A stretch of DNA of 64,000 nucleotides, from assembly GCA_963771175.1 (NCBI GenBank), contig CAVYSY010000032.1:256001-320000 (forward strand), given 5' to 3'. Positions 1 to 64,000 of the stretch are shown one piece after another (the stretch's first letter is position 1; the number at the start of each line of letters is the position of its first letter). The translations under genes and the position numbers were made by a program. The notes below the pieces were generated by a model. The model saw only the letters and a list, made by a program, of their open reading frames with translations. It was not told where the DNA came from and searched no databases. This DNA comes from an uncultured delta proteobacterium. Lineage in GTDB: Bacteria > Myxococcota > Myxococcia > Myxococcales > Myxococcaceae.

Positions 1-61
1 CAGGCGGCGGTGGCGCCCGTGGCTCCCGACAAGCAGCCGGAGCCGAGCCCGGAGGTGCCCC

Positions 62-991
62 GTGCTTGAGATTCTGGAGGCCCTCCTCTCCTCCACGCTG
101 GAGTACTGCCCGGCGCTCATCTTCGCCGCGCTCGGGGGCGTGCTCAGCGAGCGCTCCGGCGTGGTGAACGTGGGCATCGAGGGGATGATGCGCGCGGGCG
201 CCTTCTGCGCGGCCGTGGCGGCCATCTCCATGCCCACGCCCGTGGGGGTGCTGATGGGCATGCTCGCCGGCGCCGGCATGGCCGCGGTGCACGGCTACCT
301 CTGCATCCGCTGGCGCTCGGACCAGGTGGTGTCCGGCATGGCCCTCAACCTCGTGGCGCTCGCCGGCGGCACCTACCTCCTCGAGTCCCTCTACGGGCCC
401 AACGGCACGCCCCCCATCCAGCAGCTCACCCGCTGGCACCTCCCCGGCCTGTCCGAGGTGCCCCTGCTGCGCGCCTTCTCCGGGCACTCGGCCCTCACGT
501 GGATTGCCCTGGCGCTGCCCTTCGCCTTCCACCAGGTGCTGTACCGCACGCCCCTGGGCCTGCGGTTGCGCGCGGTGGGCGAGAAGCCCCACGCCGTGGC
601 CACCCTGGGCCTGTCGGTACCGGGGCTGCGCTGGCTCGCCGTGGTGGGCAGCGGGCTGCTCGCGGGACTGGGCGGCGCCACCCTCTCCACCGCCGTGCTG
701 GACCGCTTCGAGCAGCACACCCCGGCCGGCCTCGGCTTCATGGCCCTGGCCGCCATGGTGTTCGGCCGTTGGACGCCGCTGGGCGCCTTCCTCGCCGCGC
801 TCTTCTTCGCCGCCGGCAACGCCCTGCGCATCGGCCTGGCCTCCAGCGCTCCCGGCCTCCTGGAGGTGGTGCCCCAGGGCTTCCTCCTCGCCCTGCCCTA
901 CTTCCTGACGCTGCTGCTGCTCGCCTTCCAGGGCCAGCGCACCCACGCCCCCGCGGCACTCGGCACGCCCTACGAGCAGGAGTCTCGCTGA
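62..991 (+). CDS. ABC transporter permease, nucleoside/ribose type (BPD_transp_2)
   Basis: Hydrophobic ORF with family motifs SERSGVVNVGIEGMM and GLRLRAVGEKP. Confidence 0.9.
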   Translation: MLEILEALLSSTLEYCPALIFAALGGVLSERSGVVNVGIEGMMRAGAFCAAVAAISMPTPVGVLMGMLAGAGMAAVHGYLCIRWRSDQVVSGMALNLVALAGGTYLLESLYGPNGTPPIQQLTRWHLPGLSEVPLLRAFSGHSALTWIALALPFAFHQVLYRTPLGLRLRAVGEKPHAVATLGLSVPGLRWLAVVGSGLLAGLGGATLSTAVLDRFEQHTPAGLGFMALAAMVFGRWTPLGAFLAALFFAAGNALRIGLASSAPGLLEVVPQGFLLALPYFLTLLLLAFQGQRTHAPAALGTPYEQESR

Positions 992-1365
992 GCCGGGTCC
1001 TCGTCCCTACCAGACTGGGTCCACGAGAACCCGGGTATTTTCTGACCGGGATTCAACTCCGACCCACCCCCCGCGATGTATTCCCAGGAGGGGGTGGGTG
1101 GGCCTTCCCGTGAACGACACTCCAAGCGCCGGAGCTTCCAGGAAGGAGCCGTGGAGCGTCCGCCCCCGGACACCCGCGGCACGGGAGGGAGGCATCCGGC
1201 ACGCCCATCGCATGGAATGCGCGGCACACCAAGGGGTCCTGGCGGGGGCGTGCGCTTCGTGAGGGGGACGGCGGACGGAGGAGGGTGAGCGGCGTCCTGG
1301 AGCAACGCGGGGGGCGGGAGCCGACAATGAAGCCAGACACTGCACACGAAGCACGAGGTGAATCG

Positions 1366-1917
1366 ATGAGCGCGGCTGGCGAGGGCCTCTTGGCCGCGAA
1401 CGATGGCGATGAACGAGAGCCGGAGCCACCTGAGCGTCGCGGGCCCACTGGACGGTGGCGACGTGCAGAGCGTCGACCTGTGCGCGCTGGCGAAGCACGC
1501 GGTGAGCGTGCTGCAGACCACCGGCCACGTGAAGGACCCCGAGGTCCAGGTGGAGGTGCCGCACGAGCCGGTGTTCGCGAGGCTGAGCCGGCGGAGGCTG
1601 GAGCAGGTGCTGTTCCACCTCATCACCCACGCGGTGAGCGTGCAGCGGTGCGAGGGACGCCAGCGTGCGCGCCGTCCGGCTGACGGTGGAGCCGCAGGAC
1701 GACTTCGGGGACGACGGCCCCACCTTCCGCGTGCGCTACGCGGAGCGGGCGCGTCCGGAGCAGGAGACCGCCGCCGCAGGGCGAGCCGGAAACGGACCTG
1801 GAGGTGGCGCGCGAGCTGCTGGAGTCCCTGGGGGGCCGCCTCACGGCGAAGAGCCACGGGCTGACGGGCCGCACCCTCTCGGTGGAGCTGCCGGACCAGG
1901 GCACCGCGAGCTGGTAG
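1366..1917 (+). CDS. Degenerate HATPase_c-like protein (frameshifted)
   Basis: VDLCALAKHAV...RRRLEQVLFHLITHAV resembles an N-box region; a later frame gives TDLEVARELLESLGGRL, resembling a G2 region; at least two frame breaks. Confidence 0.5.
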
Positions 1918-1944
1918 CGCTCGCGGGCCCGGGGTGCTCGCGGA

Positions 1945-2630
1945 CTAGAACTTGTAGGCGAGGCCGAACAGCGCCTCCATGGTGAAGCGAGCCTGATTGC
2001 CCCGGTAGCGGATGTAGTAGTCGTTGGGGAAGATGGACGGCCCCATCCGCACGTTGAAGTTCACGGCGAGGTTGCGGCTGATGAAGTACTCCGAGCCCAC
2101 CGCCGAAGAGGATGGGGAAGACGGGACCGCCGCCCGAGCCGAAGATGACGTAGAAGGGGATGTCCATGCCCACGTTGAGCATGAGCGGCGCTGCCCACGG
2201 GGATGCCCACCGTGAGGGCGATGGGCAGCGCCAGGCCCACGTCGGTGTGTTGTCGTAGAAGTAGAAGAAGGGCCCCGGGGCGAAGCTCAGCCCCACGTTC
2301 ACCCGCGACGTCTGCAGCAGCATCAGCCGCACCCAGGCCTGCAGCTTCAGTCCCGGCACCACGCTGGTGACGATGCCCTCGCGGCCGTAGTTGAAGGTGA
2401 GCTTGCCGCCGATGTCGAACCTCGACGCGGCCCCGTGCAGCAGGCCCAGCGAGAGGCCCGGCCAGCCCACCTGGCCCACGAAGGCGGTGCCTCCCTGCCC
2501 CATCGTCTGGCCCGAGAGCACGGACCAGCCCTGGCCCCGGCCGTAGGAGACTCCCTCGTCCTGCGCCATCGCGGCGCTCGCGAAGCAGAGGACACCCAGC
2601 AGCAATCCCACTCAGAATACCGCGCTTCAC
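1945..2630 (-). CDS. Putative outer-membrane beta-barrel protein (frameshifted)
   Basis: Signal peptide ending ASAAMA, alternating hydrophobic strands, C-terminus reads MEALFGLAYKF (terminal Phe beta-signal). Confidence 0.6.
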
Positions 2631-4365
2631 GTACCCACCTCCGGCTGCCCCCGCTCGCGCGCCAGCGCGATGAAGGCATCGATGAGCTTCTGGAGCCGGG
2701 CCTCCGCCCGGGCGCGCGCGGCTTCCACCGGCTCGCCGGCGCCCAGCGTCTCCTTCAGCTCGAAATAGTATTTGATTTTCGGCTCCGTCCCGGACGGCCG
2801 CGCCGTCACGCGCCCGCCGCCCTCCAGCTCGAAGGCGAGCACGTTGGACGGAGGGAGCTTCTCGCCCTTCTTGTAGTCGAGCACGGACTTCACCGCGAGC
2901 TCTCCCACGCGCGTGGGCGGCGAGCCGCGGAAGCCGTCCATGATGCGCGAGATGACCTGCGCGCCCTCGGCGCCCGGGAAGGTGAAGTTGCGCTGCGCGC
3001 TCACGTAGAGGCCGAAGCGGCGCTGGATCTCCTCCAGGTAGCCGAGCACCGTCTTCCCGCGCGACTCGCACCAGGCGGCGAGGTCCGCGAACACCAGCGC
3101 CGCGCCGATGCCGTCCTTGTCCCGGCATCACGGTGCCCACCGTGTAGCCGAGCGCCTCCTCGTAGCCGAAGACGAACTGCGTGCCCTCGGCCTTCTCGCG
3201 CTCCAGGGCGCGGTTGGCGATCCACTTGAAGCCGGTGAGCACCTCGTCATACGCGACGCCCAGCTCGCGGGCGATGTCCCCGAGCTGCGTCGAGGACACG
3301 ATGGTGGTGACCACGTGCGGCCGGCCGCTCCGCGTGGGCCCCTGCACCAGCACGTAGTGACCCAGCATCACGCCCACCTCGTTGCCGGTGAGCATGCGCA
3401 TCTTCCCCGCCCCGTCGCGCACCATCACCGCCAGCCGGTCCGCGTCCGGGTCGTTGGCGAGCACCAGGTCCGCCTTCACGCGCTCGGCGGTGGCGAGCGA
3501 CAGGTCCATCGCCCCGGGCTCCTCGGGGTTGGGGAAGCGCACGGTGGGGAAGGTGCCGTCGGGCTGGTGCTGCTCGGCCACGACGTGGAAGCGGCGGAAG
3601 CCCGCCCGCTCGCATGGCCCGCTCCATCCACACGCCGCCCACGCCGTGCATGGCGGTGTAGACGATGGAGAGCGAGTCCGAGCCGCGCCCGTGCACGCGC
3701 AGCTTCAGGATGGCGTCCAGGTACGCCTCGCCGAGCGAGTCCGGCACGTCCCGCCACAGCCCGCGCGCGCGCGCCTCCGAGGGGCTGAGCAGCGGCACCT
3801 GGTTGGCGGGCTCCACCTTCGCGATGGCCGCGGCGATGCCCTTGTCGTGGGGCGGGATGATTTGAGCGCCGTTGCCCCAGTACACCTTGTAGCCGTTGTA
3901 CTCGGGCGGGTTGTGGCTGGCCGTCACCATCACCGCCGCGGCGGCGTTGAGGTGCAGGGCGGCGAAGGCGACGAGCGGCGTGGGCGACAGCCCGGGGAAG
4001 ACGTGCGCCGGAATGCCCTCGGCGGCGAGCACGCAGGCGGTGTCCTCGGCGAGCTCGGCGCTCATCCGACGGCCATCGCGGCCCACCACCACGCCCCGGG
4101 TGGCCACGTCCGGGACGGTGGCCTTGAGGTAGCGCGCCAGCCCCGCCGTGGTGCGGCGAATGACAGCGCGGTTCATCCGGTTGGGCCCCGCGCCCAGCAC
4201 GCCGCGCAGGCCCGCGGTGCCGAACTCCAGGTCACCCGCGAAGCGGTCCGCCAGGTCCGCCTCATCGCCGCGCGCCAGGACGCCCCGCAGCTCCTCCACG
4301 GTGGCCGGGTCCGGATCCGCCCGCAGCCACGCCTCCGCCTTCTCCTTCAATCCTGTCGAGTCCAT
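2627..4365 (-). CDS. Phospho-sugar mutase (PGM/PMM family, possibly phosphopentomutase); frameshifted
   Basis: FGTAGLRG, TASHNP, DPDADR, GYEEALG and RPSGTEPKIK motifs across three frames. Confidence 0.92.
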
Positions 4366-4379
4366 GAACCCCTCCTTCG

Positions 4380-4772
4380 TCAGGTGTAGTCGGTGAGCTT
4401 GCGGCGGGTAGGGCCCCCCTTGGGAGCGTCCTTCTGCCCCTGGCAGCTCACGCAGAACTCCACGTAGGGCATGGCCTCCATGCGCCCGAGCGGAATCTCG
4501 TCGCCGCACTCCTCGCACTCGCCGAAGGAGTCCGGGTCCTCGCGCAGCTTGCCCAGCGCCTTCACCACCTTCTGGAGCACGACGTCCGTGTTCCGGTTCC
4601 GGTTGGAGGCGATGGCCTGCAGCATCTCGTTGAGCGGCTGCTCGTCCTCGTCGCCGCCCACCCGCGCCTCGTCCGTGCGGTTGGGCTCGATCTTCGCAGG
4701 CGTCTTGCCCGTCAGCTCGGCGTGGAGCGCCAGTAGTTTCTGCATCAACTTCTCGCGCTGTGCCTCGGTCAC
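4380..4772 (-). CDS. TraR/DksA C4 zinc-finger protein
   Basis: FGECEECGDEIPLGRMEAMPYVEFCVSCQ. Confidence 0.88.
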   Translation of the reverse strand: MTEAQREKLMQKLLALHAELTGKTPAKIEPNRTDEARVGGDEDEQPLNEMLQAIASNRNRNTDVVLQKVVKALGKLREDPDSFGECEECGDEIPLGRMEAMPYVEFCVSCQGQKDAPKGGPTRRKLTDYT

Positions 4773-4793
4773 GTCGCAGCTCCACGTGGGGGG

Positions 4794-5595
4794 CTAGTAC
4801 TTCGCGGTGGACCTCTGCCCGGAGACAATGGCCACGGAAGCCGACGCGCCGATGCGGTTGGCCCCCGCCTGAATCATCTTCAGCGCATCCTCCGCCGAAC
4901 GGATGCCGCCGGAGGCCTTCACGCCCACGTCATCGCCCACCAGTTGACGCATGAGCGCGATGTCCTCCACGGTGGCGCCGCCGGTGCTGAAGCCCGTGGA
5001 CGTCTTCACGAAGGCCGCGCCCGCCGCCTTGGACAGCACGCAGCCGGCGATCTTCTCGTCCTGGGTCGAGCAGGCTCGTCTCGAGGATGACCTTCACCGG
5101 GTACGGCCGGCTGGCCTCCACCACCCGGGCGATGTCCTCGAGGACGAGCGTGTAGTCCCGGGCCTTGAGCGCGCCGATGGAGATGACCATGTCGATCTCC
5201 CGAGCCCCGGCGGCGATGGCCTCGCGGGCCTCGAAGGCCTTGGCGCTGGAGAGCGCCGCGCCGAGCGGGAAGCCCACCACGGCGATGGGCACCGAGCGCG
5301 AGCCGGCCAGGATGCCCGCGACCGTGGCCACGTGGCACGAGTTCACGCACACCGTGGCGAAGCCGTGCTCCACCGCCTCGCGGGCCACCCGGACGACGTC
5401 CTCGCGGGTGGCCTCGGGCTTGAGCAGCGTGTGGTCGATGTAGGGAGCCAGGTCCGCGTTGCTCCGGATGGACTCGGGTGGGATGCGCGCGGTGGAAGTC
5501 CGCGCCTCTCCGCCTGCTCGGGAACCAGGAATGCTGCGACGAACGTGGGCGGCGATCTCCTCGACCACCCGCTGGATGTCTTGGGCCTCGGCCAT
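4794..5595 (-). CDS. deoC: Deoxyribose-phosphate aldolase (one frameshift near 5065)
   Basis: [44 protein letters not shown]. Confidence 0.95.
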
Positions 5596-5698
5596 GGGGG
5601 GCGATGTAACCCACTCCAGGCCGCGCGGGAAGCACTCGTGAGGGGCCCCCTCGGACGTCATGCACCCGACGTCCGCCCCATGGGGTAGAGTTGCGTCC

Positions 5699-6907
5699 AT
5701 GGCCCTCGTGCGGTTCTTCTTCGCTCTCTTCGTCCTGCTCGCCGCCCTTCCGGGCCAGGCCGCGCCGCGGACCGACACGCTCAAACCCCTCACCGTCTAC
5801 TTCTTCGACGTGGGCCAGGGGGACGCGGCGCTCATCGTCTCGCCCACCGGCAAGACGGTCCTCATCGACGGAGGCCCTCCCGAGGCCGATGACCGGCTGG
5901 TGCCTCGCGTGCGCGAGCTCGTGCAGGGGCCCATCGACCTCGTCATCCTCACCCACCCGCACCTGGACCACCTGGGCGGCCTCGCGAAGATCCTCCAGGC
6001 GGTGGGGGCGAAGCGCTTCATGGACCCGGGCTACGACCACCCGAGCGAGGCCTACCGCAGGCTGCTGGACGTGGTGGGCAGGAAGGTGGGCCAGGTGATG
6101 ACGCCCACGCCCAACCCGAGCGCGCCGGAGACGCTCCTCACCATCGGCCTGGGCGAGGGCGCGACGCTCACCATCCTCTCGCCGCGAGCCCCGCAGGACC
6201 CGTTCCTCACCAACACGCGCTCGGACGTCAACGCCAACTCCATCGTCGCCAAGCTCACCTACGGGGAGACGGCGTTCCTCTTCGTGGGCGACGCGGAGCC
6301 GGAGACGGAAGCGTACTTGCTGCGCAAGCCCATCGACTTCACCTCCACCGTGCTGAAGGTGGGCCACCATGGAGGCCGCTACTCCTCCACCGCGCCCTTC
6401 CTCGAGGCGGTGAAGCCCCAGGCGGCCGTCATCTCCTGCTCCACGGACAACGAATACGGGCACCCCACCGCCGAGGCCCTGCAACGGCTCGGTGACGTGG
6501 GCGCGCACGTCTTCCGCACCGACCTCCAGGGAGAGGTGCAGGCGGTGAGCAACGGCACCACCGTCACGCTCACGGCCCAGAAGGATCGGAGCGCGCCCAC
6601 CGTCGTCACCGGCCAGGTGCACGGCCCCGTCGCCACCGGGCCCATGCGCTCGGGCGCCTCGCGTGCCGACGATGCCTCCTCCTCCCGGGTCGTGCGCGTG
6701 AAGGGCAAGCTGCCGGAGCGCATGGACACGAGCCCGGCCGTCGCATCCTCCGATGAGGGGCTCTTCGTGAGCCTCAAGGGCAGCGAGGTGTTCCACCTCG
6801 AGAGCTGCTCGTCACTCAAGCGGGCGAAGACGAAGGAGCGCACGGTGTACCCGACCCGAGCCGCCGCCGTGCGCGAGCGTCGCCCCGCCAAGGATTGCAA
6901 CCCATGA
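5699..6907 (+). CDS. Secreted ComEC/Rec2-like metallo-beta-lactamase-fold hydrolase
   Basis: Signal peptide; FFDVGQGDA, THPHLDHLGG, LKVGHHGG, YGHP; C-terminal FHxxxC metal-binding tail. Confidence 0.88.
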   Translation: MALVRFFFALFVLLAALPGQAAPRTDTLKPLTVYFFDVGQGDAALIVSPTGKTVLIDGGPPEADDRLVPRVRELVQGPIDLVILTHPHLDHLGGLAKILQAVGAKRFMDPGYDHPSEAYRRLLDVVGRKVGQVMTPTPNPSAPETLLTIGLGEGATLTILSPRAPQDPFLTNTRSDVNANSIVAKLTYGETAFLFVGDAEPETEAYLLRKPIDFTSTVLKVGHHGGRYSSTAPFLEAVKPQAAVISCSTDNEYGHPTAEALQRLGDVGAHVFRTDLQGEVQAVSNGTTVTLTAQKDRSAPTVVTGQVHGPVATGPMRSGASRADDASSSRVVRVKGKLPERMDTSPAVASSDEGLFVSLKGSEVFHLESCSSLKRAKTKERTVYPTRAAAVRERRPAKDCNP

Positions 6908-8280
6908 GCCGCCCCGTCCGTCACCTGGTCGCCCTGCTCGGTGTGCTGCTCGCCTGTGCCTGCGAGAAGCAGCAACCTCCAGCCCCCGCGCCTGGACCCA
7001 AGACCCCGACCGCCCTGGCCCGGCGCTACTTCGGCAGGCCGGCCGACGGGAAGCTGCACGTCTACTTCTTCGACGTGGGCCAGGGAGACGCCACCCTCAT
7101 CATCTCGCCCACCGGGCGCACGGTGCTCGTCGACGCGGGCCCCGCCGCCGCCGGCACCCACCTGGCCAACCGCCTGCCCGAGCTGCTCACCGACAAGCTC
7201 GACCTCGTCGTCCTCACCCACCCGCGCCCGGACCACTACAGCGGGCTGGCGGCGGCAGTGGGTGCGGTGGGCGCGCGCAAGCTGCTCGAGCCCCAGCACC
7301 CCGACACCCCCGCGGACTACGACGCGTTGCTCACCTCGCTCGGAAGCACCGGGGTGGAGATCTTCTCGCCCGCGCCCTCCCCCTCCGCGCCCAACGAGCC
7401 CTTGAGCCTGCCGCTCGGCGGCGACGCGGTGCTGACCGTCCTCTGGCCGCGCGCCCCCACCGAGCCGCTGCTGGCCGGAGAGTCCGCCCCGGAGCTCAAC
7501 TCCATCGTCCTGCGGCTCACCTACAAGGACACCACCGTCCTGCTGACCGGCGATGCGCGGGAGCAGACCGAGAGCCACCTGCTCGCGCGTCAGGCTCCGG
7601 TGCGCGCCACGCTGCTGAAGGTGGGCGCCCACGGCGCGGGCTCGGCCTCCAGTGCCGCCTTCCTCGCGGCGGTGCACCCTCGGGCCGCCATCATCTCCAC
7701 GGGTGTGGCCAACAGCCCGGACAAGGCCGTGCTCGACCGGCTGGAGGCGGTGAAGACCCGCGTCTTCCGCACCGACCGGGACGGAGAGGTCTACGCCGTG
7801 AGCGACGGCCAGCAGTTCACCCTCAACACGCAACGGCTCCCCGAGGGCGAACAGCCGGCCACCGACACCGAGAACGTCTTCGTGGGCCTCGACAACACCC
7901 CCGTGCCCACGGCGGCCGTGCAGCCCGACTCCGAACGGGTCACGCCGAAGGGGGAGGCGAACCCGACGCGCCTCGCCAAGGCCGTGGAGTCCGGCAAGAC
8001 GCGGGGAGGCCAGCAGGTGGACATCGACCTGGAGGAGCTCTCCACGGCGAGCGCGCCGTCGAAGCCGAAGGTGATCTCGGTGACCAGGCCGCCCAGGGAC
8101 GAGCGCTCGGCCCCGGTGGCGAACGGCAAGATGTCCTACGTCGCCAGCCGCAAGAGCAATCTCTTCCACCTGCCGAACTGCCCCGCCGCCAAGAAGATCA
8201 AACCCGCCAACCTGGTCACCTTCAAATCCAGGGCGGAGGCGGCCAAGACCAACCAGCCGGCCAGGGACTGCAAGCCCTGA
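6904..8280 (+). CDS. ComEC-like MBL-fold lipoprotein with degenerate metal site and Ada-type metal-binding tail
   Basis: Lipobox-like LLACAC; FFDVGQGDA; THPRPDH and KVGAHG replace HxHxDH and HHG; tail YVASRKSNLFHLPNC...ARDCKP. Confidence 0.82.
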   Translation: MSRPVRHLVALLGVLLACACEKQQPPAPAPGPKTPTALARRYFGRPADGKLHVYFFDVGQGDATLIISPTGRTVLVDAGPAAAGTHLANRLPELLTDKLDLVVLTHPRPDHYSGLAAAVGAVGARKLLEPQHPDTPADYDALLTSLGSTGVEIFSPAPSPSAPNEPLSLPLGGDAVLTVLWPRAPTEPLLAGESAPELNSIVLRLTYKDTTVLLTGDAREQTESHLLARQAPVRATLLKVGAHGAGSASSAAFLAAVHPRAAIISTGVANSPDKAVLDRLEAVKTRVFRTDRDGEVYAVSDGQQFTLNTQRLPEGEQPATDTENVFVGLDNTPVPTAAVQPDSERVTPKGEANPTRLAKAVESGKTRGGQQVDIDLEELSTASAPSKPKVISVTRPPRDERSAPVANGKMSYVASRKSNLFHLPNCPAAKKIKPANLVTFKSRAEAAKTNQPARDCKP

Positions 8281-8297
8281 GGAGGAGCCCGCGCGCC

Positions 8298-8534
8298 ATG
8301 CCCAAGGTCACCCTGGACCGATTCGAGGAAGAGCTCGCCGTGCTCATCGTGGACGGGCGTGAGGTGACACGCCCGCGCGAGCAGTTGCCGCCCGAGGCCC
8401 GCGAGGGCGACGTGCTGGACCTGGACACCTTGAAGGTGGACACGGACGCCACCGAGCGCCTGCGCGCCGAGGTGCGCCAGGCGCGCAAGCGGGCCCAGAA
8501 GAAGACGCCACCTCCGGGGAACTTCGACCTGTAG
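8298..8534 (+). CDS. DUF3006 family protein
   Basis: TLDRFEEELAVL...LPPEAREGDVL pattern; GGAGGAG RBS upstream. Confidence 0.85.
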   Translation: MPKVTLDRFEEELAVLIVDGREVTRPREQLPPEAREGDVLDLDTLKVDTDATERLRAEVRQARKRAQKKTPPPGNFDL

Positions 8535-8553
8535 TCCGGAGGCCCCGAGGCGC

Positions 8554-9753
8554 TCAGTCCGGTTCCACCGAAGGACGCGCGCGCGGCAGCAGCCCCACGA
8601 GGAGCACCGCGCTCAACCCGGCGAGCGCCCCCGCGGTGACGAAGGCGGTGGTGCTGCCCCAGGCCGTCCACAGCGCGCCGAAGAGCAGCCCCGCGACGAG
8701 CGAGGAGACCCCCGTCAGCCCGTTGTACAGGCCGAAGGCGCGCCCGCGGGCCTCGGCGGGCACCAGGGCGGTGAGCAGCGACTTCTCCGCCCCCTCCGCC
8801 ATCGCGTGGTACAGCCCGTAGATGGCGATGACGGTCATCGTGAGGGTCACCCCGTGGGCCCACGCGAGCGCGAGGTAGCTCAGCGCGTAGAGGGACCAGC
8901 CCGCCACGACGAGCCGCGACGCCCCCAGCCGGTCCGCGAGCCGGCCCGCCGGGAACGAGACGGCGGACTTCACCGCCTGCAGCAGCAGCCACGCCATCGG
9001 CAGGAACTCGGGCCGGGCGCCCTCCTCGGTCAGCTTCAGCAGGAGGAAGGCATCGGTGGAGTTGGCCACGCCAAAGAGGGTGACGGGGACGAGGTAGAAG
9101 GCAATCCGCCTCGGCACGGGCGCGAGCGCATGGGTGACGCCCGTGGCCGGGACGTGGGCGGGACGCGGGGGCTCACGGACGAACAGGATGGCCACCACCC
9201 CGAGCAGACCCGGCACCGCCGCGACGAAGAACACCTGCTCCACGCTCAGGCCGACGGCCACCAGCAGCAGCGCGGCGAGCGAGCCCACCGCGGCCCCCGC
9301 GTGGTCCATGCCCCGGTGGAAGCCGAAGGCCCGGCCACGGGCGCCCGCGTCGACGGACTGGGCGATGAGCGCATCGCGCGGGCTGGTGCGCACGCCCTTG
9401 CCCACCCGGTCCAGCGCGCGGATGACGACGGGCTGCCAGACCGCGGTGACGAAGGCCATCAGCGGGCGAGCCACGCTGGACAGGCCGTAGCCCGTCAGCA
9501 CCATGGGCTTGAGGCGGCGCGACCGGTCCGCCCAGACGCCGGACTGGTACTTGAGGAGGGAGGCGACCAGGTCCGCCACCCCCTCCATCGTCCCCAGCAG
9601 CAGGGGAGCCGCCGGCAACCTCGCGGCGAGGAAGGCCGGCAGCAGCGGGAAGATCATGTCGCTGCTGACGTCCGTCAGCAGGCTCACCACGCCGAGCAGC
9701 ACCACGGTGCGCGGCAGGCGGCCCTCACGAGGAGCGGCGGCGGCCGAGTCCAC
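8554..9753 (-). CDS. MFS transporter
   Basis: About 12 TM segments; DRVGKGVRTSPRDAL; RGRAFG repeated. Confidence 0.9.
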   Translation of the reverse strand: MDSAAAAPREGRLPRTVVLLGVVSLLTDVSSDMIFPLLPAFLAARLPAAPLLLGTMEGVADLVASLLKYQSGVWADRSRRLKPMVLTGYGLSSVARPLMAFVTAVWQPVVIRALDRVGKGVRTSPRDALIAQSVDAGARGRAFGFHRGMDHAGAAVGSLAALLLVAVGLSVEQVFFVAAVPGLLGVVAILFVREPPRPAHVPATGVTHALAPVPRRIAFYLVPVTLFGVANSTDAFLLLKLTEEGARPEFLPMAWLLLQAVKSAVSFPAGRLADRLGASRLVVAGWSLYALSYLALAWAHGVTLTMTVIAIYGLYHAMAEGAEKSLLTALVPAEARGRAFGLYNGLTGVSSLVAGLLFGALWTAWGSTTAFVTAGALAGLSAVLLVGLLPRARPSVEPD

Positions 9754-9765
9754 GTCCCCGCCCGA

Positions 9766-11376
9766 CTACATGGACTTCGTCACGACGAGCGGGATCTCGA
9801 CCTCCACCTCATCCCCCGAGAAGGCGGGGAACACCATGCGCTTCGCGCTCAGCTTGAGGCAGGTGCCCATGGGAGAGCCCTCGACGTCCTCGCGGTCGAA
9901 CGACACCTTCTTCACCTTGCCGGAGCTGCCCACGGTGGCGGTGACCAGCACCTTGGTGTCGCGCAGCTGCGGATTCCTGCGCAGCGCCCGCTCGATGCAG
10001 GACTTGAAGGCGGACTGCGACTGCGACACCACGCGGGAGATCTCCTCCTGGGGCGGGCCGGACTGCTCGGCCGAGTCCGTGGCGGCCACCTCGGTGTCCT
10101 CACGCACCTCGGGGCCCACGTCCTTCTTGTCACCCTCGGCGTAGAGGGCGGCCACGTCCTTCTGAGCCTCGCCCTGGGGCTGGGCGGCCTCCTGCGTCGG
10201 CTCCTCCTTCGCGGGCTCGCTGGGGCGCGCCTTCGGCTCGGGCTTGGGTGCGGCCTCGGGCACCGGCGGGGGCGGCTTGGCGCGGCCGAGCATCAGGTCC
10301 CTCAGCTCGCCCATGCCCTCGGCCGAGAAGACGGACACGGGCTGCTCCACCGCGTTGCCCTGCGCGTCCACGCGGGTGACTCGCAGCGGCACCACCTGCA
10401 GCTCGGTGAGCGCGTACAGCAGGCCCACCGGCACCGCCAGCAGCAGGACGACGAAGAGGGCGATCTTCCAGGGCGGGTTGCGCCGATCCACGCCCGCCTT
10501 CTTCACGAAGTGCTGGGTATTCTCCACCGGCGCGCGCCGGTCATCCTCCTGGCCCAGCGGGGCGAGCGGATCCTCCTGCTGCCCGCCTTCGTCGTAGCCC
10601 GGTCCTCCCGGATCGAACCCGGCCTGCTGCTCGGACTGGGGCAGGTCCAGGTCGGAGAACAGCTCCCCGAGCTGCGCGGAGTTGGAGGCGGCGGACGCCT
10701 GCTCGGACCCCTGCTCCTGCTCGCCCTGGTCCCACGGCGCGGACACCTGCTCCGGGGCGGGCTGCTGCTGCCACGACGTCTGCGAGGGCGGAGGCGGCTC
10801 GGGCTGCCAGGAGGTGGCGGACTGCTCCGCCGGCTGTGCCACGGGCTCGGGCTGGACGTGCGGCGGCGGCGCGGCGCGCATGGGGGCCGGAGGAGGCGGC
10901 GGGGCCGCGGGCGCGAAGAGGCTCGCCAGCTCGGCGATGTCCGAGCCGCGCTTCCAGTCCGGCATGGTTTGCTGCCAGAAGTAGCTGCGGGCGGTGATGG
11001 TGCCAGCAGCCACCATCTCGGCCAGGACCGCTTCGTCGAGCGGGCCCTCTTGCTTGCTCTTCACCATCACGAACCAGGGCGAGCGCGAATCGCGCAGCGG
11101 CATGGTCCGCGTGGGCTCGTCATCCCAGGTTTGCGCGGAGGCGGGCGCGGCGGCGACTTCCGCCGCGGCGGCCTCCTCCTCGGCGAGCGACTGCTCTCGC
11201 AGACGCTCCACGTCGGCCAGGGCCACGACGCGCGTGCTCTCCTCGGCCTCCTGTGGAGGTCCCTCCACCGAGATGACGTTCTGGCAATTCTTACAACGAA
11301 CCTTGACGGTCTTACCGCGGACCTTGTCGTCCGCAATGGAGTACCGTCGCTGACACTTGTTGCAGGAGAAGTTCAA
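9766..11376 (-). CDS. Zinc-ribbon / GYF_2 / TM / AgmX-PglI C-terminal protein (GltJ-like)
   Basis: CNKC...CKNC zinc ribbon, WFVM...QEGP...WQQTMPDWK GYF-like domain, one TM helix, TonB-C-like C-terminus; TTG start inferred. Confidence 0.8.
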   Translation of the reverse strand: MNFSCNKCQRRYSIADDKVRGKTVKVRCKNCQNVISVEGPPQEAEESTRVVALADVERLREQSLAEEEAAAAEVAAAPASAQTWDDEPTRTMPLRDSRSPWFVMVKSKQEGPLDEAVLAEMVAAGTITARSYFWQQTMPDWKRGSDIAELASLFAPAAPPPPPAPMRAAPPPHVQPEPVAQPAEQSATSWQPEPPPPSQTSWQQQPAPEQVSAPWDQGEQEQGSEQASAASNSAQLGELFSDLDLPQSEQQAGFDPGGPGYDEGGQQEDPLAPLGQEDDRRAPVENTQHFVKKAGVDRRNPPWKIALFVVLLLAVPVGLLYALTELQVVPLRVTRVDAQGNAVEQPVSVFSAEGMGELRDLMLGRAKPPPPVPEAAPKPEPKARPSEPAKEEPTQEAAQPQGEAQKDVAALYAEGDKKDVGPEVREDTEVAATDSAEQSGPPQEEISRVVSQSQSAFKSCIERALRRNPQLRDTKVLVTATVGSSGKVKKVSFDREDVEGSPMGTCLKLSAKRMVFPAFSGDEVEVEIPLVVTKSM

Positions 11377-11520
11377 GTGGGCTGTCCAGCGCACGCACAC
11401 AAGGGCGAGCGGGAGGAATGCTACCGCCAAGGCGCTGGAGTGCAAACCATCGGGTTGACTCCGTCTGCCAGCCCAACTAAGAGCCGCTCCCCCCTACCCT
11501 CTTGACACAGAAGGTGGCGC

Positions 11521-11808
11521 ATGCCCGCGAAGGACCTCGGGAACAAGTACGTCTGCTTCAAGTGCTCCACGAAATTCTACGATATGAAGAAGCCGGACCC
11601 CCTGTGCCCGAAGTGTGGCGCGGATCAGCGGGAGAGCCCGGCCCTCAAGCCGGCCTCCGAGGGGCGTCGTGGTCGGCTGTCCTCCATCCCCAAGGTCATC
11701 GAGCCCATCGAGCCCGAGGAGCCCGCTGCTGAGAGCGAGGAGGAGGAGTTGGCCGAGTTCGAAGACGAGGAGGCCGAAATCCCCGCCGAGGAGGACGAGG
11801 AAATCTAG
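11521..11808 (+). CDS. FYDLN acid-domain protein (TIGR02300-like)
   Basis: LGNKYVCFKCSTKFYDMKK..CPKCG plus acidic tail. Confidence 0.88.
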   Translation: MPAKDLGNKYVCFKCSTKFYDMKKPDPLCPKCGADQRESPALKPASEGRRGRLSSIPKVIEPIEPEEPAAESEEEELAEFEDEEAEIPAEEDEEI

Positions 11809-11819
11809 CCTCGCGGTAC

Positions 11820-11858
11820 AAGGGGGGGGAATCCGCTGACCGGCGGAGACCCCCCTTG
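11820..11858. terminator. Stem-loop between convergent genes
   Basis: AAGGGGG..TCCGC-loop-GCGGA..CCCCCTT inverted repeat. Confidence 0.5.
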
Positions 11859-11879
11859 CTGGTTCAGCCGCCCGTCACC

Positions 11880-12032
11880 TCACCCAATCTGGAGGAGGGC
11901 ACGGCGGATCTGCGCGTAGAGGGCGGGACCCATGGCCTGCATGCCCACCGGACGGCGCGGGCCCTGGCCCTTGCCCGCCGTCACGGAGCTACCCGTGAGT
12001 CGTCTCGGGCTCGGTCGCTTCTTCGGCTGCAT
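11880..12032 (-). CDS. Small basic protein, 50 aa (not in ORF track)
   Basis: MQPKKRPSPRRLTGSSVTAGKGQGPRRPVGMQAMGPALYAQIRRALLQIG; GGGGGA upstream of ATG; GC-rich third codon positions. Confidence 0.5.
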   Translation of the reverse strand: MQPKKRPSPRRLTGSSVTAGKGQGPRRPVGMQAMGPALYAQIRRALLQIG

Positions 12033-12298
12033 GGGTTGTCCCCCGCGTTCCATTGGGCCCGATATGTAGCAGTACTTACGCCCGGACGGAAACTTTTCGC
12101 CCTGGCCCTCTTTTGGTAAGGGGGTTGAAGAGTCCGGCGCCCCCGTTCCCAGCTAACAGGAGCGTGAAGGTATTTCCGGGTCCGCCCGGCCGGCCGCATG
12201 CCGAGGGATGACACCAGTGACATTTGGGCGTTGGACCCCGTAAATCCTTGTTGATAGTAAGTGCGAGGGCCCCAGGGCCCACATTGGAGGCAGCGAAT

Positions 12299-13024
12299 TT
12301 GCGGGAGAAACTGAAGGCGCTGGCGGAGCTGCAGAAGGTGGACCTCGAGGTCGCCTCGCTCCGGAAGGCCGCGGACGTGCATCCCCGGCAACTGGCGGAG
12401 CTGGAGCGCGAGCTGGGAGCGGCGCGCAGCGCCATCGAGGCCGAACGCAACCGGGTCGCGGACATCGAGAAGCAGAAGACCACGCTCGAGCAGAACATCG
12501 CGGACGAGAAGGACAAGGTGAAGAAGTGGGAGGCGCGGCTCGCCGAGCAGCGTTCCACCCGCGAGTACTCCGCCCTGGCCCGCGAGATCGACATCGCCAA
12601 GAAGGCCAACCAGACGATGGCCGACGAGCTGGTGGAGCTGGTCAAGACGCTCGCCGCCGCGCGTGAGGCGGTGAAGGGCAAGGAGGCCGAGTTCGCCTCG
12701 CGCCAGGAGCAGCTCTCCGGGCGGATGACCGAGCTGAAGGGCAAGCTGAGCCAGGCCGAGGGCCAGGTGAAGGCGCTCGAGGGCAAGCGGAGCACGGTGG
12801 CCGCGGGAGTGGACGCTACCCTGCTGCGCCGCTACGAGGTGATACGCAAGAAGAAGCTGCCGGCGATGGTGGGCGTGGTGGCCGGCACCTGCCAGGGCTG
12901 CAACATGAACGTGCCCCCGCAGCTCTACAACAACCTGCGCGTGTCGCTGGGCACGGACGTGTGCCCGTCCTGCCACCGGATCATCTACGCCGTCGAGGCG
13001 CTCGAGGCGCCGGCGGCGAAGTAG
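12299..13024 (+). CDS. Coiled-coil C4 zinc-ribbon protein (DUF164/CdsZ/FlgZ-like)
   Basis: Long coiled coil, then CQGCNM...CPSCHRI; GGAGG RBS before TTG. Confidence 0.88.
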   Translation: MREKLKALAELQKVDLEVASLRKAADVHPRQLAELERELGAARSAIEAERNRVADIEKQKTTLEQNIADEKDKVKKWEARLAEQRSTREYSALAREIDIAKKANQTMADELVELVKTLAAAREAVKGKEAEFASRQEQLSGRMTELKGKLSQAEGQVKALEGKRSTVAAGVDATLLRRYEVIRKKKLPAMVGVVAGTCQGCNMNVPPQLYNNLRVSLGTDVCPSCHRIIYAVEALEAPAAK

Positions 13025-13038
13025 GGCCGCCCCGGAAG

Positions 13039-13659
13039 ATGGCCGCACCGACCGTCGTCGACATCCTCCGCCAGCTCGCGCGCGAGGAGCCGCTCACCGC
13101 GACGGTGCGAGCCTTCCCGGGACTCACCCGGGAGGAAGTGGGACGGTTGCTGGAGGTGGCCGCCGAGCGGCTCGCCACTCTTCCGCCCGAGCCTGCCCGT
13201 ATCTCCCCGCCCGCACCGAAGCCCGACGTGGAGCCCGTCGCCCCGGCGGAGTCGCCTGGGAAGCTGCGGCTCTTCTCGGACGGGGCCGCCCGCGGCAACC
13301 CGGGCCCGGCCGGCGCGGGCGCGGTGCTGGTGGACGCCGAGGGACGGGTGGTGGCCCGGCTCGGCAAGTTCCTCGGCATCCAGACGAACAACTACGCCGA
13401 GTACATGGGCCTGCTGCTCGGCCTGAAGCACGCCCGGAGCCTGGGCGCGAAGGAGCTCGAGGTGCTCGCCGACAGCGAGCTGCTCATCCGCCAGCTCCAG
13501 GGCCGCTACCAGGTGAAGAGCCCCACCCTCCGTCCCCTCTACGAGGAGGCGAGCGGGCTGTTGAAGGCCTTCCCCCGGGTGAAGCTCACCCACGTGCCGC
13601 GCGAGAAGAACAAGGCGGCCGACGAGATGAGCAACCGCGCCATCGACGAGCGGATGTGA
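13039..13659 (+). CDS. rnhA: Ribonuclease HI
   Basis: FSDGAARGNPGPAGAG, TNNYAEY, DSEL, HVPREKNKAAD. Confidence 0.92.
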   Translation: MAAPTVVDILRQLAREEPLTATVRAFPGLTREEVGRLLEVAAERLATLPPEPARISPPAPKPDVEPVAPAESPGKLRLFSDGAARGNPGPAGAGAVLVDAEGRVVARLGKFLGIQTNNYAEYMGLLLGLKHARSLGAKELEVLADSELLIRQLQGRYQVKSPTLRPLYEEASGLLKAFPRVKLTHVPREKNKAADEMSNRAIDERM

Positions 13660-13716
13660 ACCCCGGCGCTTCGTCCGGAGTGACCTCGGACCCACGTCTG
13701 TTGTATGAGGCATGGG

Positions 13717-14108
<392 letters not shown>

Positions 14109-14126
14109 TTTTTTTCTTCCCTGGGC

Positions 14127-14684
14127 CTACTGCTGCTCCACCGGCACCTGCACGAGCAGGATGCGGTTGCGCCCGTCGTTGCGCACGGCCTCCGGGTTCT
14201 TGAGCTGCAGGCGCGCGTCGGTCCGGGGTTCCCAGAAGCCCACCCAGAGGTTGAGGGCGCGGGCGGGAGCACCGGGCGGGAGCATGAGGGTGAACTCGTC
14301 CTTCACCGTCTCGCCGACCTTCCACTGGGTGGTGGGGTAGAGGCCACCGGCCGGCTTGTGGTCGGCGTTGAGGCGCTCCATGCGGCCCTCGGCGTCCTCG
14401 ATGTGGACGAAGACCATGTAGTCGTTCTCCAGGGGCTTGAGCACCTTGAAGAAGGCGGTGACACGGGCGGCCTCGCCAGGAGCGATGCGGCCCGGCTGCA
14501 CGGTGGCGCCCACCAGCTCCACCTTGTCCTCGAAGTTGGCGCCGTTGCGCACCGAGAGCTGCGGCACCTGGGCCACCACGGACTGGCGCCGCTCGTTGGG
14601 GCTGGAGCCTCCGGGCGCCTCGACGATGCAGGCGGAGAGCAGGGAAGCGGGGACGAGGAGGGCGAGGAGCGAGGGACGACGCAT
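14127..14684 (-). CDS. Lipoprotein of unknown function
   Basis: Lipobox LLSAC; beta-rich domain with FVH and YPTTQWKVGE. Confidence 0.75.
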   Translation of the reverse strand: MRRPSLLALLVPASLLSACIVEAPGGSSPNERRQSVVAQVPQLSVRNGANFEDKVELVGATVQPGRIAPGEAARVTAFFKVLKPLENDYMVFVHIEDAEGRMERLNADHKPAGGLYPTTQWKVGETVKDEFTLMLPPGAPARALNLWVGFWEPRTDARLQLKNPEAVRNDGRNRILLVQVPVEQQ

Positions 14685-14879
14685 GGCGGCCCTGGTTCTA
14701 CCGGCTTCCCGGCACGGCATCCACCGGCGCGTGGCCTCTCGGTGGCCCCCAATGCCCTGCCCGCCACCTCTCCGGCGGACGAGCGGGCCCCCCTCCTCCG
14801 TCGCTCCCGTGACGGGTTCCTGGCACCGCTCGAAGTTGGGTAGGACTCACGGAGCATCTTGAGGTATGCGAAGCGCGCC

Positions 14880-16469
14880 ATGAAGACGCCCACCGCCATC
14901 CCCTTCGTCCTCGCGCAGGCGCCGTCGCCACAGCCCACTCCCCCGCCCCAGCAGCCGACGCAGCCCGGGGTGCCGGAGACCGGCACGCCGCCGCCAGTGG
15001 CGCCCGAGGCCGGTGGCCCCTTCGGGCAGATTGTCGGCATCACCGTGGTGGTGCTGTTCGTGGCGCTGATGGCGCTCGCGGCGCGCAAGCTCTTCTTCAA
15101 GCGCCGCCCCGAGCTGCCCGGCAAGCCCACGCCCCCGGCGGTGCCGCCCACGAAGGAGAAGCCCGCGCTGCCCCCGGAGCGGCCGGAGCTGCGCGTGGAG
15201 CTGCCGCCCTCCGAGGCGGAGCTGGCGAGGCTGCGCGAGGCGGAGGAGCTCCACGCCCGCGCCGAGGCGCTCGCCCGCCAGCGAGCCGAGGCCGACCGAG
15301 CCGCGAAGGCCACCACGGACGCCGCCGAGCGCGCCCGCCTGGAGGCCGAGGCCCGCGCCCTCAAGGAGCGCGAGGAGGAGGAGAAGCGCGCCGAGTACCG
15401 CGCGAAGAAGGCCGCGGAGGACGAGGCGAAGGAGCGGCGCAAGCGCGAGCGCGAGGAGGCCGAGCGCCTGCTGGCCGAGCAGAAGGCCCGCGAGGCGGCG
15501 GCCGCCGAGGAGGCCCGTCGCGCGGAGGAGGCGGCGGCGCGCGCGAAGATCGAGGCCGAGGCCGGCCGGACGCTGGCGCAGGGCCTGGACAAGACGCGCA
15601 GCCAGGGCTTCATGGCGCGGCTCAACGGCCTGTTCGGCTCGAGCCGTCAGGTGGACGAGTCCGTGCTGGCCGAGCTGGAGGAGATCCTCTTCACCGCGGA
15701 CATCGGCGTGCGCACCGCGTCCAGCCTGGTGGAGGTGGCGCGCGAGAAGCTCAAGCGCAACGAGCTGAGCGACCCGAACCGCATCAAGGGGCTCATCCGC
15801 GAGGAGGTGGCGCGCATCGTGGACCTGCCGGCGCCGCGCTCGCTGGAGGGCGGAGGCCCGCCGCACGTGGTGATGGTGGTGGGCGTCAACGGCGCGGGGA
15901 AGACGACGACCATCGGCAAGCTGGCGGCGAAGCTGACGGGCCAGGGCAAGAAGGTGGTGCTGGCCGCGGGCGACACCTTCCGCGCCGCCGCCACCGAGCA
16001 GCTCGACGTGTGGGCGGACCGCGCGAAGGCGGAGCTGGTGAAGGGCCTCGAGGGCGCGGACCCCAGCTCGGTCATCTTCGAGGCCATCAAGAAGGCGAAG
16101 GAGGCGGGCGCCGACGTGGTCATCGCGGACACGGCGGGCCGGCTCCACACCAAGGTGAACCTGATGGACGAGCTCAAGAAGGTGAGGCGCGTCATCGACA
16201 AGGCGCTGCCCGGGGCTCCCCACGAGGTGCTGCTGGTGCTGGACTCCACCAACGGCCAGAACGCCATCCAGCAGGCCAAGCAGTTCCACGAGGCGGTGGG
16301 CGTCACCGACATCGCCCTGACGAAGCTGGACGGCACCGCCAAGGGCGGCGTCATCATCGGCATCTGCGACGAGCTGAAGCTGCCCGTGGTGTGGGTGGGC
16401 GTCGGCGAGAAGGTCGCCGACCTGCGCCGCTTCGAGCCCCGGGAGTTCGTCCAGGCGCTGTTCGACTAG
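14880..16469 (+). CDS. ftsY: SRP receptor FtsY with N-terminal TM and coiled-coil extension
   Basis: GVNGAGKTTTIGKLA, DTFRAAA, DTAGR, TKLDGTAKGG. Confidence 0.96.
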   Translation: MKTPTAIPFVLAQAPSPQPTPPPQQPTQPGVPETGTPPPVAPEAGGPFGQIVGITVVVLFVALMALAARKLFFKRRPELPGKPTPPAVPPTKEKPALPPERPELRVELPPSEAELARLREAEELHARAEALARQRAEADRAAKATTDAAERARLEAEARALKEREEEEKRAEYRAKKAAEDEAKERRKREREEAERLLAEQKAREAAAAEEARRAEEAAARAKIEAEAGRTLAQGLDKTRSQGFMARLNGLFGSSRQVDESVLAELEEILFTADIGVRTASSLVEVAREKLKRNELSDPNRIKGLIREEVARIVDLPAPRSLEGGGPPHVVMVVGVNGAGKTTTIGKLAAKLTGQGKKVVLAAGDTFRAAATEQLDVWADRAKAELVKGLEGADPSSVIFEAIKKAKEAGADVVIADTAGRLHTKVNLMDELKKVRRVIDKALPGAPHEVLLVLDSTNGQNAIQQAKQFHEAVGVTDIALTKLDGTAKGGVIIGICDELKLPVVWVGVGEKVADLRRFEPREFVQALFD

Positions 16470-16472
16470 GAC

Positions 16473-18249
16473 CTACTCCGTCTCCTTCAGCAGGCCCGGC
16501 AGCAGCTCCTCGATGAGCTTCTGCGTCTCGGGGTCGAGGTCCTGTCCATTCACCCCGCCGCCCAGCAGGGCGCCCAGGTTCGCCTTGCCGAGGTCCTCGT
16601 CACCGTGGGCCTCCTTCCACCAGCGCACGCGCAGGCGCTCGAGCGCGGCGGCCTTCGAGGGGCTCACCTTGCCCAGCTCGCGGGTGAGGCAGTCCCGGCA
16701 CGTCCACTTGAAGCGGTAGGCGTCCACGTAGGCGCGCAGGCCCTTGAAGAAGGCCTCGTCGCCCAGGAGCTTGCGCGAGGCGTGGTGCAGCAGCGGGCGC
16801 CTTGCCGTACACCAGCGCGCCGTACTCGATGGGGTTGTCGAAGTCGGTGGTGGGCCGATCCGCCGGGCCGTCCTTGCCGCCCGAGAGCCGGTAGCAGGTG
16901 GTAGGACGAGACGAGCGCCTCCTGCCGCATCTGCTCCGCCACCGCGCGCCCGTGCTTCCACTCCATGTAGAGCAGCGCCGTGTACTGGGCGAGCGACTCG
17001 TCCACCACGGGCGCGTTGATGGGGTCCGAGCCCACCAGCCCCGCGAAGTACTGGTGCGCCACCTCGTGGGCCACGGTGAACTCGAGCGTGCGCTCCAGCG
17101 TCTTGCCGAGCTGCGCCGAACTGAGCCGTGTCCCCGCCCATGGCCTGGAGCAGGTTCTGCATCTGCTCCATCCCCGGCATGCCCTCGAGCGCGCTGCCGG
17201 GGTCCGCCGCCCCGCGGTACAGCGACGTGCCCACGGTGACGAGCCCGGGGAACTCCATGCCTCCGGCGCCGCCGGACAGCGGGGCCTCCACCACGCGGAA
17301 GTACTTGAACGGCAGGGGCCCCAGGCGCTGCTCGCACTCGGTGAGCGCATCGCTGGCGTACTGCAGCACGCGCTTGCCCACCTCGGCGTCGCGGGCGGCG
17401 AAGTGGCTCTCCACGGTGACGCCACCCACTGTCGTGGTGGCGCTCTGGTAGCCGCGCGAGGCGAACACGGGGAAGTCACGCACCGCGCCCGCGGCGAAGC
17501 TGTAGCGGATGCGGCCGTCCCTCTGGGGCACCTCGCCCATGGGCGACCCCCGTGGCGTGCACCTTCCACCCCGAGGGGACGATGACGTTGGCGAGCACGT
17601 TCGAGGGCTCGTACAGCGCCAGGTCGCCGATGCCCGCGGGCCCCTCCCAGGGGTTGCCGCCCGCATCGAGCGGAGGCACCAGGGGCACCACCCCCACCAG
17701 GCTCATGAAGTCATCCGTCGCGGAGAAGGCCCCATAGTCCCCCGCCCCTCCGCCGGAGCTCCCGAGCGCGCCCATCAGCGTGGTCGAGCCCGGCGCCGCC
17801 TTGGGCACCTCCGCCTCCAGGGCGAGCTCCACCACCACCGAGCTACCCGGAGCGACGGCGCTGGCGAGCGGCACCCGGTAGAGGCTCGTCTCCGGGTGCT
17901 CCAGCTTCGCGGGCTGCCCGTTGACCTTCACGTCCGAGAGCTTCATCCGCTTGTCGAAGGCATTGGGGGTGACTCGCAGGTGGACGGCATCGAGCGGGCG
18001 GCCACGCACGAACAGCTCCACCCGCAGGCGGCCCTTCACCTGACGCGCCTTCGGGTCCACCTCGAGCTGCACCTGGTAGCGAGGCAGGTTCTCCAGGGGG
18101 CCGAGTGCCTGCGCGATACGAGCCCGCTCCTCGGACTTGAGGTGCTGGAGGGAGAACTGCACCTCGGGGGGGACGACGTCTCCGGCGGGAGCAACCCCAG
18201 GCACGAGCAGCAGGGACAGCAGCGGCCAGCGGCGCAGGAAGGAGAGCAT
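16473..18249 (-). CDS. Secreted M1-family (gluzincin) aminopeptidase; frameshifted
   Basis: Signal peptide, GGMEFPG, HEVAH-x18-E, LVYGK. Confidence 0.85.
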
Positions 18250-18267
18250 GGCGGTATGTTACCGACG

Positions 18268-18852
18268 ATGACCCTTCGAAAGCTCGCCCTGGTCGCCGTG
18301 GCCGTCACCTCAGTGTCCTGCGTGAAGCAGGTTCCCACCGGGCCGTCGGGCCCGGCTCGCTCCTTCCCGCTGCTGAAGGAGATAGAGGAGCGGGAGACAG
18401 AGTCCCTCACGGAGAAGCGCGAGGACGTGGAGGTGGACACGCGCGACTTCGAGCGGACGCCCCGGGTGGTGGCCCGGGGCGAGACGCCGCTGGTGAAACT
18501 TTCCGGGGCGCGGGCCCGGCTCTACGGCAACGCCGAGGGCACGCGGGGCTTCGACGTGGACAACTTCATCCTGCTCGAGGTGGTGGACGGCTCGGGCCAG
18601 GTGCTCAACCGCGGCGCGGTGGGCTTCACCGAGAACGTGCACATGGGCCGCGAGGTGGTGGACAGCGTGGGCCCACGCGCCTTCCACTTCGAGCCGGGCC
18701 AGGTGGACCTGACCACCCGGCTGCCGGAGAACGAGCCCTTCCAGGTGCGCGCGACGGTGCTGGACTACTCGGGCGTGGGCCGGGTGACCAATGTCTTCCT
18801 GGTGCTCGAGCCCAGGGACTCGAAGCAGGACGACGACCTGCGCACCCACTGA
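18268..18852 (+). CDS. Hypothetical lipoprotein
   Basis: MTLRKLALVAVAVTSVSC lipobox-like N-terminus; coding-type codon usage. Confidence 0.7.
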   Translation: MTLRKLALVAVAVTSVSCVKQVPTGPSGPARSFPLLKEIEERETESLTEKREDVEVDTRDFERTPRVVARGETPLVKLSGARARLYGNAEGTRGFDVDNFILLEVVDGSGQVLNRGAVGFTENVHMGREVVDSVGPRAFHFEPGQVDLTTRLPENEPFQVRATVLDYSGVGRVTNVFLVLEPRDSKQDDDLRTH

Positions 18853-18894
18853 ACCCTGACCCTCCGGCCCGTGGACGTGCCACGGGCCCGGGGC

Positions 18895-19879
18895 TCAGAA
18901 CCGGATTCCGTTCGCGGCGGCGGTAGGCCCGTTGATGATGGAGTCGCAGCGACCGCCGCAGACATCCCGGTTCGGATCGAGCGGCTGGGGCTGGGTGGCG
19001 ACCACGGTGCCCACGGCGGCGGCGGTGACCACCGCGCCCACGCCGGCCCAGAAGTACCAGCGCTTGGTGAGCGGGGTGCTGGTGGAGACCTCCGGCACCT
19101 CCTGGGTGAGCGGCGACGGAGTGTCGGTGGCGCTCGGAGTGAGCACCGGCGTGCGCGGCTCATCGGACTGCGCGACGAGCACCGGACGCAGGCTGGCATC
19201 GACGTTGTACTCCTTGCCGGCGCGCACGGTGATGTTCTGCGTCTCGGGGCGGAAGCCCTCGCGCTTGACGACGATCTCATGCGAGCCGGCCGAGAGCATG
19301 AGGCCCTCGAGCGGCACCGTGCCCTTCTCCTCTCCATCGACGATGACCCGTGCGCCCGCCACATCGGCCTTCACGGTGACGAAGCCCATCACCGCGTCGA
19401 GCAGCACACCGACCTCGGTGCTCTCCCCCTCCTTGGCGGTGACGCGCCGGGAGAAATCGCGATAACCGGGCCGGCGCACGACGACGATGTGCTCGCCGGG
19501 GGACACCTCGATGGCGCCCCTGGGCAGCGCGCCGACCTCCTTGTCGTCGAGGAACAGGCGCGAGCCCCGCGGACCGCCCTGCAGCTTCACGAGCAGCTCC
19601 GTCTTCTTGACGAGGGGCGCGAGGAGATCGGCAGCCCCGGAGTCAACGGTCGAAGCCTCGGGCTCCGGAGCCTGCCGGGCACCCTTCCCCCTTCCCACCC
19701 TTCCCTCCCTTCCCAACCTTGGCGGACTTCGGCGGCCGACGCTTGTTCGTCTTGCCCTTCCCCTTGGACTTCCCGGCGGGCGCCAGGGGCGCGAGGAGAT
19801 CATCCATCCCCTGCGCGAAGGCAGAAGGCGTGGCGAAGCAGAGGAGCAACGCGATCAGGAAGGCACGGCGCAAGGACAT
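18895..19879 (-). CDS. PEGA-domain membrane protein; frameshifted near N-terminus
   Basis: Two PEGA repeats (GEHIVVVRRPGY; GSHEIVVKREGF) and C-terminal KRWYFWAGVG TM. Confidence 0.8.
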
Positions 19880-19963
19880 GGCGGACCAAAGGTTAAAGAG
19901 TCGCGGGGGAGGGGTCAAACAGGAGTCCACCTGCGAGGCGGGTTGGGGGAAGATCAGCGCCGT

Positions 19964-20509
19964 ATGCCCCGAAAAATTCTCATGATCGCAGCGGGTGGCC
20001 TCACCGCTACCCTGATGGCCTGTCCGACCCGGACCCCCACCCTACCCGAGGCGCCACGGCCGGTGCGCGTGCCCAAGGGGTGCGAGAAGAACCAGGCGGG
20101 GGAGTACCACCATGCGGAGAACCCGGCCTTCCGCTACCGGGGAGAGGACGACGGCGGCACGCTGACACTGGCGGTGGTGCGCGCACGGGAGGGCGAGGCG
20201 AGCCAGACGGATGGAGGAACGGTGAGCATCGTGCTCCAGCGGACGCCGGACGGTTTCGTCGGCGAGACGCGGGCGACGACGTTCACCCCCGCGGGCACGG
20301 CGTGTCCGGTGCGCTTCCCCACTCAGGTGACGACCTGTGACGACCAGGGCCTCACACTGCGCTCGGCGGCGACGACGGCCATCGACGAGAACTGCCGCCC
20401 GGCCCCGAGCGGCCCGCAGCCGGCCCTGAAGGAGCAGCGGCTGCTGCGGGGAGTCCCGGACGCGGGCACTCCCACGGAAGCGGACGCCGGTACACCCACC
20501 GTGAAATGA
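19964..20509 (+). CDS. Hypothetical lipoprotein
   Basis: LMAC lipobox; DAGTP low-complexity tail. Confidence 0.65.
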   Translation: MPRKILMIAAGGLTATLMACPTRTPTLPEAPRPVRVPKGCEKNQAGEYHHAENPAFRYRGEDDGGTLTLAVVRAREGEASQTDGGTVSIVLQRTPDGFVGETRATTFTPAGTACPVRFPTQVTTCDDQGLTLRSAATTAIDENCRPAPSGPQPALKEQRLLRGVPDAGTPTEADAGTPTVK

Positions 20510-20558
20510 GACGGAGGACCGGGGTGGGCACCTACCCTACCCCGGAGCCTCCAAACCC

Positions 20559-22076
20559 CTACGCCGCGCGACGGGTCTGCTCCTCGGTGGCCTTGACGGG
20601 CGCGGGAGCGGACTCGCTGAACTTCAGGCGACCCTCGAGGAGGCTGGACACGCCGACGTACAGGAAGCCCATCAGGAAGAGCAGGATGAAGGGCACCGAG
20701 GTGTAGATGCGCTTCTCGATGGCGAACCACAGCGCGCCGGTGAAGTAGGCGGCGAAGGAGAGCTCGATGACGGGCAGCAGGGTCTTGCTGCCGCGGTAGC
20801 TCTTCTTGATGGCGGCGACCTTCTTGCCCTCGGCGCCGGTCTTCGGGGTGCGGGTGAAGGCGGACTGCTGACCCAGGAGCGCCTCGAGCACGGCCTTGGC
20901 GTTGCTGATGGCCATACCGATGCCCAGGCTCATGATGAAGGGCAGGTACTTGAAGCGGGCCCAGCCCTTGGCGCCCTGCTCGCGCTGAGCGGCCACGTAG
21001 AAGACGCCGACGCTGGCGGTGGCGGAGATGAAGAAGGGCAGGTCCAGGAAGAGCGTGCCGTAGAGGCCGTGCTGGAAGCGCACCACCATGGACAGCGGCA
21101 TGAGCACGCTGAGCAGCACCATCAACAGGTAGGCCATGTTGTTGGTGAGGTGGAAGAAGGCCTCGCGCTTCACGATGAAGGGCAGGTCGCTCTTGAGAAT
21201 CATCGGCAGCAGCTTGCGCGCCGTCTGGATGGAGCCCTTGGCCCAGCGGTGCTGCTGGCTCTTGAAGGCGTTCATGTCCACCGGCACCTCGGCCGGGGAG
21301 ATGACCTCGGGCAGGAAGATGAACTGCCAGCCCTTCAGCTGGGCGCGGTAGCTCAGGTCCAGGTCCTCGGTGAGCGTGTCGTGCTGCCAGCCGCCCGCGT
21401 CCGCGATGGTGACGCGGCGCCAGATGCCGGCCGTGCCGTTGAAGTTGAAGAAGCAGCCCGAGCGGTTGCGCGCGGTGTGCTCGATGATGAAGTGGCCGTC
21501 GAGGAAGATGCTCTGGGCCTGGGTGAGGATGGAGAACTCGCGGTTGAGGTGGCCCCAGCGCACCTGCACCATGCCCACCTTGGAGTCGGCGAAGAAGGGC
21601 ACCGTGCGCAGCAGGAAGTCCGGGCTGGGCACGAAGTCCGCGTCGAACACCGCCACGAACTCGCCGCTGGCCGTCTTCAGGCCGTTCTCCAGCGCGCCCG
21701 CCTTGAAGCCCTGGCGGTTCTCGCGGTGGATGTAGACGATGTCGTGGCCCTTCTGCTTGTGACGCTCCACGCACGCGCGGGCGATGCCGCACGTCTCGTC
21801 CGTGGAGTCATCCAGCACCTGGATCTCCAGCAGCTCGCGCGGGTAGTCGATGCGGCACACCGACTCCACCAGGCGCTCGACCACGTACATCTCGTTGAAG
21901 ATGGGGAGCTGGATGGTGACCCGCGGCAGCGCCGGCAGCGTCCCCTTGGGCGTGGGCAGCTTGAACTTGTGGCGATAGTACAGATACGCCATGCGGTACC
22001 GGTGCGATCCGTAGACCGCCAGCACGCAAAGGACGCTGAAGTACACGCCCAAGAAGATGATCTCGACGGTGGTCAT
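20559..22076 (-). CDS. GT2 cellulose-synthase-like glycosyltransferase
   Basis: DDSTD, KAGAL, FDADF, TED, QQHRW motifs plus TM helices. Confidence 0.92.
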
Positions 22077-22358
22077 CTGACCTGGCCCCTCCCGCGGGTG
22101 AAGTCGCCGCGGTCCTTACCCTGCTCGGCGGAGATGTAAAGACCCGACCCACGCCGACCGCCGCACCCGGTTCAGCGGAGCCCCCCGCCTCGTATCTACC
22201 CGAAATGACAAGGGTTTGTCTTTTCCGGGGCGTAACGAGCGCCGGACAATAGGGATGCGTCCGGTGGCTGTCAAATAGTTACCCGAGCTGTCACGGGGCG
22301 AAAGGGGCCATCTCACGCCTCGCGCACCCTCGCGGACCACCTCCGACGTCGCCCCGCC

Positions 22359-23333
22359 TCAGCTCGCCGCGCGGTGCGGTCCCGAGGGAGCCACGGCGGC
22401 CAGGGGCGCCTCGGTGACCTCCACCTCGTCACGGGTGGCGAGCGAGAGGATGTGCTCCACCAGCGCCGGGAAGTCGAGTCCCTTTTGAGCCGCAATCTTC
22501 GGCAGGAGGCTGACGGGAGTCATGCCCGGGAGGGTGTTCACCTCGAGGATGACGTCGTTGTCGTCCTCGGAGCAGATGAGGTCCACCCGGCCGTAGCCGC
22601 GGCAGCCCAGGGCGCGGTAGGCGGCGAGCGCCAGGGACTCCACGTTGGCCAGGCGCGTGGGGGACAGGCGCGCGGGGAGGAAGTAGCGAGAGCCGCCCTT
22701 GTACTTGGCGTCGTAGTCGAGGCTCTCGCGCGGGGAGACGATCTCGCAGTTGCCGAGCACCTCCTCGCCGAGGATACCCACCGTCACCTCGCGGCCGCGC
22801 ACCATGCGCTCCACGAGGGCCTCGCCGCCGAAGCGGCAGGCCAGGGCCACGGCCGGGACGAGCGCCTCGGGCTCGCGCACCAGGGAGAGGCCCACCGACG
22901 AGCCACCGCACGCGGGCTTCACCACGCAGGGGAAGCCCAGGTCGCCATGGAGCTCCAGCGCGCGGTGAGCGTCCGTGCGGCCCACGCGGTAGCCCTGGGG
23001 CGTGGGGAGGTTGTGCAGGCGGAAGAGCTTCTTGGCCATGGGCTTGTTCATGGCGAGCGCGGAGGCCAGCACGCCCGAGCCCGTGTAGGGCAGCCCCATC
23101 AACTCCAGCAGGCCCTGCACCTTGCCGTCCTCGCCCATGCGACCGTGGAGGGCGAGGAAGGCCACGTCGAGCTCGGCCGAGCGCAGGGCCCGGTCCAACC
23201 CGGGGCCGGCGAAGATGCGGCTCACGGTGTGACCCTGGGACTCCAGGGCCGCCACCACGGCCTCACCGGTCTTCAGCGAAATCTCCCGCTCCTCGCCCCA
23301 ACCGCCCATCAGAACACCCACGCGCTTGCCCAT
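22359..23333 (-). CDS. ddl: D-alanine--D-alanine ligase
   Basis: GGWGEEREISL, LHGRMGEDG, GSSVG, LEVNTLPGMT. Confidence 0.93.
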   Translation of the reverse strand: MGKRVGVLMGGWGEEREISLKTGEAVVAALESQGHTVSRIFAGPGLDRALRSAELDVAFLALHGRMGEDGKVQGLLELMGLPYTGSGVLASALAMNKPMAKKLFRLHNLPTPQGYRVGRTDAHRALELHGDLGFPCVVKPACGGSSVGLSLVREPEALVPAVALACRFGGEALVERMVRGREVTVGILGEEVLGNCEIVSPRESLDYDAKYKGGSRYFLPARLSPTRLANVESLALAAYRALGCRGYGRVDLICSEDDNDVILEVNTLPGMTPVSLLPKIAAQKGLDFPALVEHILSLATRDEVEVTEAPLAAVAPSGPHRAAS

Positions 23334-23497
23334 GACTTTGGATTCCTCCTTGTCAGGGGGCTAGAGCACGAGGGATGCCAACGGTTCGCGCGGTCCGAAG
23401 CCCCGCATTCCGGGCACTTCGAGACGCGGAGCGCACGGACACGTACGGAGCGAGCGTGTCCTGGGGACCACGGCGTGTCCCTCGGGCCACGCTCCCC

Positions 23498-24346
23498 TCA
23501 CCCGAACCATCGGCCCGAGGTGGGAGCGAAGATCCGCAACCGCTCGCGAAGCCGCTCGGGGGCGCGGGCCTGGATGAGGGCGTGCACCTCCTCGGGGTTG
23601 TAGGCCTGGCTGAAGTGCATCAACACCAGGGCCTCGTTCTGGAAGCGGTCCGCCCGCGCGAAGATCTCATCGAGGTGGATGTGCGAGCGCTCCTGCGCGT
23701 CCTGCACCGTGCGCTTCGCGTCGATGAACGTGCACTCGAGAATCAGCACCCGGCTGTCGAGCAGCGTGGGCGCGGACTCCAGCACGTGCGAGAGCGTGTC
23801 GGTGGCATAGGCCAGCTCGAGATGCTCGACCTCGTCGAAGAGGTCCTCGCCCGCCTTGCGCCTGAGAGCAATCTCCTGGGGTGGCAGCCCGTGGTGCTCG
23901 GGCTTGAGCTTCGAGACGCGGCGGAGGAACTGGTAGCAGAGCGAGGGCACCGTGTGGTGCGTGCGGAAGGCGCGCACCCACAGACCGTGCCCGAGGTGAT
24001 GCGCATCGCCCGGGCGCATGGGAATCGTCTCGATCTCCGTCTGGGTCCGGTGCAGCCGACCCTGCACCGTGAGGGCCTCGCGCACGGGCGCTTCGATCTC
24101 CGCGGGCAGGAACACCTGCGGAGGCCCCTTGCCGATGAGCGTGCGGATGCCGAGCAGCGAGCCGAGCGCGCTGGCGTGGTCGGAGTGACCGTGGCTCAGG
24201 AAGATGCGATCCGTCCCGGCGAAGGAGCGGATGGGCACGCCCACGTCGAACACCACGCCGAGCTCCGGCACCTGCAGCGACGTGTACACGCCGCCGACCG
24301 AAATACCTCGAACCGTATAGGGCCCCGCGCTGACCTCGGTGAGCAT
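23498..24346 (-). CDS. Short RNase Z-like MBL-fold hydrolase (TM/plant type)
   Basis: SHGHSDH, KLKPEHHGLP arm, ILECTF, LMHFSQ. Confidence 0.75.
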   Translation of the reverse strand: MLTEVSAGPYTVRGISVGGVYTSLQVPELGVVFDVGVPIRSFAGTDRIFLSHGHSDHASALGSLLGIRTLIGKGPPQVFLPAEIEAPVREALTVQGRLHRTQTEIETIPMRPGDAHHLGHGLWVRAFRTHHTVPSLCYQFLRRVSKLKPEHHGLPPQEIALRRKAGEDLFDEVEHLELAYATDTLSHVLESAPTLLDSRVLILECTFIDAKRTVQDAQERSHIHLDEIFARADRFQNEALVLMHFSQAYNPEEVHALIQARAPERLRERLRIFAPTSGRWFG

Positions 24347-24536
24347 CCCGAGAGGCTAACGGATCGGGACGAGCTGTCACGCCCCTCGCGACGCATCTGA
24401 CAGCTTGTCGCGCGCCTGGCATGGAGCACAGGCTGGAGGACCCACGTCTTCCCTCTGAAGCGGCTTCTGGCGCGGCCGTTGGTCCCGACCTTGCTCTGGG
24501 AACCGGTCATCCACGCCCACGCTCCGGAGGCCACCG

Positions 24537-25421
24537 ATGTCCACCCTGGTCCGTCCCTCGTTCCAAGCGCTCACCCTGTCCTTCATCGCCTGCACGTGCC
24601 TGCTCGCCGCGCGGGCCGTGAACACGGTAGTGGACGCCCGGCTCCAGCCACTGCCCTCCTTCCATGAAGTGGTGTCGAGGAAGGCGCTCGCCCCCAAGGA
24701 GGAACTGCCCACCCCGCTCGCCCTGGCCCCACTCGCTCGGTACCTCGGACTGCCGGACAAGTTGCGCGAGGAGGTCATCCCCTCGGAGCCCACGGATGAG
24801 GCCCAGCCGACCGCGCTGGACCTGAAGCTCTTGGGCACGATGCTATCGGCCCGGCCCGAGGCCTCCATGGCCTCGGTGTACGAGGGCGCCACGCGCCGCA
24901 CGCGCTCGGTGTGGATGGGCGAAGAGCTCCAAGGTGCCCAGGTGGTCGCCATCGAGCGCACGCGGGTGCTGCTGTTGAGCTCGGGGAGGCTGGAGTACAT
25001 CGGCCCCGGGTCGACCACGGCCACCGGCGGCAAGGAGCCGCGAGCCTCCACGCCAGCGGAGTCGACCTCGCCCCCCGGCATCTCCGTCCAGCAGGTGGGC
25101 CCGGGGAGCTATGAGATCTCGCGCCAGGACTTGAACACGGTGCTCGCCAATCCCAACCAGCTCCTCATGATGGCGCGAGTCATCCCCGCCATCCGGAACG
25201 GTGCGGCGCAGGGCTTCAAGCTGTTCTCCATCCGGCCCGGCTCCCTCTACGAGCGGATCGGCCTCCAGAATGGGGACATCATGCAGCGCATCAACGGGCT
25301 CTCGCTCGACAGCGTGGAGCAGGGCCTCTACGCCTTCCAGAAGCTGCGCGAATCCCCGCGCATCGAGCTGGAGGTGGAGCGCAATGGACAGCCCGTGCGC
25401 CTGACGTACTCGATGCGGTAG
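24537..25421 (+). CDS. gspC: Type II secretion GspC-like protein with PDZ domain
   Basis: N-terminal TM, LKLLGT HR domain, GFKLFSIRPGSLYERIGLQNGD PDZ. Confidence 0.8.
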   Translation: MSTLVRPSFQALTLSFIACTCLLAARAVNTVVDARLQPLPSFHEVVSRKALAPKEELPTPLALAPLARYLGLPDKLREEVIPSEPTDEAQPTALDLKLLGTMLSARPEASMASVYEGATRRTRSVWMGEELQGAQVVAIERTRVLLLSSGRLEYIGPGSTTATGGKEPRASTPAESTSPPGISVQQVGPGSYEISRQDLNTVLANPNQLLMMARVIPAIRNGAAQGFKLFSIRPGSLYERIGLQNGDIMQRINGLSLDSVEQGLYAFQKLRESPRIELEVERNGQPVRLTYSMR

Positions 25422-25433
25422 CGCGGCTCCCCG

Positions 25434-26361
25434 TCAGGAGCGCTTCGCCTCGGGCTTGAGTCCGGGCCACACGGAGCGGAGCGTGCCCGCGAGCGCCCGG
25501 AGCGCATCGGCCCGTGGATAGCCCGGGCGCCACACCAGAGCGATGGTCCGACTCGGCGCCGGAGCCGCGAAGGGCCGCACCACGAGCTGGCCCTGCCGGT
25601 TCTCCGTGGGTACCGAGAGCGAGGGAAGCAGCGTGATGGCGCCCTCGCCCGACATCACCATCTGCGCCAGGGTGGTGAGGCTGGTCGCGCGGAAGTCCAC
25701 CTCGCGCGCGCCGATCCGCGTGCACAGGGAGAGCGCCTGTCCCCGGAAGCAGTGGCCATCCTCCAGCAGGAGCACGTTCTCCTCGTCGAGATCCTGGAGC
25801 CGCACCTGCTTCTGCTTCGCCACGGAGTGTCCCGGTGGCGCCGCGACGACGAAGGGATCCTCCGCGATGACGGCGTGCTCCACCTCCCCGAGCTCGGGCA
25901 CGAGCGCCAGCAGCGCCGCATCCAACCGCCCCTCGTCCAGGGCGCGCACGAGCAGCTCCGTCTTCTCCTCACGCAGCCGCAGCCGCAGCCGGGGATACTG
26001 CTTCACCAGGGCGGGCACGACCTCGGGCAGCACGTAGGGCGCGACGGTGGGGATGACCCCGAGCTGCAGGTTTCCCGCGAAGGGATCGGACAGGCGGGAC
26101 GCCGCGGACAGGATGTCACCGGCCTCGGTGAGCACCCGGCGCGCCCGCGCCACCAGCTCCTCGCCGGCCGCGGTCAGCATCACCCGGCGCGTCCCGCTCG
26201 AAGAGCTTCACCCCGAGCACCTCCTCGAGCTGCTGAATCTGTGCACTCAGGGCGGGCTGGGAGACGTGGCAACGCTCGGCCGCCCGGCGGAAGCCAAGCA
26301 CGTCGGCCACGGCGACCACGTACTCGAGCTGTCGGAGGGAGATGTCGTTGAGGGAGGGCAT
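25434..26361 (-). CDS. oxyR: OxyR-type LysR regulator; frameshift near 26190
   Basis: [39 protein letters not shown] with both redox Cys; divergent from catalase. Confidence 0.9.
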
Positions 26362-26378
26362 GGGACCTCTGGAGACCG

Positions 26379-26415
26379 ATAGGAGCAACCTATCAATCCC
26401 ATCGAAACGATGTCT
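26379..26415. promoter_or_regulatory. Putative OxyR binding site
   Basis: ATAG-N7-CTAT-N7-ATCG between oxyR and the catalase gene. Confidence 0.7.
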
Positions 26416-26494
26416 TGGACGAAGCTCAGCGCGGACTCTCTCACTCTTTCGCGACGTCACGAACGCATCCACGTCACTCGCAGGAGAAAACCGC

Positions 26495-27984
26495 GTGTCC
26501 AATCGCCCCCAGCCTGACCACCGAATCCGGCGCACCCGTCGCCGACAACCAGAACTCGCAGACCGCCGGCGCCGCGCGGCCCGGTCCTGCTCCAGGACCA
26601 GCACCTGCTCGAGAAGCTCGCGCGCTTCAACCGCGAGCGGATCCCCGAGCGCGTCGTGCACGCGGTCGGCTCGGGCGCCTACGGCCACTTCGAGGTCACG
26701 AACCCCGACGTCGCCGCGCTGGACGCGGATGCGGATGTTCGAGCGAGGTGGGCAAGCGCACGCCGGTCTTCGTCGCGCTTCTCGACCGTCGCCGGCTCGC
26801 GGGGCGCGCCCGACACCGTGCGCGACCCGCGCGGCTTCGCGCTCAAGTTCTACACCGAGGACGGCAACTGGGATCTCGTCGGGCAACAACACGCCGATCT
26901 TCTTCATCCGCGACGGCATCAAGTTCCCGGACTTCATCCACTCGCAGAAGCACGACCCGTACACCAACGAGCAGGAGCCCGACAACGTCTGGGACTTCTT
27001 CTCGCACTCGCCCGGAGGCGACGCACCAGTTCACCTGGCTCTTCGGCGACCGCGGCATCCCGGCGACGCTGCGCCACATGGACGGCTTCGGCTCGCACAC
27101 CTTCCAGTGGGTGAACGCCGCGGGCGAGCGCTTCTGGGTGAAGTTCCACTTCAAGACCGACCAGGGCATCCGCTGCCTCACGAGCGAGGAGGCCGCGCGC
27201 GATCGGCGGCGAGGACCCGCAGCACCACCAGCACGGATCTGCGTACGACGCGATCGAGCGCGGCGAGTTCCCGTCGTGGACGCTCAAGGTGCAGGTGATG
27301 CCCGAGGCCGATGCGGCGACGCTACCGCTTCAACCCCTTCGACCTCACCAAGGTCTGGCTCTACAAGGACTACCCGCTGATCGAGGTGGGCAAGCTGGTG
27401 CTCGACCGCAACGCCCGACAACTACTTCGCCGAGGTCGAGCAGGCGGCGTTCGATCCGGGCCACTTCGTGCCCGGCATCGGCCCCTCGCCCGACCGGATG
27501 CTCCAGGCGCGCCTCTTCGCGTACGGCGACGCGCACCGCTACCGGCTCGGCGTCAACCACACGCAGCTGCCGGTCAACGCGCCGCAAGGGCGTGCCGGGC
27601 GGCGCGCGCAACTACGGCCGCGACGGCGCGATGCGCTTCGACGCGCAACGGCGGGCGCGCGAAGAACTACGAGCCCAACAGCTTCGACGGCCCGCGTGCA
27701 GACCGGCGAGCCGCTCTACGCCGGGCTCGCCGTCAGCGGCGGCTCGGGCAGCTACGCCGCCGGTGCGGCACGCCGAGGACGACGACTTCGTGCAGGCCGG
27801 CGCGCTCTACCGCGTGATGAGCGAGGACGAGCGCGAGCGGCTGGTCGACAACATCGCCGGCAGCCTCGCGCAGGTGACCCGCGAGGACATCATCACGCGC
27901 AGCATCGCCCACTTCCGCAACGCCGACCCGGAGTACGGCGCGCGCATCGCCACGGCCGTCCACAAGCTGCGCCACTCGCGCTGA
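26495..27984 (+). CDS. katA: Monofunctional heme catalase; many frameshifts
   Basis: [53 protein letters not shown] before GTG. Confidence 0.93.
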
Positions 27985-28021
27985 ACATCCCGCCCCACGC
28001 CCCTCCGCCGAGGACTTCCCC

Positions 28022-28568
28022 ATGAAGGCACGGACCCCTGATTCGCAGACGATGGTGACAGACAACGACGTGGTCGCCCTGGCGCGGACGGCGTTCCAGC
28101 ACGCGAGGGCCGGGGAGACGGCCCGCCTGAAGTGGCTCCTCGACGCGGGGCTGCCCGCCAACCTCGCCAACGAGAAGGGTGACACGCTGCTGATGCTCGC
28201 CAGCTACCTCGGTCAGCGAGGACACCACACGCCTCCTGCTGGAGCACGGAGCCGACCCGGAGCGCCTCAACGACCGGGGCCAGACGCCGCTGGCCGGGGC
28301 CGCCTTCAAGGGGAACGTCACCATCGCCCGGCTCCTGCTCGACCACGGCGCCCGCGTCGACGGCGCGGGGCCGGACGGCAAGACGGCCCTCATGTTCGCG
28401 GCGATGTTCGACCGGCTGGAGCTGCTGGAGCTGCTGCTCACTCGCGGCGCGGCGCCGGAGCAGAAGGATGCCGACGGACGCACGGCACTCGACTACGCCC
28501 GCGCCATGGGGGCCCGACACACCACGGAACGGCTCGCGGAGCTGCGACGGACGCGCGAGCAGCAGTGA
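28022..28568 (+). CDS. Ankyrin-repeat protein (AnkB-like); one frameshift
   Basis: [31 protein letters not shown]; follows the catalase gene. Confidence 0.85.
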
Positions 28569-28635
28569 CCTGACAAAGCATCGCCCCGGTCGCCGCGCTC
28601 TTTGCACAGTGGCCGGACAGTCGCTGGAACCCGGC

Positions 28636-28664
28636 TTGACAAAAAATAGCCTCACGCGCACCTT
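28636..28664 (+). promoter_or_regulatory. Sigma70-type promoter for the leader-thrS transcript
   Basis: TTGACA (28636-41), 17 bp, CACCTT (28659-64). Confidence 0.6.
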
Positions 28665-28671
28665 GCGCTGC

Positions 28672-28755
28672 GTGAGCTTCTTCAGCGCCATCACGACCAC
28701 GACCACCACCGCCACCCAATCGGCGGGAGTGGGACTCGTGCGTGAAGTGAGCTGA
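28672..28755 (+). CDS. Thr-rich leader peptide (27 aa)
   Basis: GTG-started (M)[26 protein letters not shown]; 7 Thr in 8 consecutive codons, just upstream of thrS. Confidence 0.8.
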
Positions 28756-28852
28756 CGAACGCACGGTTCCCTGCCCCGCCTTCACCGGCCGGGGCGTCCG
28801 TGCAAGCGCTCAGTGCTCCGACCGGAAGGCTTTTTCCCGACTCGGAGTCCAC
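28737..28852 (+). promoter_or_regulatory. Attenuator-like alternative hairpins, including an SD-sequestering stem
   Basis: CGTGCGT/ACGCACG competes with GCACGG/CCGTGC; CTCCGA (28816) pairs with TCGGAG (28842), which contains the thrS SD. Confidence 0.65.
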
Positions 28853-28853
28853 A

Positions 28854-30061
28854 ATGTTCGACGAACACGATCACCGTTTCCTGGGCCAGCGCCTGGACCT
28901 CTTCCACCTGCAGGAGGAGGCGCCCGGCATGGTCTTCTGGCACCCACGCGGCCTACCTGCTCTACCGGCTCATCGAGGACCGCGTCCGGCAGCAGATGCA
29001 ACGCGATGGCTACCAAGAGGTGCGGACGCCTCAGGTGCTCGCCCAGCCCCTCTGGGAGCGCAGCGGCCACTGGGAGAACTTCCGCGAGAACATGTTCCTG
29101 CTCGCCGACGAGGGCGGGCGGCACCTGGCGGTGAAGCCGGTGAGTTGCCCCGGCCACATCCAGCTCGTCGCAACGCATGGCCCCCAGCTACCGCGACCTG
29201 CCCCTGCAGCTGGGCGAGTTCGGGCTCGTGCACCGCAACGAGCCCAGCGGCTCGCTCCACGGCCTGTTCCGCCTGCGCCAGTTCACGCAGGACGACGGCC
29301 ACGTCTTCTGTGCCGAGGAACAGGTGCGCGAGGAGGTCGCCCGCTTCTGTCGCTCGCTCCACGGCTTCTACGCCGATTTCGGCTTCGAGCACGTGGAGGT
29401 GGCCTTCTCCAGCCGTCCCGCCCAGCGCGCCGGAAGCGACGAGATGTGGGACCTCGCCGAGTCGGCTCTGCTCGAGGCCGCGAGCAAAGCGGGGCTCGCG
29501 TGCGTCATGCAGCCCGGCCAGGGCGCCTTCTACGCGCCCAAGCTGGAGTTCGTGCTGAAGGACCGGCTCGGTCGGAGCTGGCAGTGCGGGACGATTCAAC
29601 TCGACCTGGTGCTGCCGGAGCGCTTCGACATCCACTACGTCGACGCCTCGGGGCAGAAGCGCCGGCCGATGATGCTCCACCGAGCGATCCTCGGGAGCCT
29701 GGAGCGCTTCCTGGGCATCCTGCTCGAGCACCACGGGGGCGCGCTGCCCGCGTGGCTCGCGCCGGAGCAGGTGGTGGTGGCGCCGGTGGGTGAGGCGGCG
29801 GCCAGCTACGCCGAGCGTTTCGCCGCGAAGCTGCGCGAGGTGGGCTGCCGGGTGAGCCTGGATGCCCGGGGCGAGTCGCTCTCTCGGAAGATCGTCGACT
29901 CACACCAGGCCGGCGTGCCGTGGCTCGTGGTGGTGGGCAACCGCGAGGTGGAGAAGCACGCCGTGCGGCTGCGGCGGAGGGACGGGGAGCAGCGCGACCT
30001 GCCGTGGGACGAGGCGGTGGCGGCGCTCGTCGCCGAGTGCCGGCCCGCGGGCTCCGCGTGA
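28854..30061 (+). CDS. thrS: Threonine--tRNA ligase, short form lacking TGS/editing domains; frameshifted
   Basis: [71 protein letters not shown]. Confidence 0.93.
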
Positions 30062-30163
30062 GTAAAGGGGGCGGTGGCCCCACGAGGTCACCGCCCCCGT
30101 CCTGATGGCCCGTGCACTCGGCTCTGGAGCCGCGAGAACCGGGTGTGGTTGGCTGCTCCGCCT

Positions 30164-31114
30164 ATGGCTGAGCGCGTGAGCAAGATCGCAATCGTCGGAG
30201 CGGGAGCAGTGGGGGCCACCATCGCCTATGCCTCCATGATCCGGGGGGTGGCCAAGCAGCTCGCCATCTACGACGTCAACCGGGCCAAGGTGGACGCGGA
30301 AGTGCTGGACCTGAACCACGGGCTGCAGTTCGTGCCCATGGCCACGCTGGAGGGCTCGGATGACATCGGCGTGTGCGCGGGAGCAGACGTGGTGGTCATC
30401 ACCGCGGGGGCCAAGCAGAAGCCGGGGCAGACGCGGATGGAGCTGGCGGGAGCGAACGTGGAGCTGTGCCGCACGCTCGTGCCGCAACTGCTGAAGGTGG
30501 CTCCCAATGCGCTGCTGCTGGTGGTGACCAACCCCGTGGACGTGCTGACGTACGTGGTGCAGAAGTTGAGTGGACTGCCGTCGCGGCGGGTGTTCGGCAG
30601 CGGGACAGTGCTGGACTCCTCGCGCTTCCGCTTCCTGCTGGCGCACCACCTGGACGTGGCGGTGCAGAACGTCCACGCCTTCATCGTGGGCGAGCATGGT
30701 GACTCGGAGCTTCCGCTGTGGAGCTCGGCGACGGTGGGCGGGGTGCCGCTGCTGCAGTGGGAGGTGCCGGGGCGCGCGAAGCTGACGGAGGAGGACCGCA
30801 CCCACATCTTCGATGACGTGCGCAACGCCGCCTACCACATCATCCGAGGCAAGGGCGCCACCAACTACGCCATCGGTCTGGCCACGGCACAGATTCTCGA
30901 GTCGGTGCTGCACGACGAGCAGCGGGTGCTGCCCGTGAGCTCCCGGCTGGAAGGCTACCTGGGCATCAGCGACGTGTGCATGAGCGTGCCGAGCATCGTC
31001 AACCGCACGGGAGTGGAGTCGGTGCTGGAGCTGCCCATGAACGAATCGGAGCGCGCGGGCCTGCGGCGGAGCGCGGACACCATCCGCCAGGCCATCCGCA
31101 CGCTGGGGTTCTGA
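30164..31114 (+). CDS. ldh: L-lactate dehydrogenase
   Basis: GAGAVG, TAGAKQKPGQTRMEL, TNPVD, GEHGDS, GKGATNY. Confidence 0.92.
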   Translation: MAERVSKIAIVGAGAVGATIAYASMIRGVAKQLAIYDVNRAKVDAEVLDLNHGLQFVPMATLEGSDDIGVCAGADVVVITAGAKQKPGQTRMELAGANVELCRTLVPQLLKVAPNALLLVVTNPVDVLTYVVQKLSGLPSRRVFGSGTVLDSSRFRFLLAHHLDVAVQNVHAFIVGEHGDSELPLWSSATVGGVPLLQWEVPGRAKLTEEDRTHIFDDVRNAAYHIIRGKGATNYAIGLATAQILESVLHDEQRVLPVSSRLEGYLGISDVCMSVPSIVNRTGVESVLELPMNESERAGLRRSADTIRQAIRTLGF

Positions 31115-31198
31115 GTCCTGAACAGGCTCCGCGGGCTTGCACCAAGGACCCGGGCGAGAGAAGGTCACCGCGGGCTCCCCTCCAGGAGGAATCTCCTC

Positions 31199-31987
31199 GT
31201 GACGACCCGACGTGCCGCACTCGCGCGGCTTCTTCCTCTCGTATTCCTCGGCGTACTCGCCTGCAGCAGCGAGCGCAGCGTCCCGCGCGGCACGCCGACC
31301 TACGGATTCGAGGTCGTCCAGAGCTGGCCGCACGACCCCCAGGCATTCACGCAGGGGCTCGTCTACCGCAACGGGCGGCTCTACGAGGGCACGGGCGTGA
31401 ACGGCAGGTCGAGCCTCCGCGAGGTGGAGCTCGCCACGGGCGCGGTGCTGCGCAGGCACGACCTCCCGGAGCAGTATTTCGGGGAGGGGCTCGCCTTCTT
31501 CGGCGGCAGGCTCTTCCAGCTCACCTGGCGCTCACACGTGGGCTTCATCTACGACGCCGCGACGTTCCAGCCGACGGGACAGTTCAGCTACACCGGCGAG
31601 GGCTGGGGACTCACTGATGACGGCACCTCGCTCATCCTGAGCGATGGCACGAGCACGCTGCGCTTCCTCGAGCCCACCACGTTCGCGGTGCAGCGCATGG
31701 TCAAGGTGACCGACAATGGCCGTGAGGTCTCGCGACTCAACGAGTTGGAGTACGTGAATGGCGAGGTCTACGCCAACGTGTGGATGAAAGACCTCATCGC
31801 ACGGATCGACCCGGCCACGGGGAACGTGAAGGGGTGGATCGACCTCACGGGGCTGCTCGCACCGGATGAGCGGACCGGCGGCGAGGACGTGCTGAACGGG
31901 ATTGCCTATGACGCGGCCAACGACCGGTTGCTCGTCACCGGGAAGCGCTGGCCGAGGCTGTTCCAGATTCGCGTCGTGCCCCGATAG
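31199..31987 (+). CDS. Glutaminyl-peptide cyclotransferase (lipoprotein)
   Basis: PHDPQAFTQGL, FGEGL, GEGWGLT, LNELE, DVLNGIA, TGKRW. Confidence 0.92.
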   Translation: MTTRRAALARLLPLVFLGVLACSSERSVPRGTPTYGFEVVQSWPHDPQAFTQGLVYRNGRLYEGTGVNGRSSLREVELATGAVLRRHDLPEQYFGEGLAFFGGRLFQLTWRSHVGFIYDAATFQPTGQFSYTGEGWGLTDDGTSLILSDGTSTLRFLEPTTFAVQRMVKVTDNGREVSRLNELEYVNGEVYANVWMKDLIARIDPATGNVKGWIDLTGLLAPDERTGGEDVLNGIAYDAANDRLLVTGKRWPRLFQIRVVPR

Positions 31988-32020
31988 AGCCCCACCGCGC
32001 ACCCTCCCCAGCGCTCCCTT

Positions 32021-33370
32021 TCAGCGCGTTTCGGTGCTGGATTTCACGGGCGCTCGCGCGGCGTTGTTGGCCAGGCTGTTCAAGTAGTTCAGCGCCATCT
32101 TGAGCTGATGGTCCGTCAGCTTCGCCGTCACGTCCCAGTCCCGCAGGCCCTCGGGCAGTCCCTTCAGCTTCGCAACCTCGGGGGTCTCGCTCACCACCGT
32201 GGGCTCCGCCTTGAAGTGCCGCTGCAGGTCCTTCTCCCGAGGCACGTCCTTCTCCCCCTTCCCTCCCGGCTTCTCCGGCACCCAATAGTCCGGCGTGATG
32301 CCCTTCTCCTGGATGCTCCGCCCCTTCGGCGTGTAGTAGCGCGCGATCGTCAGCTTCAGCCCCGAGCCGTCCTCCAGCTCGATGACCGTCTGCACGCTCC
32401 CCTTCCCGAAGGTCTGCGTGCCCAGGATGGTCGCGCGACCGTGGTCCTGCAGCGCTCCCGCGACGATCTCCGAGGCCGAGGCGCTCCCCGCGTTCACCAG
32501 CACCACCAACGGGTACTCCGGCTCCGTGTCCCGGTCCTTGCTCCGCTCCTCGGCCCCGGTGCTCCCGTTGCGCCCGCGCGTGCTCACGATGGGCAGGTTC
32601 CCCGGCAGCCACAGGTCGCTCATCGCCACCGCCTGGTCCAGCAGCCCGCCCGGGTTGTTGCGCAGATCCAACACCACCCCGCGCAACGGCTTGCCCCCGT
32701 TCAATCCGCGCAGTCGCTCCAGCTCCTTGCGCAGGTACAGGTCCGTGCGGTCCTGGAAGTTCTTCACCTTCAGGTAGGCAATCCCTCCGTACAGCGCGCC
32801 CTCCACCGAGATGATGCGGATGTGGTCCCGGATGATGGCCAGCTCACGCGGCGCGCTGAAGCCCTCGCGCATGATGGTCAGCAGCACCCGCTTGCCCGCG
32901 GGGCCTCGCATCCGCTGCAGCACGTCCGACAGGTCCATCCCCTGCGTGCTCGCGCCGTCGATGGCGACGAGCTCATCCCCCGCCCGGATGCCCGCGCGCG
33001 CCGCCGGAGTGTCGTCGATGGGCGCCACCACCACGATGCCGTCGCCCTTGCGCGCCACCTCGATGCCCAACCCTCCGAACTCGCCGGAGGTGTCGATCTT
33101 CATCTCCTTGTAGACCTCGGGCGGCATGAAGACGGTGTGCGGATCCAACGTCTCCAGCATCCCCTTGATGGCGCCGTGCATCAGCTTCTGGCTGTCCACC
33201 GACTCCACGTAGTTGTTCTCCACGTACGAGAGCACCCGAGCGAACACCTCGAGCTGCTCGTAGGTGGTGGTGCGGGTGGTGGAGGGCTCGCGTTCATCGG
33301 CCCGCGCCGCGGGAGCCAGGAGCAGCAGGCCCGCGGCGAAGGCCGCGCGCCAGGAGTGCAGGGAGCGCAT
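32021..33370 (-). CDS. ctpA: C-terminal processing protease, S41 family
   Basis: LDPHT, PDZ domain, DLRNNPGG, SASASEIVAGAL, TFGKGSVQ. Confidence 0.93.
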   Translation of the reverse strand: MRSLHSWRAAFAAGLLLLAPAARADEREPSTTRTTTYEQLEVFARVLSYVENNYVESVDSQKLMHGAIKGMLETLDPHTVFMPPEVYKEMKIDTSGEFGGLGIEVARKGDGIVVVAPIDDTPAARAGIRAGDELVAIDGASTQGMDLSDVLQRMRGPAGKRVLLTIMREGFSAPRELAIIRDHIRIISVEGALYGGIAYLKVKNFQDRTDLYLRKELERLRGLNGGKPLRGVVLDLRNNPGGLLDQAVAMSDLWLPGNLPIVSTRGRNGSTGAEERSKDRDTEPEYPLVVLVNAGSASASEIVAGALQDHGRATILGTQTFGKGSVQTVIELEDGSGLKLTIARYYTPKGRSIQEKGITPDYWVPEKPGGKGEKDVPREKDLQRHFKAEPTVVSETPEVAKLKGLPEGLRDWDVTAKLTDHQLKMALNYLNSLANNAARAPVKSSTETR

Positions 33371-33534
33371 GTAGGTCGAGGGTCCTTTCCCCGAAAGACC
33401 GCGCCCCGACTCTAGCACCCGGCCCGCGCCCCGGTCCCGCTACAAGCCGGGTGGCTTCCGCGAACTGCGCCGGTTTCGACAGCAGCTCGCCAGGCTGCTC
33501 CTCGTGCGGGAGGTGGAAGACGAGCCTGCCAGCA

Positions 33535-34017
33535 TCAAACAGGTGACCTGAATTTTTCGAGCAACCGCTGCGCTTGCTCCTGGCTGAAGACCGTGACGCG
33601 CTTGGAGGACAGCACCTTCTTGAGCAACCGCGTCGCCATGCGGCTGTCTTCCAGGGGGCCGGCGTAGAGCTTCGCCAGTTCGAGCAGGGCATCCTCATTG
33701 CCGAGAGCGATGGCCTTCTCGAACCAGCGCAGGGCGAGCCTCGGCCGCCCTTCATCTCGAAAGACGGTGCCGATGTTGTTCGCTGCCGCCGGATCTCCTC
33801 GACGGGCCGCCTTCCGGTACCAGTGCAGCGCCTTGAGGCGAGACCGTCTGACTCCAGTCCCGGTGTCGAAGAGGTACCCCAGGTTGGACTGCGCCTCCAG
33901 GTGTCCGGCCCTGGCGGCCGCCGAGAAGAGACGGAACGCTTCGCGCGCCCGCCCCTCATCCAGGAGCCTACAGGCCCGCGAGAACTGCTCCTCGGTGGAG
34001 GTGTGTTCTCTCACCAC
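33535..34017 (-). CDS. Sel1-repeat protein
   Basis: AQSNLGYLFDTGTGV...ALHWYRKAARRG repeats. Confidence 0.85.
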   Translation of the reverse strand: MVREHTSTEEQFSRACRLLDEGRAREAFRLFSAAARAGHLEAQSNLGYLFDTGTGVRRSRLKALHWYRKAARRGDPAAANNIGTVFRDEGRPRLALRWFEKAIALGNEDALLELAKLYAGPLEDSRMATRLLKKVLSSKRVTVFSQEQAQRLLEKFRSPV

Positions 34018-34176
34018 GTATCACCTCGGGTTCCTCCCCAATGCTGAAGAATACGCGGAACGCAGGTCTTCGGCGAAGAGCGCCTGCTCGGGCTCGGAAC
34101 CAGCTGTCAAAGGATTCGTTCCGCCGGGCTACGATGGCGGCGACCCATTGGGTCCACCACTTCCCAGGAACCAACC

Positions 34177-34935
34177 ATGCGCATCCTCTCCGCATTGACG
34201 CTGCTGCTGCTCTCCACCCCGACGCTCGCCGAGGAGACCCGCGTGGTGGTGCGGGCCCGCGCCCATGACGGCAAGTTCGTGGGCACCTCCATGGGCGGTG
34301 CCCAGGTGGTGCTCCGCGATGCCGAAACCGGCCAGGAGCTCGCCCGCGGCGTCACCGCTGGCACCACCGGCGACACCCAGCGGCTGATGAAGCAGCCGCA
34401 CGCCCGCGGCATGCAGCTCGCCGATGAGAAGAGCGCGAAGTTCGAGACGACGCTCGAGCTCGACGAGCCCCGACTGGTAACGGTGGAGGTGTCCGGCCCC
34501 GAGGCCCAGCGGCAGTCCCGCATCACCAGCTCCACCCAGGTCTGGATGATTCCGGGCAAGCACCTCACTGGCGACGGCATCATCCTGGAGCTTCCGGGCT
34601 TCGTGGTGGATGCGCTCGAGCCCCGAGCCCACGAATTCATCAAGCTCGACGGCAAGAAGCAGAACGTCCCCGTCCGGGCCAACCTCGTGCTGATGTGCGG
34701 CTGCCCCACCGAGCCGGGTGGCCTCTGGGACTCCAGCAAGTACGAGCTGCGGGCCGTGGTGAAGCGCGACGGCAAGCCCTTCACCACCGTGCCCCTCACC
34801 TACGCCGGGAAGACGAGCGCCTACGAGGGCCAGATTCCCGTCCAGGAGAAGGGGGCCTACGAGGTCCTCGTCACCGCGTACGACCCGAATACCGGCAACA
34901 CCGGCGTGGACCGCACCACCTTCCTCGTCGAGTAG
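34177..34935 (+). CDS. Secreted hypothetical protein
   Basis: Signal peptide; DGKFVGTSMGGA and MCGCP motifs; GC3-rich codons. Confidence 0.75.
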   Translation: MRILSALTLLLLSTPTLAEETRVVVRARAHDGKFVGTSMGGAQVVLRDAETGQELARGVTAGTTGDTQRLMKQPHARGMQLADEKSAKFETTLELDEPRLVTVEVSGPEAQRQSRITSSTQVWMIPGKHLTGDGIILELPGFVVDALEPRAHEFIKLDGKKQNVPVRANLVLMCGCPTEPGGLWDSSKYELRAVVKRDGKPFTTVPLTYAGKTSAYEGQIPVQEKGAYEVLVTAYDPNTGNTGVDRTTFLVE

Positions 34936-34939
34936 CCGT

Positions 34940-35837
34940 CTACTCCACCTGCGAGCTCGCTCGGGATGGAGGCGTGGAGCTCCAAGCGCTTCCCCGTGAG
35001 CGGATGCACGAAGCACAACCGCTCCGCGTGCAGCAGGTAGCCGGTATCCCCGAGCAGTCCCGGATGCTCGGCGCGCGGCACGCCTCCCACGGCATAGACG
35101 GGATCTCCTTCGAGCGGATGCCCGATGAAGGCCAGGTGGATGCGGATCTGCTGGGAGCGACCCGTCTGGATGTCCACCTCGAAGAGGGTGCTCGCCGCGC
35201 GCCGCTGGAGCACTCGCGCCAGGCTCCGGGACGCCTTCCCGCCTGGAGTCGCCATGGGGACCATGCCCATGCCCGGATGCACCGCCTCGCCGATGGGCGC
35301 GGTGATGTCGTAGAAGTCCTGGGTGGCCACGTGGCTCGCCAGGGCCCGGTAGCGCTTCTCCACCTCGTGCTCGCGCCAGGCGCGGGACAGCTTCGCCGCC
35401 GCGTCGTGCGTGCGCGCGAAGAGCACGAGGCCCGAGGTGCCGCGTCCCAGCCGATGCAGGGGGCTCGCCTCCGGGAAGCGCTCCCGCACGAGGTTGAGCA
35501 GGGTGTTCACGAGGAAGCCTCCACCCGGCATCGTGGGCAGGCCTCCCGGTTTGATGACCGCCAGGATCGCCTCGTCCTCGTGCACGAGTGAGTAGTCTCG
35601 CGGCGTCTCCTTCTCTTCCCAGGGCGGCCGGTTCCAGACGAGCCACTGGCCGGCTTTCAGACGCTCCTCACCCGTCGCGGCGATGTCATCCAACAGGACC
35701 TCGCCCCGGGCGAGCCGCTCCCGCCACACCGCGCTCGGGGAGTGCCTGTAGGCGTCGACCAGATAGGAGAGCGTGCTCTGTCCCCGCGCCCGGGCGCCCA
35801 GCTGCTCGCGGTAGGCATAGCCCGTATTGAGTGCCAT
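34940..35837 (-). CDS. RluA-family RNA pseudouridine synthase (3' end inferred)
   Basis: KPGGLP, HRLGRGTSG (G in place of the usual catalytic D), TGRSQQIRIHL, HPLEGDPVY, LHA. Confidence 0.8.
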
Positions 35838-36058
35838 GCCGCTACCCCCTCTCGAAGAGGCGGAAGAAGTCCCAGGGGGCGCGCTTCTTGCGCGGACAGC
35901 GCGTGGCATCTCCTGCTCGTAACACCGTCACCTCGCACTGCTCGGGGGGCTGGATCATCCCACGCGGGGCGCGGACCTTCCAGGCCCCAGAGCTCGTGAC
36001 CCGAACCGCGGCCCTGGCAGGCTGCGCCCCAAGTAGGCTGCACGAAGGGCCCAGCGCA

Positions 36059-37846
36059 TCAAGAGCTGGCGTGACCGAAGCGGGTGGCGTCCTCCGTGTT
36101 CTCGATGGTGATGCCCAGTTCATCCCGGAGCACCTCCATCAAGTCAGGCCGCAAGCGGATGGTGCCCTGGCGCAAGCGGTGATTGAGCGAGAGATCCGCA
36201 CTGGAGAGTCTCCGTGCCGGGTGGGAGCGCTGGAGCAACGCATTGATCTGGCGCTGAGCACCTTCCAGGACGCGAAGCGCTGAACGCTCGATCGCCAGGA
36301 ACTCCGCGACGGCGTCCGCCACGGCGTCGAGGACGTCTCTCCGGGCCCCCGAGGGAGAGCCCGCGCGCGAGTGGATCAACTCCCGGAGTCGCAGGCGGGC
36401 ATTCCCATCCACCTCATCCCTCGTGGGGGTGAACGCGTCCCGCAGATGAAGCAGCGAGTCCTCTCGGAAACCCCTCAGGCCGCGCTGGACGCGCGCGTAC
36501 AGCTCGCTGTAGGCGGCCTCGGCCCAGACTCGCGGGGCGGAGTGGTGCAATCCAGAGTTCATCAGGATCATCTGCCAATCGCGCTCGACATGCTCGCGCA
36601 GCCGGCCCAGGACGCCACCCGGCTCATCCTCCACCTCGAGAAGCGCCGCGTGAATCATTTCGTAGGCGCGGCACATATAGCTCCAACGGTTGGACTGGAC
36701 AGCATAGAGCTGGAGCCCGAGCAGCCCGTAATCCATCGCCGCGGGGATCTCCGCATCCCACGCCGCCGTGGGGATGGGAGCACCCGTCACGGGCTTGCCA
36801 TCCATCAGCGTCGCGAGGAACTCCTCCACCATGTGCGGGGGACCGGCGCAGACGCCGCGAGTCGACAGGAAGTGGTTGCCCTGTTCGGTGTAGCGGTACA
36901 GCTCGGCCGCCGTGATGGGCGTGTCGTACGTAATCGAACTCTCCAGGAGCAGGAGCAGATAGGACGCCATCATCCGCACGCCGTCCGTCACCCGGAACAT
37001 GGAGGACAGCACGGGATCCAGCGTGCCGTTGGGGACGGGGGCGTTCGCGCGCATCAGCAACAGGCTCGGCAGGGCCAGCACGGCACAGGACAGGGCGTGA
37101 AGATCCCCCAGCCGCCAGCGCCCGTCTGGGAGCAGGGGATGGCGGCGCAGGAACTCCTCGCGAACCGCGAGCACCCCCCGCAGCACGGGCTTCCAGTGCC
37201 GCGTCATCGACTTGAGCGCCGTCACGTTCATCGGCGCCTCGTCCCGATAGCGGCTGCCCGGATAGGGACACACCCGCCACTCCGTCGGAAGCTTCATGCG
37301 CATGGCGTCGGGGAAGACGTTCATCTCCCCGACATGGCGTCCCTCCGCGTCGAGCGCCGGGTGGGCGATGCGATGCACCGGGATCACCGTTTCGAGGAAG
37401 CCCAACTCCAGCGGCCGCCCCTCCAACCGCTCCATCACCTGAGGACAATCCGGGTTCCACCACAGGGGCTCGCTGGGGGCTTCCCGCCGAGCCTCGGCCT
37501 CCAGGAATCTTTGATGCGAGTGACTCTCGGAAGGTGGCTTCGGGGCCTCGCGCGAGAGGATGCCCTCGGCCAACAGGGCCTCGAGCAACTCCCTCACGCG
37601 CTCCCAGGGGTAGGGCTCACCCGAGCTCCACCCGGTGGCGCTGGCCGCCATGAACTGGTCCTGCGTGAGCAGCGTCTCGCCAAAGGAGAGCAGGTCCGGC
37701 TCATCGAGCGTGATCTCCTTGACGCCAAAGAAGATGTGCAGCTCCCTGTTTCCCTCGGGGGTGGTCACGTACTCGCGCGTGGAGCGACGCCTCAGGGGCA
37801 AGTACAGCGTCTCATGGGGATCAACCGACACGGCTTCCTGACTCAT
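36059..37846 (-). CDS. 595-aa protein of unrecognised family; candidate RiPP maturase with N-terminal wHTH/RRE-like segment
   Basis: Intact ORF with GGAG RBS; N-terminal region ends WERVRELLEALLAEGIL; directly downstream of a peptide gene. Confidence 0.7.
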   Translation of the reverse strand: MSQEAVSVDPHETLYLPLRRRSTREYVTTPEGNRELHIFFGVKEITLDEPDLLSFGETLLTQDQFMAASATGWSSGEPYPWERVRELLEALLAEGILSREAPKPPSESHSHQRFLEAEARREAPSEPLWWNPDCPQVMERLEGRPLELGFLETVIPVHRIAHPALDAEGRHVGEMNVFPDAMRMKLPTEWRVCPYPGSRYRDEAPMNVTALKSMTRHWKPVLRGVLAVREEFLRRHPLLPDGRWRLGDLHALSCAVLALPSLLLMRANAPVPNGTLDPVLSSMFRVTDGVRMMASYLLLLLESSITYDTPITAAELYRYTEQGNHFLSTRGVCAGPPHMVEEFLATLMDGKPVTGAPIPTAAWDAEIPAAMDYGLLGLQLYAVQSNRWSYMCRAYEMIHAALLEVEDEPGGVLGRLREHVERDWQMILMNSGLHHSAPRVWAEAAYSELYARVQRGLRGFREDSLLHLRDAFTPTRDEVDGNARLRLRELIHSRAGSPSGARRDVLDAVADAVAEFLAIERSALRVLEGAQRQINALLQRSHPARRLSSADLSLNHRLRQGTIRLRPDLMEVLRDELGITIENTEDATRFGHASS

Positions 37847-37996
37847 GCGAGGGCTCCTGGGAGCAAGCCCGGGATGTTCAGGCGCGGAGGGGCTGCTCCA
37901 TACGGGTGGGGTTCTCCTTTGGGCTGAGCACTGGGCGCGGCCTTGTGATTCGCGTCACTTCCGGACGTCCTGCTGGGAGGACAAGCGGGCTGCCCA

Positions 37997-38042
37997 CAAA
38001 AACACAGTCGCCAGCAGGCGGCGCACCGCCCACTGGCGACTG
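37997..38042 (-). terminator. Stem-loop after the peptide gene (terminator or mRNA stabiliser)
   Basis: CAGTCGCCAG/CTGGCGACTG 10-bp stem with inner GGCGG/CCGCC, followed on the minus strand by TGTTTTT. Confidence 0.7.
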
Positions 38043-38065
38043 GAATCCAACGCGTCTGCGTCTAC

Positions 38066-38155
38066 CTACGCCAGCTGGTAGCTGCGGCAACCGCCGCCGA
38101 GGCTGATCGTATAAACGCTGGCCAGACCGCCACGAATGTTGGTCTTGATCTTCAT
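38066..38155 (-). CDS. 29-aa putative RiPP precursor peptide (not in ORF track)
   Basis: MKIKTNIRGGLASVYTISLGGGCRSYQLA*; GAGGAG SD 7 nt before the ATG; hairpin just after the stop. Confidence 0.75.
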   Translation of the reverse strand: MKIKTNIRGGLASVYTISLGGGCRSYQLA

Positions 38156-38305
38156 GTGCTCGCTCCTCGTTCGTACTGCGTTTCATCCGGACTGAGTACG
38201 GAGCGACGCGTTTGTGCTTCTGCTTCGAGTTCTTTTCGACAGGCCTGCCAGGAGGACGAGCAGGCAGCCCTGTCGGAGCAGTGAAGTGGGCCCCCCCAGG
38301 CTCCC

Positions 38306-39166
38306 CTACAGCCCGGAGGCGTCCGCGAACTGGAGCAGTTCCGACAGCAGCTCGTCTGGCCGTTCCACATGCGGAATGTGGCCGAAGCCATCCACCACCC
38401 TCACCCGCGCATGGCCCGGCAGGTGCGAGCGGAAGAAATCCAGGCTCTGGAGGGGCAGCAACTTCTCACTCCCGCCCCACACGAACAGCACCGGCATGGC
38501 GAGCGCCTTGAGCACCTCGGGCTTGAGGTACTCGCCCGTGGCCAGCGCGTCCTCGCTTAGCGCGCGCACCGCGGGGGTGGCGTAGATGCCGCGCACCATG
38601 TCGGCGAACAGCATCATCAGCCAGGGCGGACGGTGGAAGAGGCGCCGGGTGAGCGCGCGAGACTGTTCGGCAGTGCGCACATTCATGGCCTCCAGCACCT
38701 CGCGGATGGGCTCGTGCCCCACATCCGCTCCCGCCGGCGCCACCAGCCCCAGGGCCTTCACCAACTCCGGGTGCTCCGCCGAGAGCTGCACCGACATGGC
38801 CCCGCCCAGCGAGTTGCCCACCACGAAGGCCGGCCCGCCCACCACCTTCCGGCAGTACTCCACCAGCATGTCGTACTGGCCGCGCACGCACGTCGGCCCG
38901 AGGCAGTACTCCGGCGAGAAGCCATGCCCCGGCAGGTCCACCGCCAGCACCCTCTCGAAGCGCTTGGAAAGCCCGAAGAAGAGGCGCGCGAAGCCGTTGG
39001 CCGCTCCGCCCAGCCCGTGCACCAGCAGCACCGGCGGACCCTTGCCGCTCCCCTTCAGCTCGTAGTGGTGGAGCGGCTGACCGGCCACGTCCACCAGCGC
39101 CGACCGCACCCCGCGCGCCACCAGCATGCGGCGGGTCATCTCTTGGAGGCCTGAAATGAGATCCAC
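38306..39166 (-). CDS. Alpha/beta hydrolase
   Basis: VHGLGG, DLPGHG, GNSLGG nucleophile elbow, GHIPH. Confidence 0.88.
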   Translation of the reverse strand: MDLISGLQEMTRRMLVARGVRSALVDVAGQPLHHYELKGSGKGPPVLLVHGLGGAANGFARLFFGLSKRFERVLAVDLPGHGFSPEYCLGPTCVRGQYDMLVEYCRKVVGGPAFVVGNSLGGAMSVQLSAEHPELVKALGLVAPAGADVGHEPIREVLEAMNVRTAEQSRALTRRLFHRPPWLMMLFADMVRGIYATPAVRALSEDALATGEYLKPEVLKALAMPVLFVWGGSEKLLPLQSLDFFRSHLPGHARVRVVDGFGHIPHVERPDELLSELLQFADASGL

Positions 39167-39205
39167 GGCCTGGAGATTAATCATCCCCATGCCGCACCGC
39201 ATCAA

Positions 39206-40351
39206 TTAGCGCGCGGCAGCCAGCCAGGGGGCCGGATCCACGGCCTGCCCGGCCCGGCGAATCTCGAAATACAGGTAGGCGCCCTTGAGGGAGCCCGTGT
39301 CACCCACCTCGCCCACCACCTCGCCGGCCGTCACCTGGGCTCCCACCTGGGGAGTGACGGAGGCCAGGTGCGCCACCAGCGAGTGGTAGCCGCCCCCATG
39401 GTCCAGGATGAGCAGGTTGCCGTAGCCGCGCAGCCAGCCCGCATAGGCCACGGTGCCCTCCGCCACCGCCTTCACCGGCGTGCCCACGGGCGCGCGGATG
39501 TCCACGCCCTTCTGCACGGTGACGGTGTTGAAGCGCGGGTTCACCACCTTGCCGAAGCCCACCTCGATGACGCCCGGCGCGGGGAACGGCAGCTTGCCCT
39601 TGAGCGCCCCGAAGCCGGATGTGGCCGGGCCCTCGTTCAGGTCCTGGATGACGCGGCTGAGGTCCGCGTCCGCCAGCTCCAGCTCGCGCACCATGCGCCG
39701 CGCCAGCTCGGCCTCGCCCTTGATGGCGCCCACCACCTCCTCCAGCGCCTCCTGCTGCGCCTTCGCCAGCCCCGCCTGCTCCCGCAGGAAGCCGAGCCGC
39801 ACGTCCAGCGAGCCCTGCAGTCGACGCAGCTCGGCCGCCGCCTGGCGCCGCAGTCGCGCCACCCGCTGCACCGTGCGCAGCAGCCGCAGGTCCTCCTCCA
39901 GCGTCGCCCGCAGCGCCCGCGAGCGCCACACCATGGCGGAGAAGTCCCTCGCGCTCAGCAGCACCTCCAGGGGCCGGCGCCGCATCATCCGGTACATGCC
40001 CCACAGCCGCGGCGACAGCCGGCGCATCTGCGTGCGCAGCATCTGCTGCGTCAACGCGTCCTCCTGCTCGGCCACGGCCAGCCGCTTGCGGAAGACGGCC
40101 AGGTCCCGCTCCAGCACCTTCACCCGCTGCGAGCTGGTGGCCGCCCGCTGCTCCACCATCTCCAGCACCTCGAGCGCGGACACCTTGCGCGACTCGATGA
40201 GCGCGAGCGCCGCCCGCTGCGTGGCCAGCCTCTCGCGGATGGCCGCCTGCTGCGACGCCTCGTCCAGCGCGGACGGCTGCGCCTCGGCCCCGTCCTGCGC
40301 GAGGGCCGCCGCACCACACAGCAGCAGTGAGAGGAGGACGAGCCGGCTCAT
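39206..40351 (-). CDS. envC: EnvC-like murein hydrolase activator (coiled coil plus degenerate M23)
   Basis: QKGVDIRA, GYGNLLILDHG, LYFEIR; follows ftsEX. Confidence 0.85.
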   Translation of the reverse strand: MSRLVLLSLLLCGAAALAQDGAEAQPSALDEASQQAAIRERLATQRAALALIESRKVSALEVLEMVEQRAATSSQRVKVLERDLAVFRKRLAVAEQEDALTQQMLRTQMRRLSPRLWGMYRMMRRRPLEVLLSARDFSAMVWRSRALRATLEEDLRLLRTVQRVARLRRQAAAELRRLQGSLDVRLGFLREQAGLAKAQQEALEEVVGAIKGEAELARRMVRELELADADLSRVIQDLNEGPATSGFGALKGKLPFPAPGVIEVGFGKVVNPRFNTVTVQKGVDIRAPVGTPVKAVAEGTVAYAGWLRGYGNLLILDHGGGYHSLVAHLASVTPQVGAQVTAGEVVGEVGDTGSLKGAYLYFEIRRAGQAVDPAPWLAAAR

Positions 40352-41250
40352 ACCCGCAGGAATCGCCCCACCGCGATGAAGCTGCCGCCCAGCCCCAGCG
40401 CGCAGCCCGCCACCAGCAGCTCCAGGGCGATCCTCGGCTCCAGCAGCGGCACCATGCCTCCGGGCCCCACCAGGAAGGAGAACAGTGACGCCAGCCCCGG
40501 CCCCACCAGCCGCTCGAAGGTCAGCAGGGCCGCCAGCGCCACCACGGCCCCGAGCAGCCCCTGCAGGAAGCCCTCGATGAGGAAGGGCGCCTTGACGAAG
40601 CGGTCCGTCGCGCCCACCAGCTTCTGGATTTCAATCTCCCCGCGCCGCGCGTAGATGGCGAGCTGGAGCGTCGCGGAGACGATGACCACCGTGGCCAGCA
40701 GCACCACCGCGAAGGCGATCCATCCGCCGTAGCGTAGCGCCTTCGAGATGGCCGACAGCCGCTCCACCGCCTCCTCGCCGTAGTCCACGCCGGTGACACC
40801 GGGCATGGTGCGCAGCTCCTGCGCGAGCGCCTTCAGCTCGCCGGGCGTGCGCCGCTCCGAGGGCACCTCCAGCTCCAACGAGGGCGGCAGCGGGTTCTCC
40901 GGCAGGTGCGTCAGCGCTTCGCCCAGGTCGCCCAGCTCACGCTCGAGGCGCTCGAGCGCCACTTGAGGAGGCACCAGCGTGGCCCGGCCTCCGCTGGTGG
41001 TTTCCATCCGCTCGCGCAGCACCGCGGCGCCCTCCTCGTCGAGCTCGGGCGACAGGTACACCGTCACCTGCACCTCGCCGCCCAGCGAACCGAGCAGCCC
41101 ATCCACCATCCGTCCCACGGCCTGTGCCAGCCCCGCGGAGAAGAGGGCGATGGCGATGGTGGTCACCGCGATGAAGTGGATGAAGGGCGCGTGCCGCAGG
41201 CCCGAGGCCGCCGAGCGCCAGAAGTAGGCCGCCTTCGCCAGCGCGCTCAT
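40348..41250 (-). CDS. ftsX: Cell division permease FtsX
   Basis: ENPLP, RRGEIEIQKLVGAT, PFLIEG. Confidence 0.92.
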   Translation of the reverse strand: MSALAKAAYFWRSAASGLRHAPFIHFIAVTTIAIALFSAGLAQAVGRMVDGLLGSLGGEVQVTVYLSPELDEEGAAVLRERMETTSGGRATLVPPQVALERLERELGDLGEALTHLPENPLPPSLELEVPSERRTPGELKALAQELRTMPGVTGVDYGEEAVERLSAISKALRYGGWIAFAVVLLATVVIVSATLQLAIYARRGEIEIQKLVGATDRFVKAPFLIEGFLQGLLGAVVALAALLTFERLVGPGLASLFSFLVGPGGMVPLLEPRIALELLVAGCALGLGGSFIAVGRFLRV

Positions 41251-41942
41251 CCCGCCGCCATCCGCCGGGCGGCCTTCACGCCGTCCTCGTCCGAAACGAT
41301 CATCCCCCGCTCCAGCCGCAGGGTGCGCTTCTGGTAGCGGGTGATGAGGCTGGTGTCGTGGGTGGCCACCATCACCGTGGTGCCGCGCACGTTCACGTCC
41401 ATCAGCAGGTCCATGATCTCCAGCGTGAGCGCCGGGTCCAGGTTCCCCGTGGGCTCGTCCGCCAGGAGGATGGTGGGATCGTTCACGAGCGCCCGGGCGA
41501 TGACGACGCGCTGCTGCTCACCACCCGAGAGCTTCAGCGGCAGGGAGTCCGCCTTGTGCTGCAGGCCCACCAGCTTGAGCATGCGCTGCACGCGATCGCG
41601 CGCCTCGGCGCGGGGCACCCCGAGCACGTCCAGGGCGAAGGCCACGTTGTCGGACACCGTGCGGTGCGGCAGCAGCTTGAAGTCCTGGAACACCACGCCG
41701 ACGTTGCGGCGCAGATAGGGGATGGCCGACTCGCGGATGCGCGCGATGTTGCGCCCCCCCACGAGCACCTGTCCCTTGGTGGCCTTCTCCGCGCAGAAGA
41801 TGAGCTTCATGAGCGTCGTCTTCCCCGCGCCCGAGGGCCCGGTGAGGAAGACGAACTCGCCCTTCTCCACATGGAGGTTGATGTCCGAGAGGACGGGCGG
41901 ATCCCCGGGGTACGCCTTGTAGACGTGGAACATCTGAATCAT
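41247..41942 (-). CDS. ftsE: Cell division ATP-binding protein FtsE
   Basis: [32 protein letters not shown]. Confidence 0.95.
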
Positions 41943-41955
41943 GGGCGGGGCGATT

Positions 41956-42633
41956 ATGGCCCTGCTCGTGCCACCTATGCCACGGTGGGCGCGTGGCCAC
42001 GCCCAACTCCCCGAGTGCGACCTCCCCCTCGCCCTCCCGCACCCGCCGTTTCGGGCTGCTCGCCGGGCCGATTGCCGCCGCGGCCCCGATGCTCGTCCCC
42101 TCGGGGCTCCACACGGTGCCCGGCCAGGGACACCGCCCGGCCGCCGCCGCCGCCGTGGCCGCCTGGATGGCCCTCTGGTGGTTCACCGAGGCCGTCCCCA
42201 TGGCCTGGACCGCCCTCCTCTCCCTCGTCCTCTTCCCCGCGCTGGGTGTTTTCGACACCAGCGGCCTGCCCGCCTCCCTCGGCCGCGCCGCCCTGCCCTA
42301 CAGCCCTACGTCGACCCCTACATCTTCCTCTTCCTGGGGGGCATGGCCCTGGGGGCCGCGCTGGAGCAGTGGCACCTGCACCGCAGAATCGCCCTCCTCA
42401 TCATGCGCGCCATCGGCACCTCACCCCAGCGGCTGCTGCTCGGCATGCTGGTGGCCACCGCGACCATCTCGCTGTGGATTTCCAACACCGCCACCGCGGT
42501 GATGATGGTGCCCATCGGTCTGGCGCTCATCGCCCAGCTCGAGGCCAGCGAGGGCCGCCGGCTGGGGCATTTCGGCGCCGCGCTGATGCTGGGCGTCGCC
42601 TACGGCTCCAACATCGGAGGTATCGGGACGAAG
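41956..42633 (+). pseudogene. Truncated, frameshifted copy of the SLC13/DASS gene 5' half (direct repeat of 43675-44344)
   Basis: Near-identical to 43675-44344; extra 8 bp (GCCCTACA duplication near 42295) shifts the frame; identity stops after GGGACGAAG. Confidence 0.88.
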
Positions 42634-42755
42634 CACATGTTTTCTTCGGAACAAACTCTTTGGACTCCCGGCCTCCTCCCATCCGCCTTCCGTACCATGG
42701 AGGTTGTTGAGCATGAGTGTCAGGAAGAACGGATAAGTACGTGGCGGACAAAGAG

Positions 42756-43220
42756 ATGAGATTGATTGTTTTGATGACCGCCATGGCGGTGCTCAGCGTC
42801 GGATGCGCCCACGGGCAACGGCCAGAAAACCGAATCTACGTCATCTCCGAGGATGCGCGTGGAGTCGGCTCCGCTCTCGGCACTGGCGGTGCTGGCTTCC
42901 GCGACTGCGATGCGGAGCATGCCCAATGCTTCAAAGAGTGTTGGAACGCCCCTACCCTGCCATGGCCTCACACGAAACGGGACGAATGGTATAACGAATA
43001 TTGCACCAGGGAATGCCGCAAGCAGTATATGGAATGCGAAAAGGAGAATGAGAAGAAAGCGAAAGAACTGAAGTTCTCGCGCGTTGAGGACGCGGTTGGA
43101 TGGATCCGGGCGCACAAGACCGAAGTGGCGCTTGGTACGGTCGTCATCATCGCTGGCGTTGCCTTCGTCATTACGACTGGTGGCTCTGGCGCGCTGATTC
43201 TGGCTCCTCTTGCCCTCTAA
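42756..43220 (+). CDS. Cys-rich lipoprotein with hydrophobic C-terminus (candidate toxin)
   Basis: Lipobox LSVGC; CX6CX3C...CX3CX6C; hydrophobic tail; low GC. Confidence 0.75.
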   Translation: MRLIVLMTAMAVLSVGCAHGQRPENRIYVISEDARGVGSALGTGGAGFRDCDAEHAQCFKECWNAPTLPWPHTKRDEWYNEYCTRECRKQYMECEKENEKKAKELKFSRVEDAVGWIRAHKTEVALGTVVIIAGVAFVITTGGSGALILAPLAL

Positions 43221-43232
43221 CCTGGTGCACCC

Positions 43233-43610
43233 ATGACCTATCATTCAAACTTCGATGTTGATGCCGTCATGAAGACGCTCGGCACCGTGGGCGCGAAGTA
43301 CCCAGAGGGCACGCCGGAAGACGAGGCGCTCCGGATTGCCTCGGTGGCGTTGCTTTACCTCCGTGACATCCAGAAACTGGATGAATACCGCGATTACTTT
43401 CAGAGGTTCTTCACCTATAAGCCGGTGACCATTGCTCAAACGTTCGTAACGAGAGAGGAAGCGGACAAGTGGCTCGCCAGTGGAAATGCCAGGGATGGCG
43501 ATCTCGTCAAAATCGCTGACCAGGGCTTTGTCGTGTATGACATGCCGAAGGGATTGAAGTTCGTCCCGAGGCCCCTGCCGGAAGAACTGGAATCTCCAGA
43601 TTCGAAGTAG
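43233..43610 (+). CDS. Cytoplasmic partner protein (candidate immunity)
   Basis: 125-aa ORF 12 nt downstream, low GC, no signal peptide; FVTREEADKWL motif. Confidence 0.7.
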   Translation: MTYHSNFDVDAVMKTLGTVGAKYPEGTPEDEALRIASVALLYLRDIQKLDEYRDYFQRFFTYKPVTIAQTFVTREEADKWLASGNARDGDLVKIADQGFVVYDMPKGLKFVPRPLPEELESPDSK

Positions 43611-43674
43611 GCCCCTCCCATGGAGCGGCACGCCTTTCGGCCAGATGGCCACATCAGGAACCAACCCCGGGCCC

Positions 43675-44344
43675 ATGGCCCTGCTCGTGCCACCTGTGTC
43701 ACGGTGGGAACGTGGCTTCCCGCTCGACCCGGAGTGCGCCCCCCACCTCGCCGTCCCGTGTGCGCCTGGTTGGCCTGCTCGCCGGGCCGCTTGCCGCCGC
43801 CGCGCTCCTGCTCATCCCCTCGGGGCTTCACACCGTGCCCAGCATGGGCCACCGCCCCGCCGCCGCCGCTGCCGTGGCCGCCTGGATGGCCCTCTGGTGG
43901 TTCACCGAGGCCGTCCCCATGGCCTGGACCGCCCTCCTCCCGCTCGTCCTCTTCCCCGCGCTGGGTGTTTTCGACACCAGCGGCCTGCCCGCCTCCCTCG
44001 GCCGCGCCGCCCTGCCCTACGTGGACCCCTACATCTTCCTCTTCCTCGGCGGCATGGCCCTGGGCGCCGCGCTGGAGCAGTGGAACCTGCACCGGCGCAT
44101 CGCCCTGCTCATCATGCGCGCCATCGGCACCTCGCCCCAGCGGCTGCTGCTCGGCATGCTGGTGGCCACCGCGACCATCTCGCTGTGGATTTCCAACACC
44201 GCCACCGCGGTGATGATGGTGCCCATCGGTCTGGCGCTCATCGCCCAGCTCGAGGCCAGCGAGGGCCGCCGGCTGGGGCACTTCGGCGCCGCGCTGATGC
44301 TGGGGGTCGCCTACGGCTCCAACATCGGCGGGATCGGGACGAAG
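43675..44344 (+). repeat. Second copy of the ~670-bp direct repeat
   Basis: Matches 41956-42633 from ATGGCCCTGCTCGTGCCACC to GGGACGAAG. Confidence 0.9.
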
Positions 44345-45202
44345 ATTGGCAGTCCCACGAACTCCGTCTTCGCGGGCGTGGCCTCGCGGCGGCTGGCCAC
44401 CGAGGTGGGTTTCATCGAGTACATGGTGGCCGCCCTGCCCTTCGTCGTCCTCTTCCTTCCGCTCGTGTGGTGGGTGCTGTGGCGCAAGGGGCGCGAGGAT
44501 GCGCCTGGGCCCCGGGCAGGGGGTGGACGTCATCCAGCGAGAGCTGGCCGCGCTCGGGCCGCTGTCGGGTGGCGAGAAGGTGGTGGGCACCGTCTTCCTC
44601 GTGGCCGCGGTGCTGTGGATGGGAGGGGACTTCCTCCGGGGCGTGCTCACCCCGTGGGTGGCCTCGGCCTTCGGCGGCTTCAAGCTGCTGGGCAAGCACT
44701 ACGAGGCGGGCGTGGCGCTGCTCGGCCGCCGGGACGCTGGCGCTCCTGGGCCGGCTGTCGCTGGCGGGCCCTCGCCCGGGTGCCCTGGGACACGCTGCTG
44801 CTGCTGGGAGGAGGCTTCGCGCTCGCCGCCGGCATCGAGGGCAGCGGCCTGTCCACGTACATGGCCTCGCGACTGGCGGGCCTCGAGTCCCTGGGCGCCC
44901 CCGCCCAGTACGGCGCCGTGGCCCTGGCCACCGTGCTGCTGTCCGCCGTGGCTTCCAACACGGCCACGGTGAACGTGCTGCTCAACGTGCTGCCCGCCTC
45001 GCTGCCCCTGCTCGCGGTGAGCACCTACGCCTCGTCGTGCGACTTCGCCCTGCCCGCGGGCACTCCGCCCAACGCCATCGTCTTCGGCAGTGGCTACGTG
45101 CGCCTGCCCACGATGATGAAGGTGGGGGTAGCGCTGGACGTGCTCGCCGCGGCGCTCCTCACCGTCTACGGACTCGTGTGGGTGCGCTTCGTGCTCGGCT
45201 GA
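43712..45202 (+). CDS. SLC13/DASS sodium:dicarboxylate or sulfate symporter; internal frameshifts
   Basis: WWFTEAVP, LHRRIAL, SNTATA, GSPTN, LPAGTPPNAIVF. Confidence 0.9.
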   Translation: MASRSTRSAPPTSPSRVRLVGLLAGPLAAAALLLIPSGLHTVPSMGHRPAAAAAVAAWMALWWFTEAVPMAWTALLPLVLFPALGVFDTSGLPASLGRAALPYVDPYIFLFLGGMALGAALEQWNLHRRIALLIMRAIGTSPQRLLLGMLVATATISLWISNTATAVMMVPIGLALIAQLEASEGRRLGHFGAALMLGVAYGSNIGGIGTKIGSPTNSVFAGVASRRLATEVGFIEYMVAALPFVVLFLPLVWWVLWRKGREDAPGPRAGGGRHPARAGRARAAVGWREGGGHRLPRGRGAVDGRGLPPGRAHPVGGLGLRRLQAAGQALRGGRGAARPPGRWRSWAGCRWRALARVPWDTLLLLGGGFALAAGIEGSGLSTYMASRLAGLESLGAPAQYGAVALATVLLSAVASNTATVNVLLNVLPASLPLLAVSTYASSCDFALPAGTPPNAIVFGSGYVRLPTMMKVGVALDVLAAALLTVYGLVWVRFVLG

Positions 45203-45218
45203 GCACGGGGACGGCGGA

Positions 45219-45767
45219 CTACTGGTTGTCCTCGCCCGCCAGGTAGCTGAGGATGACCTCGTCCAGGCTCTTCTCGGAGATGAGGTCCTCTCCGAAGAGC
45301 GTCTCCACGCCCACCTCGTTGATCTTCGGCGCGACCTGCAGGGCGCGCGCGGCGGCGATCTCCGGGGGGACGAAGGCGGCGGGCGGCGCGACGGGCTGCG
45401 CAGGCTTGGCGACCGGCTGCGGCTGGCGCGCGTGGGCGGCGTCCTCGGCCGAGCCGAGCTGCCCGGGCTGGTAGTGGCGCACGCCCGTGGTGTCGAAGCC
45501 GTCGTACACGCCGTTGATGAGGTTGCGCAGCATCTCCTTGTGCTGCTCCTCCATCAATTCGCGCACGACCTCGGCGAGGTTCTCGGCGTTGAGGATGTCG
45601 GCGTACGACGTCTTCTTCGACGCGAGGATGTTCCCGCCCACGAACAGGTGGGTGATGATGTGGGGGTTGTTGACTCCCGAGTCCTCGGTCTGGACGTGGT
45701 AGACCTTCCCCTTGTACTTGATGTTGTGGTTGAAGCCAGTGACGGCTTTTTCGAAGGTTTTCGCCAT
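45219..45767 (-). CDS. Conserved hypothetical protein
   Basis: GFNHNIKYKGKVYHVQTEDSG...KSLDEVILSYL; strong codon bias. Confidence 0.8.
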   Translation of the reverse strand: MAKTFEKAVTGFNHNIKYKGKVYHVQTEDSGVNNPHIITHLFVGGNILASKKTSYADILNAENLAEVVRELMEEQHKEMLRNLINGVYDGFDTTGVRHYQPGQLGSAEDAAHARQPQPVAKPAQPVAPPAAFVPPEIAAARALQVAPKINEVGVETLFGEDLISEKSLDEVILSYLAGEDNQ

Positions 45768-45978
45768 GCCCGAGTGCGCGGACCGTACCAGCGGGACATG
45801 GGGGTGACAAGGAACGCGTCAGTCCGGCTCGGTTGAATGCCTGCTGGCCTCCCGGCTTGAAGGCCAGGCACCTGCACCATTCACCAGATGACTTCGTCTG
45901 GAATCCCTCCGTAGACTGCGGCCGCCACGGGGGGAAGGCAGCCGCCGGATCCACACACCGCGACGGGAAGAAGGACGA

Positions 45979-46844
45979 ATGAAGAACGAGCTCAAGAACC
46001 AGCTGCGCCAGCAGGACGCCCACGGCGCTGGCCCAGGGCTACTCGCCCGCCATCCGTGCCATGGAGATCGCGAGCATCGTCACCTTCGTGTCGCTGGAGG
46101 CCACCCTGGTCTACCGGCTGTGGGGCAACGCCTACACCGGGCACCTGGCTGCTGCTGAGTGCCGTGCTGCTGGGCTACCTGGCGGCGGACTTCGTCTCCG
46201 GCTTCGTCCACTGGATGGGCGACACCTGGGGCTCCACCGAGATGCCCGTGCTCGGCAAGGCCTTCATCCGGCCCTTCCGCGAGCACCACGTCGACGAGAA
46301 GGCCATCACCCGCCACGACTTCGTGGAGACCAACGGCAACAACTGCCTCGTCTCCATCCCCGTGGCCATCCTGGCCGTGGCCCTGCCGCACTCCAGCCCG
46401 GGCTGGGTGTTCGTCTCCGGCGTTCCTCGGGCTCGATGATCTTCTGGGTGATGGCGACCAACCAGTTCCACAAGTGGTCGCACATGGACGAGCCGCCCGC
46501 CGCTCGTCGGCTTCCTGCAGCGCATCCACCTCATCCTGCCGCCGGACCACCACCAGGTGCACCACACGGCGCCCTTCAACAAGTACTACTGCATCACCGT
46601 GGGCTGGCTGAACAAGCCGCTCACGATGATCCAGCTTCTTCCCGCACGCTGGAGCGGCTCATCACCTGGGCCACCGGCCTGATTCCCGCGCCAGGACGAC
46701 ATCGGCACCGAGGCCGCCCTGGAGCTGCTTCGAGGCCACCGCCAGCCGCCGAGCCCCCCGTGGTGCCAGGCCGCCAAGGAGCTGCTCGCAGGCCACCGCC
46801 GAGGAGGCGGCAAGCCGCGTCTCCGGCCCGTGCGGCCGTCCTAG
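45979..46844 (+). CDS. carF: Plasmanylethanolamine desaturase CarF (TMEM189 family); frameshifted
   Basis: [46 protein letters not shown]...YYCITVGW His motifs. Confidence 0.92.
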
Positions 46845-47665
46845 AAGGACAGGTCCACCTGCTCGGCGGAGTGGATGGGCCGGCCCAGGAAGCGCGCCCC
46901 CACCTCCACGAAGCGCTCCGGCACGTCCGTGACGAAGTAGCGCGTGCTGAGGGCGTGCCTCCGGCCGGCGCCAGCAGCCCCCGCTCCTGCCAGCAGCACC
47001 GCCACCGCCTCCGCCGTGGCCTCCGCCGAGTCCACCAGCGCCACCTGCGGCCCCACGGCCTCGGCGATGACGTCCTTGAGCAGCGGGTAGTGGGTGCAGC
47101 CCAGCACCAGCGTGTCCACGCCGCTCGCGAGCGAAGTCCGCCAGGTACTCGCGCGCCACCAGCCGCGGCACGTCGCCCGCCGTCCACCCCTCCTCCGCCA
47201 GCGGCACGAAGAGCGGGCAGGCCCGCGCCTTCACCCGCACTCCCTCGGGCCCCGCCGCCGCCTCCAGCTCGCGCTGGTAGGCGCCCGGAGCGGATGGTGC
47301 CCGGCGTGCCGATGACGCCCACGCCGCCGCCCCGCGTGCGCCGCAGCGCCGCCCGCGCCCCCGGGGCGATGACGCCCAGCACCGGCACCGGCAGCGCCGC
47401 CGACAGCGCCGGCAGCGCCACCGCCGAGGCCGTGTTGCACGCCACCACCAGCAGCTTGATGCCGCGCTCCAGCAGGAACTCCGCGTTCTTCAGCGAGTAG
47501 CGCGTCACCACCTCGCCGGACTTGGTGCCGTAGGGCACGCGCGCGGTGTCACCCAGGTACAGCGGTGCTCTCGTGCGGCAGGTGGGACATCAGCGCCTTG
47601 AGGACGGTGAGCCCTCCGACGCCCGAATCGAAGACGCCGATGGGACTGTGGCTGCCTTGCCGCAT
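46841..47665 (-). CDS. murI: Glutamate racemase; frameshifted
   Basis: [36 protein letters not shown]. Confidence 0.94.
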
Positions 47666-47780
47666 GTCCGGCGTTCCCTATCACGTTTGATGCCAACCCA
47701 TGCGCCCGCCCGCAAAGCAAGGAGGGCCGAGGCGGATGCCCCGGCCCTCCGACGGCAGGCAGGCTGCCGGTGGGTGCGGA

Positions 47781-48838
47781 CTACTGCGGCGGCTGCTTGG
47801 AGATGATGATGCTCTCGGCCGGGGCCGTCGGGGTCCGCTGGTCGAAGGCGTTCACATCCACGTACGTCGGGGCACTATTCTCATTGGGTAGGAGATCGCC
47901 GAACCGACCATCCCGCGGATGAAGACCTTGTAGCGACCCGGCTTCAGGTACTGGTAGACGACGGGGGCGGCCGTGCAGGCATACGGGTCACCGGCCGTGC
48001 CGAAGACGGCCGAGTTGGTGGCCGTGTCGATCAGGTTGATGACCACGCCCGTGAGGCCCGCCTGGGTGCAGTCCTTGTACACGCCCGCGGAGCCGTCCCA
48101 GAGCTGCCACTTCAGGGACATGCCGCCCACCTCGAAGAACTTGTACGACACGTAGATGGAGCCCGAGCGCGGCAGCGTCATGGTGCCCTGGGTGGTGTAG
48201 AGGGGCTGCCCGTCCCGGTTGTACTTGTCGCGGCCATAGGCGATGAGCTCGATGCTGTGGATGCCCGGCTCCATCGGGGCCGACTTCGTCCCGATATCGG
48301 TCATGCCCTCCTCGCAGGTCAGGTTCACCCAGGGGCCGTTGTCGACGCTGACACTCACCCCGGTCACGTCGGCCTGCGCGCAGCTCGGGTTGGCGCTGGT
48401 GCTGGTGGCCGGGAAGGTCCAGGAGAGGTACGCGAAGGGCTTGCCGTTGGGCGTGAGGTCCATGCGGCACCCGCACGTTGCCGTCCACCGTGAAGCTGTC
48501 GGAGGCCGTGTAGATGACGAGGCCGGACGCATCGAGGGCCTCGATGGTGATGCTGTAGGTCCCCGGCCCGGAAGTCGTGCAGGGTGATGCCGTCCGTGCC
48601 CGCGGTGTTGCAGGGGTAGTAGCCGTTGGAGTCGAGCGTGCTCACCGGGGATGGTGACCTTGATGCTCTTCACGTCCGGCACGTTCACGCACCGGCCGTC
48701 GGCGCCGAACGTCCACGCGAGCGTCACGTTTCCGGGTTGGCCCGGCGCGGGCCCGGGATCACCACCGTGGTCGACGATGATGCAGCCGGTGCTCAGCGAG
48801 GCGAGGCATAGGAATGCGGCGAGGAGTCTTGCGTTCAT
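47781..48838 (-). CDS. Hypothetical lipoprotein with repeated Cys-containing beta domains; frameshifted
   Basis: Lipobox LSTGC; three similar W...C...C modules. Confidence 0.65.
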
Positions 48839-49016
48839 GGGGGCGTCCTCGGGGTGGAGGAAATGAGGGTGGGGAGCGGGCATTCGGCCCGTCACACTGA
48901 CCCCTCGGACGCCTGCCCTCGGGAATTATTCATGTCCGGCACGCGTCGCCAACCACCCCGCCTCCCGTGCCGCGTTTGTTTGACCCACCTGTATCGGGGT
49001 GTTACGCCTGTCCCCC

Positions 49017-49725
49017 ATGATGCCCCGCTTCCCGCTGACGCTCGGCGCCATGAACTACCTGCAGATCCTCCGCGACGCCTCGTTCCTGGAGCTGTTCGTG
49101 CTGGCCCTGCTCATGGGCGTCTCCGTCGCCTCGTGGGCGCTCATCGCACTGAAGCACACCCAGTTGTCGCGGGCCCGCGCCCAGTCGCTGACCTTCCTGG
49201 ACATCTTCTGGAAGGCGTCCCGGCTGGAGACCATCTACCAGGATGGCCCAGAAGCTCGAGGGCTCGCCGCTCTCCAAGGTGTTCTGCGCCGGCTACGAGG
49301 AGCTGAGCAAGCTGGCCCAGCACAAGGAGGGCACGGAGGGGGCCATGAGCGAGCGGCTCGGCGGCATCGAGAACGTGGAGCGCGCGCTCAACCGCGCCTC
49401 CACCTCGCAGATCATGGACCTGGAGTCGAGGGTGTCCTTCCTGGGCACGGTGGGCGCGGCGTCGCCCTTCGTGGGCCTGTTCGGCACGGTCATCGGCATC
49501 CTCAACGCCTTCAACGAGATCGCCGAGCAGGGCAACGCCACGCTGGCCACGGTGGCCGCGCCGGTGGGCAACGCGCTCTTCGCCACGGCGGCGGGCCTGT
49601 TCGCCGCGATTCCGGCGGTGGTCGCCTACAACTCGTTCGTCAGCCGCATCAAGGTGTTCGACACGGAGATGGCCAACTTCTCCGCGGACTTCCTCAACAT
49701 CGTCAAGCGGCACTTCTTCCGCTAG
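49017..49725 (+). CDS. tolQ: TolQ; frameshifted
   Basis: [36 protein letters not shown]. Confidence 0.92.
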
Positions 49726-49737
49726 GGGACGCGCGCC

Positions 49738-50203
49738 ATGGGCATGGGTGTCCAACCGCGGCAGTGGCCGCGTCACCATGAGCGAGATCAACGTCACGCC
49801 GATGGTGGACGTGATGCTGGTGCTGCTCATCATCTTCATGGTGACCGCGCCCCTCATCCAGCAGGGCGTGAAGGTGAACCTGCCGGAGACGAAGGCCGCC
49901 GCCGGTGGAGGCCGCCGACAAGAAGCTGGTGCTGTCCATCGACACGCAGCGGCGCGTCTTCATCGGCGAGGCCGAGGTGCCGCTGGACGAGCTGGAGGAG
50001 AAGCTGGCCGCCAACGCCAAGGCGCAGACGGACAAGGAGGTCTACCTGCACGCGGACCGGGACGTGCCCTACGGCGTGGTGGTGGACGTGATGGCCGCGG
50101 CGCAGCGCGCCGGCATCTCCAACGTGGGGATGATCACGGACCCGACGGCCGGGGGCTCGCGCGTCCAACAAGGGCAAGAAGGACGAAGGAGGCGAGGCGC
50201 TAG
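49738..50203 (+). CDS. tolR: TolR; frameshifted
   Basis: [32 protein letters not shown]. Confidence 0.92.
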
Positions 50204-50206
50204 CCC

Positions 50207-50980
50207 ATGCACCCGGCCGTCAACCAGAGCCTGCTCGTCCCGCGGCCCTCGCGCCTGGGACGCTTCGTCGCGGTGTCGCTGGTGGGCCACGGGCTGGTGC
50301 TGCTCGCCGTGGCGCTCTACGCCGCCTTCATCGCCGGGCCCCCGGTGGACCTGGACGCAGAAGCCCATCCGCGCCTCGCTGGTGCGCCTGGGCAAGCCGC
50401 GCGACGAGAAGCTGCTGCCGCGCAAGGAGGAGCTGCCGCCGCCGCCCAAGAAGGTGGAGGCCGCCCCCGCGCCGCCCACGCCCGCCGCGCCCGAGCCCGC
50501 CAAGGTGGCCGTGCCCATCCCCGGGGTGAAGCCGGAGCCCGCCCCCAAGCCCACGCCCCAGAAGGGCGAGAGCCAAGGGCGAGGACCGGAAGAAGCGCCT
50601 CTTCGGCGCCTTCGACAAGTTCGCCAAGTCCAAGCCCGAGGAGCTGGAGGGCGAGGAGGACGGCGACCCGAACGGCGACTCCGCCACCGCCGAGGGCGAG
50701 CGCTACTTCGGCCTGCTCTCCTCGCAGGTGCACCGCCACTACGACGTCTCCGACACCATCCCCGACTCCGAGCGCCTGCACCTCAAGGCCCAGGTGGCCA
50801 TGCGCCTCAGCCGCTCCGGCGAGGTGCTCGACGCCCGCCTCGCCAAGGCCAGCGGCAACGACCCTCTTCGACTCGGCCGTGCTGGCCGCGGTGAAGAAGG
50901 CCTCGCCCTTCTCCCCTCCCCCCGACCATCTGCGCGACGCGCTGCAGAAGAGCGGCATCGTCCTGGAGTTCAGCCCGTGA
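50207..50980 (+). CDS. tolA: TolA/TonB-like protein; frameshifted
   Basis: TM helix with SxxxH, Pro-rich linker, FDSAVLAAVKKASPF C-terminal domain; lies between tolR and tolB. Confidence 0.8.
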   Translation: MHPAVNQSLLVPRPSRLGRFVAVSLVGHGLVLLAVALYAAFIAGPPVDLDAEAHPRLAGAPGQAARREAAAAQGGAAAAAQEGGGRPRAAHARRARARQGGRAHPRGEAGARPQAHAPEGREPRARTGRSASSAPSTSSPSPSPRSWRARRTATRTATPPPPRASATSACSPRRCTATTTSPTPSPTPSACTSRPRWPCASAAPARCSTPASPRPAATTLFDSAVLAAVKKASPFSPPPDHLRDALQKSGIVLEFSP

Positions 50981-52274
50981 ACGCGAAAGCCCTTCTCCTC
51001 TCGCTCGTCCTCCTTCCGCTGGCGGCGCTCGCCCAGGCGCCCGTCATCCAGATCTCCGGCGCCAACTTCCGCCCCTGCCGCTCGCCGTCTCCGCCGCCGC
51101 TGGCGCAGGGCGAGGAGGCCAAGGCGCCCGCCCGGGAGTTCGACGACGCGCTCATGTTCGACCTGCGCGCCTCCGGCCTCTTCCAGGTGCTCGACCGGGC
51201 CAGCTTCCTCGCCGACGCGAAGGAGGGCATCACCGCGGGCAGCATCAACTTCTCGCGCTGGGCGGACGTGGGCGCCGAGTCGCTGGTGAAGGTACTCGCT
51301 GGCCCAGGACGGCGGCGAGCTGCACGGCCGAGCTGCGCCTGTTCAACGTGGGCAGCGGCCGCGAGGACTTCAAGGCGGCCCAGAGCGCGCCCGCCGCGGA
51401 GCCGCGCCTGCTGGCCCACAAGCTCGCGGACGCCTCTACCGCCACTTCACCCGCGAGCCGAGCCCCTTCCTCTCGCGCATCGCCTTCGTGCGCAAGAGCG
51501 GGCAACAACCGGGACGTGTGGGTGGCGGACTGGGACGGCAGCAACGCGCAGCAGCGTCACGCAGCGGCGGCATCAACCTGCTGCCGGCGCTCGGGCCCGG
51601 ACGGCGTCGGTGGCCTTCACCTCGTACCGCAGGGCAGACCGGAGCTCTACGTCCGGCAGCCGGACGGCGACTCGGTGCGGCTGAAGCGTCCGAGGGCGAG
51701 ATGGCCACCGGCGTGGCCTTCTCGCCGGACGGCAAGCGCATCGCGTACGCGCTGGCCGAGGGCGAGAGCGCGCAACTCTGGGTGGCCAACGCGGACGGCA
51801 GCGGCGCGAAGCGGCTCACCGACACGCGCTTCGGCATCAACTCCAGCCCCTCGTGGTCTCCGGACGGCAAGCGCATCGCCTTCGTGTCCAACCGCGGCGG
51901 CATCGCCGCAGGTGTACGTGATGAACGCGGACGGCTCGAGCGTGCGGCGGCTCACCTTCCAGGGCAACTACAACCAGACGCCGGACTGGTCCCCGCGCGG
52001 GGACCTCATCGCCTTCACCGCGCGCGACGAGCGCAACGCCTTCGACCTCTTCACGGTGAACGTGGACACGGGCAAGGTGACGCGCCTCACGCAGGACCAG
52101 GCGAACAACGAGGAGCCCTCCTTCTCGCCCAACGGCCGCCTCATCGTCTTCACCTCCACGCGCAACGGCTCGCCGCAGCTCTTCGTGATGACGGCGGACG
52201 GCAACAACCAGGTGCCGCTGCCCGATGGAGAAGGGCGCGTACCTGACGCCCGATTGGGGCCGCTGAGCGTGTAG
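50977..52274 (+). CDS. tolB: TolB; frameshifted
   Basis: PD40 repeats (SPDGKRIA, WSPRGD, FSPNGR) after a TolB-N region. Confidence 0.9.
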
Positions 52275-52277
52275 GCG

Positions 52278-52309
52278 CCCCCTCCCCTGGGAGCGGGCGG
52301 GGGTGAGGG
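52278..52309. repeat. REP-like intergenic element
   Basis: CCCCCTCCCCTGGGAGCGGGCGGGGGTGAGGG resembles the CCCTCTCCC...GGGGTGAGGG extragenic palindromes of GC-rich bacteria. Confidence 0.5.
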
Positions 52310-52325
52310 TTACAGTCCGTGCCTC

Positions 52326-53513
52326 ATGAACGCCTCCCCCTTCCGCTCCCACTGGTCCCTCGACCCCGAGGTGACCTTCCTCAACCACGGCTCCTTCGGC
52401 GCCTGCCCCACGCGGTGCTCGAGGACCAGTCCCGGCTGCGCGCGCGCCTGGAGGCCGAGCCGGTGCGCTTCCTCCACCGGGAGCTGGAGGCGCTGCTCGA
52501 CGCGGCCCGCGCGGCACTCGCCGCCTTCCTGGATGCGGACGCGGACGACCTCGCCTTCGTGCACCAACGCCACCACGGGCGTGAACACCGTGCTGCGCTC
52601 GCTGCGCTTCGCCCCGGGTGACGAGCTGCTCACCACCGACCACGAGTACAACGCCTCGCGCAACGCACTGGACTTCGTGGCCCGCCACTGGGGCGCGAAG
52701 GTGGTGGTGGCGAAGCTGCCCTGGCCCGTGACCTCGTCCCAGGCCGTGGTGGACGCGGTGCTCGCGCACGTCACCGCGCGCACCCGGCTGCTGCTCATCG
52801 ACCACATCACCAGCCAGACGGCGCTGGTGCTCCCCGTGGCCGAGCTCATCCGCGCGCTGCGCGAGCGCGGCGTGGAGACGCTCGTGGACGGAGCCCACGG
52901 CCCCGGGCATGCTGCCCCTGTCCCTGCGCACGCTGGGCGTCGCGCTACTACACGGGCAACTGCCACAAGTGGCTGTGCGCGCCCAAGGGCGCTGCCTTCC
53001 TCTACGTGCGCCGGGACCTGCAGCCGGGCCTCCGCCCGCTCGTCATCAGCCACGGCTACAACTCGCGGCGCAGGGACCGCTCCCAGTTCCGCCTCGACTT
53101 CGACTGGACCGGGACGGGAGACCCCACGCCCGTTCCTCTGCGTGCCCAAGGCGCTGGAGGTGGTGGGAGGCATGCTGCCCGGCGGCTGGCCGGAGGTGAT
53201 GGCCTCCAACCGCGCCAAGGCGCTGACGGCGCGCGCCTTCCTGTGCGAGCGGCTCGGGGTGGCACCCCACTGCCCCGAGGAGATGGTGGGCTCCATGGCC
53301 ACCGTGGCCCTGCCGGATGGCTTCCCCGCCGAGCCCTCCGCCCTCGGGCTGGACCCGCTCCAGGACCGGCTCCTCTTCGAGCACGGCATCGAGGTGCCCA
53401 TCACCCCCTGGCCCCGGCCGCCACACCGCCACGTCCGCGTGTCCGCCCAGCTCTACAACTCGCACGCGGAGTACCAGCGGCTGGCGGAAGCTTTGGACGC
53501 GCTGCTGCGCTGA
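52326..53513 (+). CDS. Class V PLP aminotransferase (isopenicillin N epimerase/EgtE-like); frameshifted
   Basis: [35 protein letters not shown]. Confidence 0.88.
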
Positions 53514-53527
53514 GTAGGCTCCGTCGG

Positions 53528-54463
53528 ATGCCTCGTTACGCCACCATCGACGTCGGGACCAACTCGGTCCTCCTGCTCGTCGCCGACCGCCTTCCCGATG
53601 GCCGCTTCCAGGCCGTGCAGGAGCGCGCGGAAATCACCCGCCTGGGCCGCGGCGTGGACAAGAGCCGCCGCCTCTCTCCCGAGGGGATGAACGCCACCCT
53701 CCAGGTGCTGTCCGACTTCGCCAGCGAGGCGCGCGAGCCTGGGCGCCGAGGCCATCGCCGTGTCCGCCACCAGCGCGGCGCGCGACGCGGAGAACGGCGC
53801 CGAGTTCCTCGCCGCCGCCCGGGAGCGCGCCGGCGTGACGGTGGACATCATCTCCGGCGAGCTGGAGGCGCAGCTCTCCTTCTCCTCGGCCTACGCGGAC
53901 TTCGGGCGCGAGGCGGCCGGGCCCGCTGGTGGTGCTGGACATCGGCGGCGGCTCCACCGAGTTCATCTACGGCGACAAGCGAGGGCCACGTGGCCTTCCG
54001 GCACAGCTTCGACGTGGGCTCGGTGCGGATGACCGAGCGCTTCGTGAAGTCGGACCCGATGTCCGCCGAGGACCGGGCCCGCGTGGAGTCGCACCTGCGC
54101 AGAGACCTTCTCCGCCCTGCCCCCCGCCCTCCGGGAGCACAGCTCGTGGGCGTCGCCGGCACGGTGACGACGCTCTACACCGTGCGGCACGCCATCGACC
54201 CGTATGACGCCGCGCGCGTCCACGGGCGGCACCCTCACCCGCGCCGAACTGGAGTCGCTGGCGGACCTGCTGTGCCGGCTGCCCCTCGCCGAGCGCCACG
54301 AAGCTGCCCGGCCTGCAACCCAAACGCGCGGACGTGATTCCCGCCGGCGCCCTCATCCTGCTCGAGAGCGCTGCGGGCGCTCGGGCTCGAGAGCTGCCGG
54401 GTGAGCGACCGCGGCCTGCGCTGGGGCCTGCTCGCGCACCGCTTCGGAGCCACCCCTTCATGA
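53528..54463 (+). CDS. ppx: Ppx/GppA exopolyphosphatase; frameshifted
   Basis: [32 protein letters not shown]. Confidence 0.88.
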
Positions 54464-55723
54464 GCATCCCCACCGCCGTGGCCACCCCCTCCGCTCCTAC
54501 CGCCCCCGCCGCCGCGCGCACCGGCTACTACGCGCTGCTCATCCTCACGCTCATCAACCTGGTCAACTACCTCGACCGGTACATCGTCGCGGTCGGCGCT
54601 GCCCTACATCAAGAAGGACTTCCAGCTCACCGACACGCAGTCGGGCTACCTGGGCAGCTTCTTCATCGTCGTGTTCATGCTGGCCTCGCCCCTGGGCGGC
54701 TTCCTCGGAGACCGGGTGCCGCGGCGGTTCCTGGTGGCCGCCGGCGTGCTGCTGTGGAGCCTGGCCACGGGGGCCTCGGGACTGGCCACCACCTTCGCCG
54801 TGCTGATGGTGGCGCGGGCCTGTGTGGGCATCGGCGAGGCGGGTTACGGCGCGGTGGCCCCGTCCATCATCTCCGACCTCTTCCCGCGCGAGCAGCGCAC
54901 GCAGGTGCTGTCCTTCTTCTACATCGCCATCCCCGTGGGAGCGGCGGCGGGCTACGGGCTGGGCGGGTGGCTGAGCGAGGCCTACTCGTGGCACGTGGCC
55001 TTCTTCGTGGGCGGCGCGCCGGGCCTGGTGCTGGGCGCCCTGGCCTTCTTCATGCCCGAGCCCCAGCGTGGCGCCATGGACGGGGCCGAGGGCCAGAAGA
55101 AGCTGCCCTTCCTGGTGGGCCTCAAGGGACTGGCGCGCAACACGGCCTTCTGGTGGACCACGACGGGCTACACGCTGATGACGTTCGCCATCGGCGGGCT
55201 GGCCTTCTGGCTGCCCACGTTCCTCGTGCGCGAGCGCGCGATGACCGCGGACAAGGCGGGCTTCCTCTCCGGCGCCGTCACCGCCCTGGCGGGTCTGCTG
55301 GGCACGCTCGCCGGCGGCTGGCTGGGCGACAAGATGGACCGGCGGATGCCGGGCGGCGGCCTGCGCATGTCCGGCGTGGGACTGCTGCTCGCGGCCCCGC
55401 TCATGTTCCTGTCGGTGCAGGTCCACGCGCTCTGGCCGATGTTCGCCATCATCTTCCTGGCGCAGTTCCTCATCTTCCTCAACAGCGGCCCCATCAACGC
55501 GGCCATCGTCAACAGCGTGCCTCCGGCGTTCCGCGCCTTCGCCATGGGGCTCAACGTGCTGTGCATCCACCTGCTGGGCGACGCCATCTCGCCCACCGCC
55601 ATCGGCAAGCTGGCCGACATGGCCAGCCTGGGCCTCGCCATCGAGCTCAACGCCCTCCCCGTCCTGCTGGGCGGCGCGGCGCTGCTCGTGGCCGGAAAGC
55701 TGTTCAAGCAGCCCGCGACCTGA
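54460..55723 (+). CDS. Spinster-like MFS transporter; one frameshift
   Basis: NLVNYLDR, GIGEAGY...PSIISDLF, IHLLGDAISP. Confidence 0.88.
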
Positions 55724-55853
55724 AGCACCCGGTGGACTCCGGCGCCCGGCTGCCTTCCGACCGGGCGCGCGTGTCCTCGCGGGCGGAGTCTTCACTGGGA
55801 CTCTCCGAGCGCTCGACCTTGAGTAGCATGAGCACGTTCCTTGGGGGGATGGC

Positions 55854-56165
55854 TTGGAGACACCCGTGACGCAACCCACCCGGATCCGCCTCACCCTGTG
55901 CAAGGGGGCGCTGGCGCAGCTCCTTCCCCACCTCGCCACGCAGCCCCATGCACTGCACACGGTCTCACTCGCGAACAGCTATGCCGCGAACCTGCGGCAG
56001 GTGCTCACCGCGCATTACGGCATCCCTCACGTCGAGGTGCTTGTCCGCCCCGAACAGATCGGCCGCATGCAACTCGTTCTCGACGGCCGAGGTGTCGATG
56101 GCGACACAGAGCGCGAGAGAATCTGGGAGATGGCCCGGAAGGTTTCCCAGTATGTCTACGCCTGA
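55854..56165 (+). CDS. Hypothetical protein
   Basis: About 100-aa ORF with plausible composition in an intergenic gap. Confidence 0.5.
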   Translation: METPVTQPTRIRLTLCKGALAQLLPHLATQPHALHTVSLANSYAANLRQVLTAHYGIPHVEVLVRPEQIGRMQLVLDGRGVDGDTERERIWEMARKVSQYVYA

Positions 56166-56207
56166 GCCGGGGTCATCCCGGCGCTACGTCGACACACTGG
56201 AGGACTC

Positions 56208-57338
<1,131 letters not shown>

Positions 57339-58534
57339 TGAACATGGAGCCGGAGCCAGAGCACCGGTCCGAGCCCTACGAGGTACTCTGCAGCTTGTTG
57401 CCGCATGATCCTCGTGGGGGCGCCCATGCCGCGCATTAGCCCGGGTTCGACGGCGCGCATCCTCGTAGCCCGGTCCGGCCCCCGCCTGCGTAGATGAAGA
57501 CGCACACCGCCACCCGTACGCTGGCGGACGGACGGCGGCTGACAGCCCCTGGCGTTCCAGGGATCCCGTCCGAGATGCAGGGACTGGAAGCGCACCGCCG
57601 GCCTGTGCGAGTGCTCATTCCACCGGAAGACGCCAGCAAGGCTGCGGAGCAGCCTCGTCGGCAGGTTCCAATCGGCAGCTCACAGTAGATTAACGGCTCC
57701 ATTCATGAGCCACGAGGCGTCCATCACTTCGGCCATCCATGGCTCGCTGTACGACTACGGCGAAACAATGGAGACCCTACCTGTTGTTCACCGGCGACGG
57801 AGACACCGGAAGACCAGCTGCGACGGCCTTGAACGGTATCGCAGTGTTCACACCACCCCAGACGGACGCTCCTGTCTCGATACGTCAGGCGAATTGCCCG
57901 ACATGGTATGAGCCACGAAGACCAGGCTTTACTGGGACACGGATCGATGAGCCCCAAAGAAGCAGCCATGGATGAGCGGCACGGTGGCACGGAGTGCAAC
58001 GATCCCAGGCATCACAGAGCAGCGCCGTATTACGCGCAATTGCTCCAGGACAATGCACGGACATCATGAGACAAGTGATTGGCATGGCCATGAAGGAGAC
58101 GGAGCCGACTCTGGCGCAACGTGGGCAGACAGTGACTTGCCCCACACATTTCCTGAGCACGAAGCCGCTTGCGTGACAGCCATCGACTCTTCACCGCACG
58201 ACCTGTGGAACGAGATGACTTCCTGAGCCTCGAAGGGTCTTTCAGTAGTACCTCCATGTACCGTTCGCTGCTGGAGGGCCACAACGGGACCTTGTACGAA
58301 GATCCGGCCCCTCCGGTCTACGGGCTGAGACTCATCGAGGAAGCCCACGCAGAACCGCCGTCTGCGCGAATCACAATTGAAGGAGTTCGAGGTCTACCCC
58401 CGCCGAGAAGCGCGCCATCGAGCCTTCCATCGAGTACGCGCCGCGATGCGTGGACGGACGAGTTCCCGGACGGGGACGCACCGCAAGCAGGCACGTGCGA
58501 CCGCTACTGGGGCCAGGACTGATGGAAGTAGCGC

Positions 58535-60787
58535 CTACCGCCCGCCCTTGCGGACGGAGATCTCCACGATGAAGTCCGGGCCCTGTTCCGCGCGGCTCTC
58601 GGCCCGCTCCAGCACGGCGGGCCGGTCGTCGCCGGTCCACAGGCCCAGCAGGTCGTAGGTCATCCACTGCGCCAGCGAGCGCGCCACCCGCTGCGCTCCC
58701 TCCCGAGGCACCGTCGAGAGCGACTCCTGCGTATCCATCAGCCCTCGCACCAGCCGCGCGGGCACCATCCAGCACTCGGCGCGCAACGAGGGCGGCACCA
58801 GGAACAAGCAGTAGGAGGACTCCGTCTTCCCGAGCAGCTCGTCCACCTGCTCCCGCCCGAGCCGGAGGTTCGGCGCCCACTGTCCTTCCCCTCGCCGCTC
58901 CAGCTTCCTCGCCTGCACCAGCACCACCCGCTTCGTCGTGAGGAAGGAGTCCACCTCGACCTTCAGCACGAAGGCCAGCTCCACCCCGGCGGGCCGCGGG
59001 TTCTCCGGGGTCGTCTCCCCCTCCACGGGCTCACGGGTCCTCCGGTACTGGAGGTCCAGTTCCAGCGGCACGGGCTGTCCCTGCGAGAGCAGGATCGACA
59101 GGTCCGAGCGGATGCTCTCGAACTCGTGCTTCAGATCCTCCAGTAGCCGTGTGACGAGCTGCGCCTCGTCCTCCCGGAAGTGCTCCGGGTAGCGCGCGGA
59201 GAAGTCCCGCTCCACGCGGCTGAACGCCCCCAGGAGCAGCTCCTCCAAATCCCTGTCCCGCAGCCACGTTCTGCCCCCGCCGAGTCCCATCGTCCCCGAG
59301 GCACGCAGGTGGCGCAGGGCCCCCGTCAGCGTCGCGGGCGTCGCCGGCTCGGACGCGGCATCCGACCCGGCCGCCAGCCAGGCATTGATGGCTCGCACGC
59401 GGAACCGCACGCGCGTGGACGGATGCTCGCCCAGGCGGCGCAACTGACGCCGATCCGTGGACGTCTTCACCAGCGACAGCGTCACCAGCTCCGCCTCGGA
59501 GGCGGCCGCATCCGGGGCACACCACAGGAAGAACTCGATCGCCGCCTTCCGGAGCACGGGCTTCTTCGCGAACCGCCGGGTGACCTCCTGCCTCCACGCC
59601 GTCAGCTCGTCCGCTCCGGGCCGATGCTCCGACTCGACGCGGGGCCACAGGTCCGCGCACTCCTCGGCCAGCCAGTACAGGGCGTCCGCCACGGGCAGGG
59701 CACGCACCTGCTCGCGCGCACGATTCCTGCGCTCGAAGGAATCCTCCGAGCCCTGGCGCAGCGCCACCCGGAAGATGCGCTCCTCCAGCCACAGCAGCAC
59801 GAGCGCCAGTCCGGGCTCGACCTTGGGATTCAGGCGCTCCCAGCACTTGTCCGCCACGAGCCGGTGCCGGTCGAGCTCCTTGTCCTCGTGGATGCTGACC
59901 ACCAATGCCTGCAGGGCGCCGCGAAGGCCCTCCACCGGGGCCTCGAAGTACGCGAGCAGCTCACTGAGGTTCTCGATGACCGCCAACGCTCCTCCCTCTT
60001 CGAGGTTCCTGGCGAGCAGCAGGCTCGCCCGCGAGCACCACCGGGCCTCGCCCTTGCCCTGCGCGTAGCACCCCAGGAAGCCGCGCAGCTCGCTCCGGCC
60101 CTCGGGCGAGGCCACCATCTGGAAGAGCTTCTCCTCGAGGATGTCCCGGCACTCGCGCCAGGGAATCCTCGCCGCCCGCTCCCGGATGAAGCCCACCAGC
60201 TTGTCCCGGCCCTCGCGCAGGTACGGCAGCAGCGCCCTCAACTGATCGAGCCGCCCGATGACGCGCCGCTCGGAGCCGAGGAGCACCTTCAGGTCCAGCT
60301 CCACCGTCCCGTTGAACCGCAGCACCTTCCCGTCGAACGTGCAGCGCACGCCGTTCACGAGGGCCACCAGCTCCTCGGGATGACGCTTGAGGTACCGGAT
60401 CAGCACCTTGGAGAGCTCGGCCTCCACCTCGCGCACGAACGGCTCCACCGCCTCGCCCTGCCCCTCCAGCACCAGGACGAGCTGCTCCTGCCGCGAGATC
60501 AGCCGCTGGAGCAGCTCCCTCGGCGGCTCCGAGTAGGGCCACAACAGCTCGCCGCAGTGGACCAGCAGGAACAGCAGCTCGCCGGGAGACCGGGAGCCGG
60601 AGTCCAGCCGGGACCACGTGGCCGCCTGGGCCATCTCGCGCTCTTCCAGCGTGGCAGCGCGCACCCACTCGGCGAGCCGCTCCGTCCACTGGGGACGCGA
60701 GCTCAGCAACGCCTCGGGGCTGGAGCCAGCCACCTGCTCGTAGAGCGCCTGGATGGAGTCAGGCCACTTGTCGTTGCCGGGAGACAC
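58535..60787 (-). CDS. 750-aa hypothetical protein with possible C-terminal PD-(D/E)XK-like domain
   Basis: Intact helical ORF; C-terminal GVELAFVL...VLVQARKL pattern. Confidence 0.65.
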   Translation of the reverse strand: MSPGNDKWPDSIQALYEQVAGSSPEALLSSRPQWTERLAEWVRAATLEEREMAQAATWSRLDSGSRSPGELLFLLVHCGELLWPYSEPPRELLQRLISRQEQLVLVLEGQGEAVEPFVREVEAELSKVLIRYLKRHPEELVALVNGVRCTFDGKVLRFNGTVELDLKVLLGSERRVIGRLDQLRALLPYLREGRDKLVGFIRERAARIPWRECRDILEEKLFQMVASPEGRSELRGFLGCYAQGKGEARWCSRASLLLARNLEEGGALAVIENLSELLAYFEAPVEGLRGALQALVVSIHEDKELDRHRLVADKCWERLNPKVEPGLALVLLWLEERIFRVALRQGSEDSFERRNRAREQVRALPVADALYWLAEECADLWPRVESEHRPGADELTAWRQEVTRRFAKKPVLRKAAIEFFLWCAPDAAASEAELVTLSLVKTSTDRRQLRRLGEHPSTRVRFRVRAINAWLAAGSDAASEPATPATLTGALRHLRASGTMGLGGGRTWLRDRDLEELLLGAFSRVERDFSARYPEHFREDEAQLVTRLLEDLKHEFESIRSDLSILLSQGQPVPLELDLQYRRTREPVEGETTPENPRPAGVELAFVLKVEVDSFLTTKRVVLVQARKLERRGEGQWAPNLRLGREQVDELLGKTESSYCLFLVPPSLRAECWMVPARLVRGLMDTQESLSTVPREGAQRVARSLAQWMTYDLLGLWTGDDRPAVLERAESRAEQGPDFIVEISVRKGGR

Positions 60788-62140
60788 TCACTGTCCTGTT
60801 ACCACAGCTAATGGCGCGACGGGCGGCTCCAGACGCGGCTGGTACTCGCTGGCCAGTTGCTCCACCTCCGCCGCCAGCCGCTCGCCCTCTTGGAGCAGCA
60901 GGGCCTTCAGCCGCACACGGCTGCCCAGTGTGAAGAACAGGGACACGTCCCGCAGCAACACCAGCCACCGCTCGGAGAAGTACAGGGTGAAGAGCGCCAG
61001 CGGAGGCACGCCCATGCCCACCGTCAGCCCCAGCGCCGGCCCGCCCCACAGCCACGCCCCCACCGTCAGCACCGCCCACCACACCAGCGACATCACCAGC
61101 GCCGCGAGGAACTTCACCGTGGCCTGCACGTCCAGCTCGGCCTTCCGGCTCACCCACCGCGGGAAGAGGTACGGCACGTAGAACAGCCCGAGCCCCAGCG
61201 CGAGCAGCGGCATCCCGAACACGAGCAGCAGCAGGTTCTTCAACACGAAGCGCGTCACCGGTCCGGGCTGGTACTCCAGCGCCAGGTCCGTCGGGTCCGC
61301 GCGCACCAGGCCCAGCCGGCGATGGAAGGACATCAGGACCCCGCGCATCCGCTCGAAGCGCTCGGGCTGCTCGGAGCGGAAGAGCTCCAGCCCCCGCGCC
61401 CAGTGCCGCAGCCGCTCGGGGTCCATCCGCTCCTTCTGCCGGAAGGCGTAGAGCTGCTCGGCGAGCTGGATGAGCGGGAGGTCCTCCCACTTGTCCAGGT
61501 TGAGGGTGACGGACTTGAGCCCCTCGGCGATGCGCTCGGTGAGCTTGCGCACCGACTCCACCTCGCTGGCCTCGTCCGCCGGGAGGAAGTCCCGCACCTC
61601 GATGGGCGTGCCCACCTCGATGAGCACCTCGCTGCGGAACAGGCTCTTGTCCGCGTACGTGAGGCCCACCGGGACGATGCGCACCGGCGCCCCCTGCTTC
61701 GCCGCCCCGAGCGCGATGCGAGCCGCCCCCGTCTTCAGCTCCGCCAGCGAGGGCTCCGAGTGGCTCTTCCCCTCGGGGAAGAGGGTGATGGCCCGCCCCT
61801 CCACCAGTGCCCCGCGCGCCGCATCCAGCGTCCCCTCGTTCTTCCCCATCTGCGAGGGGTCGTCCTGCTTGCGGTACACCGGCAGCGCTCGCAGCCCCTT
61901 CAGCAACCAGCCGATGACGGGCAGGCGGAACAGTGGCGCCTTGGCCAGGAACGTCACATGCCGACGCGTGAGGATGAACACCAGGGCCGGGTCGATGAGC
62001 CCGTTGGGATGGTTGCCCACGAACATGACCGGGCCCTCGGGCTCGGCCGCCGGAGCGTTCACCTTCACCCGGTAGAAGAGCCGAAGCGCCAGGGCCACCA
62101 CTGCACGCACGAAGCCGTAGAACACGCGCGCAGTGTACAC
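60788..62140 (-). CDS. Lysophospholipid/glycerol acyltransferase (PlsC family)
   Basis: NHPNGLID, FLAKAPLF, FPEG; C-terminal TM helices. Confidence 0.9.
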   Translation of the reverse strand: MYTARVFYGFVRAVVALALRLFYRVKVNAPAAEPEGPVMFVGNHPNGLIDPALVFILTRRHVTFLAKAPLFRLPVIGWLLKGLRALPVYRKQDDPSQMGKNEGTLDAARGALVEGRAITLFPEGKSHSEPSLAELKTGAARIALGAAKQGAPVRIVPVGLTYADKSLFRSEVLIEVGTPIEVRDFLPADEASEVESVRKLTERIAEGLKSVTLNLDKWEDLPLIQLAEQLYAFRQKERMDPERLRHWARGLELFRSEQPERFERMRGVLMSFHRRLGLVRADPTDLALEYQPGPVTRFVLKNLLLLVFGMPLLALGLGLFYVPYLFPRWVSRKAELDVQATVKFLAALVMSLVWWAVLTVGAWLWGGPALGLTVGMGVPPLALFTLYFSERWLVLLRDVSLFFTLGSRVRLKALLLQEGERLAAEVEQLASEYQPRLEPPVAPLAVVTGQ

Positions 62141-62187
62141 CGGGTGGCGTTCGGAGAAGACCCGCCCCCCACCCGATACCGCCGGGG

Positions 62188-64000
62188 TCAGAAAGTGCCG
62201 ATGCTGAAGTGGAGCTGGAACTCCGGCTCGTTGAGCGTCTGGTCCGGATCCAGGTTCACGCCGACGTCCAGGGCCAGCGGACCCACCGGCGTCTGGTAGC
62301 GCAACCCCGCGCCCGTCGTGTAGCGGAGCGCCGCGAGATCGAACTGTGCTCGGTCCAGCCAGAGGTTGCCCGCCTCCAGGAAGAGGCCCAGGTCGAAGGA
62401 GGAGCGCACGGGAATCCGCACCTCGCCCTTCGCCAGGGTGAAGAGCTGCCCGCCTTCACTGGTGGGCGATTGGCCGCCGAGGATGGCCAGCAGATCCGCG
62501 CCGCACCCCGCCGGATGGATGAGCGAGCGGCAGTCGGCCACCTGCCGCCGCAGCTCCGTGCGCCGATCCTCCGCGAGGAGACCATCCTCCCGGAAGCCGC
62601 GCAGGCTGCTGGAGCCGCCCAGGTAGAAGCGCTTGGGGCCGATGACCCAGGCCTGGTCCTCCAGCGGCACGATGGTGCCCGCACGCACCGACAGGGCCAG
62701 CACCGCCCGCGCGGGCAGCGGCGCGTACATGCTCACGTTCCCCGAGAGCTTCAACCCGTTGATGGGTTGTGCGTCCACCGGCTCGCCCACGCTGTTGAGC
62801 GGCCGCGAGCGGATGTCCCGCATCAGCTCGGCGGTGGTGGCCACCACCAGGCCCTTGCGCGGGTTGACCGGGTCATCCCGCAGGTCCACCGAGGCCGACG
62901 AGCGCAGCGAGTGCATGAAGAAGAAGCCGAAGGGGAAGCGCAGCCGCTCCTGGTCCGCGCGGCTCGGCGTGGTGAGCGTGCGGGAGCCCACCTCCATCAG
63001 GTTGCCCTCCAGCTCGTACTGCAGCGTGAAGTTCAGCCAGCGCGTCGCCGACCAGTCCAGGCCCGCCATTGCCGCCAGCCGGCTGGAGAGGTACGAGGGC
63101 CGGTGCACGCGCTCGCCGACCAGGTCGAAGCGCGCCCCCACCTCCGCCGGCAGCAGGCCGTAGAGCCGCGGCTGCACCGCCGACAGCACCAGGCGCCCAC
63201 CGAAGTCGTTCAGCCAGGACTCGGACGCCAGGCACTCCGCCGGTGGCGGCAGTCCCGCGTCGCTCACCCGCTTGCAGTCGAGGGCCTTCTCCAGCGCCGT
63301 CGCGTTCGCGCCCGCGTAGTTGATCTTCAACCGGCCCGACAGGTTGAGGCCACGCCCGTCGATGTTCGACCAGGTCGTGTCCGCCACCAGGCGCGGACCT
63401 TCGGCCAGGAAGTACCCGCCGGCGACCTCGCCCTCCAGACGCGGGCGCTCGCGCACCTCCACCACCACGTCCTTGCTGGCCTCCGGCACGTCCGACTTCT
63501 CCAGCCGCACCGTCACCTGCCGGAAGATGTTGAGGAGCGCCAGCCGGCGCTGGCTCTCGAACATCTTCTCGGGATCCAACACCTCGTCCTCCTTGAGGTG
63601 GATCGTCGCGCGCACCACCTCCTCGTTGGTGCGAGTCGCCCCTCGGATGAGCACGCGGCCCACCGTCACCCGGGGCCCTGGCTCCAACCGGTAGAGGACG
63701 CTCACGCCCTTGCCCGCCGGCTTCGGGTCCACGTCCCCACGCGCGAAGAGGTAACCCTTGCGCGCCAGCTCCGCGACGAGCGCCTGCCGCCCCCGCTCCA
63801 CCGCGTCGAGACTCATCGGCTCGCCCGGCTTCACCGGCACCAGCCGATGGCCGTCGAAGCCCGGCGGGCCGCCCTCGACGCGCACCTCGGCCACCTGCAT
63901 CTGCGTGCCCTCGTGCACGTCGAACCAGGCCACGGCCGTACGCCGCGCCAGGTCCACCCGCAGCCGGGTGAAGCGCACCTGCGCCTCCAGGAAGCCCCGC
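62188..64000 (-). CDS. Omp85/BamA-TamA family protein (5' part outside the window)
   Basis: POTRA repeats, FYLGGSSSLRGF, GLRYQTPVGPLALD, terminal FSIGTF. Confidence 0.9.
   Translation of the reverse strand, partial: RGFLEAQVRFTRLRVDLARRTAVAWFDVHEGTQMQVAEVRVEGGPPGFDGHRLVPVKPGEPMSLDAVERGRQALVAELARKGYLFARGDVDPKPAGKGVSVLYRLEPGPRVTVGRVLIRGATRTNEEVVRATIHLKEDEVLDPEKMFESQRRLALLNIFRQVTVRLEKSDVPEASKDVVVEVRERPRLEGEVAGGYFLAEGPRLVADTTWSNIDGRGLNLSGRLKINYAGANATALEKALDCKRVSDAGLPPPAECLASESWLNDFGGRLVLSAVQPRLYGLLPAEVGARFDLVGERVHRPSYLSSRLAAMAGLDWSATRWLNFTLQYELEGNLMEVGSRTLTTPSRADQERLRFPFGFFFMHSLRSSASVDLRDDPVNPRKGLVVATTAELMRDIRSRPLNSVGEPVDAQPINGLKLSGNVSMYAPLPARAVLALSVRAGTIVPLEDQAWVIGPKRFYLGGSSSLRGFREDGLLAEDRRTELRRQVADCRSLIHPAGCGADLLAILGGQSPTSEGGQLFTLAKGEVRIPVRSSFDLGLFLEAGNLWLDRAQFDLAALRYTTGAGLRYQTPVGPLALDVGVNLDPDQTLNEPEFQLHFSIGTF

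Follow-up and report, generated by a model that had tools for sequence, protein, structure and literature searches.

It is the maturase that defines a RiPP class and, to our knowledge, every new maturase fold has brought with it new peptide chemistry and new engineering tools. Double-glycine leaders are about 15-25 residues long, with a consensus of hydrophobic residues at positions -7, -12 and -15, and the leaders of NHLP/Nif11 precursors extend to ~70-80 residues. LanC cyclases and the beta subunit of protein farnesyltransferase are zinc-dependent, thiol-alkylating enzymes with all-helical folds, and RRNPP cassettes usually place the gene of a large helical protein ahead of a small co-oriented peptide gene. 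MNIO enzymes remodel cysteine in the RiPPs of Gram-negative bacteria (PMC13056109); this source concerns ChrH-type MNIO systems and not the protein family considered here.

The locus described here lies in a 64-kb stretch of DNA that was analysed at its full length (the window), and its features are collected in Table 1. A tiny peptide gene and the gene of a 595-aa protein belong to a widespread, unnamed bacterial pairing that looks like a new route to modified, exported peptides. We think it rather probable that the two genes form a precursor and maturase cassette of an undescribed RiPP-like family, in which a leader-guided maturase with a new fold acts at or near the conserved cysteine and an exporter encoded elsewhere cuts after Gly-Gly. 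The sequence-only reading had proposed a minus-strand micro-ORF with a GAGGAG Shine-Dalgarno motif and an intact, co-oriented 595-aa gene, and both are present. The family is unnamed in Pfam, in NCBIfam and in the source annotations examined, and no description of the peptide or of the 595-aa protein family was found in the openly searchable full-text literature.

Table 1. Features of the locus, in window coordinates.
Feature	Position	Strand	Remarks
595-aa ORF	36059..37846	minus	co-oriented with the peptide ORF
Mostly alpha-helical domain with no Foldseek match at E<=0.001, residues ~130-595	36062..37459	minus	presumed catalytic part; model and conservation
RRE-like winged-helix domain, residues ~12-95	37562..37813	minus	four strands then three helices; AlphaFold models
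Conserved non-coding stretch before the large gene	37847..37985	minus	long invariant runs when the window is aligned with L001, L018 and L003 at the DNA level
Terminator-like hairpin	37995..38042	minus	17-pair stem, 4-nt loop and T-run; separates the peptide gene from the large gene
Peptide stop codon	38066..38068	minus	
Precursor peptide ORF	38066..38155	minus	29 aa, encodes MKIKTNIRGGLASVYTISLGGGCRSYQLA
Core, residues 11-29	38069..38125	minus	LASVYTISLGGGCRSYQLA, single conserved Cys23; sequence and alignment
Leader, residues 1-10	38126..38155	minus	MKIKTNIRGG, Gly-Gly end; sequence and family conservation
Shine-Dalgarno-like GAGGAG	38163..38168	minus	7 nt upstream of the peptide ATG; read directly

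Translation of the 29-aa peptide from its own Shine-Dalgarno sequence would be the first step of the pathway that we propose; the ORF, the ribosome-binding motif and conservation across phyla are all seen, and a motif of this kind lies upstream of 111 of the 118 family peptide ORFs. The family leader reads M-K-I-K-T-x-V-R-[G/A]-G, its positions being 89-100% conserved (M1 in 118, K2 in 107, I/V3 in 117, K4 in 105, T5 in 105, V/I/L7 in 116, R8 in 113, A/G9 in 114 and G10 in 116 of the 118 motif hits), and the cores that follow it are variable. Exactly one core cysteine is found in 104 of these hits and none in six. Across 16 close relatives (alignment A3) Cys23 is at least 90% conserved and the remaining core varies. 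In the family the core cysteine is usually flanked by Arg and Gly, and its distance from the C-terminus spans 0 to 37 residues, with three residues as the commonest spacing (31 of the 112 hits that contain Cys). The core had been read as holding modifiable Ser, Thr, two Tyr and one Cys; of these the cysteine is conserved, and Ser, Thr and Tyr are not. The ortholog of the window peptide in L001 keeps both frame and stop, and six of its 14 changed codons, counted from the alignment, are synonymous. Pfam and NCBIfam hold no family for the 29-aa peptide, nor for nine further peptides of the family.

In the window peptide a mildly hydrophobic stretch follows the basic residues and leads up to G-G-G-C, so that it could also be taken for a lipoprotein-type signal peptide that is processed by the general Lgt/Lsp pathway and not by the neighbouring protein, and RiPP-lipoprotein hybrids are on record (PMC13056109). 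We regard this as highly improbable. There is no canonical lipobox, because Leu stands at -4 and not at -3; many members have between Gly-Gly and Cys either 3-4 residues or a long hydrophilic spacer of Ser, Thr, Asn and Gly, and therefore no hydrophobic core; and the exporters associated with the family are C39 ABC systems, not Sec/Lsp.

Of the 76 loci with a gene for a relative of the 595-aa protein, 64 have small co-oriented ORFs with the shared leader (49 with the strict motif, 12 with a looser motif, two variants and one cut by a contig end), and these loci span Myxococcota, Pseudomonadota, Acidobacteriota and one Planctomycetota bin. The expectations that the micro-ORF is conserved and that homologues of the large protein are adjoined by ORFs with a K-x-K-T-x-(I/V)-(R/K)-(G/A)-G leader are thus borne out in these 64 loci; six loci with full flanks (L025, L029, L068, L074, L075 and L076) have no such peptide. 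The peptide ORF is far beyond chance: a count of the strict leader motif over the related loci (818,587 bases) gave 89 occurrences, against 0 after reversal of the sequences. Every genuine motif hit lies on the same strand as a neighbouring large gene, usually downstream of it (84 of the 118 hits, versus 23 upstream), and the peptide genes often stand in tandem, with a maximum of eight copies (as in L062) that combine a conserved leader with variable cores. With a profile built from 20 peptides, matches to 867 small proteins were obtained at E<=10, among which the best 120 reach E<=4e-13, and none of the matches had an informative name. The type of core follows the clade of the large protein: its label changes 21 times on the tree, where shuffled labels give a mean of 43.1 and none of 200 shuffles is as low. 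This correspondence is descriptive only, because kin share labels.

The family of the 595-aa protein is similarly broad, with 711 relatives at E<=0.001 and 761 clusters, each with its representative, at 50% identity, alongside hundreds of peptide clusters. Members were found in cultured Archangium, Vitiosangium, Myxococcus and Corallococcus, in Steroidobacter gossypii, Ramlibacter monticola and Rhodoferax lacus, and in methanotroph bins, and the source names given for relatives are all 'hypothetical protein'. The pair studied here is in an Archangium-like genome, and the closest relative is 88% identical. Pfam returned 0 families for the whole protein at E<=1, and the lone NCBIfam match was noise (E 0.2). 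Searches of the PDB by sequence and by profile gave no match, and Foldseek with the full AlphaFold model (pLDDT 93.3, pTM 0.91) gave 0 matches at E<=0.001 against the PDB and BFVD. The ESM Atlas yielded for the whole protein only leads below 0.9, to winged-helix clusters, and nothing for residues 125-595. The sequence-only reading had recognised no LanB/C/M, YcaO, radical SAM or P450 signature, and the database searches agree: no Pfam or NCBIfam domain and no Foldseek fold match in the PDB linked the protein to known RiPP maturases (LanB/C/M/KC, YcaO, radical SAM, P450, ATP-grasp or MNIO), and Pfam, NCBIfam, the PDB searches and Foldseek likewise placed it in no known non-RiPP family. Cofactor or catalytic motifs of known enzyme families were looked for by Pfam, NCBIfam, PDB profile and Foldseek, and none was found.

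Across 57 diverse sequences of the large protein's family, down to 29% identity (alignment A2), 13 residues are invariant and ~40 near-invariant, many of them polar. Within the helical domain E152, R170, E174, C193, W218, Y373 and R540 are invariant, and H162, D166, N176, R199, N207, R285, D288, R291 and the motif G-V-C333-A-G-P are nearly so; in the model C333 sits in a turn in which a strand is followed by G-V-C-A-G-P and a helix. Of seven longer representatives, three carry a C-terminal MTS methyltransferase with DUF7059 and one an N-terminal GNAT domain. Fused forms longer than 1043 aa were searched for and none was found.

The RiPP recognition elements (RREs) of maturase systems such as PqqD, LynD/TruD, McbB, TbtB/MibB and lasso B1 are built of a three-stranded sheet and then three helices. 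The N-terminal domain of the 595-aa protein is predicted to have strands followed by three helices, and the domain attached to it has no known fold. A Foldseek search of the PDB with the N-terminal domain gave no match at E<=0.001, the best E-value being 3e-3. The 45 matches listed include 13 winged-helix domains from ribosomal oxygenases; another 15 are RiPP proteins or RREs on their own, among them PqqD (5sxy), the RRE of PbtF (8t19), lasso B1 (6jx3), TbiB1 (5v1u), LynD, TruD, McbBCD, TbtB, ThcOx and MibB. The best-ranked matches are ribosomal-oxygenase winged helices and not RREs, with TM-scores of about 0.45-0.57; TMt values to the RRE-only entries are 0.53 (5sxy), 0.54 (8t19), 0.48 (5v1u) and 0.39 (6jx3), all at E>1e-3. 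An RRE had been anticipated in the N-terminus; the winged-helix topology of the first ~95 residues is in keeping with it, while the Foldseek threshold of E<=0.001 was not reached and the Pfam scan of the whole 595-aa protein showed no match to PF05402 (PqqD). The models suggest that these ~95 residues weakly resemble the recognition elements of PqqD, LynD, PbtF and lasso B1. As the second step of the pathway, the basic 10-residue leader (K2, K4 and R8) may dock as a strand on the acidic N-terminal winged helix (E44, D48, E49 and E57), since the fold resembles RREs and the charges of leader and domain are complementary. Classical RRE-bound leaders differ from the family leader in that they are much longer than its 10 residues.

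An N-terminal winged helix would also suit an RRNPP-like receptor-pheromone cassette, in which the helical protein, as a receptor or transcription factor in the cytoplasm, would respond to the mature form of the peptide encoded beside it once this has been taken back into the cell. The order of genes in 84 of the 118 hits, with the large helical protein followed by a co-oriented peptide gene just downstream, and the tracking of protein clade by peptide core type fit such a cassette as well. We nonetheless find this reading very unlikely: there is no TPR/RRNPP receptor among the Foldseek matches in the PDB (0 at E<=0.001), Pfam finds no TPR or HTH in the 595-aa protein, and some relatives are fused to tailoring enzymes. 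Moreover, invariant polar residues are not expected in a pocket that should co-vary with very different peptides, and up to eight differing tandem peptides stand beside one protein.

In the precursor and maturase reading, the new-fold helical domain would, as the third step, modify the core at or beside Cys, the sole conserved core residue. The conservation of C193, C333, H162, D166, E152, E174 and at least eight Arg suggests a thiol- or metal-based site that may also hold an anionic co-substrate. Compared with LanC and farnesyltransferase, the 595-aa protein is alike in being helical and in having conserved Cys, Cys, His and Asp as a candidate metal site together with many Arg and aromatic residues, and the common position of the peptide cysteine three residues from the C-terminus recalls a CaaX box. 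It differs from both in showing no structural or sequence similarity by PDB profile or Foldseek, and a dehydratase that could provide a Michael acceptor is absent. Our leading guess for the chemistry, a doubtful one, is a transfer onto the Cys sulfur of alkyl or acyl type. A strict CaaX box was set aside in view of the distance of 0 to 37 residues between Cys and the end, and a thiolactone to the C-terminus in view of peptides that end in Cys.

The MNIO (DUF692) systems (MbnBC of methanobactin, BufBC of the bufferins, ChrH and TglHI) offer a further parallel, as they too involve short peptides of Gram-negative bacteria with a single conserved Cys as the apparent target. Some loci of the family have separate genes for a methyltransferase, an S8 subtilase or a MauG-like di-haem peroxidase, and the MauG/MbnH-like peroxidase genes, found beside 6 of the 76 loci, add to the likeness, as does the occurrence of the family in methanotroph bins. 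Unlike MNIO systems, however, the 595-aa protein has no DUF692/TIM-barrel match by Pfam or Foldseek and no MbnC-like partner, and the precursors carry a double-glycine leader in place of a Sec or lipoprotein signal peptide.

More tentatively, with the balance tipping slightly against it, we propose that a new maturase superfamily begins with the 595-aa protein, its fold having no counterpart in the PDB, and that it carries out a novel leader-guided reaction at a single Cys that defines a new RiPP class. If this is true, the class would be spread over soil and freshwater Gram-negatives (Myxococcota, Beta-, Gamma- and Alphaproteobacteria and Acidobacteriota), it might yield secreted signals or bacteriocins with a derivatised thiol, and myxobacteria would have expanded the family into several paralogous peptide-enzyme pairs per genome.

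In the fourth step a C39-peptidase ABC exporter would carry the peptide out and cleave off its leader behind R-[G/A]-G, working with a second ABC subunit, an HlyD adaptor and an outer-membrane channel, all of which are seen beside relatives. ABC/PCAT-like genes occur in 36 of the 76 loci, HlyD in 25 and OEP in 15 (Pfam-confirmed), and of 23 long ABC ORFs 20 have the C39 motifs Q..DCG, HF.V.W and DPA intact. Leader cleavage after Gly-Gly is supported indirectly by the ABC exporters with intact C39 peptidase motifs in at least 20 related loci; the locus L010, of the same core subtype as the window, has a PCAT and HlyD. The pair itself had been described as having no dedicated transporter or peptidase gene, and this holds for the whole window, in which tblastn found no C39 transporter or HlyD gene and gave only a weak match, to FtsE. 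Since none is present in the window, an exporter copy probably lies elsewhere in the genome. The description of a two-gene system did not survive at the level of the family, to which the exporter, the adaptor, the outer-membrane channel, two-component regulators and occasional tailoring enzymes also belong.

This export machinery resembles the NHLM set of NHLP/Nif11 systems (ABC1 with a peptidase, ABC2 without, and HlyD), in that two ABC genes stand in tandem in related loci, one of them with its C39 domain intact, together with HlyD and an outer-membrane channel, and NHLM models are among the best NCBIfam matches of the transporters. The ABC and HlyD proteins score 45-202 bits, however, against equivalog cut-offs of 156-853 (202 versus 853, for example), the peptides have a leader of 10 residues and no NCBIfam or Pfam precursor match, and the partner protein is none of LanM, YcaO or radical SAM. 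With double-glycine leaders in general the family shares the terminal G-G or A-G and a hydrophobic residue at -4 (V/I/L in 116 of 118), but again its leader is 10 residues long, and position -7 is K, Q or R in 118 of 118 hits.

Finally, as the fifth step, the peptide may act outside the cell as a bacteriocin or signal. Histidine kinase genes adjoin 13 of the 76 loci and LuxR-type response regulator genes five, which hints at peptide-controlled regulation. The same regulatory genes would also accommodate a scheme in which the peptides are unmodified double-glycine bacteriocins or pheromones and the 595-aa protein plays an accessory part, for instance in immunity, in regulation, or as a chaperone of export that passes the leader on to the ABC exporter. 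In favour of this scheme, neither a catalytic family nor a cofactor motif can be recognised in the large protein, and a class-II-type peptide would need nothing beyond the export machinery. We consider it unlikely, as the conserved Cys, His, Asp, Glu and Arg are more in line with an active site than with the surface of a chaperone, methyltransferase or GNAT domains are joined to some relatives, the model of the 595-aa protein was read as having no membrane or signal features, and the peptide Cys is conserved.

As a precursor and maturase cassette the candidate system is simple, as it needs only a single enzyme and a peptide with a very short leader and a lone conserved target residue, and the family, being large, simple and present in cultured strains, is therefore directly testable. 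If the 10-residue leader serves both recognition and export, it would be unusually compact for peptide engineering. Should one of the rival readings hold, the pairing would still be a new and widespread module of peptide export or signalling in Gram-negatives.

The strong stem-loop that had been noticed after the micro-ORF is borne out by folding: the 17-pair stem at 38042..38005, followed by TGTTTTTGTG, has a minimum free energy (MFE) of -41.7 kcal/mol and a z-score of -3.98 against 200 shuffles. The base of the stem, GTCGCCAG...CTGGCGAC, and the T-run are kept in L001, L018 and L003, with changes inside the stem. An ORF upstream of the large gene with a strong terminator-like hairpin after it, as in the window, could be a regulatory leader peptide with no peptide product, the hairpin acting as an attenuator of the 595-aa gene. 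This is barely credible, because in the family most copies are downstream of the large gene (84 versus 23) and in tandem arrays; in addition, conservation lies in the N-terminus, a C-terminal motif with Cys is kept across phyla, and the association with peptide exporters has no place in an attenuator model. In the precursor and maturase reading, the hairpin probably ensures that transcripts of the peptide outnumber those of the maturase. The conserved stretch at 37847..37985, which includes an AGGAG 8 nt before the ATG of the 595-aa gene, may be the large gene's own promoter or 5' leader; a sigma-70-like promoter was not found in it, and Rfam gave no match over 35500..38800. Across the family, a hairpin after the peptide gene is a weak trait: the 70 nt downstream have an MFE of -27.2 kcal/mol versus -24.1 kcal/mol in control windows, and the downstream value is below the control in 69% of cases (Wilcoxon p 0.0018).

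The minus-strand micro-ORF, its GAGGAG Shine-Dalgarno motif, the stem-loop and the co-oriented gene for a 595-residue protein described in the sequence-only reading are all present in the window sequence. That reading saw no dedicated transporter in the pair, and nothing similar to a C39 ABC exporter or HlyD is found anywhere in the 64 kb. The hairpin has a minimum free energy of -41.7 kcal/mol (z -3.98 against 200 shuffles). The genes flanking the cassette are ordinary, the FtsX and FtsE labels coming from reading the translations together with a weak ABC match, and the cassette has the appearance of having been inserted among housekeeping genes, not of belonging to a larger biosynthetic island; it directly adjoins the cell-division cluster (39206..41942, minus strand).

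Features of the window cassette, its neighbours and the AlphaFold2 model of the 595-residue protein
Feature	Position	Strand	Remark
29-codon peptide ORF	ATG at 38155, end 38066	minus	product MKIKTNIRGGLASVYTISLGGGCRSYQLA
GAGGAG	38168..38163	minus	7 nt 5' of peptide ATG
Hairpin, 17-pair stem	38042..38005	minus	23 bases past peptide stop; then TGTTTTTGTG
595-codon ORF	37846..36059	minus	AGGAG 8 nt before ATG
Alpha/beta hydrolase	38306..39205	minus	upstream of cassette
M23 peptidase, FtsX, FtsE	within 39206..41942	minus	upstream of cassette; M23 by Pfam match
RluA-type pseudouridine synthase	34857..35909		downstream of cassette
Sel1 protein, S41 protease			further genes downstream of cassette
Short strands, then three helices	residues 13-94		model
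Weakly conserved linker	residues ~96-130		model
Large, mostly helical body			model; very long helices 362-402 and 500-537
Small hairpin	C-terminal end of protein		model

Between the hairpin and the ATG of the large gene, a stretch of ~130 nt (37847..37985, minus strand) is strongly conserved in four Archangiaceae loci (the window, L001, L018 and L003). It contains a seven-codon mini-ORF, MEQPLRA in the window, which L001 keeps with synonymous changes and which in L018 has no start codon. Rfam returned no match for the stretch, and no promoter of the sigma-70 type was detected in it; it might act as a promoter, be transcribed as a 5' leader RNA or contain a uORF. On the plus strand, a 252-residue ORF (34177..34935), convergent with the RluA-like gene, has a signal-peptide-like N-terminus and matches no Pfam family; long spurious antisense ORFs, typical of such high-GC DNA, overlap it.

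Relatives of the large protein were followed in 76 loci of a species-representative genome collection, drawn from the best 80 of 154 confirmed matches; these loci (L001 to L076) belong to Myxococcota, Beta-, Gamma- and Alphaproteobacteria, Acidobacteriota, and bins labelled Planctomycetota and Nitrospira. It had been proposed that the flanks of homologues be scanned for short ORFs with a K-x-K-T-x-(I/V)-(R/K)-(G/A)-G leader, and a similar peptide is encoded in 64 of the 76. A strict six-frame motif, K-[IVL]-K-[TS]-x-[IVL]-[RK]-[GA]-G, is found in 49 loci and the window, always co-oriented with the large gene and preceded by ATG in all cases but one (TTG); it occurs 89 times in the real sequence and not once in the reversed sequence (818,587 bases). 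A looser motif with a start codon adds 12 loci (17 matches, all on the plus strand), and the remainder are variant leaders in L036 and L050 and the orthologous peptide of L001, missed by the motif script because the contig begins inside its ORF. No peptide was found in 12 loci, six of them on short or truncated contigs (L047, L064, L065, L066, L069, L072) and six with full flanks (L025, L029, L068, L074, L075, L076). A chance ORF is excluded as the explanation of the peptide.

The plus strand carries 115 of the 118 loose-motif matches; of the other three, two lie immediately 3' of a paralogue that L020 has on its minus strand, and the third contains a stop and is a regex artefact. An SD-like motif precedes 111 of the ORFs, and tandem copies number up to eight (L062). 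The peptide lies downstream of the large gene in 84 cases and upstream in 23, the large gene having been missed by the crude gene caller in 11. An attenuator uORF is a very improbable reading of the micro-ORF, because most peptide copies are 3' of the large gene. It is equally hard to credit that the peptide is a lipoprotein signal peptide, because most members have neither a lipobox nor a hydrophobic core. A profile of 20 proteobacterial peptides retrieved 867 small proteins at E<=10 from a set of 5.8 billion proteins (best 120 at E<=4e-13), none with an informative name, and nine further family peptides matched no Pfam or NCBIfam model.

The family leader reads M-K-I-K-T-[N/K]-[V/I]-R-[A/G]-G, and the peptides are 15 to 61 residues long in total (median 29; 118 matches). 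After the leader, exactly one Cys is present in 104 of the 118, none in six, and two or three in eight; the last Cys is most often preceded by Arg (46), Gly (22) or Ala (11) and followed by Gly (37) or Val (26). Core types differ between lineages: the type to which the window peptide belongs has G-G-x-C-R-x-Y near its end, R-G-C-G-G-G is the form in other Archangiaceae, in many Myxococcales the core is very short (for instance x-x-C-x-R), and the cores of Proteobacteria and Acidobacteria consist of a hydrophilic spacer and a nearly invariant C-terminal P-P-V-[S/G]-R-C-[V/A/T]-G-[I/L].

Two further core forms were observed. In methanotroph bins (Crenothrix, Methylococcaceae), upstream peptides with the same leader (L031 5715-5828, L059 5631-5735, L071 142-246) have Cys-free, His/Asp/Arg-rich cores with a repeated D-D-A-P-x-H motif. 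They might constitute a metal-binding version or serve the same enzyme as another kind of substrate; L031 additionally has a normal Cys-type peptide downstream. Sphaerotilaceae peptides (L042 7839-7997, L054 7882-8016, L073 4656-4778, L053 7876-8061) have an early R-C and then very long poly-Gly runs (in L042 as many as 26 Gly), and the usual C-terminal Cys motif is missing from some of them.

As had been noted, the large protein belongs to no recognisable known family: it gave nothing in Pfam at E<=1, a single noise match in NCBIfam (E 0.2), and nothing credible among PDB sequences by phmmer or with a 57-sequence profile. Of 8000 scored candidates, 711 are relatives at E<=0.001, always called 'hypothetical protein' where the source gives a name, and a further search gave 761 representatives of 50%-identity clusters at the same threshold (126 at E<=1e-30); two or three paralogues coexist in several genomes of Archangium and Vitiosangium. 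In L022 (1325-7791) and in L070 (1454-7869), three tandem paralogues of the large gene are interleaved with, and followed by, differing short-core peptides; HlyD comes after this compact set of enzyme-peptide pairs. Across 57 aligned sequences, with identity down to 29%, 13 positions are invariant (W73, L91, E152, R170, G173, E174, C193, G197, M214, W218, G335, Y373, R540) and ~40 more are at least 90% conserved, including H162, D166, N176, R199, N207, R285, D288, R291 and a G-V-C333-A-G-P motif.

The AlphaFold2 model built from this 57-sequence alignment has a mean pLDDT of 93.3 and a pTM of 0.91. Foldseek gave the full model no match at E<=0.001 in PDB or BFVD, its sole local match being to the ribosomal-oxygenase winged-helix domain. 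Modelled by itself, the N-terminal segment of 113 residues (pLDDT 80.9) likewise had no match at E<=0.001. Despite the sub-threshold E values, the mix of the 45 matches listed for this predicted domain appears telling: 13 are ribosomal-oxygenase winged helices (best 2xdv, E 3.1e-3, TMq 0.57), and 15, all at E>0.001, are RiPP maturases or isolated recognition elements, namely McbBCD, LynD, TruD, PqqD (5sxy, TMt 0.53), the PbtF RiPP recognition element (RRE; 8t19, TMt 0.54), TbtB, ThcOx, lasso B1 (6jx3), TbiB1 (5v1u) and MibB. The four small entries (5sxy, 8t19, 6jx3, 5v1u) are RRE-only by their descriptions, and the larger proteins presumably contain RREs. The domain has four nearly invariant acidic residues (E44, D48, E49, E57) and the leader is basic (K2, K4, R8), which makes it plausible that the leader would add to the domain as a strand by charge complementarity. 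The gene order agrees with an RRNPP-like receptor-pheromone pair, a reading with which the Pfam and Foldseek searches disagree and which we consider improbable.

To survey accessory functions, ORFs of all loci were clustered and representatives annotated with Pfam. ABC transporter-like genes, often two in tandem, occur in 36 of the 76 loci, a count that may include unrelated ABC genes (compare FtsE in the window); HlyD adaptors occur in 25, NodT/TolC-type outer-membrane proteins in 15, histidine kinases in 13 and LuxR-type response regulators in five. Twenty of 23 ABC ORFs longer than 850 residues, each in a separate locus, start with a C39 domain, the other three being over-extended ORF calls. 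These domains carry the Q-T-S-x-M-D-C-G-P-A, H-F-[VI]-V-[VI]-W and D-P-A motifs, and the proteases therefore look active from their sequences. The NHLP bacteriocin export models of NCBIfam are nearest to these transporters, yet the scores are far below their cut-offs. L010, with the core subtype of the window peptide, carries PCAT and HlyD. The window cassette has no exporter of its own, and 7 of the other 16 Archangiaceae loci likewise have neither an ABC/PCAT-like gene nor HlyD; this would be consistent with a common export locus that serves several paralogous pairs of one genome.

Seven longer family representatives were examined: an MTS methyltransferase with DUF7059 forms the C-terminal end of three, a GNAT domain the N-terminal end of one, and the remaining three carry nothing extra. 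Such enzyme fusions, and the invariant polar residues, are hard to square with an accessory, non-enzymatic role of the large protein, which we regard as rather unlikely. Separate methyltransferase genes are present in L053, L061 and L063 (scanned: L061) and S8 subtilase genes in L028, L030 and L031 (scanned: L028, L030). Co-oriented MauG-like di-haem cytochrome c peroxidase genes (Pfam CCP_MauG) lie directly upstream of the large gene in 6 of the 76 loci (L015, L016, L033, L038, L056, L069), and a second di-haem group (with Pfam DHOR, ~1216-2699) is found in L012, L013 and L015; both might provide an oxidative tailoring step in the periplasm.

A quick maximum-likelihood phylogeny was built from 67 full-length relatives; it omits ten loci whose genes are truncated (L010, L026, L027, L047, L064, L065, L069, L071, L072, L075). 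In it, the window protein pairs with L001 (87% identical) inside a nine-row group (SH-aLRT 89, not starred), eight rows of which have a G-x-C-R-x-Y core, the ninth being L001. Nine core labels require 21 changes on the tree versus a shuffled mean of 43.1 (0 of 200 shuffles as low); enzyme clade and core type go together, an association that is descriptive and not proof of co-evolution because relatives share labels.

Taken together, the cassette and its relatives show the logic of a RiPP pathway with a putative maturase, because short conserved leaders with variable cores, precursors in tandem and lineage-specific enzyme-core pairs are joined by a partner with a recognition-element-like domain, a peptidase-exporter set and occasional tailoring enzymes. 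Leader-guided maturation with export is an already known kind of pathway; what appears new is the maturase family, its fold (compared with PDB and BFVD), a leader of 10 residues and a core centred on Cys. The openly searchable full-text literature (subscription papers and bioRxiv supplements being outside this scope) holds no description of the family, nor do Pfam (2025), NCBIfam (June 2026) or the source annotations seen.

For the putative reaction, the obvious target is the one Cys that is conserved. Candidate active-site residues of the enzyme are the invariant C193 with conserved H162, D166, E152 and E174; C333 sits in a strand-G-V-C-A-G-P-helix turn that resembles a nucleophile elbow by pattern alone, and at least eight Arg residues are conserved. 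These residues would suit a thiol- or metal-based site with binding of an anionic co-substrate. With low confidence, we rank transfer onto the Cys sulfur first among candidate reactions. Below it we place backbone chemistry at Cys, whose Gly-rich flanks are reminiscent of substrates for azoline formation, and redox chemistry.

Two pairs of loci are nearly the same. L055, in a bin labelled Planctomycetota, is virtually identical to L057 from an Ectothiorhodospiraceae bin (tree branches 0 and 0.0015), which points to misbinning or to a transfer that was very recent; the occurrence in Planctomycetota is therefore not to be relied on. L034 and L062, both from Sphingomonadales bins, are near-identical too.
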